This document shows, in pieces, positions 1-64,000 of a stretch of 64,000 nucleotides of DNA (position 1 is its first letter; each line of letters starts with the position of its first letter). Under the pieces are notes generated by a model. It searched no databases. It saw nothing but the letters and a program-made list of their open reading frames with translations, and was not told where the DNA came from. The stretch is from positions 353,524,001 to 353,588,000 of the forward strand of contig OZ024742.1 of NCBI GenBank assembly GCA_964016885.1. Direction: 5' to 3'. The position numbers and the translations under genes are program-made. The DNA comes from Eledone cirrhosa (Eukaryota).

Positions 1-808
1 AGGGCAGGCAGTTTTCATCTGCCTGGTGGCCATGGCGAAAGAGATTGTGTGGTGGACAAGGTTGAAAGGATTGAATACGGACATTTTCCTCTCCGGCCAA
101 TCCCTGATTAACTTTTTCAAATTTCACTTGAAGAGGAAAATCAAGCTGGAGAGGCAAGTTCTGTCTTCTAGTAAGTTTTTGAAAAGGTGTCTGAAAGTGG
201 CGAGTCTGGTCTCAGTGAACGGGCCCGCTCTGAGTATGCGACTGTAGGCTGGTGAGAGGGAAAAGTGAGAGAGGGCGCTTTCCCTGGTGGTCAGGCTGGC
301 CGTGTCTTTTGTTTGGTTTTCGCCACGAGTGACCCTCGGAGGTTGTCCTCCTCTATTGGGAATTTTGTTGTTTGAATTGTTTTGATTTCTAGTCCGATTT
401 TCGTATAACCTGTTTACATGACCAAAACCCACTTTGTGGTGTCCTGTACTGTTCTGTGCCGTCTATAATGTTTTTCTTCGTGTTAGCCCTTGTGGCCAAT
501 AAAGAAACCATTATTATTAAATAAATCAAGTTTATTTTCCATACAGTTATTCAGAGAATAAATCATTCTCGTGATTTAGATAAAATATGCAAGTCGATAT
601 CTTCATGTAAAAAAGGATATAATTTGCCATTAAAATGTCTATTGAAGGCATTTCGTTTGGAATATTTCTTCTTCATGTCAGTATAATCATATGTGAAATC
701 CTATGGCTTAGTGGTTAGGGAATTGGATTCCTAAACCAGGGATACAATTACGATTCATGGGAATACGTTATATCTTTCAGCTTTATTTCACGTTACGCAT
801 TCTTCCAG

Positions 809-888
809 GTGTTGCCACAGGAGTTAGTATAGGGAATGAAAGGAACAGTGAAAACATCTTTCCTTGGTCCGATCTTTCTCCCCATTCA
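809..888 (+). CDS. Candidate internal exon of unknown gene
   Basis: TCTTCCAG|...|GTAAGC flanks an open frame (G)VATGVSIGNERNSENIFPWSDLSPHS; no homology recognised. Confidence 0.3.
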
Positions 889-1406
889 GTAAGCGTCTCA
901 TGTCAATGATCTTGTCAATAGATCAAAGTTTACAAACCAAATTATTTATAAAGCTAAACCGGATTTCAAAATCTGAGCATATATTCAAGGAAAAAACACA
1001 ATTGAATAACGAACCTAAACGCTCTATCGTAAGGATGGTACATTGTGCAGAAGAATATTTATATTTCAAATGATTAACACATGCTATTCAATGTTTTGCA
1101 AAGACATTCAAGTACAGAACTTAAGTGATGTAACATACAATTGTACAGATATATTTAGTACAGGAATATTTGTCTAATACATATAATTTACGACCGATTA
1201 CTGGGTGCAATGTATATGTAATGATATTTAAACTACATACAGCTAATGATATTACTCTTTGTGAACCTATTTACTATTTAACCTACGATAATATCTTTTG
1301 CATAATATTTATTACAGTATATAGCCAGCCCTAGGTTAATATCTGATTTAAATGGGGACATCTGAAGCACCATTTTTCTACCAATCCAATTTTCTCTCTC
1401 TCTCAC

Positions 1407-1436
1407 TATATATATATATATATATATATGTGTGTC

Positions 1437-1517
<81 letters not shown>

Positions 1518-1518
1518 A

Positions 1519-1590
<72 letters not shown>

Positions 1591-1710
1591 TATGTATTTA
1601 TATATATATGTATATATATATATACATATACATATATATATATATGTGTACATATTGGTGTATAAATATAAATATATATATATATACATATATATGTATA
1701 TATATATGCA

Positions 1711-1759
<49 letters not shown>

Positions 1760-1850
1760 ATGGGTGTATGCGTGGGTGGGCGTGTGAGGGGATGGGTGTA
1801 AGTGTGTGTGTGTATGTGTGTGTGTGTATATGTGCGTGTGTCTGTGTGTG
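1407..1850. repeat. (TA)n/(TG)n compound microsatellite, representative of more than 30 arrays in the window
   Basis: Directly visible. Other large arrays include 12367-12602 (TA/GA), 45026-45369, 56429-56770 and 59665-59843. Confidence 0.98.
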
Positions 1851-2049
1851 AGTGTTACTATTTTGAAGGATGATGTATGTACGTTCATACATATACAAAT
1901 TAAATGTATGTTATTATTGTACACATGAAATGAATAAGGATACAATTCTTCGCAGAGTAGCAAGGAACTACATAGCCAGCGGTAAATAGTATTTGAAGTA
2001 GTGCACTTAAAAATAGACCAATTTACAGACAGTATACTTGGAAATAGCG

Positions 2050-2167
2050 AATCATAAAATAAGAAAAATAGTGAAATATTTATATAATCGTAAAACTATT
2101 CCAGAAACCAATGAACATATGTAGATTACAGTTTTTTGTTGTTGAACGGCCCGCCTAACACTATCCG

Positions 2168-2207
<40 letters not shown>

Positions 2208-3400
2208 AGAAAGTACGTCCATAGAATCATTTGATAAAATATATACAGTATTTCCTCTCCCAATCAGCATAATCAACCACACAAACAATCAACTAAACAA
2301 GGAACCTATGAAGAAACAATAGATAAATAAACTATAGCTATCTATCCGCGATAAACAACGACAGGATATTTACCCAGTATTTATATTAGCCCGTGGATAT
2401 ATCTAATCGATGATTAGATATATCGCCAACCATACACAATTAGGTACAAAATCAAAGTTAGAATAAAAAAATGTATATAAGCATACCAAAATTATGTCTC
2501 TACCCCAGATGTTTCATTCGCTTTTTGGAAATATCCGATCAAGGATAAATTCACGAGTTTCGAAATCACCAGGAAAACAAACTCAATTTGACAAACATTT
2601 TTCTTAAATGATCCCCGCCAGAAACGAATTCAAAATGGCTAAGAACTGTGACGTGGTTAGAAGTGAAGTCAGAAAGTGTGTGATTGGTGCCTTACGGCGA
2701 GTGGCATGGTTGCTAGAAAGCGCAGCCTAATACTGCCTAAATTGTTTCTAAACGATATGGGAGATTTTCAAATATATAGGTTTATATATACATAAACTAG
2801 ACAGAGCCATATATATATATATATATATATATGTGTTTTTGGCAACCATTCATGGTGTGGCTCAATGACGAAATAATTAATTAAATAATCCACAATCAGA
2901 ACAATATACAAGAAAGTACGTCCATAGAATCATTTGATAAAATATATACAGTATTTCCTTTCCCAATCAGAATAATCAACCACTTTCTGACTTGACCAGT
3001 AGCCACGTCACAGTTCTTATGGGGTAGAGACATAATTTTAGTATGCCTATATACATTGTTTTCTTCTAACTTTGATTTTGTACCTAATTGTGTATGGTTT
3101 GTGATATATCTACTCGATTTCCATGGGCTATTAGAAATACTGGGTAAATATTCTCTGGCTGTTGATCGCGGATAGCTATCGTTTATTTATCTATTGTTTC
3201 GTCATAGGTGGCTTTTAATCTTATAGCCTTGTTTAATTGATTTTTGGGGTGGTTGATTATGCTGATTGGGAGAGAAAATACTGTATATATATTATCAAAT
3301 GGTTCTATGGACGTACTTTCTTGTATATTGCTCTGATTGTTAATTATTTAATTAAGTAATTCGTCATTGAGCCACACCGTGAATGGTTGCCAAACACACA
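2050..3400. repeat. Interspersed repeat family with fold-back arrangement
   Basis: ~2205-2505 is inverted at ~3020-3330 and ~2830-2980 is inverted at ~3250-3400. A further opposite-strand copy lies at ~12600-13130. Confidence 0.7.
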
Positions 3401-3434
3401 TATACATATATCTATGGCTCTGCCTAGTTTTATG

Positions 3435-3556
<122 letters not shown>

Positions 3557-4255
3557 ACGCCATTTTTATCTTATCTGTTTATTTATTTATTTATGTTTGT
3601 CTTCTTCTCTACCCATGGGTTTGCGTGTGTGCATATTGTTTCGTGTGTCTGTTTGCGTTTGGCTGACTTTGTTTTGGTTATTGTATTCTCTCTTAGTTTA
3701 CTAGTGTGTGTTTATATGTGTTTGTTGTTATTGTGCTTGTTTATATATTTATTTATATTTACAGAAACACAATAACAACAAACACATATAAACACACACT
3801 AGTAAACTAAGATCGAATACAATAACCAAAACACAGTCGCCCAAACCCAAACACACACACCAAACACTATACACACACGCAAACGCATGCGCATAAAAGA
3901 AGACAAAAATAAAGAAATAAATATATATATTTATATATATAGGAACATAATCAAAACCACGACGGCAGAGTTCAAGCCGTTTCGACGGCTATTTCTCAAC
4001 TAAACTTAAAAAAAAAGAAATTACAAATTTCAACTTAGTCCAGAAAGAGCCGTCGAAACTGCTTGAGCTCTGGAGTCGGGGTCATAATTATTTTCCTATT
4101 ATCCACTCTACTAACTAAAGTATCGAGTACACTGATGCGTTATCGTCCACCTGGTTCCGTAACACACTTCCTTCGTTATATATATATAACCCAGAAAAAA
4201 GAAAAAGTGAAAAAAAAAGTTTTTCTTCCTAATAATCGTCTTGTTTCCCTGTTTT

Positions 4256-4321
<66 letters not shown>

Positions 4322-4502
4322 ACAATAACAGAGAAAGCCGTAAGCTATACTCTGACTGGCTACGATCTCACTCAATAAACATTAGGATATACCTTAGTAT
4401 AATCCCAATTTAATGTTTGGCGTGCTAACTATATGTATTTTGTGGAAAGCCAGTTGCATTATTTTATATGAGATATAATTAAAATTAAAATATATCTCTC
4501 TT

Positions 4503-4624
4503 TCCAAACAATTGTTTCATTACAAGTTTTCTACAAGTTGGGAGAATGCGTCCGGTTTATGTAGAAGCCTACATATTTTCCTGTAAAAACATATGCAGGT
4601 GGGCACATATAAATCATCAGTGGA
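4503..4624 (-). ncRNA. Type I hammerhead ribozyme, intact core, 95-nt stem II domain
   Basis: Minus strand reads UCCA-CUGAUGA-U-UUAUA...UGUAA-U-GAAAC-AAUU-GUU-UGGA. Stem I is UCCA/UGGA, stem III is the palindrome ACAAUUGU, and there is an internal hairpin UAUGUAG-GCUU-CUACAUA. Confidence 0.75.
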
Positions 4625-5243
4625 TGCCCGTCAAACATTGATAAAGAAAAAATATTTCTTACCGCTGTTAGTTTTCGTGTTAGCAAATTATTCCTTCACA
4701 CATCATAATGACCGCCAAATTTGAAATTCCAGCAGTCTCAGAATGAGGAATTTCACAGCGTCACGAAGCGGAAAAGGGAGGCAATCGCGAAACACAAGAA
4801 AGTAAAATAATTTACACGTGTGTCAAATTCATTTTTTCAACAACATTAACCCTGCGTGTTAAGAACTCAATTAGATTTTTAAAAAATAAATGTATGCATG
4901 TATTAATTATACACGCATATAGATATTTTCTTAGGCTAAAAACAGAGATATGATACCAAAATAAGAATCAATATTTCATAATAATAATAAATACGGAAAT
5001 TTACGCTTAAAAGGTATCTGGAAATATACTTATCTGGCCAAATCAAGAGTAAAATATTCAATACAATAACAGAGAAAGCCATAAGCTATACCTTGACTGG
5101 CTACCATCTCACTCAACAAACATTAGGATATACCTTAGTATAATCCCAATTTAATGATTGGGGTGGTAACTATATGTGTTTTGTGGAAAGCCAGTTGTAT
5201 TATTTTATATGTGATATAATTAAAATTAAAATATATCTCTCTT

Positions 5244-5360
5244 TCCAAACAATTGTTTCATTATAAGTTTTCTACAAGTTGGGAGAATTTGTCCGGTTTA
5301 TTTAGAAGCCTACATATTTTCCTGTAAGAACATATGCAGGTGGGCACTTATAAATCATCA

Positions 5361-5362
<2 letters not shown>
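5244..5362 (-). ncRNA. Second copy of the same hammerhead (5' strand of stem I truncated at the (TA)n junction)
   Basis: A-CUGAUGA-U-UUAUAAG...CUUAUAA-U-GAAAC-AAUU-GUU-UGGA, with a perfect 7-bp stem II base. Confidence 0.7.
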
Positions 5363-5442
<80 letters not shown>

Positions 5443-5751
5443 AATAAACAGCATGATACATAACTATTCCATTACACAAGGTTTCACGAAGTTAGACGAT
5501 TCTAACAGATATGTCATCAACTGAAATATCTATTTTAGAATAATGATATATAAAATGGCTCTCTACTATACATAGTGGACCCTTCTTACCTATAAATGTT
5601 CTACGAAAATACATTAACATATATACATATATATATAGGGAGTATAACTTGGATTTACCGTACGTTCACCCGGGTGAGCAATCGATGTTTAGGTTCACTT
5701 CCGTGTTGAAGTGTAGAGCTATATATTTTAGAGAGTTATATAGCATTTTAA

Positions 5752-5839
5752 AGGGTCCGCCGAGATGCAGATTATTGAGTCGGGTAAGATCGCTTCAGAT
5801 CGAACCTTGAGCTGATCAGTGGCGAAACGCGCGTCACCT
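5752..5839 (+). ncRNA. Degenerate hammerhead motif
   Basis: AGGGU-CCGCCGA(degenerate core)...GAAAC-GCGC-GUC-ACCU. Stem III is palindromic and stem I can pair; the core has 2 mismatches. Confidence 0.4.
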
Positions 5840-5885
5840 ACCAATAAATGTAATGAAGGAGTAACCATCGTCCTTGTTATCCTTT

Positions 5886-5979
<94 letters not shown>

Positions 5980-6849
5980 AATGTAACGTCCAGTTTCTCT
6001 GGGTTCACGAGAGTGAGCACTCGACGCGTAGTTTGAAGTAGGTATAGAGGTGTAGAAATAAGCAGAGTGTAGTAATAATAGTAATAATAACAATAATAAT
6101 AATAATGATTTCATTTATTAGCCACAAGGGCCGATATGTAATAATAACGCCGATTTGTGACGCGGATTCACGCGGATATCACTATTGATCAGCTCAAAGT
6201 TCGATCTGTATCCACCTAGTTGGACTATGGAATCAAAGCCTCGTTGGACGTTTGCTGTGGTAATTACAGAAATAACGTCTTGGGAATAGAACATCAATAA
6301 AAGGATTCATATTCATTCATGGCGGTCAGTTAATGTTCGCTTTGATTGGTGTGTTTGCTAGAAGGATTGTTTTAGTGTGTGTGATAGGTTAGGGGGAATG
6401 ATTATAATGAGAGGTGGTGTTGGGGAGCGATGGTTGGTGTGAGTTGAGGGATCCTGGTATTTCATACACATTACGGTGTATATGGTGTGAAGCGAGGATG
6501 CTAGGTACGAATGTGGTGAAGGTTATCGCTACAGGTGATGTGAGGTGAAAGGGCGCGGCACTGTACTATTGGGTGTGGATTTTCTCTTGGTGAGAGGTCT
6601 GTCAGAGAGGAATTAAAAACAATAAAGAAAAGCAAATTAAACTTGGTTAAGTATAAGGATATGGTTGTGGTGTGTAGGTGTCTAATGTTTTCTGTGATGT
6701 GTTTATTAGGTGAACGATATATATTATTAAAGGTGTGTGTAGTACTAGAAATACACCCTGACAGCCGGATTTGTATCTGCCGTAATAAATCACGATGTCA
6801 TCTTCAGGGAAATTTGCATCATAACAAATATCGGGTAGAAATGTTTGGT

Positions 6850-7150
6850 TGAAACATGGAACACAATTAGTAGCTATATCGGCGTAATATTCATTTAAGT
6901 TGTAGATGTGTAACCACACGAACATTTTCAAGGACTGGACCACTAGACTGGTGGACTTCATGTGGACGTTAAAAATCACTAGCTTGGATCTCAAGCTACA
7001 CTGGAGTATAGAGCAACGCGCTGCTGCGTATTCCGTGGGTGCTGGCCGTTGCAAAGTCTGTGAAGCGGAAAACATGCAAATCGCAACTTAAAACATATTT
7101 TGGTTAACCTCAACTCCAAGATCATTATATCTTGCAGGTACGAGCGAAGT
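6850..7150 (+). mobile_element. PLE GIY-YIG endonuclease C-terminal remnant
   Basis: SYIG codons at ~6871, followed by ...DFMWTLKITSLDLKLHWSIEQRAAAYSVGAGRCKVCEAENMQI. This matches the PLE EN tail pattern (W-x-LK...W-SI...AY...RCxxC..EK) also seen in the other PLEs here. Confidence 0.7.
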
Positions 7151-7693
7151 TGAAAGGTTTTCTGCGCTTAATTCTCCGGAATAGGAGCGCAGCGATTGCT
7201 TGGTACATACGAACAATGGGAGGCATGCCCCACCTGTGCACTGGGTCGGTTCAGCGGTTCATTGAACACCTGATTCGAACTTTTGGCCCACTCAGCATGA
7301 AGAAATTTGTTTTTATTTGAACGAAAAAATGCATAACATCTTACACAATGTAAAACGCACGCGTAAGTAAACACATACATATACAATCACAACGTATGGG
7401 CACATATGAAACTTGTTCATACATCCTTTATATCGGAATATATATTTCTGTGATCGGCTATCTGATCACTACAGACAATATATTAACCATCCGCCGGATT
7501 ATATATGAAAAATCCCTTTCGCAACTGCAACTGATCCATTTCTATTATATGTGTTTCTTACTAACAGAATAGTATATCCGTATGATTTCTTTTACACATA
7601 TGGGTGTGATTGTGGCTCTATATGTACGGGCTCATATGTATATATATATATATGTGTGTGTATATATATATATATATGTGTATGTGTACGTAA

Positions 7694-7724
<31 letters not shown>

Positions 7725-7730
<6 letters not shown>

Positions 7731-8350
7731 GAATTGATGCTCTGAAATACCGATATATATATGAATGTATATATAGTGTATTTTGCAATACACTGTGTGC
7801 TTAATTAAAAGCATTTCGAAGACCTTTCGCTATTGTTTTAGAGTAGTGACAGAATCACTTACTTTAAATTTTTAGCAAACAGGGGGAGTAATTGGCTTTG
7901 ATATGTACCAAAAAGCCCGAAACAGAGCTCTGTCAGCTTTAGCTCTCTTGTTTGCTGAAAATTTAAAGTAAGTGAGACTGTCAATACTCTAAAACAATAG
8001 CGTAAGGTCTTCGAAATGCTTTTAATTAAGCATACAGTGTATTGCAAACTACACTATATATACATTCATATATATATCGCTATTTCAGAGCACCAATTCT
8101 AATTTTCAATTTCTGATTATTACTAGAATTCTATAACAATCAAACATTCATGATTTTCAGCAAACATGTGGAGTACTTACGTTTGATAAGTACCAAAAAG
8201 TAAGAAATAGAGTTCTGTCACCTTTATCTCCCCTGTTTGCTGAAAATTTAAAGTAAGTGAGACTGTCCCTACTCTAAAACAATAGCGTAAGGTCTTCAAA
8301 ATGCTTTTAATTAAGTATTGCAAAATACACTATGTATACATTCATATATA
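7725..8350. mobile_element. Non-autonomous fold-back repeat with two degenerate minimal hammerheads
   Basis: ~7725-7885 is inverted at ~7945-8105, with a further direct copy at ~8180-8350. HHR-like motifs at 7895-7937 (GCU-UUGAUAU-GUAC...GAAAC-AGAGCUCU-GUC-AGC) and 8181-8221. A related fragment lies at ~30650-30790. Confidence 0.55.
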
Positions 8351-8454
8351 TATATATATATATATTATATGATATATTACCCACTCTACTACCTTAAGTA
8401 TGGAGCACTCTGGTGCGTCCTCGTTCATCTGGTTCCTCACCACACTTTCTTTAT

Positions 8455-8498
<44 letters not shown>

Positions 8499-8689
8499 TT
8501 AAGGATACTATTTATGGTTATGTATATACTAAAACCTTTTATAGTTATATACCCTAAATAGTGACAGACAGTAATTTATTCCTACCTTATTACCAGTCAG
8601 ATAAATAGCTCAATATAATAACATCAGTTGTTCTACAGGGCAGTTATATAGAAATCACATCAATCAAAGTTCTGTTCAAACCATTTATT

Positions 8690-8737
8690 AGCTTACAATT
8701 GTTTCGTCCAAACCGAGGTTTGGTGTCTTCGAAGCAA
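8690..8737 (-). ncRNA. Minimal type I hammerhead in PLE 3' terminal repeat (core slightly degenerate)
   Basis: GCU-UCGAAGA-CA-CCAAAC-CUCG-GUUUGG-AC-GAAAC-AAUU-GUA-AGC, with a perfect 6-bp stem II and palindromic stem III. Confidence 0.6.
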
Positions 8738-11467
8738 TTATTTTCAATGATTGTTTACATACATGACCTCCTTTCCAACACAAGAGACATCCAGAAACAT
8801 ATGTATATATCGATGTACAGTGGGGTGACATCCATTATAATATTTTAGCAGTGCAATTTACATTCAAAAATTAAAATCATATTAAAAGAAAATTAAAACA
8901 AAATTAAAGTTAAAATACAACATCGGCAGTTTACGAAGATAATGTAAGAGGATAGTTTGAAGTAGTTAGTGTATGCAATAGTTACACGTGGGGCATGCAC
9001 GTGTGTCTTATTTATATAAACTTAATGTGCGGCAAGGTGTTATATGCAATACAAGCACTTTAAGCGGGTAAACAAGAGTATTATGGGGGTTGTACTGGTA
9101 AAGTATTTTTTATGTATGATAAAAAAGCTTGTGTGCAGAGAAATATTAAAGATGAGAAGCAAAATAATGTTATGGTTTTCGTATAAACCACTATTTTCAA
9201 AATCCAGGAAACGTAATATATAGATTATATGTCCTTCACATAATTCACGATGATTCAGTATTGTAAGCTTGATGTATTAGGTTAGATTATTTCAACATGT
9301 TGTTCTTTAATCAAATTTTATAGAGCAGGTTGTTTTTGTTGCGAGAATTGACATCGTTTTATTTTCCGGAAGTATGTGTGTGATAAATGGGATTTAATCT
9401 TGAGGGGAGGTAACTATCTGATTTCTATAACTAAATTTATTATTCCAATGTACAGTAAACGGTATCCCAATTGAGCCCCTTACATATATGGTTATAAACA
9501 GTTTCCAAATTTAAGTATCCTATCTTTAAATTACAGTCTACTCTATCAAGAAATACTAATGGTATCCATATTAGGATGATTACCCTCTATCACAGAGTGC
9601 CACCACTAAATATTCGACATGAAGAGTCAGATCTCCAAATCAATGATCTTTGTAAATGTAGTCTACCCACAGAACCTGGCAGGGTTTTATTAAAACTACG
9701 TCTATATACAACCCCGGGTAAGCTCTGGGTCAGCGCATGTCTCATTGCATGGCAAAGTTAAATATCTCTAGGTTAGACCAGGGAGCAATTCTCACTTACA
9801 ATGTCATTAATCTGTCTATCAAGTCATTCATATATGCATAACTCATACACCACTTGTACATAATTCATTGTACTCAACATATAGGTTATATAGCTCTTTT
9901 ATGTTAATAAATTAATAAAGTAATCTTATATGTATCCAATGATGGCACTCCATAGACAGAACAACAATAGCACAAACAATTCAGTGTTTAAAGTTTACAT
10001 TTAATTATATAGTGGTGTACTGCAGTCTAAGTAATTGAATGCAATCATACTAAAAGTAGATGTACATAGGGATATTTCTAGGGTAAAAGGTTCTAGATAG
10101 ATGTGACAATTTTTGTTAAGATAGGGTGGATCATTGAGTGTGGAGTTTTGCTGTAATATGTGCCCTTGAGGTGTGTTGCTAGAAGTGGTGATGGGTTCAA
10201 GTCTGACGTTGCTATATATTGGGTTTAAAGTTTTGGAAGGAGTGTCGAAATCGGTGCTGGCATGACGCGGACACTTCTGATGTTGTATTAAGGAGGTTAT
10301 GGTTAGAGAAGGTAATAGTATGGGTCTCTAGTAGACAGAGGTTACAACAGTTATTAGGTGTTTTTTACGATGTCGCCTTACCTATCACTTCCCATTTAAG
10401 TGTATAAGATCTATTTTTAGTTTTTAGAAAGTGTGTATAGCTAGATAGTGAAGTGGAGTTGGCTAGACTGTGTTTTTTGAAAGAGTGGAGGTGCGAATTG
10501 TATCTGGTTTTGAAGCAGTTTGAAGTAGAACCTATATAGGTTTCAGAAGTGTTGCTAGTTGTGACGGTGCATGAGTATATGATATCCTTGATTAAGCATT
10601 TTGTATCTAAAGGCAGGTTCTATTAGATCTACAGTTACAATTATTCTGGGTGTTAGTCTGCCGGTTATTATGTTGCGTAGAAGTCAGGATGGTAGCTGTA
10701 GGATTATGGTTATGGGGGTTGTCGTTACTAGCGTTATTGCTTACACTAGTGCTATTACTATTATTACTATTGTTATCAGAGTTAATTGAAATAATGTTAT
10801 TTTGAAGGTTTACCGCCTGTTGTGATTTAGTTTGTTGGAAGTAAGAATTATTTTTTCTTTTATTGCTGCTAGCTATGTGGTATGCTATGTTAGGCGTAGT
10901 AGAGTAGGAGATTTTAATTGTGCTTTTGTTTAAAAGGCTTTGGCACAGATGGGAAGTGTTTTTATCTAGTAGTGAGAAGAAAGCCTTAGGTAGGTTGGTA
11001 GATACGTTTAGATTGAAAGGAGGGTTGAAAAATGTATTATTTCTTCTTCGATTTTTGTTTTTTTATGTCTGAGGATTTGTTTGCTTCTATGGTACTATAG
11101 TAACTTCTGTGGTGTGGGTTACTTTTGTTGGCATCCTTCGTATTAGTGTGTGTGTGGTTGCTATTCTTATTACTAAATTTCCTCATGGACATATTGTGCG
11201 AAATAATGTTGTAGCTATGGGTTTTAGCAGGTAGGAACTCGATCTCTATATTATGGCCTGATCTAGCTAATGCCTCATTATAATATTGCGAGTTTTTGCT
11301 AAATATGTTTAAGTCATAAGATAGATTAGAGATTCTATTAGATACTCCCTTAGAGATATAATTTAATATTGATCTAGGGTGGTTAGACTTGGTATCTAGG
11401 TAAATCAGTTTTTCGTTAGGTTTATGGAAAGGTGTATATATCTTTGAGTCTAGGTAGAGTGTGGCGT

Positions 11468-12259
11468 CTAAGAAGTTAACGTTTTTAGTGTTTTGTCTAT
11501 GGTGATACTAAGGTTATAGTTTTTGAATGTCCTGTGCAATAATTTTCTAGTTCTTTCTATATTGAATTTGTTATAGTCTATAAGTAGAAGTGCATCATCG
11601 CGGTACAAACCACCGTTGAGGTATGGAAGGTCCTTATGGATTTCGTTGAGTAAATATAGGCCGACCAAATCAGTGACCTGCGCCGAGTCACTAGATCCCA
11701 TTGTTATGTCAAAGTTGTTTTGCGTATCCTTGCGGGTCCATAATTGGTCTTCAAAAGTGATTACGGTTTTACGAGCCGCAAGTAGGACATCAATCTGGGG
11801 TCTAGTCAGGTCACTATTCTCCATGGCCATGATTAGTGCCTTATTTAATAGGATAGGGGAAATAGAGGTGTAGTATGACTTGATATCAAATTCAATACAT
11901 ATTTTATCCTTGTTATCCTTGATATCTTTGAACCATTCAATATCTTCACCCGTATTTCCCCATTGTTTAAGGTATACCTTGTGTTTAATCTGTGGGATGA
12001 TTTTATCTAAAATGTTCTTACTGATAATGCCAATATCAGACTTGGAAAGGCAGATAAGTCTAATCGAGGGGTTGCTAATGAAGGCCATGGATACGTGAGA
12101 CAACATAACCGAGATGGAGATAATAGCTACCAGATTATAAGAAAACCCCAGTTGTGATCTGAGAGAAAACACGTCAACAAGTGAATAAGGAGAAATACCA
12201 CGACGATATAATTTGTGGTAGACGCGCGTTAAAACAGATATGAAGAGCTTCCGATTCAA
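11468..12259 (-). pseudogene. PLE reverse transcriptase fragment
   Basis: Contains the YRDD catalytic motif and TMGS motif. The RT-like part begins near 12080 (NPSIRLI); the first ~60 aa are probably non-coding junction sequence. Confidence 0.85.
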
Positions 12260-12365
12260 GAATTAGGTACGATCATTAATAGATCTTTCCTGGAGCTGAT
12301 TGACAATTAAACATGTGTAATATGTAATTAAACAAATATATAAATATATGTCTCACTACTAATAC

Positions 12366-12496
<131 letters not shown>

Positions 12497-12529
12497 TGAG
12501 AGAGAGAGAGAATGAGAGAGAGAGAGAGG

Positions 12530-12607
<78 letters not shown>

Positions 12608-13508
12608 GTTTGGGCAATATTGGGCAGCGCTTTCTAACAACCAACTCACTCGCTGTAAGCAACCGATCACACTCTTTATAACTTCATCACTGCAAGGTCA
12701 CAGTTATTCGCCATTTTGAATTCGTGTTTGGCGGGGGTCACTTCAGAAAATAATGTGTCCTAGTGAGTTTGTCTCCTGACTAGTTTGAAGCTCGAGATTT
12801 CATCCTTAATAGGATATCTCAACATGCGGCGAAACCCAACTGTAGGGAGATTATCCTGGTATGTATATACGCATTTCTAACTTTAATTTTATATCTAATT
12901 GTGTATGATTGACCGTATATTTAATTGATTTCAACGTGCTGTTGAAATGTTGGGTAAAATTCTATAGCGGTTGGCCGCGAAGAGATTGCTATCGTTTATT
13001 TATTTACTGTTTCTTCATAGGTGCCTTTTAATATTATAGCCTTGTCTAATTGATTTTGTGTGTGGTTAATTATGCTAATTGGGAGAGGAAATGGTGTATA
13101 TATATTATCAAATGATTCTATGGACATACTTCATAGTATTATATATATATATACATATTCGGTTTGTTTGTTTGTAAATTACAAACAGCCCGAATTACGC
13201 CGTACAGTGTTCAGGCAACCATGGCCTCCCTATTGTTCAACGCTGACAGAGGAACGATGTACTAGTTTCAAGCTGATTAGCTATCGTCAGCATCGTATAC
13301 CATCCTGCCAGATTATTGAACGTCTGAAAGTATCTACTTTCCTCATGCATATCAACGGCTGAGCAGTCTAATTTGCAAATCGTTTCAGTTAGTCGGCCGG
13401 GCGCACCGAATACGATAAATGGGAAAGAATGAACTGAAATTTCATTTCTCACTCTTAGTACGGCTGATACTTAAATGTAAGTATGTATGTATACGTATAT
13501 ATTTTTTT

Positions 13509-13560
<52 letters not shown>

Positions 13561-13565
<5 letters not shown>

Positions 13566-14520
13566 AAGTGAGTCCTCATCAGTGACCCTCCAACCGTCCT
13601 CGGCATTTCATCGCTTTAAGGGCCATATGCCTCAGGTTGGTGCGAACAACGGCTAAAAAAAGTCGTTGGGACACGTAAATAAGGGGGGGGGGACATTAGA
13701 GTAACAACAAAAGGGTTATAGCAACGGAAAGTGAGTAGAAATAGACAAGTCCCAGATCTCTATGAATATAAACTCTGTGAAATCGTGAACAAGAGACGAA
13801 AGACCATCGAACCTGGTAGAAATGTGAGCAAGGAAAGAATTTCGCCCAAGTTCGACAGGGGGAAAAAGGAGAGAGAGAGAGAACGAAAACTGGTCTACGA
13901 ATTCGGTAAACGCAAGTTTTGTGAAGTTGCAGACGAAAGAGAGAGAGAAAAAAATTATTACCAGCTCGGTCAAGACTGCGCGAGAAAAGAATTACACACA
14001 GGTCAAACTTGAAGGAGGAGGAGGGGAGGTAGTGACAGAGAATGAGTGAGTGAAAGTTGAGGAGAGGGTAACAGAGAGGAAACTGCTAAAAGTGGTAGAG
14101 ATACAAGGAACGAAACAGACAGGCAGCATGGAAAGTATATGTGTAAATATCGTGATAATGGAGCTGCGGCGTTGCAAATGGGATACATATGAAAAAGTGA
14201 GTCCTCATCAGTGACCCTCCAACCGTCCTCGGCATTTCATCGCTTTAAGGGCCATATGCCTCAGGTTGGTGCGAACAACGGCTAAAAAAAGTCGTTGGGA
14301 CACGTAAATAAGGGGGGGACATTAGAGTAACAACAAAAGGGTTATAGCAACGGAAAGTGAGTAGAAATAGACAAGTCCCAGATCTCTATGAATATAAACT
14401 CTGTGAAATCGTGAACAAGAGACGAAAGACCATCGAACCTGGTAGAAATGTGAGCAAGGAAAGAATTTCGCCCAAGTTCGACAGGGGGGAAAAAGGAGAG
14501 AGAGAGAGAGAGAGAACGAA
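13561..14520. repeat. Direct-repeat element (partial tandem, offset ~629) flanked by (TA)n
   Basis: 13561-13885 is near-identical to 14190-14520. Both begin TGAAAAAGTGAGTCCTCATCAGTGACC. Confidence 0.8.
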
Positions 14521-16312
14521 ATATATATATTTATATATGTATATATATTTGTTTGTATGTATATATATATATTTATTTTTGGAGAAATAAAACAGAAAAA
14601 ACACAGAGATGTAATAGTACACGCTTAGAGAAAAATATATTTATCTCGGGTCGGTAGATGAGTGGTCCGGCATTTTAGAGGAGGGGGATTTATATAAGCT
14701 TTATTATGCTGAAGTTGTGTACTTCTTGTGCTGCAGCCTCTCCTGTTTAGTAACTTCGACAGACGCATCTATGATAATACTGTGAGTAAAAAATAAATAA
14801 AGCACTCCACGTAATGTAAATCCTCCATTGTATATGTGGTATCCAGTGGCTGATACAGGAACAGTGTAAACTATTAATTAACACAGCAACAGTAAGCCGG
14901 TTTGGAAAATTTAATATTTTAAGTCATCGGAAGCATTATACACATTTCGATGGCCCAACTATACCATCGGATTATGTTGTAGGATTAGGCGATTTCATCA
15001 GGCGTTACGTGCACAATTCTGTAGCAGGATTACGTTAAACGGAAATCTAAATATAACATTATCTATATCTCAGCAATATTTTTATTTAATACCTAAAATT
15101 TTATTTGCAATATATGTATATATGTATTAAATTCGTATTAGTATCTCAATTAATGTATCTAATATATCGTTTAAATGTTATTATATATTTTTGATGCTCT
15201 GAACAGGAGAGTATTGAACAGTTTAGTGAGAAACATCATCCATGCAGAAGATTAGAGCAGTATGTATGAATAAGCACATGCGAATCAGAATATGGTGGTG
15301 ACAGAAAAGTTAGCGATATAGAATTATGATTCTGTGTATATGTAGATATACATTTGAATTTAATAATATTTCGGCGGTTTAAGATTACAAACCTGCAATG
15401 TATCCAGGTATACATGTTTCCTCACATTACAGAACATCCTGCAGTTAATTTAAAACCTATCTATGAAAACCTCACTGGAATTGATACTTTACCTGTACAG
15501 TTCCTCCATGGCAAATTCCTAGTTTATTTCGGGTATGAAAAATTTCCCATAAGTGCACCACATTTATCATAAATAGTTATCGAAATGCTAGTGCAGGTGC
15601 GATTCCTGTAAGATTGCAATTTAATTTTAAAATGTCATTAATTTATGAATTTTATTTTTGTTTTATATTTTAAATAAAATGTCAGCTTTCAAGTGTAATA
15701 ATATTTCCAATACATAATGCCTTCGGTTTCATATGGTTTCCATCCAAATACATATATCCTAATTAGCATGCAAATATAAATCCGATACATGTAAACATGT
15801 AAATATATTTTCCAGTTTTCTATTAACACGTTTCATGAATTTAATATCCATATAGCATTTAATGAAACCTTTGCTGATAGCAATTGCAACAACAACATTA
15901 ACTGCCCTCATAGTCGATCGAGTGATTGATCGCTTGATATCTTGTGAGACATTCAATTACGATAAATAGAAACATTCCTCGTATTTGAAATGTGATAAGA
16001 TATTAAAATTTGTTAAATATTCCTTATAATTTAATGAATAACTCGTTACCATCTTCTGGGATATATCCAATTATATTGTTTTTAGATTCTAGTTGTATTT
16101 GCCAGATGCGATATGTTTCAAAAATTCTGCATAATCATAAACGACGATACTCCAACTTAAATATGTTCATTCATATTCATGCTAAATATGATACATAAAC
16201 TTGCTACATTGGGACTTCGGGTATTGAAAAGAGCTCTCTGGCATGTTCTTCAATGTCGTGTTCATTCGAATATTAACATAATAATGTAACACCATTATAA
16301 TTATCCATTATA

Positions 16313-16500
16313 GGGCGGTGGATTAGCAATATCCGTAGAAGGTCGAACGACATGCTTTGCAGCAAAGAGTTACGCCCCTTTATGGTCTGAGTTCAAACCC
16401 CGACGAGGTTAACTTTGCCTTTCATCCTTACGGGGTCGAAAAAATAAAGTACACTGGGATAATTGCTGGCCTTGTGCCAAAAGTAGAAACAATTATAATA
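16313..16500 (+). mobile_element. tRNA-derived SINE (octopus-type ~190 bp family)
   Basis: B-box-like GAGTTCAAACCC, core TTTGCCTTTCATCCTTACGGGGTCGA-AAAATAAAGTAC, tail GGCCTTGTGCCAAAAGTAGAAACAATTAT. Confidence 0.8.
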
Positions 16501-17227
16501 ATCCAATATATATATATACTGTATGTGCGTAATCATTTGTAACGTTTATTCCGAGGGTCTTCTTGACGTATGACATTCGCAGAATAGCTAGAGAGGCAGA
16601 CTGATGCCATCGAGCATGACCAAGGAGTCGTGTGCAGCATGATAGGTTTCTTCCAGAACAGCGGAAGACGTTGGGAGGGGGGGAGTGATGGAGGGTGACA
16701 TCGTGCTGCCCAGTGTTCCTGATGCGATGTCAATTCAGATAATGTTCCACATGCCGTATTTTCTTTTCCATATATTTTTGGTATTGTTATTTTGCTCCTG
16801 TCGTACTCTCGGTCACATATATGGGTTGGGTGTGGAATAAGCGGAGTGTTGGGAAATTGGTAATACTTCTTGTCTTCGATTATTTTTTTAAAACAAAATT
16901 ATTGTGTGTTATATTGTATAACGAGCACTAATTTCCTATGGATTTCTATTGTTTAATTCAATTAGAGGACATTTCCTTTACTTTGAGGTGTTTGTCTATA
17001 ATATCCGATATGTTGGCTTTGTTCTCCCTGTCTAAGTGTATTGGCAGATTAAAGGAAATGATTGATTTGTAATTCTCTACCATATTCTCTGGGGCTTTTC
17101 TGCAGCATCATATTTATATTACTATTTCGTAGTGTTGTCATTCATCATTAGAATTAATTTAAATTAAATTACCTGTAAAGGATTGGGGTTAATTTCATCA
17201 ACTTTACCCTTCCCCCAAAACCTTTGA

Positions 17228-17266
17228 AATTGGCCTAAATCAGAAACCATTATAGCTATTATACCT

Positions 17267-17311
<45 letters not shown>

Positions 17312-17319
17312 ATAATAGC

Positions 17320-17365
<46 letters not shown>

Positions 17366-17535
17366 ACAGCATCAGAGGCAGTAGTAGTTATATTAGTAGC
17401 AGCAGCAGCAGCAGCAGTAGTAGCAATAGTTAGTAACAGCAGCAGCAGTAGTGATAGCAGTAGCAGCAGCAGCACCACCAGTAGTAGAATTAGTACTATT
17501 ATTAGTATTATTATTATTAGAAGTAGTAGTAGTAA
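17228..17535. repeat. (TAG)n/(CAG)n trinucleotide microsatellite
   Basis: Long GTA runs interleaved with GCA runs. Confidence 0.95.
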
Positions 17536-17909
17536 GGTACTGTTGAACTCTGACCAATATTTACTGTTTCTATATCTTTACATTTAGAGTCGTTTTTTAA
17601 CTTTCCTATATTACCAATTGTTTCGATGGAACTCTCTTCCTGTCGTTAATAAATACTTCTTATACTAGTGTATCATAGGATAAAGATTTATATACACCAA
17701 TATATTCACCTGTCATATAACATTTACTCACTAAATGATCCGTAAGATATAATTCATTAATCATCACACAAGCAACGCTATATATTTTTAGCTCAAATAT
17801 TTATCGCTGTGTCTCGTAAGTTTTCTATACACAAACACATACATATACACGAACACATATACATACATGGACACGCAATTTCACACACACATGCAGCATG
17901 CACATAGAC

Positions 17910-17973
<64 letters not shown>

Positions 17974-17993
17974 ACATAAGAACTATATGTATA

Positions 17994-18030
<37 letters not shown>

Positions 18031-19576
18031 GTGTGCATGTATATATGTGTGGGTGTGTGTTTCTCTCCGTTTCGCTGGGTAAAGAATGTTATAGGAATGG
18101 AAGATATAAAGAAAAAGAAAGAAATATAATAATATATAATATATAGATAGAAAAGATAGATATATAGAGGGCGAGGGACGGAGAGCGAGAGATAGTGAGA
18201 GTGAAAAGAGAGGGAGAGAGAGAGAATTATCTGTAGTTCGTTTGAGGTTTTTCTATCCACATGCAATGTATCCGGATAATTGTAGCAATTATATGTTGCC
18301 AGGTAAAGAGTAACATAACGCAAATGATATTTCGATACATTTCAAGTAGTTAATATACAGTGTAATGGGATATTGCAATAACTTTTCAGATATACGCTGA
18401 TATTCTCATAATATTGTTGCTATGGATGATCTGATATGTGATATATGGTGGGCTATTCATTAACAGCCTGTTAACCGGACAATTAAACACATATTCTATG
18501 TCAGTGCATATAAATTATTTACACTATCTGACGTACCCAGCTTCGCCCGGGTAAACATATGATAAGAGAAGACAGGTAAAAGAGAAAATGACTGCATTGG
18601 ATGTTTGTCTGGTTACAGTATGAGGCGAGTCCGTCGAATTGCTTTTATTATCAGTATTCATTTCAAGCAACTGTCAAAAAATGACAATAGTAAATATAAA
18701 AGATGTCCGTCAATGTAAAAACGTATACATAGTGTATCCAACACTTTGCCTCTCTGTTTCTTACCCTCCCCTCTCTCTCCCTTATTGGCATTATGCATAT
18801 TAATTCAAGTTTGGCGTCGTTGAGGTGAGCGGAGGCGTTTGAAACCTATGAACCAATGATAATCGAGAATTATGACACACGGAATACTGAAATTGTTAAA
18901 ATCAGTATATAGTTAACTCATACTTTAGTTATATCTAAAGGAAATATTGACTTTTCTATTTGCAAGATAAATGCATAATTTCGGGTTTGAAATAGCAAAA
19001 TTCCACACGTTCTTATTTTTGAATGGAAGTAAGTGTAGCACTTCCAATCGAATTTAATGAGCGCATCCTAAATTATTATAAAACTAATGAGGGATGTGCA
19101 TTGGCCGTGTCGGTAGGGCGTCGGACAAAATGCTTTGCGACGCTTAATTACGCTTATTTATCCTTTGACTTCAACCCCTCGGCATTTTCCTATGACTTTC
19201 ATCGTTATATAGTCTATTGAATAATGTACCTGTAACGCACTGAGGTAGATTAAATGGACTTACCCCTCCCCACCAAATAGCAAGGTTGGTTATGCTATAG
19301 AAACTATTATCTCATAGCTAAAAAAAACAAAAAACCGAAAGTTAACTGCTGTAAAACGTGAAACTATTGATTGTCATACTTCTAACTTGTCTTCCTAACA
19401 ATCTTACGGGGAAATACTTTCTCTATTCTGTGTAACTGGGCCGCGGGCTGGCCAGATCATGGGTCCACCTTTGCTTATATCAGAGAGAGATGGGGAGAAC
19501 GACAGAGACGGAAGCAGTGAGTGAATGTGAGAGGATAACAACATTTATTTACTACAGATACCGTATATATTTTACC

Positions 19577-19638
<62 letters not shown>

Positions 19639-19663
19639 AAAATATATCTTATTTATCATTCTT

Positions 19664-19699
19664 TCTTCTGACGAAGGACTAGTGTCTGAATAGTAAGAG
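19664..19699 (+). ncRNA. Degenerate minimal hammerhead
   Basis: UCUU-CUGACGA-AGGAC-UAGU-GUCU-GAA-UAGUA-AGAG, lying just after a (TA)n array. Confidence 0.45.
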
Positions 19700-20480
19700 C
19701 CTATTCCTGCTATATCAAGCGTTAACCTAATATATCCCTTCTATACAGTGTACCGATTGTGCTGTTATTTCTGTTTACAATTCACACAAGCACACACACA
19801 AACACACACACACACACGCACATATATATATGTATATAAATATATATATATACAGGAAAATGTTCAGGACCACGACGGCAGAGCTCAAACTGTTTCGACG
19901 GCTATGTCTGTGTCCTATTACCTACTCTACTACCCAAAGTATCGAGTACACTGGTGCGTTATGGTCCACATGGTTCCTTACCCCACTTCCTTCGTTTTAT
20001 ATATATATATATTAAAATAACAGATTAAAGTTTAAGCAAAGAATCGCTTCTTTCACCCTTAACGGGATCTTCTGAAACTATATATATATATATATAATAG
20101 AAAGTCATTTTTTTTTACAAAATGAAAAATAACCGAGGTGGCCTACACGTGTGAAAGTATAAAGAAAAAAAAGATGAAATCGAAAATGCAACTGGAGTCT
20201 TATTTTCTAAAAAATATATATTTTTATTTGGTTCCTTTAGCGGTTTCTCAGTTCTTCTGCTTTTCAAAAGTAGAGTTGAGATTTAGGGTCTATAGTGAAT
20301 CTCACATCTGGTTGATCTCTAAATGTTACTTGTTTTATATGGAAAAAGCGGCTCGAAATGCCAGGTTTTTCGAGAAGTAGTTTGATTGGTTGGTCAATAA
20401 TTATAATAAATTTCGCGCCAGTTCGCGTTACAAAGTTCTTCAAACAAGGGGGGGGGGGGTCACACGTTGTTTTCAAATAT

Positions 20481-20795
20481 GAGTGTTTGAATTTCTTTTT
20501 ACTTTAAAAAAAGGGGGCTCACGAAGGCTTTTTTTAAATAAATGTAATTTGATTGGTTAAAAATGAAATTATGGCTGTCACGTGAACAAGTTTTTATTTA
20601 ATTTTCGCGCCCTTATTTGGAAATCTATTCTGTAGCCTTTTTAGAGAATTTTATGACAAGCAAATGATAATGGTCAAGAGAAATTGGATGGGACAATTGT
20701 TCTGGTTCAGTGAATATGTTTAGTTCGCTGGGGTGTCAGAATTCAGGTTTTCCATTGAAGAAAGTAAGTAAAGATATGTATGTTTATGTGTGTGC

Positions 20796-20874
<79 letters not shown>

Positions 20875-21220
20875 GTGTGTGAGTCTTTGAACTTCTTTTT
20901 ACTTAAAAAAAAGGGGGCTCACGAAGGCTTTTATTTAATAAACGTAATTCGATTGGTTATAAATGAAATTATGGCTCTCATGTGAACAAGTTTTCATTAA
21001 ATTTTCGCGCCCTTATTTGGAAATCTATTCTGTAGCCTTTTTAGAGAATTTGTTGACAAGCAAAAGATAATGGTCTAGAGAAATTGGATGGGAGAATTGT
21101 TGTGGTTCAGTGAATATGGTTAGTTCGCTGGGGTGTCAGATTTCAGATTTTCTATTGAAGTAAAGAAAGTAAAGATGTGTATGTTTATTTGTGTGCTTGT
21201 TTGTGTGTGTGTCTGTGTGT
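20481..21220. repeat. Tandem duplication, ~400-bp unit ending in (TG)n
   Basis: 20481 and 20881 both begin GAGTnTTTGAAnTTCTTTTTACTT...AAAGGGGGCTCACGAAGGC and stay colinear for ~330 bp. Confidence 0.85.
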
Positions 21221-21467
21221 GTATTGGAAGATGATTCTATTAGTAGAAATGGGGGAGGGAGTTGTGTGTGTATATGGGTGGTATGTGTGTAGGTGTGGGA
21301 GTATGTTATGATGGAGAGAATATATATATTTTGTGTGTGGGTATATATGTGTGTAGGAAATATTCTATTAGTATAAATGGGGGAGGGAGTTGTGTGTGTG
21401 GGGGTGGGGGTTTCTATGTGTGTGGGAGTATGGTTAGCATGTTAAGATGAAGAGAATATATATATAT

Positions 21468-21502
<35 letters not shown>

Positions 21503-21938
21503 GAAAATAATTCCTTTAGTAGGAATATTTTTGAATGAACATATTTTCCTTACTTATTCGTATTTGTTCTGTTGTATTGTCAGTGCAAACGTATGTTAAG
21601 GTTTATTTAGTTCAGGTTTTTATTTTCTAAAGTAGAAGGTGTTATGTGTGTGTGTGTTTGTGTGTGTGTGTCTGTTTGGATGGTTAGTATGTTATGGTGT
21701 TGACATAATGTATATTAAACCATATTTAAATCTGGTCTATATTTATGAATAAACATATTTTCCTTATTTATTCGTATGTGTCCTGTTGTATTGTTAGCCC
21801 AAAGTTAAAATGGGAAGACTTGGAATTTGGGTGTCTCATTACTTGCGCATATGTCAATGATGCTCGCTGTGTGGTATATGTCTCGTGGTTGGATCTCGTA
21901 ATTGTTGGCGATGAACTGTCATTCTGTTTCTGAGAGTG

Positions 21939-21984
<46 letters not shown>

Positions 21985-22050
21985 GAAGAGAGAAGAAACA
22001 TTTAGATATAATTAGTAATAAGATGTATCATACCTAAACTGCTTCTAGAT

Positions 22051-22140
22051 TCCTCGACTACGTAGTTTCGCGGCATAAAAAAAAACAATACATCATAGAG
22101 ATATAGAGCTTTTGTGAGGTCTACCGACTTATCAAGAGGA
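22051..22140 (-). ncRNA. Degenerate hammerhead with ~60-nt stem II region
   Basis: UCCUC-UUGAUAA-GUCGGUA...UAUGCCGC-GAAAC-UACGUA-GUC-GAGGA. Stem I is a perfect 5 bp and stem III is palindromic. It lies in a ~400-bp element between (TA)n arrays. Confidence 0.6.
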
Positions 22141-22428
22141 TACCTCATTTTACTAGCTTCAAGAACACGTCTATAAGATGTGAGATAAAATCCCAAAAGG
22201 GGGAGGGGGAGTCAGTCACGTGATACAACGGTCAAGAAACAGAGCTAAGCCCCTTATAACCCCGAACAAAATACCACGGAGGCGGAGGGGGTATATATAT
22301 CGAGGCCGTAGAAGAGGTGGTTAAGGAGGGGAGAAGTATGAGTAATGGCAGCTTTCCAGCAGTCACTACACTTCAAAGATTACTCGACCAGGGGGAGTTA
22401 TAAACAATATATTGAGAAACACACACAC

Positions 22429-22519
<91 letters not shown>

Positions 22520-22709
22520 TAGATACCTCTAAGCAAACCTAAACATGTGCAACAAAAAACATACACACACACAAACAGATATGAAGGAATTGAGGAAATG
22601 TATGGCGTATAACTATAGTTTAATTGCGATATGACCGTATACTTGACAAAAGGTATATTTTATATCTTCTTTGTTTCCTCTTAACAACTACTCTCATTAC
22701 AACTTTCAC

Positions 22710-23260
22710 CACATTTGTCAATGCCCATGGCAATCATCAATTCATCTACACTTAGGTCTTTCTATTCCGTGTTGTGGGTGCCACAATATTTGGAGTCCAT
22801 ATTTAAATTATTTTCTCTTCCCCTTGAATGCCCATATCCCTACTTGAGGTGGATGTTAACCTTATGTGTTTTCTCTCGTTCAAGTAAGTTCACCGCATTA
22901 AAAGACGTTTACATCTCTTTAATCAATCTATATAGAAATTTTTACTGAAATACAAGATGGAGAATATGCCATCAAAAGCTAACATACCAACAACTTGGGA
23001 CAATGTGTCGCGCGCATAATGAATAGATCCACCTTTCAGGCCAAATCTATAATGATGCAATACGTAGATAAATACGTAGATTCCAATGATGTAATTTATA
23101 TTGTAATAGTTGACTGAAAGAATCTGTATATCTATAGTTAAAAAAAGGGAGACAGTGACGTCCGAAGAAGTAGCCTGCACTTCCAAGTAACTTGCTCTCG
23201 ATTTCTGGGTCCCGGTCGACAAGATGGAGAATAGTAACTCCACCCCATTGTGCTCATACA
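22710..23260 (-). mobile_element. Possible highly decayed piggyBac-like transposase remnant
   Basis: Minus-strand fragments SLFLTIDIQILSVNYYN, LSQVVGMLAFDGIFSILYFSKN and KDLSVDELMIAMG occur in the order of the piggyBac motifs (SLFF..I..ETN; MSR.RF..I...LHF.DN; LSVDE.MI). Matched from memory only. Confidence 0.35.
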
Positions 23261-24836
23261 TGCAGGCAGCCTACTCCACTCCGATGTGACGATGTGACGA
23301 AGATCACCGGAATTCAGCATTGCTACAACCTTTGCCAGAAACCTATCATAGAGTGACCGATACTGTATTTTATTCACAGCTTCTTTGATTAAATTTAGAT
23401 TCTGGTTGCTGCAATCTACTCAGAATTAGGAACATCTGGTACATTTTGCTTGTAATACCAGTTTTCGTTGTGGGCTAGCCGACTGCCAACCTCTAAAAAC
23501 CGAAACGAGTCGTGCTAGGAAAAAAGTTCACTAAAACGCGGAGAAGTGACAGAGATTTTGCAAGTCTGGTGCTACCGACGTCTTTCTTTAGACATATGTA
23601 TGGCATGATGCTGCAGGTCATTTATAAAAGAACAATACAAGAAAGAATACGGTGTAAAACAAAGGTGTAAAACAAAGGTGTGAATAAAAACGATATGTGC
23701 AGATTTCTTGGGTGATAAAGGGCTGGTTTTCTCTGAAACCATATTATAATGTATGTATTGGATCTTTCAACATCATTGTATTATGAAAATACTCAAACAT
23801 GTCTGAATCATATTTATAAAGTGTTGTCACATATCTACAATACAAATAATTATATATTAATTATTTAATAACAATACTTTCCGAAACATATTTAATGTTA
23901 TATATTTCAATTTCTAACAAAATAAAAATATTCTTTTCGAACAACGTACAAGAGAGAAAACAGAGACTACTTAAGATTGGTTCGCAAAACAAAGGGTTGT
24001 TTGAATTCATAATACGAAAAAAAGAACTGTTTCTGTTAAACAAATAAATATTGCATGTTAAACAATAAGTGTGAATTCGCATATCATAGGAAAAAAAAAA
24101 AACATTATCAACAACACAACTTCTAAATGTATAAACTATTAAAATATTACTCTCAATTATTTTCATAAATTCCCATATTTAATAAATTTGTTTTAAAGCC
24201 AGGAAGCAACGCTGACTATTTTTTCTTTTCTCGTATAAATACTGTAACAGAATTAAAACACTAAAAGTGCTTAATATGACGCAAGCGAGTATTTCTGAGA
24301 ACAAAACAAATAAATCAACAGACAATACGCAGACAAATTTAATAAAAATGAAAAAAATATAGAAAGAAGTTTCTCATTTGATTTATTAATTTCCGATAAC
24401 ATATTGTGCATAGTATCTGACATAACATTCTTAACACGTAGTCTATAATTAATAATTCTCTAAATCTCAAATATGTGTGTAATAAATGAACAAACATGTG
24501 AATATAGGCATTACTTAGTATCAAATATGTAACGAAAACACAGTATATAAAATTATTGAAAATGTTCATAGCTGTGAGGTCAAACACAGCCGCATTGTGT
24601 GACCCTGAGCAAATCTTCTGCAAAACGCGAGTTACTGGTCGCTACACAATAAATTAACGTTCCTCTTTCTTATGAATATATATACAATGTGCCTCTTCAT
24701 AGAGTACTTGTTTTCGTAGAAGCATCATCAATGCACTGAATCGACTAAACTATATATATACATAGACATTTTATTACGGCTAAATATTGAGACTTAATAC
24801 TCTGGGATTTTACCAGTCTATCAAAGTGTCACCCCA

Positions 24837-24882
<46 letters not shown>

Positions 24883-24889
<7 letters not shown>

Positions 24890-25962
24890 CGTAAAATAAG
24901 AAAATTATAGTAATTAACTCATTTACTTAAATTTCACCCCAACTAATTAGTTTCTTAAAGGGGATATACATAGTCCCCAGATAGAGACCATGGAGAATCA
25001 TTTTTTCTTCAGGGAGTCATTCTCGGCCAAGATTCCTGGCGATTCGCAGACACAGGGGTCGAATACAAAAATAATTCAGTGGATGGAAAAAAGCTAGCGT
25101 GGACTAAATCCCAAGCCATTGAAAACTTCACAGCCTTCCTGGTCAGTGGCAAATTCAAAAGAAACAATCACCTGAAATTGAGGTTAATCAGTGAGGAGTG
25201 GGGTGTTACAAAGACAGTAGCTAGGCTTAATACTATGAACCATATTAGTAATGTAGGCAAATTGTGCTCAACAAAATAATTTGGAGATAAAAAATCAGTA
25301 TATCTACCAACATATTTATACATATGTATACTTACGCTATAAAAGATATAAGTTTTGTCTTAGTAACTGTGTGGTGGGATACAAAGAGATGTAGAACAAT
25401 TATATAAAAGACGTAACATGAAAATTATAGTAATTAACTCATTTACTTAAATTTCACTCCGTTGAGAAAATTTGCCTAAATTACTACTATTGTTCTTAGT
25501 ATTATGTCTGGCTACTGTCTTTTTAACACCCCACTCCTAACTGATTAGCATCGATGTCACGTGATCGATTCTTTTGAATTTGCCACTGACCAGGGAGGCA
25601 GTGAAGTTTTCAATGGCTTGGGATTTAGTCCACGCTAGCTTTTTTACATCCATTGAATTATTTTTGTATTCGATCCCTGTGTCTGCGAATCGCCAGGAAT
25701 CTTAGCCGAAACTAACTCCCTGATAAAGAAATATTTCTCCATGGTCCCTATTTGGAGACTATGTATATCCCCTTTTAGAAACTAATTAGTTGGAGTGAAC
25801 TTTAAGTAAATGAGTTAATTACTATAATTTTCTTATTTTACATATTTAATATAATTGTTCTACATCTCTTTTTAGCGACCAACAAAGTTACTAAGACAAT
25901 ACATACATCTTTGGTAGCGTAAGTATACATCTGTATAAATGTGTTGGTAGATATACTAATTT

Positions 25963-25965
<3 letters not shown>
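24883..25965. mobile_element. Non-autonomous fold-back element with a hammerhead in each arm
   Basis: ~24883-25390 is inverted at ~25460-25965, with (TA)n on both sides. HHRs at 24936-25017 (-) and 25715-25796 (+): ACUCC-CUGA(A/U)(G/A)A...GAAAC-UAAUUA-GUU-GG(A/G)GU. A third family copy lies at ~59850-60450. Confidence 0.75.
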
Positions 25966-26024
<59 letters not shown>

Positions 26025-26026
<2 letters not shown>

Positions 26027-29000
26027 AATTCAAAATATTAACAAACATAGAACATCATTGTGATCAAGTATATTTTATTATACATATTTCATAGGTACTG
26101 AGCTAACTTCAATAGTACCTCCTCATCATATAAAATAAGATGATGCATGACATACCCTGACATAGTAGATTGCTAAGATCCAGTCATGGTAGTGAGTAAA
26201 ATAAGACAACATTCAATATTTATATACCTTAAGATTGATACATGAAAAAAACTTACATATAATACATATAATACAGAGGGTGCGTGTAAGAAAGCTTAAA
26301 AATACATAACAGTAATTTACATAACTGTTAGAGATTCAAATAATTATTGAAGAAAGTGGAACGAAAACAGACATACAGAAAACATATGAGGGGAAAATAT
26401 AGCTAGAAGAGGTATAGAGAGCAAAGGAAAAGTGTTCAAAGAAAGGGAGACAAAGATGAATAATTACAATTATAGGGAGGAATGTATAGTTATGTATGAT
26501 ATATATCCATACACAACTAAATATTTTAAGGCATAGGTATGTGATAGAGTAAACTCGAATCATTGAATTATTTTAATTCAATCTAAATCATAAATATAAC
26601 TGTGTGTAATCAATAAGGGTAAATTTCATCAATTAATTAGTTATATATTTATATACTATCCAAATGTCTCCGGCTGACCGTTAAGTTTCAAATCATTTAA
26701 GTTAGTGTAGAGTAATGAATTAATTAAAGTGTATAATAGTTCAGGCTATAAAAGTTTATAAATATCTCTATTAATATTAAAGTATACTATCATATTTAAT
26801 TCATAAAATCATATTTTATGAATTCATATTTAAACTATTTGTAAACATGAGAGAGAAAACATGCTACTTTTCATCCTCTCGAAGGTAAACTTTATAATTT
26901 TATTATAATATATTTAATTATTATATTCAAGATATAATTAAAAAGGAAATTCAGAGTAACAATTATAATGCCTTAAAGCATCAAAAGGCCTTATAAATAA
27001 ACTTAAAAACAGTTTATTATTAAATTAGATATATGCATTTGTCTAAATATGAACAAAGATTATATTGTGTAAAGATTAAGATGATACCTATCATTTATAT
27101 ATAACATAATATAATATAAAACATAAATTACTCTGTAATATAGTTAAAAATTAAGGTCTTAGATCTTAGATCAACTATTATAATAAGGTCATGTAACACA
27201 TATATACTATAAATATACAAGTAAAATTTCTTGAAACATACGGATAAGAATACGATACAATGTAAAAAAAAATGAATTGTCTGTGATCTTAGATTTTCTT
27301 TATAAAATCTATATAGTAGTATAATGTGTCTGCAAACATGAGAAAGAGAAAACCTAAGGATTTCATTTACTCGAAGGTAAGCCACATTTAATTAAATTAA
27401 ATTAAATAATAATCATTATATAACTTAGAAAATTTAGAAAATAGTTCGAACATATCTAACGATCATAACACTAGAAAATCATTAAAGTATCTAAAGTGCT
27501 TATCAATAATAATCGTTATATAACTTAGAGAGTTTAGAAAATATTTAGAAAATATTTAGAAAATATTTAACGATTATAACACTAGAACGTCATTAAAGTA
27601 TTTAAAGTACTTATAAATGTAATGAGAGGCATGTTATTTTACTAGATATATTTATTCAAATAGATTTATTCAAATATAAATAGAGTATTCTAGATATTAG
27701 TGATCGATATACATATAACAAATAAACAGTACAATCATTGTTAGTAATGTTATAATTGAAGTTTTACATCAAGATAAGTGGAACAAAGATTGACGACTAG
27801 TATCGTGTGTGATGCATATACCGTAAATATATATAAATAAAAATATATAAATGAAACTTCCTGAATCGTATAACATACTACAGATAAGTAAATATACAAA
27901 AACATAAATGCATGAATGATTTATGGTACATTATAATTGATAACCGTATATGCCATATATTTAACAAAATATATACAAGAATCCCAGTCAAAAATTAAAT
28001 ATAGCATAACAATCAAAAGGTATGCACATTCATCAAGAGATCATGTTAATCAAAAATATGTTTATATACCTAAATAGGACCCTTTAATCTAACATTAATC
28101 ATATCATAAAGAATTAAAAAATAAAAATTATTAAAGTTTTATAATCTGTTATAACGTTTTAGGTACACAGTTGATAAGTGACGTCAAAAATTAGGTGTCA
28201 ACAATTAGAACCTGCTTATTTAGTGTTTTTTCCTGACGTTTTGCGAGGCTTGGAACGTAGACGGAGCTTTATGAAGTCAGTTTGAGAATAATTCACTCTT
28301 TTTGTTAATTACATTTTCACAATCAATAATTATTAAAAGCGTCTACATGGTACAGCGGTTGCAGTTAGGTGATGTTGACGAATTCAAATAAATTCTACTA
28401 TTACATAACTTCGCCCAAGTAATTTAAGTGTTTGTCTTTTAAAGACCATATACGTTGTGATAAAGAAGTCGAAGATTTCCTATTAAGATTCGAAAAAGAG
28501 CATTTGCGATTCGCAAATCTAGATTTAAATGTCGAAGAAGTTGCACCTATAACCTTGTATGTAATGTTATTTGCTTTCACGGTGGATTTATATACCAACT
28601 TGCTATCAAGACAGTTATTTTGCAGAGGCGAATCAGGTCTATGTCTACAATTACAGTTCGATTCATTGTTATTACTATACATTGTACTATTTACATTAAC
28701 ATTATTAGTATTCCAAAATGTTCTATTGATTGCTGATGTTACTGTTATTTCTAGTGTCAATATAGCTAGTGTTATTATATCATTATAGTTAAATGTATTT
28801 TGATTTAGAATTCTACTATTTATTTATTATTTTCGATTTCTTATTATTATAATTTATATTAACAGTATTATTACTTCGAAATGTTCTATTGATAGTGCTT
28901 ATATTGCTGTTAATGTTATTCATAGTATCAATATTGTTAGTGCTATTATATTCATTATTGTTAAATGTATGGTGATTCTGGTTTAGAATTGTACTATTTA

Positions 29001-29602
29001 ATTTAGCGAAGTTTTGGGCCATATTCATAGTTGTAGAATAAGAAAGCTTAATTGTGTGTCTGTTAATTATAATTATTCCTCTTTGTCTCCCTTTCCTTGA
29101 TCAATTTTCCTTTGCTCTCTATACCTCTTCTAACTATATTTTCCCCTCATATGTTTTCTCTCTGTCTTTTTTCTTTCCTCTTTCTTCAATAATTATTTGA
29201 ATCTCTAACAGTTATGTAAATTACTGTCATGTATTTTTAAGCTTTCTTACACGCACCCTCTGTATTATATGTATTATATGTAAGTTTTTTCATGTAGCAA
29301 TCTAAAGGTATATAAATATTGAGTTTTGTCATATCTTATTCACTACCATGACTGAATCTTAACCATCTACTATGTCTGGGTATGTTATGCATCATCTTAT
29401 TTTATCTGATGAGGATGTACTGTTGAAGTTAGCTCAGTACCTCTGAAATATGTATAATAAAATATACCTGATCACGATGAAGTTCTATTTTTGTTAATAT
29501 TTTGAATGAATATTAATAACTCCGTAAAACCAAACTTTTGAGTGCTTCCAATCTATTGTAAAACTAATTCTTTGATTTATTCATCGAACATTGTTTAACC
29601 AT

Positions 29603-29607
<5 letters not shown>
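26025..29607 (-). mobile_element. 5'-truncated PLE with inverted pLTR and GIY-YIG remnant
   Basis: ORF 28401-28760 reads CNCRHRPDSPLQNNCLDSKLVYKSTV...KVIGATSSTFKSRFANRKCSF...SLSQRIWSLKDK. 26025-26430 is inverted at ~29085-29505. (TA)n flanks. Confidence 0.85.
29400..29462 (+). ncRNA. Type I hammerhead, intact core, in inverted pLTR (second copy 26073-26135 minus, with C3->A)
   Basis: UUUUAU-CUGAUGA-GGAUGUACUG...CAGUACCUCU-GAAAU-AUGU-AUA-AUAAAA, with a 6-bp stem I. Confidence 0.75.
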
Positions 29608-29655
<48 letters not shown>

Positions 29656-30081
29656 GGGATAACAAATTATTGTTATAGGTAGTCCACGTAGATGTAGTCC
29701 AGTTAGGGTACTCCGAGTAGTGGATAGTATTAACGCTTGGCTAAGTTTGACTCAACAAGACGTTTCCATACTGATGCTGCGAGTACGCGGTGATTTCTAT
29801 GTAGTTTACACTTGGAGTAATAATAAATCAAGAAAGAAGAGTGACATGGTTTGCTATACAATAAGGGCTTTATTCACATTGCTGACAATTGTTTATCTGA
29901 ACTGGTAGGTCTAGAGGTCGCTACTGGCCTGTTTTTGCGTCAATCGGTCACCAATACTTTGTTATAACCAGCTAATTTATTTGTTATAACTAGCTAATTT
30001 ATTTGAGTATCGTTATTATTGTTCTGATTTAATGCCGCTACTATATATAGAAGCCATGCCTGTGTATTTCCTTCATTCTCG

Positions 30082-30194
30082 CATGCTCTGACGAATAGAC
30101 TGGTTATAACAAAGTATTGGTGATCGATTGACGCAAAAACAGGCGGGTAGCGATCTCTAGACCTACCAATTCAGAGAAACAATTGTCAGCAATG
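30082..30194 (+). ncRNA. Hammerhead with 81-nt stem II region inside a small fold-back element (~29822-29970 / ~30097-30250)
   Basis: CAUGCU-CUGACGA-...-GAAAC-AAUU-GUC-AGCAAUG. The inverted arm preserves the ACUGGU/ACCAGU stem II pairing. Confidence 0.6.
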
Positions 30195-30242
30195 TGAATA
30201 AAGCCCTTATTGTATAGCAAACCATGTCACTCTTCTTTCTTG

Positions 30243-30305
<63 letters not shown>

Positions 30306-30308
30306 TAT

Positions 30309-30343
<35 letters not shown>

Positions 30344-30439
30344 CATATAGTAATAATAATAAATTTGAAGACTAAAATCCAAAGAGGGCTCAATCAAGAT
30401 AAATATATATCAAAATATAAGAACCGTAGAGCAAATATT

Positions 30440-30470
<31 letters not shown>

Positions 30471-31084
30471 GAGTAACCGGTGGTCTTGTTTATTGCATGT
30501 TAATGGTTACCAAGACTACTTACACCTTCGTTTCGGCCAAGAGTTATAGAAGATGGAATCTTATATTATTCCAGTAATGTATAATAGCTGATTAAACAGA
30601 GTGGTTGCCGGTCCAGCAAAAATTATCTATTCGTATTGGTGCTCTCAAGTAGCGATGTATATACCTGAATGTATGTATAGTATATTTTATAATATACTGT
30701 ATGTTTAATTAAAAACATTTTAAGACCATTCACTATGAATTTTAAACTTGTGACTATGTCACTTACGTATCCGCCGAACTCTATTTGTGTGAAGCCTATA
30801 TGTTTTGGAATCATAAACAGTTTTCGGTTGTTAATTTTTTTTCCGACTGAGATACATATATGTTATCACCTAACACTATTGTGGTATTTGAAAACTTCCT
30901 AAATTTTAAATGAATTTCGATTTGACACTGCAAAGTAAAATGTATAGTCCAATTTGATTTCTATTACTTTAATTTCTGAATTTCATTAAATAATTAAATC
31001 AAGAAGTTTTGTTTCAACAGGAAATCTCATATTTTAGTCAGTGTTCTATTTTCCTTTTTCATGAGTCTATGAATGTCCTTCTAG

Positions 31085-32029
31085 AACTGTTCATCGCCGT
31101 GGGAGAAATCATTTCAAATGAAAGAGTGGTGAGTTGTTTTCACTTCACGGTAGATGTCCATCAGAAAACAAGGATATGCAATGGAAAAGTGAAAATAGAG
31201 ATACATTTTATAGGCCCTGAAATTAGAATGTACAGTTTCGGAACAACTTACTGACGCCAGTTTTACCAATAGTTTTACGAATATTTGCGGAAATGCTTCT
31301 AGAAATTTAGTAGAACATTTTAAAAATACAGAATTGAAGTTATTTGGTTTATGTAAGCGATCGCATAAGTTAATGCAGAGAATATTATTTTTATTAATGA
31401 TGATGTGTTTGGACGTGTCTATTTGGTATAATTCAAACAATTAGGAGTCCTGTCATTCAATTATTCTTAGAAAACGACAGATATGATATATTTTTACTGC
31501 GGCTAATCAGGCCTTTCATATTGCGTTTTGCTTTCCCGTTGTTAACATATAAATATAAATAACGTACGCTTTCCTTGGTTTACAGTAGATTAGCCTTTTG
31601 TTGAATACACTTATATATCATGGCATATATTACCTGATTTGTTGTAAAAATATACACATGGATGTATACAATATATACAGATTAACACAGTGTGTGATAT
31701 ATGAATAGTGGTATAAATATGGGTGCTAAATAATGCAACATATAATAGAGGATTTAGTGTAATTATTAACAGAAATGCAAGATTAGATATAGGTGAGATT
31801 CCATTATCCCTTACATGCCTTTAAATCGAAAGATTTCAGAATTTCCCTTGTGGCTATGTATTTATTATCTATGGTAGAAATCTGAAAGACGCAGAGAATT
31901 GCTGTGTTGAGATACAAAATATATCGGCTACTTTACCTTGTACATGTAGAACCCCAACAAACAGTCAAGAATTGATATTACGTATTAATTTACAATATAT
32001 GACCTTTCGGATATACTCTGGCACCTATG
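31085..32029 (+). CDS. Candidate phase-compatible exon pair 31085-31128 and 31840-32029
   Basis: CTAG|..|GTGAGT and TTTCAG|..|GTAAAT. The joined frame (E)LFIAVGEIISNERV-NFPCGYVFIIYGRNLKDAENCCVEIQ...YSGTY is open for about 78 codons; product unrecognised. Confidence 0.3.
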
Positions 32030-33074
32030 GTAAATCATGCTTAAGATGGTGTCTGTGTTTTGATACATTTGATACATTTGATACCTTTGAAATGGATCTA
32101 TAAGTAAATCAGCTAGATATTCTTTAAGTGTACTAAATCTTAGAGTATGATTTTTCTTCCATTTGGAGGAAAATCGGTTACGTACTTTTCGAGTTTTATA
32201 GATTTGACCCAGTCATGCGGTCAGACATCATCAGTTATGTCTATTGCACCTGCATGCATACTGTACAGAGTAAAGCCTGCAATGCCTGAGTAAAACGCCA
32301 TGCAACCACACATCATTTTGGTCCTTCCCCACAGGAGACCATAGCCTCTTCGTAAATGTACCCAATCTGATATAGACTGATTTCTATATCGAATGCGGAA
32401 AGCTTCGGAGTTAGTATTGGGGTCACCATGAAGAAATTCATGTTGGGGTTACCGCGGAATTAGTACAACCGCTGTTCGGCGTACATGCGCAGGGCGTTCA
32501 TACTGCAGTGTCGGTGCAACAAAAAGTGTCTTAGTAGAAGTAGCACAGACGTAGGTTTTACGCTGTCAATAACACGGCAACGGACATGGGGTCCGGATTT
32601 GCGCGTGATGAAAGCATAAAGCGTCAACAGGGCGCCGACAAATATTTTAAGGTCCTCATCATTTTCTCAATCCCCCGAAAATATTCCTGCTTAAAAGTAA
32701 GTAAGTGTTGTGTCCTCTGTTAAATAAACCAAATTTTTTAATGAAATATTATACGCTACTTACGATGTCTAAGTAGCGTTTATATTGAAAATGAAAATGA
32801 AAATGACATGTAATGCCCAATACTAATTCGTAAATTTCCTAGAAACCATTAACGGAATCTGAAATTTATTTCGTCCTCAGCAATGCGAGGGGACCAACGA
32901 ATGTGTGATGCACATTTCGAGTAAATCGGCTGTATTATCTTTAAGTTACGCCTCAAAAAAGCCAAAATAATGCCTTAAGATCCGGTCTTTCGCCTATTGC
33001 TGGGCATAGGGCAGTTACATTTGTTTTTAGCCCATTACAAATCAGGTATTATAAGTAACGTATCTGTAAAGTGT

Positions 33075-33190
33075 GAAAAAAGTCGGGCGAGTACTTCTCG
33101 AGTTTTAGGGACTAACACAGACAGACATACATCCTCTGTTTTATATATATAGACTAGCAGAAAACCACCCGGTGGGCGGTTTTCTGCTAG
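33075..33190 (-). mobile_element. Junction of two minus-strand Helitron-like repeats
   Basis: The minus-strand 5' end TCTATATATATAAAACAGAGGATGTATGTCTGTCTGTG abuts a CTAGT-ending GC-rich hairpin (CTAGCAGAAAACC...GGTTTTCTGCTAG). Confidence 0.5.
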
Positions 33191-33703
33191 CAAATCTAGT
33201 GTCTATACTGATATTGTTGAGATTTGGATGAGAAATGTTTTCGGCACCACATGTTCACCGTCTCTCGGTGTGTCTGTTATGCATGTATAAATATATATGT
33301 TATCTATACGGTGAAATCTTTGAAATAAATATATGTTAAAACGAAAAAGGAGAAGAAGAGATTAGTGACGGACATATAAACGTTATAATACATAAACGGT
33401 ATGATATAACGATGGAAATATATCTTCAAATGGTCGTTGGCATGGTGTTAAGTCAGAACCGCCTCAAACTGGTTACTTCTGGCTTGTGCAAGGTGTCTCT
33501 ATAGCAACGAGCGATTCCCTCGGCCTCAGTGACCATAGTCAGTGGAGAGGGGAAGGTAATGTTTCTATGGTGACAATGTTTCTCTTGGTAGTACCAAAGT
33601 GGAGAAAGAAAGGGGAAGGTAATATTTCTGTAGCACCTACATTTGAGTTTTAGGGAAGGACAGACAGAGAGCAGACAGACAAACAGAGAAATGACCATAT
33701 ATT

Positions 33704-33742
<39 letters not shown>

Positions 33743-33768
33743 CACACACAAAAATGTATATAAATTTC

Positions 33769-33819
<51 letters not shown>

Positions 33820-34074
33820 CACACACATAATTGTATATATATTTCTGCGTGTATATATATATATATATATTACACACACAGAAATGTATATATGTTTCTG
33901 TGTGTATATATATATATATTACACACACAGAAATGTATATATATTTCTTAGAACAACATTATTATTAATATTTTGCTGTTCATAACAATTGCAATTGAAA
34001 AATTACTTTTGAAATTATTAGTTATTTTACTACTGCTTAGATATGTAAAAATGAAGCCATGTTTCTAATACTTA

Positions 34075-34265
34075 TTTCTACTTTTGGCACAAGGCCAGCA
34101 CTTAGGCAGTAGATTACTGGTACTTTATTTTATCGACCCCGTGAGGATGAAAGGCAACGTTAATCTCGGCGATATTTGAACTCAGACCGTAAAGGGACGT
34201 AACTCGATGCTATGAAGCATGGTGTCCGACTCTCTACAGATTCTGCCAATCCAACGCCCTAATGC
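34075..34265 (-). mobile_element. SINE copy (octopus-type family)
   Basis: Reverse complement of the 16313 family (TTTCTACTTTTGGCACAAGGCCAGC...TTTATCGACCCCGTGAGGATGAAAGGC...TTTGAACTC). Confidence 0.8.
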
Positions 34266-34675
34266 CTGTACGTAATGAGGGAGTGAGAGGGGAGAGAAAG
34301 AAAGGCAGAGGTGAAGTGACGAAGTGACTCTCTCTTCCTCCTCCTCCTCCATCTCCCCATTCGTCACAGCGATAGAGGGGAGGAATGTTAGTGTGTTACA
34401 AAGAGAAAGAGTGAGAGTGATAGAAACAGACAGACTAAAAGAGAGGGATAGCTGGAGAGAGATATATATAGCAACCACGCGCGCACGTGTTTATACTGTC
34501 GGTCAGACAGACAGAGAAATTGCTGGTTATATATTATAAGGATATATATATGTAGGAAAAGAATGTGGACTCCGACATCTGAGCTCCGGTCGTTACATAT
34601 AGATAATCAATAGATACACAATAAACAATCAGACGGGTAACCAAATAAAACGAGAGATAGACTGAAAACCATTTC

Positions 34676-34710
<35 letters not shown>

Positions 34711-34714
<4 letters not shown>

Positions 34715-35580
34715 TAAAATAACAGATTAAAGTTTAAGCAGAAATCGCTGCTTTCACCCTTAACGGGATCTTCTGAAACTAACAAAGTCAATCTGTAAAC
34801 GCAGAACTGGATATTTCAAAAAACGTTGCAACCGGAGGAAGACAGGAAGACGATACTTTGGTTCGTGGTAACGTTCGCTGGCAAAGAACGGGAAAAAACG
34901 AATAATACGTCATTAATAGGAGCAATGAAAAACAATTATGCGCAAAGACAAAACCACGTTTATGGTATAAAAGAGGTCGTAGACTAATGTTCTCTTAGGT
35001 GGTGCATAGAGACGTTCTCTGGCAATGAACGAAAAAACGAAGATAATAAGTCATATGTGGAGCGTGGAGAACAATAGCACGCAAAGACAAAACCACGTAA
35101 ATGGTATAGCAGAAATCGTAGACTAAAATTCTAACGCTCCACATATGACTTATTATCTTCGTTTTTTCGTTCATTGCCAGAGAACGTCTCTATGCACCAC
35201 CTAAGAGAACATTAGTCTACGACCTCTTTTATACCATAAACGTGGTTTTGTCTTTGCGCATAATTGATTTTCATCGCTCCTATTAATGACGTATTATTCG
35301 TTTTTTCCCGTTCTTTGCAAGCGAACGTTACCACGAACCAAAGTATCGTCTTCCTGTCTTCCTCCGGTTGCAACGTTTTTTGAAATATCCAGTTCTGCGT
35401 TTACATATTGACTTTGTTAGTTTCAGAAGATCCCGTTAAGGGTGAAAGCAACGATTCTTTGCTTAAACTTTAATCTGTTATTTTAATAAATATTTGCTCT
35501 ACGGTTCTTATATATTTGATATATATTTTCCTTATCGAGCCCTCTTTGGATTTTAGTCTTCAATTTTATTATTATTACTA
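34711..35580. mobile_element. Near-perfect ~360-bp-arm fold-back element with variant hammerheads
   Basis: 34711-35068 is inverted at ~35134-35490. HHR-like motifs at 34731-34780 (-) and 35419-35469 (+). Family fragments at 20012-20080, ~30350-30440 and ~41060-41105. Confidence 0.8.
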
Positions 35581-37889
35581 TATATATATATAGGATCAGC
35601 TCAGATCACTAACAACATTTTATATATGACGTCAGCTTTCTGAAAGTCAACACACATACCTTCATCTTTCTTCCAGGAAAATACTTTATGAAAACATAAA
35701 TGTGCATGCTATCATCGCTAGTTAACCACATTGGTTCCTTCTAATGTTTCGCATAACATGTATATACAGCTATATGATACCTAATTAGAAATTACTGATT
35801 TATGAAGAAGTGTTAGCTTTGATTATAATTCCACCAATTTAACTTTGGAAATAAGTCAAGTCTGTTTTATTTTAATACAATGGAATTATATATTTATATA
35901 TTTTATATCTTGATGAGTTTAGAAATATTATTTTCATATTGAAATATGTGTCTCTTGGCCTAGTTTAAAAAACAAACGTTATTTGTTTTCGCATAAGCAT
36001 ACAGTTTTCAAGTTTCATGTAGGATTTATTTCATGATCCATAATAATTTATTTTACTAACTACGGGGAATTTTCATAACATTTACCTGTGTCAAATATGT
36101 TATTACATTTTGTTTTACTTTCTATATACCGTATATTAAATTCAATTATATTGGAAATATAAATTGGATTACGTAACATTTTCAGATTCTGGAGATGTAT
36201 GCTTTTAAATACCAGAAGCCTGCTTTAGCGTTGTTTACTAACACATCGAAATCATGCAACTTTAAATCACCATTGAGTGAAATATATATTTCAGATAATT
36301 TAGTCTCATGATCTCTAAATTATTTCATTCTAAATTTCATTGTATCCTCAAAGTTAAGTTGTAGCTTTTATAAGCGAACTGTTCTCTTTCACATTTATCT
36401 CACATCCTTAATATTTGTTATTTTACATATCAAAACGCTAACCCTTTCTACTTTCATATGCTCATCGTTAACAAGAAAACAAGACGGGATTTTAGACAAA
36501 TGGGATAATATACAGAACGTTTTATTAGTTTTTGAATTCCAGTTCCTGATGTTACACAATTATACGTACACGTTCGTGTGATATACATAGTATTAAATAA
36601 CATAATTATTGAACTATTCTCGCTTGAATAGCAATTTTATATTAAACCTGATTGCAAACCTCATACTATTCACTGAAGTTTATGACAATTCTTTAACATC
36701 TTATTTTTAAGTTTACTCCTTCCAATTGGCACTACGATTAAATGCACAAGTGGATGTATCAACAATACACATTTAACTTTCAGCGATCACTGTATCATCT
36801 CCAATAACAATACACTTTTTAACGATTTCAAATGTATTCAAAAACGTTATGCTCTTTTTATAGCAGCACTGTATTTATTCATTTTATTTTAGTGAATTCA
36901 TATTTTTATTTAAACCATTGCTATTTTTTTACAGATCACTTCACTTATCATCATTGAAATAAATGTGCTGAAATGTTAAAGAGATAATTTACACTGATAT
37001 ATCTGTTTCTTTTTCCTATTCTTTTGGTATTTTGTTTTGATACTCAGAAAATCTAAAGCAAGAAAAGCAAGACTACTCTATTGAAATAATTTTCTTCTTC
37101 ACGGATTTCCTTCGCTTTAAAAATAATACACAAAGAAACGTTTGAAGAATCGATACTCTAATTGCAGAATAGTTAGTGCTATAATAAAGTTCCTAATAGG
37201 CTGCAAAACAGTTATAATTCCTCGGTTCCAACCGACAACGAATTATAATGACTTTCAACTGAATGCAAAACAACAGTTAAAAGGTATATAAAGAAAGTTA
37301 CTCTGAATAATGACCTTTTCTATAATTTTAGTGTTCAAAAAATTCACTCAATTTGATATTTCTGTAAAGAAATATACTACTTTCTGTAACTATTATTCAT
37401 GTAGTATTTTGGAAGTCATTTGTTAAAAAGTGAAATGTTGTTTATCAGCAGTAGGAAGTTTAAAATTAAAATGAGATGTTTCTCTATAGCTTATTGTCTC
37501 TCTAAATATCACAGTATATCTATTTCTTTTATACATATTTCCCTCTATATCACACGGTATACCTGTATCTCATTCTTTTTTCATATTTATTTGTATCTAA
37601 ATTCTATTTATTCATACAACTTCCTACTATGAATCTCCTGTTTCAAACACGTTAGCAGCCGAAATATATTTAAGGTAGGACTTATTTAAACCACTCTCTC
37701 CAAATGTATCTCTATCTACCTATCTACTTTCCCGTCTTTTCCAAAGTATATCTAATAAGCTTTTTTTGTTTATGAATTATGTATTGATGTTACGTTAACT
37801 CACCCTTTGAGGGTAGATCAATCTGTACCTCCATGCATTACGCAATTTAGAGATCCTCTCAGGAATAAGTGGGCGACGAAAAAGAAGAA

Positions 37890-38272
37890 AAAAGAAACAC
37901 ATTCCTTAGTTTAATAGCTGAGATAATATTCCCACCGTTGAGTTTTAATTTTAATTCTGTCCCACATCGTCGTCCCGACTATGTGATTATCTGTTACTTC
38001 ACCAGTTCATGCTTATTCCATCAGCTTTCAATATTTGAAAATCCTCTTCCTTCAATGTATTTCTTCATGTTACCATGTAACATCACAATTCCTTCTCTCC
38101 GAACATCTTTTCTTCCTTTCATAATCAATACAGCGCCTTTTGACAAACTAGATTCTATCTTGATAACATCTGAAAATATCCTAATGACGTTACCTAATCT
38201 ATCTATTTGAGGTTAAATTTTCGCAAACAATTGAAGATCGTCCAAGAAGAGGTGATTGAGCCTCTCTCTCTT
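37890..38272 (-). mobile_element. Decayed R4/Dong-like non-LTR RT fragment
   Basis: Minus translation RLNHLF-LDDLQLFAK...RIFSDVIKIESSLSKGAVLIMKG...KLNGGNIISAI matches the NHLL.MDDLKL / KLN.GN.I.AIN motifs of that clade. Confidence 0.7.
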
Positions 38273-38334
38273 CCATTCTTCAGTTCATAAAATTAATATT
38301 ATCATTAGTAATATTAGTTGTATTGCTTTAATAC

Positions 38335-38735
38335 GGTGGTAGAATTACAGTATCGGTAGAGCGTCGCACAGCGTGTTTCTCAGCCAAGAGTTACGGCCCT
38401 TTACGTTATGTGTTCACATCCCGCCTAGAGTAGCTTTGCCTTTTTTTCTTCGGAATCGATAAATATAGTACTATTGATGCACTGGTGTAATTTAGTAGAC
38501 CCCCCCACTTCTTCAAGTTACTGGCCTTGTGGATTGACAGTATCCGGATAGCGTCTGACATCTTGCTTCTCGGCAGAGAGTTAGGCCCATTATATTGTGA
38601 GTTCAAATCACGCCGAGGTAAGCTTTTGCCTTTCATCATTACGGGATCTATAAAATAAAGTACCTGTAACGTACTTGTGTCTATATAATCGACTTAAATT
38701 TGCTGTCCTTGTGCCTAAATCAGAAACCCTTATAA
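38335..38735 (+). mobile_element. Two tandem degenerate SINE copies
   Basis: Same core and tail as the 16313 family. Confidence 0.7.
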
Positions 38736-38939
38736 TTTCATGATTATATGGAATTAAAAAGGAAACAAAAACTTTAGATTGACCAACATCAAAAAGTTCA
38801 GAGTATGTATTAACTACCACATGACGTATTACACTCCTGCATGTCATTTATACCATAGTCCACTGCGATGATAAAAAGCTAGGGAGCCAACGTATCTCCC
38901 TGGAGCACTTCAGCCACTATCTCAAATAACGCTGTCATC

Positions 38940-39225
38940 CCATCAGGTGTAATGACTTGGGCTTTGATATTGTTTCACTCTCTTCTTGCGGATTCCATAA
39001 GTTGTATGATCTTCATGAGGCAGTGACACAGAGGAGACTGAGGTTAGCTGGACATGTTCAAAGACATCAAGAGTTGACACTGCACTCAGTGATCCATTGG
39101 AAGACCCTGCACGGACACACTGGAAGAGGAAGACCGAGGTTAACATATGTTGATGCCCTAAGGGTAGACACTGGTCTCTTGGAGACACAGGACATGGCAG
39201 CCATAATGTTACAGACCTGAACGTC
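38940..39225 (+). mobile_element. RTE-clade LINE 3' coding remnant
   Basis: QRRLRLAGHVQRH...HWKTLHGHTGRGRPRLTYVDALRVDTG is the typical RTE ORF C-terminus. Confidence 0.8.
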
Positions 39226-42200
39226 ATGAAGGAGTCATGTCATTGACATACGACGTTTCTTAGTGCACTTTTAATCCTTTCTCCAGGAATGAGTGCAATA
39301 AATTTGGGCCAGAGAAGGGAGGAGAGCGAGGGCAAGGAAGTGAGGAGAAAATATAAAGAAAGAAGCGTTCCCAGTTCTGGGCTGATACATTTTTTATCGA
39401 CCTCGAATTGATGAAAGTGAAATAAATCTTGGCGGGAATTGAAATGAGATGGCAAAGAGACGGAAATAATTCCACAAATCTATCACTATTGTTTTACTGA
39501 ATCGTCAATTCTTCGTATATGTTATTAGTATACGGAGGCCGATTTCCAGAATTTGAACACTCAATCTTTTCACTGCAGCAACACGATACAAAAGTATATT
39601 TAGCCCATTTATACATCGTATTTGTCAAGAGAGCATTTTCAATATTAAGGCAGCTATAACAAAGATATTTCTATTTATAGGCTATATTGGACACTTAAAT
39701 CAATAACTATTTGTCATATGGACAATTCATATAAACAATCAATATATTCAGGAGAAGACGAAGTTACAACAATGTATTTCAATTAAATAACTAGACTGCT
39801 ATTACTGCTATTAATAATAATCAAAGTAATAATTAATGTATTTCGTGTTGTCTTCAACCGTCTTAAATCATTTAAAACATTTTTGAGAAGGTATAGCTCT
39901 TTAATTATGAATAACTTATAAACTGTAGTGTGGCTTTTTATAGCAACTTTTGCTTCGCCAATTAACTTGTTTATCAATATATAATTTCTTTAATAAATAC
40001 AATATCAGCGTGCATATCTTTTTGAGAGAGCTAAAAACGAATCGTTTAGTTATTTCCAGACACAATAATAAGGTCATGGTTGGTTCATATATGGGAAATT
40101 GTAATGATTAGTTTTAAGTTTTGCCATAAATAATACGCCTCATTCAATATGAAATATTTCACAGGAAACAATATCAAATCGAAGATAGGTTGAATATATT
40201 TTTATGTTACATTAAAATGAAAATAAATAATTTCATTATTTACAGTAAACATTTTACAGTGATGTTGCAATGCCAGCATATCTCTTCAAATGCTAGACTG
40301 ATACTGGCTTTGAGAGTAATGGGTACATATCTAATACATTTATATTACTTTAGGAACATCAGAGAACTTACAACTTGGACTGATAACTATCTATATACCT
40401 TTCAAGTACAAATACACATTCGCGCACATAAATCGATATGTATAATCACTCAAAAGCGTATATACCCACACACACGCACACACATACACATATACATATA
40501 TATGGTGGCTGCAGACTCTGCCAAGAGTATTGCACTCGCTTATCAGATTACAGACAACGGTGCACCTTTTGGCTACAGCCAGCCACATGAACCTGTAACA
40601 GATCATGAACAAGCAATGCCTCTTTTTGAAGGGTTTTAAATGGGGAAAATCCTTGCACTCGGCCAATCCCTCTCTCTTAGCATCGAAAACACAACTCTAA
40701 AAGGAGAACTTGTCAACATCATCGGATACTTCCGAAGTAGCAGGGTTTTTTTCAGAGTTTCTCTCTCATAGAATGATGTTGTGACAATAACTGGGATCCT
40801 TTCATTCCCAGGTGGAAAAAAGTACTTTATTGAGTTCTTCTATAATAGAAAAGAAATAGACGGTTGTCTCCCTTGCTTCTGCTGGACGTCATCAGAGGGC
40901 GTTAGACCCCCGATGTTTGCATAGCTACGGTTTCCTAAAACCGTATTTCTTTGGAAATACGAATTTTCTATATATATTGTATAAAACTATACTTGAAAGG
41001 AATTCTTATTTCGAAAAGAAGAAAATATCAACATATATTAGGGCAAAAGTTTATTATAAGAACAGATTACAGTTTAAGCAAAGAATCGCTGCTATCACAC
41101 TTTACGTGTTCATATATATGCGTGTTTGTGCGTGTGATTTGAAAAGGTAAGATCTTTAACTCTGAGATCGTTGGCATAACAGATGTTATATCGTATCTAT
41201 CATAATTCCATATCCGGCCGTAAGAGATATATTATTCACTTTATTTAAACTTAAATCGTCACACAAAATTGACAGAGTAGTGTCTTTCAAAATTAGCATG
41301 ATGTTATTTTAAAGTGTAGGCATATATCTTCTCATCAGGATACATTCTCGCGAGACAAAAGGAGACGTATAAAAAAAAAGAAATTATAATTCTATTTATA
41401 ATTTTCGGCAAAGCCGGTCATAACATTGATTGGTATGCAAATTAGGCTGATCAGCCGATGTGTACTTTAGAGAATACTTTATATTCTGAAAAATTCTAAT
41501 GAGTGACGGAGGAAAGATAAACCATCTTGACACACGTCAACAACCTAGAAACAATTTTATAGGCGATTGTATTATTTCTTTCTGTCACTGCTAGAACCGA
41601 AGGATTGTAATGGCCTTCCACAAACAGCTTGCTTGCAAACGAATCGAATATTATATACAAAACAAGGATAGACGTGTAACGAGGCTGGTGTCTGCTTTTA
41701 GATAGGCACACTAACGAACATATATTAAATATATTTAGAAAAAGCCCAATTATATGTTTTATTACTCTCCAGGTCTATATACTTAGATACATGTCGTAAC
41801 ATTTAGGGTTGAAGTATGTCCTATGATATAATTTCTCTAAAACATGCATAGCTATGCTAAAGCAATGGAAGTTTTGTCAATGCAATATGTTAGATTATGA
41901 GGAACATGTATTTTGGAGGAATATCGTTCATAACTAATATATTATTTGAGAATATATTTGGTGCTACGTTATTTACAGCGACAAATACGATAATGTCAAA
42001 TACATTAAAACGTTTAGTTTTCTGCAACTTATTACTATGCAGTTCTATTTAATTTTTTTAAGAAGCTATATAAATGCCTACATATCTAATGCGGTTAATT
42101 TAATCATCTCCACACCGCCCTTTCCAAATCTAAAGGGAAACGACCCACGAGAAATTTATCTAATAACGGTATGGTTGTTACTGTAAGGAAAGTGTCAATT

Positions 42201-42295
42201 GTGAGATTCTATGTTGCAGTATGCAAATTTGGTCATTTATTCTTTTTCAGATAATTGATAGTTAATATTTACGTTTCACATTATAATGAGTTTAG

Positions 42296-42528
42296 CCTGG
42301 TACACACATCAATATAACCTTAATGCTACCAATGGAAAGAGCTTTACCATATTAAATTAAATCTAACTTTTCCCGTATGACAAATGTTACAATCCCACAA
42401 CAAGAATCAGCTGCATTAAATAATAGGATATTTGGAAAATACATGAAACATGAACTACGGAATTATGTACAGGCCATAGCAAGTGACGCTGTTTACGTGT
42501 TGTTAAGAGGACAATATACGTTCAATAG
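42296..42528 (+). pseudogene. Candidate exon with one in-frame TAA (42353-42355)
   Basis: TTTAG|...|GTAATA flanks PGTHINITLMLPMERALPY*IKSNFSRMTN...YVQAIASDAVYVLLRGQYTFN. DAVYV weakly recalls the YDAV motif of ANF-receptor-type ligand-binding domains. Confidence 0.25.
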
Positions 42529-44712
42529 GTAATATCATTATTTGTATTATGTCTCTTTCTCTGTAAGTCGTAAATCCATATAGGAAGGAAATGTTCTACG
42601 GTATCTTGATTACACATATTCATTCAGAATAACATATTTGTCGATGTACAATCTGCCAGACATTCATTAATCGATTTTAGCTGGTGTCGTCTTTATTCAC
42701 GATTTTAATGGTAGAAACAGCTCTCAATGGAATCAATCCCTATTGTAAGTTATTCGATGTCAGCAGTAAAAGTAAACCTTAACAATAAACACCGAAAGAC
42801 GTTATGCATTACTTGAAATTCACTGCATGTGTGTTTTCATTGCTTCATAATATTAATCTCCGTTTTAATTTATTCTTGATTCTGCTTATGAATGTCTATG
42901 TGATATATTTCAAGAATATATACTTTGACAAAGGTGACTGAATCGTACCCACAATTCAGTACATCAATGAAAGCTCTCGTAGTCGAACATTTCAGCCATT
43001 TATACTTTCACATCAAACACAAATCTAATTCATATTAATGGGTATCGAAACTTGCTCGGCTAGACATACCACAGGTAAACAGCTAATTACGAATCATATA
43101 GCTAGTTACTGTACAATTCAGGTTACAGCACAAAATGAATGTCGTTCTGTACACTCAGATTAATCAGTCATTGAACAGTGGTATTAAATATAAACTTCCT
43201 TGTATGGTGATACAGATGATGTTTGTTGATGTAAAGACTACATATTTTCAGGCGACTGTTCCTCTTGTAAACGAATACTATACTTGTTTAGTGAGATGTG
43301 GCAGCTTTTTATAGACGCCTCGAGAATTTGTCAGTTGTCTATATTGTCTATGAAAGTTCATTATTGTGTTGTTACATATGTTTAATATAAAGAATTAAAA
43401 ATCCATGTTATGTATGTACATATGTCTGCACACATTCTGTTATTCTCCAATCGTTTTGGTATTTGCATGGTCTATTCATAGAATTGGTAAAGCGTCAAAT
43501 AAAATACCATTGCAATATTTTTCTTTTTTTTAAACGGAGGGTGCAAATCTCGCCGTCATTAGCTTTTTGCTTAGGGCTGTAACAGTAGAAAGCTGGTGTC
43601 ATATGAATCTACTTTGCATTTCCCTAACACTTTTGGCCTTTCAGAAAAGAAAGTAATGACAAGGGATTGGTAATATCATTGAAGCAACAGAAAACAGGGT
43701 TTGGGGCTTACATTTGCTTACCTTCAGGTTCCTACACATGGGAATGTTACCTTTCATCCACACAGGGGCGATACATCAAAGCACCAGTAAAGCACTGGGG
43801 GCGATGTAATCGATTTCCCTCCCACGACATTGTTGGCTTTGTGCCTAAATAAAACGCCATTATAATGACTGTTCTCGATTTGTTGTTTTTTTGTTAGTTA
43901 TATTTTATTGCAGATATGAATTTTCAGTTCTGCAGTAATGTTTATAATATGAGGCTTGCTGCGTATATGTAAGTTAGCAATCATGTTAAAATATTTGTTT
44001 CTCAAGATCACTTATTTATGCACGTTCATATGCCTGTATTATATGAATACAGACATACAGACATACACACGATACTCACACACACATATATATATATATT
44101 CATACAGACACACACACACACACATTATATATATATATATATATATGTGTGTGTGGGGGGGGGGTTGTATATCTATATATATATATATATATATAAATAC
44201 ATATGACTCTTCCATTCTTGAATACATTCTTTACAATATATTTCTATACACCATACCTCTTTCCTTATCATTCTCAATATACACATTAATGTAAGCTTTA
44301 ACATAAACATGTCAGTGGAATCAATGAATTTCATTCTTAACCTTGTCATTTATTTCCCAATCATGACATATTAATAAATACACACAAAGAGAAAGTCATT
44401 CGTCTGGGTGGAATGTTCATGTACAACAGTCCAATCAAATAACAAAGCATAAACGCAGTTTTTATAGTGCTCCTTAGATTAACGGATAATATTTCTGTGA
44501 GAGGAGTGGTTATATAGGATGTATTTTACACAGAACTGTTTCCAAATTTGAACGATTTATCTGAAAAACATCGAAATCTCATGGCGTATTTCTTTGTGAA
44601 AACAGTAGAGTTCTATATACGTGTGTAGGGATGTGTACATGGGCTTATGTCAATGTATATATATATATATATATATTGACATAAGCCCATGTACATATAT
44701 ACACACACACAC

Positions 44713-44770
<58 letters not shown>

Positions 44771-44823
44771 GAAAAAGTAGAGGATAACATGGTCAATAGT
44801 ACAAAAAAAGGGGACTTATTTAC

Positions 44824-44932
44824 AGTCTAACAATTGTTTCTCTGATAAAGTTGTCTAAAAATTGCTGAGCACTAGAAGCAGGTGCCACTCAATTTCAAAT
44901 ACAATGCTAGCTCGATCAGATCTCCAGAAACT
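44824..44932 (-). ncRNA. Hammerhead-like motif with 80-nt stem II region
   Basis: AGUUU-CUGGAGA-UCUGAU...AUCAGA-GAAAC-AAUU-GUU-AGACU. Perfect 6-bp stem II base, one core mismatch. Confidence 0.6.
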
Positions 44933-45023
44933 ATTGAGTCAAACAACGCCGTACGCTAAACTATCCAAAATGAGAAGTCTTCACAACCTCTAACTGGATT
45001 ACCTATAACAATATTTTGTCATC

Positions 45024-45086
<63 letters not shown>

Positions 45087-45114
45087 GGGGTGGAACTCTT
45101 TTAACCATCTTGAT

Positions 45115-45196
<82 letters not shown>

Positions 45197-45198
45197 TA

Positions 45199-45248
<50 letters not shown>

Positions 45249-45327
45249 CATATATATATATATATTTGTTTTTGTTTACGAATATATATATATATATATA
45301 GTTATGATTTGGGGGGGTCATGTTGCA

Positions 45328-45371
<44 letters not shown>

Positions 45372-45544
45372 TTTCTGAATATGTTTAGCAAGATTCTTTA
45401 TCTGAAAACGTGTGTTGAAACTGACATTGTTATGCTTTGGGAGGGTCATGTTGCCAATAAGAAACACACGCACCAGTGGCTTTCACTCCAATTTATTATA
45501 AATTAAATTTATAAATTTAAGAATTTATAACTTTCCGGTTGGTT

Positions 45545-46735
45545 GGTTGGCAGGTTCCATAACCGGACGGCTGTGCATATATTGTCAAAGTTATTTCGTC
45601 ACACATTACGTGACCTCTTGGTTACTGGGGGTTCTTTTCTATGTTTTGTGCCTCTCCTTTTTTCTGTCCTACGCCATCATGTTTGTGTGTGTCCTGTGTG
45701 CTTAGTTTGCGCATATGTTACATCCGGGTGTATGTGTATGTTTTTAAAATCAGAGATAAAATCAGAATATATTGAGGAGGCAAAACCAAATGGGAAAAAA
45801 GGTTAATAATGATACAAATGGGACCTGCCCCTTGCGTAGGAGCATATTTTGGAATAGAATAGAAAGAACTAGAAATAAGGTTAACAGAATAAATTCATGG
45901 TATGATAGAAATAAATACCAGAGTGTAATGTTCATCAATACAACCCCTAGAGGTGAATTAGCTTACACATTTAGAAGGACCCTAGATAAACAGAAACTTA
46001 ATATTAAGATAGTAGAAATACCAAGTACGTCCATAAAAACATTTATTAGGAATACATACCCTTTTCAAAGACCTCCCTGTATACACAAGAAATGCATAAT
46101 CTGTAAACTAAGCCCCCATATTAACTGTAAAACTAGAAGTGTAGTATATAGCATAAGGTGTACTAAAGGACAATGTAAAGATGAGAATAGTATGTACATA
46201 TGTGAGACAGCTCGTAGTATAGGAGAACGGTTTAATGAACACCGGCGAGAACTTCAAGATAAAAAAAAAATATCAATACTCCACCAACATGCTAAAATAG
46301 AAGATAGGGGCAAATTAGAGAATATAGAAATAAAAATAGAATCTACACACAGAAAAGACGCAATGTTTAGTCAAATCACAGAGGCAATACACATAAATGA
46401 ACTCCAACCAAATTAAATAGAAAACATGAATGGAATAGCAACATCACAACTTTCATTTAAGGACAACATGAAAACACACACAGACATAGAACACACAACC
46501 AACCAGTAACATGTAAATAAACACATAAATAAAAACACACACAGACACCCGAATGTAATAGATGCGCAAACTAAGCACAACACACACACGCACAAACAAG
46601 ATGGCGTAGGACAGAACGAAGGAGAGGCACAAAACAGAAAATAATCCCCAGTCACTGAGGAGTTCACATAATGTGTGACGGAAGAACTTTGACAATATAT
46701 GAACAATCGTCCGGTTATGGAACCAACCAAAACAT
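45545..46735 (+). mobile_element. 5'-truncated PLE with GIY-YIG EN and inverted pLTR
   Basis: ORF 45772-46416 contains SVMFINTTPRGELA, PCIHKKCIICK, CKTRSVVYSIRC and MYICETARSIGERFNEH. ~45550-45740 is inverted at ~46520-46730. Confidence 0.85.
46651..46693 (+). ncRNA. Minimal hammerhead in pLTR (inverted copy 45584-45625)
   Basis: GUCA-CUGAGGA-GUUCACAUAAUGUGUGAC-GGAA-GAA-CUU-UGAC. The inverted copy retains GAAA but has a mutated core. Confidence 0.6.
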
Positions 46736-47388
46736 GGAATCCGTGCCGAGGCAGAGTGTATATATCAATAAGAGCGATGAACTTTCGTTTACATATATTT
46801 CGGAGAAGATTGGTTCCGGGTCAAACATAGAAGTTATGGACCCGACGCCATTATCAATCTCATATTTAGACTAGTGATGCAACACAGAATATACTGTTTG
46901 TTAGGATTTGTTGGCGGATGCGGGTATATATAACCATATGACCAATTTTCTATCTGTGTGTTGGAAGGCAACAGATATATTTATTCACGTGTGTGTTCGT
47001 ATATCTATTCAGGTGTGCTTGCATGCCTTTATTCCAACGCGTTACTATGTGAATTAGATATTCAATGTCTGGTTTTTGTGTTAACAGGAAGCTGAGTGGG
47101 AGGGTGACTGTATTGGCGTGGGTGTGTGGGATAAGTCTCGCGGAGATTAAATTATCGCGAGACCGGACAAACATACAGAAAATGAAACTCCTTTAGGCAA
47201 ATATATTTGGTTCTTAACGAGAAATACAATACAATAGATTAATGATATATATTAGGTTAACATTTTAAAAAGAAGGAAATCAGTCTTCTCTTTCGGGCGT
47301 TAGTCTTTCATGAGAAAATACAATGAGAGATGGATGGAGGAAGAAATATAAATATATCATTGTCTTTTTATGGATGTGTACATATATT

Positions 47389-47478
<90 letters not shown>

Positions 47479-47744
47479 CGAAGGAAATGTGGTAAGGAAC
47501 CAGGTGGACAATAACGCACCTAAGTACTCAATATTATATATATATACAATATATATATATATACACATATATATGTATATAATATATATATCAGTTACTT
47601 TATATCTGAAAAAGTGTAATTTATACTAATATAGGGACATCATTTCTACATACTTTCAAGTATTGATAGTTACTTAATAGTGTATCTTTTTTGGCCATGT
47701 TTCAAATAATCAATAGCAATGATATTAAATACTTATATAATAGG

Positions 47745-49137
47745 CTGCTGGATTGGCAGTATCGGTAGAGGGTCGGACGCCATGCTTTGACGCATTGAGT
47801 TACGACCCTTGCCATTCTGAGTTCAAATCCCGCCGAGGTTAACTGTGCCTTTCATCCTCACGGGGTCGATAAAATAAAGTACCAGTAATACACTGGTTAA
47901 TTGCTGGCCTTGTGCCAAAAAAGTAGAAACAATTAATTACTTATATAATATTGGCAGTGGATTGGCAGTATCGAAAGAGGGTCGGACGCCATGCTTTGCA
48001 GCATAGAGTTATGTCCTATTACGGACTGAGTTCAAATCCCGCCGAGGTTAATTTTGCCTTTCATCCTAATGGGGTCGATAAACTGAAGTACCAGTAATGT
48101 ACTGGGTAGTTGCCGGCCTTGTTCCCAAAGTAGAAACAATTATTAGTAGATTGGCAGTATTGATAGAGTGTCTGACAGCATGCATTAAAGCATAGACTTA
48201 CGAACCATTACGTTCTGAGTTCAAATCCCGGCTTTGTTAGCTTCGCCTTTCATTTCTCTCAAAATTGCTGACCTATTGACTATATAAGAAACCATTATTA
48301 AAAAGATGGCAGTATCGGTAGAGGGTTGGACGCCATGCTTTACAGCATAGTTACCTCCCTTTACGGTTTGAGTTCACATCCCGCCGAGGTTAACTTCGCC
48401 TTTCATCCTTACGGGGTCGATAAAATAAAGTACCAGTAATGTACTTGGTATTTGCTGGCCTTGTGCTTGAAGTAGAAACAATTATTAACAAAGCAATCTG
48501 ATAGAGAGACAACTAGAGGATACAGTGAAAATCACGGAAGTTGCCACACATGTCTGTGACGAAAGAACGTCGAAAAATTATATTTATATACATATTTTAA
48601 TGTTAAGCATTCATTGTCAGACAATTTTTTTATAAAAATAAACTGAAGCGAAAACCAAACCAAACAGTGTGTTGTTTACTATTTTTCTGGCAAAATAAAT
48701 ACAAGTAATATACTAGGTAATTGCTGGCCTTGTGCCAAAAGTAGAAACAATTATTAGTAGAGGGTAAGCAGTATCGGTAGAAGATCGGACGTCATGCTTT
48801 GACGCACAGACTTATGACCTTTTCCATTCTGTGTTCAAATCCCGCCGTGGTTAACTTTGCCTTTCATCCTTACGGGGTCGATACAATAAAGTACCAGTAA
48901 TGTACTGGGTATTTGCTGGCCTTATGCCAAAAGGAGAAACAATTATTAGTAGATTGCGATATTTATAGAGCGTCTGACAACATGCATTGTATTATAGAGT
49001 TACGGCCCTTTACCTTCTGAGTTCAAATCCCGCCGTGGTTAGCTTCGCCTTCATCCTTACGGGGTCGATAAAATAAAGGACCAGTAATACACTGGGGTAA
49101 TTGCATGTCTTTGCCAAAAGTAGAAACAATTATTATG
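47745..49137 (+). mobile_element. Head-to-tail cluster of about six SINE copies plus a fragment
   Basis: Units start near 47745, 47955, 48150, 48305, 48765 and 48955. Each has GTTC(A)AATCCC and ends in GAAAC-ATTATTA. Confidence 0.85.
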
Positions 49138-51000
49138 GCAACCTAACCCTACCTAAATACAAACATATTGTTCCAACACATGATTTCATATAAAAAATTG
49201 CAAAACAAATACATAACCGCCACACATTATTATTCTCTTACGTTTAATTTCCTGTTATTTTTAGTACCCAATATTCATTTAATTCTATCTACTCCTTGCG
49301 TCGTTAGGGTTCGAATGACTGTTACAAGTGTAAAAAAATAATGTCCAAATACATACGATTAACCATCTTCAAGAAAAAGAAATATGCTGAAATCAGCATA
49401 TGAAATATTGATATCATAACATGGTTGAATCTATACAATTAATTATATATCTTCAATGCAGAATTCACGGTTGCTGCTCTAAAAATCAATATTAATCAAA
49501 CTTACGGAATAGATAAAGGTGAATACGTATATTTATGAGAATGGCAGTGATTATTAATTACATCCAACATTTTACGTGTAAACTTATAATCGACACCAGA
49601 TAAAATTAACATCAATGGAATATCATCTTAGACAATAAACGCAGGGAACTTAATAATGTGCAGTGAATGTACCCTCTCTCTGTCATTTGACTTACCTTAT
49701 TAAATTGTTCATCAGAATATTAATATTTGTAAAGTAATCTAGATATCAACCTCTGAATCATTGACAAGTCTGCTCCTCATGTACTTGTATGTCATCATAT
49801 TCTGAAATTAATTATGTACGGTTTCATCTATAAGGGCAGAATTACAGATATATATTAGTGTGTAAGATGATGTAATTAACATTCTTTACAGCGAATTAAC
49901 CATATCATTTCCCGAAAAAGTACCTTAAGTTATCTTGAAAATCTAGGAAATGCAGGAGATAAAAACAAAGTATTAAATATAATTTTTAACGGAGGAAGAA
50001 GGGCAGCATTTTTAAAGTAACATATATTTTACTAATACTAACTCATCTGTTGTAAGAGAAAAGCCATCGCTAACAATGTTTTAGAGATCATATATTTTAG
50101 AGGTGTTTATGGCAAACCAAAATAACTATTTAACGTAAATTCATTTAATCTTTAATTCTATCGCTCAGCAATATAGTCACTGCCTCCGTCTCTATCGCTC
50201 TCCCCATCTCACACTATTATAACCAAATAGGAGCCGCCCCTGACCTCGGTGCACAGAATAGAGAAAGCGTTTTCCTAGAGGATGTTGAGGGAAACGCGAT
50301 GGAAGAGACATTCCACCTCACCAGGCTTACACCTTTGTTTAGCTAGGGTGATGTTCTCTGACAATTTGTATTTAAAACAATATATATTACACTATGAAAA
50401 CCTGTCTTTGTTACAATTTATAATATTTCCCTTGTCACGTGAAAGAGTGGATAGATAAATCTCACTGTCTTCCTTTACACCATAGAAATTCAATGTCAAT
50501 TGATTTAGCTTTCTTGTTCCTGAGTATATTGACGTAAATCTCTATATATAAAACTGTGGTTGTCTGTCTGTCTATCAATTTTTGGCACACATCTCCTCTT
50601 AGAATCTCTCACGGAATTGCACCGAAATTGCTATACTTGTACATTGAGCCTTAGCGAAGACATCGGAAAAAAAATATTTCAAATTGACCCGCCCTATCTG
50701 ACGAAATCGAATATAATGTATCGATTTTTGAGCGTAAGTGATCAGTTATTTCCCTTTGTTCTGTTTACATTGAGCGTCTGCGTGCAAAAATTAATAAAAT
50801 TACGCGGGCTTTCTCAGCGTTTAAAATGACATTAACACAATAATTTTTACTTGAAAACAAGTCTATTTAAAGACTACATAAAACAAGCAAATATTTCGTA
50901 AAAAAAAGCAAAAATTATATAAGTTTATTTAAAATATATGTATCTGTAAATTTCGTTAGGCGTGCAGTCAGTTTTATATATATAGATGATAAACAATAAT

Positions 51001-51739
51001 ATCCTCTATGAGGTCACTAAACCTGCTAGAAACAGCAGCTAACTCTCCCTCATATCACACCACTCCATACTGTCTTAAATTTAGAAAACACATATCCTCT
51101 ATGAGGTTACTAAACCTGCTAGAAACATCAGCTAACTCTCCCTCATATCACACCACTCCCTACTGTCTTAAATTTAGAAAACACATATCCTCTATGAGGT
51201 TACTAAACCTGCTAGAAACAGCAGCTAACTCTCCCCCATATCATACCCGTCCCTACTGTCTTAAATTTAGAAAACATATCTTCTATGAGGTCACTAAACC
51301 TGCTAGAAACAGCAGCTAACTCTCCCTCATATCACAGCCCTCCCTACTGTCTTAAATTTAGAAAACATATCCTCTATGAGGTCACTAAACCTGCTAGAAA
51401 CAGCAGCTAACTCTCCCCCATATCACACCCCTCTCTACTGTCTTAAATTTAGAAAACATATCTTCTATGAGGTCACTAAACCTGCTAGAAACATCAGCTA
51501 ACTCTCCCTCATATCACACCACTCCCTACTGTCTTAAATTTAGAAAACACATATCCTCCATGAGGTCACTAAACCTGCTAGAAACAGCAGCTAACTTTCC
51601 CTCATATCACACCACTCCCTACTGTCTTAAATTTACAAAACACATATCCTCTATGAGGTCACTAAACCTGCTAGAAACAACAGCTAACACTCCCTCATAT
51701 CACAACCCTCCCTACTGTCTTAAATTTAGAAAACACACA
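51001..51739. repeat. Satellite, 8 copies of a 91-93 bp unit
   Basis: Unit ATCCTCTATGAGGTCACTAAACCTGCTAGAAACAGCAGCTAACTCTCCCTCATATCACACC...CTGTCTTAAATTTAGAAAACA(CA)T; starts at 51001, 51094, 51187, 51278, 51369, 51460, 51553, 51646. Confidence 0.95.
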
Positions 51740-52474
51740 GACAACCATGCAGAACAACTCCATCGCAGCTCTGTTGTTCGGCTGGCATCGTCTACTCGCG
51801 TGTTGCGCAAGTACTGTGAAACAATAAATTTCAACACTTTTTTGCACAGAGATAATATCCATAGGCGAAACTATAATTGTCACTTCTGGTGCAGCTCATG
51901 CTTCCAGGTCTGCAATTCATTCACCCAGTGCCTGGCAGACAAAAAAGTGCTGCAACCTAACTTTGGTAACTTAATGACCCCGAGCAACGCCGGGCTTTAA
52001 TGCTAGTAATCTATATATATGAAACTGTGGTTGTCTGTCTGTCTATCGATTTTTGGCACACATCTCCTCTTAGAATCTCTCACGGAATTGCACCAAAATT
52101 GCTATACTTGTACATTGAGCCCTAGCGAAGACATCGGAAAAAAATATTTCAAATTGACTCACCATATGTGACGAAATCGAATATAATGTAACGATTTTTG
52201 AGCGTAAGTTATCAGTTATTTCCCTTTGTTCTGTTTACATTGAGCGTCTTACGTAAAAAATTACGCTGGCTTTCTCAGCGTTTAAAATGACATTAACACA
52301 ATACACGAACAGTTGTCGTCCAGCCAGCAAAATATTGACCTGCAAAATTCATCAGTTCCAACACTAAGCTTCCGTTTTGCTTCATTTCCATTTAAAAGCA
52401 TTTTAAAACAATATTTTTACTTGAAAACAAGTCTATTTAAAGACTACGTAAAACAAGCAAATATTTCGTCGTTA

Positions 52475-52655
52475 GGCGTGCAGACAGACAGTCGTGCAGA
52501 CAGAAAGTCGTGCAGAGAGGTGATATACGCGTGCAGACATACAGTCGTGCAGAGAGGTGATATAGGCGTGCAGACAGACAGTCGTGCAGAGAGGTGATAT
52601 AGGCGTGCAGACAGACAGTCGTGCAGAGAGGTGATATAGGCGTGCAGACAGACAT
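52475..52655. repeat. 37-bp minisatellite inside the Helitron-like element
   Basis: GGCGTGCAGACAGACAGTCGTGCAGAGAGGTGATATA repeated about 4 times. Confidence 0.9.
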
Positions 52656-54589
52656 AACTGATAATTTGGTTACGCTAATGTTTTTCTCTGCGTTGCAGTG
52701 TTTACATTTTCGATCTTTGTTAATAAATAACCAGTGCAGTTTCTATCCCCAGCATCCTCTTTTGTTATAACATTCGGGTTATCGTTATGTTTTCTTAACT
52801 TCATAAGGCATATTGTTGGTTGAGGGAATATTAATCAAAAACACCACATGCAAGTCTGCACAGTAGACACTACAGTTTTTAAGCCAAGAAAGAAACTTAA
52901 CATTGTAACTTTAACACAGCTACTGAGCGATTCCGAGCAACGCCGGGCTTTACTGCTAGTGAACAATAAAACTGAGTTATATCCCACGAAACTTACTTTA
53001 TGACACTCAATGGAGCCTTCCTAACTTAAACGTTAACCGAAAAGATGTACTGCAATAAATGAGAACAATTATATCATAAGCTGGTTTATGGGGATTATAA
53101 TAAATAATGTTTATATTAACAGGAACTATAATTTGCATGTACGTTTATATAGCGACATTAAAAACAATTACTACATAGCTAGTCTGTAATAAACTAAAAT
53201 TGATTTCAACAGAGACGTTGTAGATAACGCGATTTACAGGAAACTGTGCTTGATGAGTGATTGTAGTGAACGTGTTTTTTTAAGGTAATCCAAACGTAGA
53301 TTTAGCAGGATTCAATGAATAATGAGACAAACCCTTTCAAATACCGAGTCAACTAAACATGTTTTCCATTCGCATGGACTACAGTAACGTGAAATAAAGG
53401 CCCATGCTCAATGACATATTTCAATGAGCACAATGCTTGTCATGGCCTTGTTAATGCTTAGTAGTCGAGAGAGAAAGATAAACAGAGAGAAAGATTGATA
53501 GAGAGAAATAGATAGAGAGAAATAGAGAGGAGAGAGTTGGAGAACATTAGATAGAGAGAGACGCGAAGGGAGAGAGGGGAGAGAGAGATACATATTGAAC
53601 CATATATGCATACAGCGTCTTTCCCTAAAACTAAGAAAAGTAACGTCTCATACGTCAATATAATGGATGTGAATATATTTAAAATCGTCTGTTAAATTAG
53701 ATAAGGCATGTCATATTCATCTATTACATACCGGTAAATGGAACTTGTTTATATAACATTTTATTAGATATAGGCCTGAAATCGTTTATGTAATTTGACC
53801 ATCACCTATTATACAGATTATTTCCGAACTGAATAACCAATAATCCCTGACAGATTGTCTTATATTTCCTTAAAATGAAATGAGTGGCATTTGATGATTG
53901 TGTCAATCATGGTAGCTCCTTCTCTGAGACATTCTAATAAATTGATCACATTAAGTCTATTTCGTTTTTAATAATATAAGTCAATTCTTGCGATCACGGC
54001 TATGATTCACATTCTTATCAATTAGATGACTTATTATCTCTCGTGGTAATGTGTGCTACCCTGACAGAAATAAAGCCAGCAAAATGATGTCTTTTTTTCT
54101 GAAACTACAGGTGTATAGACCAATATTTGCACCAACCTTTATCCGAATATTCTGTCTTTGCATAGTAGTTGGTTTTAATCTAATTTACTAAGGAAGGAGC
54201 TGATACGTTGCCATGCAAATTTAGGCAGATTATCCTAAACAATCATATAGCACCTTAAAATAAAGTTATCGTACAAATTATACAAGAGAGACAGGCTTAT
54301 ATAATATCTCGTATTCCAACCAGAAATAACCTTTGTAATCCCAAATGTTATAGATTCAATAATATAAACATATATATTTCTTCCTCTTCACTTACATATA
54401 CAGGAACATACATCTAATGTGAAATATGTATGTGTTACATAAACACTTAATTAATAAGTCTATGTTTTAAACGCAATTTCTTTATGAGTAATGCTATTTT
54501 AAATTTATATATTAAGTAATGGGAAAATGGGGATTGGGTAAGGAATATCAGATATGGCGGTATGGGAAAGTATAAGAAAGCACTGTAGA

Positions 54590-55352
54590 AGATCACGCCA
54601 CCTAGCTTTGACTTTGGAGGCAGTCGATTAACTGCTCTTAGTTCTGACGCCACGTTGTGACGTCAGTAGCTGAATAAACTCTCTCTTCGACTTTTGTCTC
54701 TAAAGGCGAACAGACGCGTTTCACGGTGGCGAAATAGCGATAGCACACCGTGCGGTCACGGGATAATTGAAGACCGCCAATTAATCATAATTACGAATTA
54801 CCAACCTAGGAACAACTGATATGATAACCTGTTTTGTTAATTGCTCTAATTAAAATGCGCATGTACATATAATCTCGAGGTATGTTCTTTTTTGCTTGAT
54901 TGTGTACCTACACCTAACAACAAATAGTAGACATGTTCTACCAGCCAAGCTAGGGAAACGAACTCCCCTCTAAATCATAAAAATAACGCAGCCTTCTAAA
55001 AGGGTGACCATCTCTCTTAAAATGTTGTTAGGTGTAGGTACACAATCAAGCAAAAAAGAACATACCTCGAGAGTATATGTACGTGAGCATTTTAATTAGA
55101 GCAATTAACAAAACAGGTTATCATATCAGTTGTTCCTAGGTTGGTAATTCGTAATTATCATTGATTGTCGGTCTTCAATTATCCCGTGATCGCATGGTGT
55201 GCTATCGCCGTTTCGCCACCGTGAAACGCGCCTGTTCGCCTCTAGAGACAAAAGTCGAAGAGAGTTTATTCAGCTACTGACGCCAGAACATGACGTCAGA
55301 ACTAAGGGCAGTTAATCGACTGCCTCCAAAGCCAGGTGGCGTGATCTTCTAC
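54590..55352. repeat. Fold-back element, ~330-bp inverted arms with ~100-bp spacer
   Basis: ~54585-54921 is the reverse complement of ~55024-55352. Confidence 0.9.
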
Positions 55353-56099
55353 AGGACTATGAAAATCATAGAGGAAAGGAAAACGGGGAAAGAAAGGAAG
55401 GACTCTACGGCCACAAAAGAAATGGTGGGTGAATTGGGAGTTTGTGGCCACTAGGTTTAAGGCACACTGGTGTTAGGGCTGCACGAGGTACACAAGAGCG
55501 TAAAACCATTCCTGCGGGCAATGGCCAGCGAAACCCATAGAACAACTACACCTCCTGGCGGGGCTTCTTCCTCAGACGGGCTGCTGACAATTATTTCAGA
55601 CATAAGTCTTATAGAATAGCCATATTTTCAATCTCTACATCAACATTAAAAATGAAACTGCGAAGACATTAGGAAAGAACAACTTCAATAAATTATTTCC
55701 TCCTCATATTGTAGTTAGGTGGAATAATACAGTTCACAGCTAAAGTAATCGTTCACTAACGTAAATATGTATTAAATCAAAACATCTCACTAGTTCATGA
55801 AATTAACACATAATAATATCTCCGCATTTAACTTGCAGCCATGCCAGTCACGAAAGAACTCCCTCTATAGGGAAATTATATTGCAATCCAAAGGTGAAAT
55901 GCACGATGATTATATTATACTTCAGATTATGTTAGAAATTATTTCTTGATTGTCTCTAACGAAATTACTAATTATATGGTTCTAAGCTATGTCTGTGTTG
56001 CAATTGAAACTGCACGTAAACTACGTACGTAAGTACTGAGGCATACACACACACACGTGCATATATATATATACATACGGCTCTCTCTCTCTCGCTATA

Positions 56100-56141
<42 letters not shown>

Positions 56142-56149
56142 AAAGATTA

Positions 56150-56425
56150 AAGTCTGCCTAAAGCCCGACGGCTCATTTGGCCGGTGTTTATCCCGGTTTC
56201 ATGGCGTGAAGCGACTGAGAGTACAATACTCCCCCCTCGACAGGACGCCAGTTCATCGCAGGGTTAAACCTCCACCTATTGCTGGTACTCATTTTCAGCT
56301 GAGTATAATGGAGCAACGTGAAATGAAGTGTTTAGCTCAAGAACTCGACACGCAACCCATCATGAATCGAGCACACGGCATTATGATCGTAAGTCCAACA
56401 ACCTTACCACTAGGCGACGTGCCTC

Positions 56426-56428
<3 letters not shown>
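56150..56428 (-). mobile_element. tRNA-derived SINE with Nin/Deu-like central domain
   Basis: Minus strand begins TGGAGGCACGTCGCCTAGTGGTAAGG (A-box-like). The central GCTGGTACTCATTTT...GTGAAATGAAGTGTTTAGCTCAAGAAC resembles the widely conserved invertebrate SINE domain. Confidence 0.65.
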
Positions 56429-56470
<42 letters not shown>

Positions 56471-56506
56471 TATGTGTATGCATATATATATATATATTTA
56501 TATATG

Positions 56507-56545
<39 letters not shown>

Positions 56546-56567
56546 CCATTCCTTACTTTTATATATA

Positions 56568-56642
<75 letters not shown>

Positions 56643-56652
56643 TATACTGTAC

Positions 56653-56770
<118 letters not shown>

Positions 56771-56802
56771 AGATCAAAAGATGGTTAAAGGAGTTCCATG
56801 TA

Positions 56803-56869
56803 TTTTATTATGCGCATTTCAAAAACAAACATCATCATGCAATAATATTTGTGTTTTCATCAGATAAAA
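56803..56869 (-). ncRNA. Intact type I hammerhead ribozyme in pLTR
   Basis: UUUUAU-CUGAUGA-AAACACAAAUAUUAU...AUGAUGUUUGUUUUU-GAAAU-GCGC-AUA-AUAAAA. All core nucleotides are present and stem III is the palindrome AUGCGCAU. Confidence 0.85.
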
Positions 56870-59464
56870 CAGGAGAACATGATATGAAGGCTAAAAAACA
56901 CTTGTGGATAGTGCAGTTTTAAATCAACATATGAAAAGTAGTTTTAGATTGATGTGTGATATTGGGAAAAATATTTTATTTAGAGAGGGGTGGTGGAGAG
57001 GATGAAAAATGGGGAGGAGATGAGAGTGAAGTTGGAGAGGGAGAGATGGGTGATAGAGAGAAAGAGATAGTTTTTATAACTGAGAGAAGATATATTGTTT
57101 TACATAGAGAGGTTGAAAACCGTTGGAAGATAATGTATAAATTAAAAGAATTTGAAAATTAACGAAGGGAAAAATATGTACGAGGAAAAAATATTTTATT
57201 TAGAGAGGGGGGTGGAAAGGATGAAAAAAGGGGAGGAGATGAGAGTGAAGGTGGAGAGGGAGTGATGGGTGATAGAGAGAAAGAGGTAGTTTTTATAACT
57301 GAGAAAAGATATATTGTTTTACATAGAGAGGTTGAGAACCGTTGGAAGATAATGTATAAATTAAAAGAATTTGAAAATTAACGAAGGGAAAAAATATGTA
57401 CGAGGAAAGAGAGGGAGTTGATATGTATTGAGATTAAAAAGTTTGAAGATAGAGAGAAAAAAAAAATAATAATTGCGGATGAATATTCTAACGTCAAAAA
57501 GGTGTATGTTTATAAGTATTATGGCAATTTCAAAATTAATGAAGAGAACAAATTATTAAGGTTTGTGTGTTGAAGGATTTGAGAAAAATAATGTGAAGTT
57601 AAAGTTTGTATATTGAAGGAATTGATAATATGTGCGAAGAAAGAGTTAATATGTATTAAAAAAGTATTAAGGTTTGTGTATTAGATGATTTGAGAAAAAT
57701 AATGTGAAGTTAAGGTTTGTATATTGAAGGAATTGATAATATGTGCGAAGAAAGAGTTAATATGTATTAAGAATGAGTTATGTGATGGGGAGAAAAAATA
57801 ATAATAAATTAAGGATGAATATTCTAGCATCAAAAGAAGAAGAGGGAGTTAATGATTATTCTAGCGTCAAAAGAAGGAGAGGGAGATTAAAAAGTTTGAT
57901 GATGGAGAGAAAAAAATAATAATTGCGGATGAATATTCTAACGTCAAAAAAACAAATGTATATGTTATGAAGGATTTTACAAGGTGAAGATAGAATGAGG
58001 GTAATGAGTAAACAAGTATTATAGATTGTATAATGCCCTTTGAAGTAAGGTAGGAAGATGGGTATAATTTAAAGAGGTGTATGTATATGTGCCTTTGAGA
58101 AAAGATTCTAAATTGATATAGGAATTGAATATTAGCTGTATACTTTGTGAAAAGTCCTATGGAATTTATGCAGGCAGATAGAAAACAAATCTGTACGTCT
58201 ATTTATTATAGAATCTAGATTAGAGATAATGGTAAATTTTTCATTTAGGCAGAAATTACAGATTTTAGATAGAGAGCTGTTCAAGTATGAGGACGCAGAA
58301 GAAACCTTCTTCCAAAAGATGGTATATTTAATGTTTTTGTCTTTCAAGGACCATATGAGTTCTGAGAGAGCCGTGTTGGTTCGTTTAAGTTTGTATTTAA
58401 AAGATGAATGATGATTATAGTGACGAGCTTTAAAAGAGGTGGAAGTGGAGCCAAAATAGGTGAAGGAATTGGTGCTAGTTATAACTTTACATTCATAAAT
58501 TAAGTTTTTATCAAGACAATGGTTGTTGAGAGGACATTTATTTTTAATGCGGCAGTTGCAATTAGAGAGATTATTAATGAGTGACCTAGTGTTATCTATA
58601 GAAGGAATTGGATTGGAGAAGTTGTTTGCGATAGGAATAATAGGAATAATAGTTTCTTGATTTAGAGTTGGATTATGAACATTTAGCGAAGTTGTGTTTG
58701 ACGTTGTATTTGGGTTTACAAAAGTTAGCCTAGGGTTTACAATGACGTCGGGAGTACTATTACTGTTATTATGAAATTCAATGTTGGAAGGAAGAGATTT
58801 AGTATTTAGTATTTTATTGTTGTGTTTAGAGATAATGTTGGAAATATTGGAGGATGTAGAATAAGAACATTTGATGGTGTGTTTGTTAAATATTTTACTA
58901 TAGATATGTGAGGGAGGGAAGCATTTATTTAAGGCACTAAAAAATAATTTAGGAATATTGTTATTAATAGAGATGGAGAAAGGAGCATTATACCAGATTA
59001 TGTTTTTGTATCTAGGTCTTTTATTAAAGTTATTGGAATGATCATGATTAATTATTCTACTGTAAGTTTTTCTAGAATTTGTTTCTTTACTATATTTGAT
59101 TTTATCTGGATAACCGGCTTTAGAAAGTGCGTTATTATAGTAATTGGCGTTAGCATATTTTTTTCCCTTCGTTAATTTTCAAATTCTTTTAATTCATACA
59201 TTATCTTCCAACGGTTTTCAACCTCTCTATGTAAAACAATATATCTTCTCTCAGTTATAAAAACTATCGCTTTCTCTCTATCACCCATCTCTCCCTATCC
59301 ACCTTCACTCTCATCTCCTCCCCTTTTTTCATCCTCTCCACCCCCCCTCCCTAAATAAAATATTTTTCCCAATATCACACATCAATCTAAAACTACTTTT
59401 CATATGTTGATTTAAAACTGCACTATCCACAAGTGTTTTTTAGCCTTCATATCATGTTCTCCTG

Positions 59465-59531
59465 TTTTATCTGATGAAAACACAAATATTTTTGCATGAT
59501 GATGTTTGTTTTTGAAATGCGCATAATAAAA
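59465..59531 (+). ncRNA. Intact type I hammerhead ribozyme in inverted pLTR
   Basis: Near-identical inverted copy of 56803-56869. Confidence 0.85.
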
Positions 59532-59684
59532 TACATGGAACTCCTTTAACCATCTTTTGATCTTATATATTATGTATACTCCAGTCCTACAAAATGTAGA
59601 GTGCTTCTTATCCGATATCTGCATTGCTTTATTGTACTACAATAAAACTCACCTCCTACATTATATAAATATATATATATACTG

Positions 59685-59716
<32 letters not shown>

Positions 59717-59726
59717 TATACTGTAC

Positions 59727-59844
<118 letters not shown>

Positions 59845-60302
59845 TTTTTTTTTCTTTAGTAAGTAAGTTAATTTTTAACTTTTAACATTTTCTGATTTTA
59901 CGTCTTTCATATAATTGTTCTGCATTCACGTGCATAGAAACACATAGGTACTAAGATATAACTTATAGATTTGCTAGCATGAGTATACATCTGTACACAT
60001 ATGTTGGTAGATGTACTAATTCTCTATATTTATCTCCAAATTATTTCTTGAGCAAAACTGGCCAAAATTTACTGCCGTTTCATGGTAGTAGCAGGCTGTT
60101 GTCATAATACCAACCCGCTCCTAACTGATTAACCTCGGTGTCACGTGATTGATTCTTTAGAATCTGCCACTGACCAGAGGCAGAAAACATGTTTCAGTGC
60201 TCCGGAATTTAGTCCACGCTAGCTTCTTTCCATCTACTGAATTATTATTTTTATATGGGTTCCTAGTGTCAGCGCATTGCCTTGGAACTTAGCTGAGAAT
60301 AG

Positions 60303-60388
60303 ACTCCCTGATGACGTAATGAATTCTCTATGGTTATATATATTATGTAACTATATTTATCCCATTACAGAAACTAATTAATTGGAGT
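60303..60388 (+). ncRNA. Hammerhead with ~55-nt stem II region
   Basis: ACUCC-CUGAUGA-C-GUAAUG...CAUUAC-A-GAAAC-UAAUUA-AUU-GGAGU; same family as 24936/25715. Confidence 0.7.
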
Positions 60389-60950
60389 GAAAATTTTCGT
60401 AAGTAAGTTAATTTTAATTTTTTAAAATTTTCTTATTTTACGTCTTTCATATATATATATAGACCAACACTGGGGGGAACTAAAAGGACGACAAAACGGG
60501 TCAGTACTGTACGAACATGCTAGACAACAACATGACGGTAACATAGACAACAGAGACATTAGAATAATATCTAAGCATAGAAATGACCCAGCAGATAGGC
60601 AAATCAGAGAGGCCAGTGAAATAGAAATTAGAAGACCAAAGCTAAACAGAAAGAATGAATGGAATAACAACAACACCCAAACAAACAACACTGACCTAAG
60701 AGAAGTATAAATAAGTAAATAAAATAAGATAAATAAATAAATAAATAAATACATAAACAAGCACAATAACAACAAGCACATAACACACACACTAGTCACC
60801 ATCACACAACAAACATAACACTATATACACACGCAAGCGCATGCGCAAAGAAAACAAAATAAAATAAACAAACAAGCAAATAAATAAATATATAGACAGA
60901 CTGAATAAAAATGGCGTAGACATACAACACAACAGGAGGAAAATATAACA

Positions 60951-60990
60951 CCACTGACGATGTTGCAGATGTGCAACGAAAGATTTATGA
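60951..60990 (+). ncRNA. Minimal hammerhead, near-intact
   Basis: CCA-CUGACGA-U-GUUGCA-GAUG-UGCAAC-GAAAG-AU-UUA-UGA, with a perfect 6-bp stem II. Confidence 0.65.
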
Positions 60991-61546
60991 TAAACTATAT
61001 ATATGTGTTTGTGTCTATATTGTATATGTATTATTTTTTGACCGTCGGTCAGTCAGTGGCAACATTGAGGACGGAGTAAGCTAGATTACCGATATAAAAG
61101 ACACAGAAGCGAGAAGCGAAAACCAACCAAACAGTGAGTGTGTTCTGTTATTAATTCTGGCAATATTACACAAATATGACCCTCCCCAAGTATAACAATA
61201 TATATATATATATCATCATCATCATCAACGTTTAACGTCCGTGTTCCACGCTTGCATGGGTTTGGACGGGGGTAGTCCCACTTGAGGCAAGAGTGATTGT
61301 CTTGCTCGCATAGGACTGTCTGGCAGGTTTTCTACAGTTGGATGCCCTTCCTAACACCAACCACATTTACAGTGTGGGTCTGGGAGGTTTTTACCGTGTT
61401 GCCTACACGGCCACATTACAGCGTGGACTGTGTGTTTTTTTGTCGTGACACCTACACGATCTCATTTGTTTCGGCCTCGATGGCGCGGCACCAACACAAC
61501 CTCACATAGAACGGGGTGGTGTGGATATATATATATATACTGTATG

Positions 61547-61589
<43 letters not shown>

Positions 61590-61664
61590 TGTATGTATAT
61601 ATATAAATATATATATATATAGCGCTTTGTGGGTGTAGGTGGCGTGTGGGAAATTGTTTTTGGG

Positions 61665-62995
61665 TAGAGGGTCGGATACCATGACTTGCAGCATAGAGTA
61701 GTGGCCGTTTACGATGTGAGTTCAAATGCCACTGATGTTATATTTGCCTTTCATCCTTACGGATTCGATTAACTGAATCACCCGTAATGCACTGGCATAA
61801 TTGCTGGCCTTGTGCCAAAAGTAGAATCAATTATTTGATAATAATCATGCAGAACCCTGATAATGTACAACGTCTAAGATATATTTATAAATCATGCGTT
61901 TACAATTAATGTTTTAAGTTATAAAGCACACTGTTAATGTGCTAAATGTAATCATCTGTTTTCTCTTGGAACACAGACAAATATAACGCAACACTGATCT
62001 GCAAATCTTTTGCCGTTTTTGTCTACTGATCTATGTTTCAGACATATTTTTGAGTAATATAGAGCGGCAGAATTCGAAAAGGATAAAACTTTATTCTATG
62101 ACGTCAGGGACCCGCACGAATATGTAAACCATGTGTCGAAAATTATAATGCAATGAAATTACACGCAGCACGTCTGTGGATATACATGTTTGTCTGAAAT
62201 AAGTATCGCATTTATTATGACGCAGCAGAGTACATGCATTCGTAGTAGGTAGTTCATTTCATCGTCACCGAAAGACAAAGAATATATGAACTCAGAATAT
62301 AAAGAGCCGGAACAAATGTCACAAAACACTCTGTTCCTAACTAACTATTCTGCCAATCTACCGCTCTGACCATGCTTTGAGGCATAGAGTTATGTCCCTT
62401 TATGATCTGATTTCAAATCCCGCCGGGATTAACTTTGCCTGTCATCCTTACGGTGTCGATAAAATACAGTACCAGTAATGTACTGGATAATTGCTGGCCT
62501 TGTGCCTAAAATATAAACAATTATTTAATAAAGGCAGTGGATTGGCAGTATCGGTAGAGGGTCAGACGCCATGCTTTACAGCGAAGAGTTATGGCCCTTT
62601 ATGGTCTGAGTTCAAATCCAGCTGAGGTTAACTTTGCCTTTCATCCTTACGTGGTCGATAAAATAAAGTACCAGTAATGCACTGGGTAATTGCTGGCCTT
62701 GTGCCAAATGTAGAAACAATTATTTAATAATTGTTTCTACTTTTGACACAAGGCCAGCAATTATCCCAGTGCATCACTAGTACTTTATTTTATCGACCCC
62801 GTAAGGATGAAAGGCAAAGTTAACCTCAGCTGGATTTGAATTATTTAATAATTGTTTCTACTATTGGCACAAGGCCAGCAATTAACCGGTACATTACTGG
62901 TACTTTATTTTATCGACCCCGTATGGATGGAAGGCAAAGTTAACATCGGCGGGATTTGAACTCAGAATGTCAAAGGCCGTAACTCTATGCGTCAT
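61665..62995. mobile_element. SINE cluster including tail-to-tail inverted copies
   Basis: + copies at ~61665-61835, 62365-62530 and 62535-62728; - copies at ~62728-62842 and 62850-62995. Confidence 0.85.
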
Positions 62996-64000
62996 AGGAC
63001 CCTATCACGGTTGTCCCTTCCTTAACTCTCAGCTTCAATGTTACAATCTATAACACTTCACAGCAATAATCATTCCCAATATTATTCAACAACGAAAGAA
63101 AACAGCTCAAAAGAATGCAAATTCTTAAACACCAATATTCTGAATTAAGAAAAAAATAAGTATATCGCACAATACTATATATAATGATCACGTCTCAGAT
63201 CGTGCAGCCGCAGTCTCTTCTATGCAGCACATGTTTTTTGTAGAAAGTATGTGTAGTTTATTTATTATTTTTTTTTTTTTCGTTGGAGCTGTTTAAATAC
63301 TCTTTTTACAGGAGCAGATGGACCAGTGTTTCGAAATGTAAACATATATATGCTGAGTATGTGGCTTATTGAAATATAAATAAACATTAATCAATATACA
63401 TCTAAACAAAATAGAGAAACTGCAGGAATATAAATTTAATTTGATAGAAGAATATAAATTTAGGCGTAGAGCAGAAATTATACAAACACATACTCAATAC
63501 AAACAACAGAAATTGAAAATTCCTTTCTGCCTTCAGGGAAGCTAACAATTATCACAGAGAGACTGACGTGACACACTGTTAAGGGGGAAGAAGAACAGCA
63601 GCCCTTGTATGAGAAAAAGACTTAGAATCAATGTAAAGCTGTAGTAGCAGAAACAAATAAACATCTATACATATTAAATGTATTGTGAGGTGGGGAAATC
63701 TGCAATAACGCATTATACCACTAAATATTGTTGGGTTACCACCAAAGGCTGAAATATTCTTGAATGCATTACAAGGACAATGTCTTTCAAATTAACATTC
63801 ATATAAGCGCATTTCGTGTAAAATATTGAACAAGATCTACGAAAGTAAAAATTCGAAAAAAAGAAAATACCTCCATAAGGGGAAACTATGAGGGTCATTC
63901 GAGGAAACCACTAACAACACGCCTCTTTCAACTGCCCCCTCACATTTGATCTCCAATCAACTGGTGCATGTTCAGAGCAGGACCATCCATTCGGGCTATG

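Follow-up and report, generated by a model that had tools for sequence, protein, structure and literature searches.

Hammerhead motifs in the window

The window, i.e., the whole 64,000-nt stretch of Eledone cirrhosa DNA that we analysed, carries a hammerhead motif on its minus strand at 4503–4624, read in the order UCCA, CUGAUGA, 95 nt, GAAA, ACAAUUGU, GUU, and UGGA. The 5′ strand of stem I (UCCA, 4621–4624) pairs with UGGA over 4 bp and is followed by the catalytic box CUGAUGA (4614–4620). The 95-nt stem II domain (4519–4613) has a U.U at 10.1-11.1, a 7-bp basal helix (4612–4606 with 4526–4520), and a three-way junction, with hairpin 1 at 4568–4599 and hairpin 2, which has a UUCUACA/UGUAGAA base, at 4529–4566. 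The GAAA box, palindromic stem III, GUU triplet, and UGGA occupy 4503–4518, and the cut is predicted at 4507/4506. Directly 5′ of stem I lies GGGCA (4625–4629, minus strand), which may pair with the junction strand UGCCC. All features of a type I core were found on 4620–4503 (CUGANGA, GAAA, A15.1-U16.1, and an NUH triplet); three helices surround the core and stem I is open, as judged by the pairing of all three stems and by the compensatory changes that they show.

The motif belongs to an insertion at 4318–5361 (minus strand), in which a 741-bp non-coding unit is repeated in tandem approximately 1.4 times, with (TA)n runs on both sides. The repeats are identical at 286/303 positions and the longest stop-free frame is 68 codons. 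The insertion starts at the core (5361) of a second, 5′-truncated hammerhead (5244–5361, minus strand), which has the same 95-nt domain (5260–5354) and has lost its 5′ stem I strand at the (TA)n junction.

An Rfam scan of the window returned 117 matches at E ≤ 1 with no hammerhead among them; as the short-stem hammerheads of the window were missed too, this result reflects the models. A strict motif scan demanding a paired 10.1-11.1 also missed the window motif.

The initial annotation listed segments of 95, 81, 80, 59, 60, and 51/55 nt between the boxes, all of which were present at its coordinates, with the 4519–4613 motif on the minus strand. A family B hammerhead with an 81-nt interrupted-hairpin stem II and a GUC site lies at 30084–30192 (plus strand), and another with an 80-nt stem II, whose core has decayed to CUGGAGA (44927), at 44824–44927 (minus strand). 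The family D hammerhead at 5753–5840 (plus strand, 60-nt stem II) has the decayed core CCGCCGA (5757), with intact relatives elsewhere (locus L050). The 59-nt stem II at 22050–22142 (minus strand) is part of a hammerhead with the U3-A8 variant core UUGAUAA (22135), a variant already described (PMC4209133). This core at 22129–22135 (minus strand) is shared with locus L097 near 4380, also with a 59-nt stem II. An inverted pair with 51-nt stems (24930–25810) comprises a motif with an intact core at 25012 (minus strand) and one with G8A, CUGAUAA, at 25720 (plus strand); a hammerhead of the same family with a 55-nt stem II and a damaged stem III palindrome is located at 60300–60390 (plus strand). 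Most long-stem-II copies in the window have decayed cores.

Other repeats were also observed. At 56756–59578, inverted repeats of 422 bp (98%) with 36-nt-stem hammerheads flank a 348-codon fragment of a Hydra-type endonuclease. A broken Hydra-type RT and endonuclease at 10224–13290 (minus strand) lies downstream of a compact 14-nt-stem hammerhead, a pairing that recurs in locus L067. A tandem repeat of 93 bp forms two blocks at 50906–51828, and an abundant repeat of approximately 200 bp (repeat families D12 and D15–D18), found across 16295–62730, is SINE-like and, we presume, resembles cephalopod SINEs.

Genome-wide counts and families

We searched the 3.0-Gb genome with the pattern CUGANGA + N insert + GAAACAAUUGU and used the reversed pattern as the control. 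Inserts of 75–105 nt gave 5,902 matches versus 4 in the control, and those of 45–74 nt gave 1,806 versus 7; taken together, the genome contains approximately 7,700 motifs with inserts of 45–105 nt versus 11 controls. These counts are limited to a single stem III and the standard core, omit U3-A8 cores such as that at 22129–22135, and contain some copies that carry deletions or were counted twice. For inserts of 106–136 nt, there were 193 matches versus 5 in the control, mostly truncated or rearranged among the 100 matches listed; judged from these, almost no genuine motifs have inserts above 105 nt.

A 634-kb scan yielded 123 type I motifs with inserts of 12–14, 26–36, 45–51, 60–63, 75–83, 90, and 93–100 nt, from loci that were picked for long motifs and so give no estimate of frequency. 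Clustering separated family A (93–97 nt), which includes the 4519 locus, family B (75–83 nt), family C (90 nt), family E (94–98 nt), and families D and F (57–63 nt), among them the copy at 5764, as well as smaller families. Insert length was held tight within a family, as in A and C. The initial annotation had regarded all families as otherwise unrelated; this fails for the copies at 30095 and 44841, which are joined via intermediates into one family B (54 aligned copies, 71% mean column identity). Short-stem families (e.g., 12–14 nt) coexist with the long-stem families in the same genome. Position 10.1-11.1 was usually mismatched, with U.U in 76/77 family A inserts; U.U at the stem II base is also present in published Hydra-clade hammerheads (PMC8557442, File S2).

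The genome contains at least 3,610 family A anchors, and in contigs of runs X1/X2 (one sample) the repeat was present in high copy. In the sister subfamily A4, the unit measures approximately 693 bp, the site is GUC, and stem III is longer; a rare A4 variant used as the query gave 1 and 33 matches. One family A insertion recurs many times with >97% identical flanks on contigs C20, C27, and C16 (L004–L012, L016–L023, and L027–L030) and is thus carried in a large segmental duplication. Two further families were seen, one at L110:819 with a 70-nt stem II and a 14-nt palindromic stem III, and one at L084:4511 with a 100-nt insert, for which a second three-way junction is predicted.

Host elements

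Each of the two terminal repeats of a 3-kb element (locus L075) carries a family C motif; these hammerheads, at 3245 and 6231, flank an ORF at 3493–5813 with one frameshift. This single ORF encodes an RT followed by a C-terminal GIY-YIG-type domain and, with the hammerhead-bearing pLTRs and a length of approximately 3 kb, represents the layout of Hydra-clade Penelope-like elements (PLEs). Its translation contains RWR for RWK, DKT, a CxCX5C linker, and CxxC..CxH, and the element is inserted at (TA)n; RWK-like, DKT, CxCX5C, CxxC/CxH, and (TA)n are characteristic of this clade (PMC8557442, section 11). The protein has 52 homologs, the two named ones from Apostichopus and Hydra. Pfam gave a weak RVT_1 match in 1/4 proteins and otherwise none. 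Family B is linked to similar ORFs in L079, L094, L100, and L074. In an RT tree of 45 sequences, which comprises our own and metagenome sequences only and one third of the metagenome loci, families B and C were sisters with 100% support and a 12-nt-stem element was placed in a different clade; the EN tree (10 sequences) was too small to read. By layout and protein hallmarks, families B and C are Hydra-clade PLEs.

The family A unit is non-coding, 730–743 or 978–1,015 bp long, and arranged head-to-tail. Its 3′ end is fixed at (TA)n and its 5′ ends vary; 15 tandem pairs spaced 730–1,015 bp were found among 85 anchors. With one type I hammerhead per non-coding tandem unit, as in retrozymes, family A appears to be a retrozyme-like 0.7–1 kb tandem. 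No ORF-bearing relative of its tail, i.e., an autonomous PLE partner, was found among the loci examined, and locus L229 was rejected as a partner as it is a separate neighbouring insertion.

AAUAAA was observed 4–10 nt past the predicted cut in families B, C, and D (e.g., window 30190–30205) and was absent there in family A. A pyrimidine-rich stretch and AG lie directly 5′ of stem I in L042, L038, L031, and L058, a possible 3′ splice site, comparable to the intron end at helix I of Drosophila Penelope.

Fold of the stem II insert and its covariation

RNAalifold of 34 family A copies predicted a three-way junction consisting of the 7-bp base, a hairpin CCU..AGG, and a hairpin UUCUACA/UGUAGAA. 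All three helices formed alone at probability >0.5 in 72% of 120 distinct family A inserts. The base stem had been described as 7 bp; it pairs 7/7 in the domain at 5260–5354 and in most relatives, but 6/7 at the 4519 copy, which has one U.U, counted after U10.1.U11.1. The initial annotation had also proposed internal hairpins CCUG/CAGG and UAUGUAG/CUACAUA. As a conserved fold, these were not sustained: 72% and 89.5% of cells were paired, covariation was 0.049 versus 0.048 for shuffled columns (280/500 shuffles as high), and the model folded at −7.9 versus −14.1 kcal/mol for the three-way model. Likewise, a branched stem II is supported for family A but not as a general trait; families B, C, and D fold as long interrupted hairpins, and branching is predicted for two families besides A. 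In single-sequence folds, z was −2.25 for the 4519–4613 insert and −2.39 for the 60300 copy, and 9 of 11 others besides the former were at −0.9 to +0.5.

Covariation was scored against shuffled columns. The family A set comprised 42 representatives (41 chosen at <95.5% identity from 135 candidates, and one added), in which 95.6% of cells were paired and 7/29 pairs showed two-sided changes; the score was 0.180 versus 0.108 shuffled, with 0/500 shuffles as high. Two-sided changes occurred in 4/9 pairs of hairpin 1 and in 2/7 pairs at the base of hairpin 2, which was 97% paired. A first set of 34 closer copies gave a weak signal (2/38 pairs two-sided, 32/500 shuffles as high). The long interrupted hairpin of family B was 88.6% paired with two-sided changes in 10/19 pairs (54 copies), and its score was 0.367 versus 0.218 shuffled (0/500 as high), whereas slid controls paired at 28–44%. 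The alignments of B and D exclude three atypical rows.

Column shuffles ignore relatedness; therefore, we counted events on trees, with the expectation taken from random pairable columns. Compensatory events on internal branches numbered 2.6 versus 0.3 expected in family A (3/400) and 4.3 versus 0.8 in family B (0/400), for structures partly derived from the same alignments, and pair-breaking changes were mainly on terminal branches. In a pairwise, tree-corrected, R-scape-like test of families A and B, no single pair reached E<0.05, as expected because there are few subfamilies. The check across genomic copies that had been suggested at the outset was positive for aggregate scores and tree events in A and B, but not for any single pair.

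Outside the insert, stem I of family A covaries, with UCCA/UGGA changing to CCCA/UGGG in sister subfamilies, and the stem III palindrome ACAAUUGU is replaced by ACGAUCGU in 11/138 copies and by ACGGCCGU in 1/138. As the core and stems I and III covary within family A, selection acted on the hammerhead fold including the insert. These results support that the fold of the stem II insert was kept by compensatory change, in aggregate.

Conserved unpaired bases and a candidate contact

In family A, the GGG 5′ of stem I and the junction GCCC were each kept in 38–41/42 copies, with variable neighbours. GGGCA/UGCCC was 91.5% paired in this family and also formed in the predicted MFE. Among the 42 family A copies, 0/4 pairs of the GGGC/GCCC helix had two-sided changes; that is, the two strands never changed together. 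On inspection, no similar contact was seen in families B, C, and D. The two strands may form a pseudoknot or an early inhibitory hairpin, for which they are a candidate in family A.

In family B, unpaired GUA and GAC were kept in 50/54 copies, exceeding the paired-column mean of 0.78, and A56 and G80 were conserved at 94–98%. GUA and GAC resemble a bulged-G (loop E) motif. An AGU(N)/(N)AG-type loop was seen by eye in B, C, D, and F. Stem I–stem II pseudoknots activate approximately 40% of hammerheads, and U10.1.U11.1 is tolerated, according to PMC3088659.

5′ ends of copies

We compared the 5′ ends of copies with the predicted cut site. Among 85 family A anchors, 16 had 5′ ends within 41 nt after the site, 3.1-fold the upstream rate, and 8 of 30 A4 copies had ends just downstream of it, which is 5.7-fold denser. 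At (TA)n junctions (100 of 341 matches), 18/26 family A starts were at −2 to +7 and 2 at −12 to −3; with a strict boundary, the same starts gave 13 versus 6 (p=0.17). At A4 junctions (100 of 302 matches), 3/17 starts were exactly at the site, with 10 at or after it versus 7 before. Subfamily B1 showed no step at the site (9 versus 10 of 19 ends).

The excess is confounded by ATATAT at +9 to +11, which has microhomology with the (TA)n target, and RT stalling at the fold could be an alternative source. Many copies read through the cut site. Most A4 copies end well short of the upstream cut site; the proposal that they never pass it was dropped, as 2/4 copies reaching it pass by 7 and 34 nt. Overall, with mixed evidence, the 5′ ends hint at cutting in family A only. 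In L050, L051, L053, L057, L060, L075, L099, and the window (5361), copies start, or switch to an inverted sequence, within a few bases of CUGANGA, in loci that were picked for an intact core, so that an excess is not established.

Possible role of the stem II domain

PLE hammerheads are known as minimal motifs. We tentatively prefer, from sequence comparison, the explanation that the stem II domain acts as an accessory and may tune a weak dimer-type ribozyme, in family A via the contact between GGGC/GCCC and the stem I flank. A fraction of multi-unit transcripts would be cut into units by a weak, dimer-dependent type I hammerhead; two motifs would pair through the palindromic stem III and then cleave, as has been demonstrated for other PLE hammerheads. 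The core would be weak by design, with U.U or A.A at 10.1-11.1, GUU, a 4-bp stem I, and no canonical loop 1. In family A, the junction GCCC and the GGGC upstream of stem I may form a pseudoknot that replaces the missing loop I–loop II contact; alternatively, they may hold the core shut in transcription until the 3′ half is made. Other families would likely obtain the same effect from their own conserved internal loops. However, the window copy has its energy minimum in a fold other than that of the hammerhead (z −0.78 for the full 4519 motif), which counts against this explanation.

It is also conceivable, although somewhat unlikely, that the domain is bound by the RT-endonuclease of the element (or a host protein); binding would promote or gate cleavage and tag the RNA for retrotransposition. 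The conserved internal loops of family B resemble protein-recognised motifs, the AGU(N)/(N)AG-like loop recurs across four families, and non-coding family A retains the domain in at least 3,610 copies; in addition, the hammerhead of an anole PLE cleaves only with its protein (PMC11167929). However, family A is without these loops, the shapes are wholly different between families, close relatives with 10–25 nt stems retrotranspose, and short-stem families coexist in the same genome. Alternatively, the insert may be a tolerated passenger, where selection only keeps stem II folded on itself and the core undisturbed: lengths form a continuum of 12–100 nt in one genome, sequences are unrelated between families, internally deleted copies occur, and compensatory pairing alone is expected. 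We consider this unlikely, as unpaired bases exceed paired ones in conservation in parts of B and A, lengths within families are tight, and the matches drop from 5,902 to 193, mostly rearranged among those listed, above 105 nt.

That the motifs are inactive relics, conserved through a DNA-level promoter or recent amplification, is consistent with the decay of most window copies and with read-through of the cut site in many copies, and mutants of the anole PLE hammerhead were without effect on insertion in vitro (PMC11167929). Meanwhile, stems I, II, and III all have two-sided changes on internal branches, a signature of RNA structure, and pair-breaking changes are chiefly terminal; we judge this explanation highly improbable.

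These may also be natural allosteric hammerheads, in which a sensor-like stem II domain lets the element's own protein or a folding switch toggle cleavage, such domains having arisen more than once in the lineage; we consider this unlikely. Stem II is the grafting position used in engineered aptazymes. The families provide natural series (12 to 100 nt; GUU versus GUC; short versus long stem III) that suit direct tests of how a peripheral domain affects cleavage and protein binding. As at least 7,700 matches in a single genome have a stem II 2–4 times the descriptor limit, censuses of animal ribozymes and retrozymes miss whole families.

Comparison with relatives and known systems

We compared 78 metagenome loci encoding relatives of the L075-type protein (best 80 of 434). 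A sense hammerhead was present in 54/78 loci and absent in 24, with 0 in the reversed control, and 62/65 motifs had 10–25 nt between the boxes; the three longer inserts (35, 64, and 118 nt) were poorly paired or inside the ORF. By this sequence comparison, only this genome, among the sampled relatives, has the stem II expansion. Since relatives in other hosts move without one, the long domain is not required by the clade.

The published descriptor of minimal hammerheads allows a stem II of 3–7 bp and a loop of 3–10 nt, with a maximum of approximately 26 nt (PMC4209133 supplement). The inserts here (45–100 nt) fall outside the stem II criterion for PLE minimal hammerheads, whereas the palindromic stem III agrees with their dimer criterion. 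The claim of the initial annotation that a recurrent expanded-stem-II subtype lies beyond standard descriptors is thus supported: this limit is far exceeded, Rfam is silent, and the fold was kept by compensatory change. A stem II of 60–100 nt or a branched one was not found for animal PLE hammerheads in the literature searched; its absence from print is unproven and long variants may be present in supplements. Long-stem-II hammerheads are apparently undescribed, but both the ribozyme of which they are a variant and their class of elements are known.

The PLE minimal hammerheads of Cervera and de la Pena (2014, PMC4209133) are alike in being type I with a short stem I and a palindromic stem III, in their thousands of dispersed copies, in their presence in both pLTRs, and in an occasional U3-A8 core. 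As described there, helix II has ≤7–8 bp and a short loop, whereas here it spans 45–100 nt and contains either internal loops or a three-way junction, and their G10.1-C11.1 is mostly mismatched here. The Hydra-clade hammerheads of Craig et al. (2021, PMC8557442) share the protein hallmarks, (TA)n targets, and U.U stem II base; however, the Hydra entries of their File S2, octopus included, have approximately 12–28 nt between the boxes versus 45–100 nt here. The longest File S2 entries (approximately 50 nt) belong to spike-moss PLE-X, are flagged as deviating, and lie outside Hydra elements.

In the discontinuous Clec2 hammerheads of mammals, similarity is confined to tolerance of a large insertion, which reportedly sits in stem I. 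According to PMC6765202, this insertion is hundreds of nt of UTR between the two halves, whereas here a length-constrained, conserved stem II fold occurs in a mobile element. Pseudoknot-stabilised hammerheads (Perreault et al. 2011, PMC3088659) likewise have a helix that joins the flank of stem I to the region of stem II, as proposed for family A; however, they have short stems, and the family A partner is the junction strand above an 8-step stem II, without covariation.

Finally, metazoan non-LTR retrozymes (Cervera and de la Pena 2020, PMC7229834; Li et al. 2026 preprint) resemble family A in their non-coding head-to-tail repeat, one type I hammerhead per unit, copies of more than a unit, and likely movement by PLE proteins. 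Family A, at 730–1,015 bp, is at the top of the 51–972 bp range of retrozymes (Li et al. 2026 preprint). Known retrozyme hammerheads, as described in these sources, are compact, whereas family A has a branched stem II of 93–97 nt.
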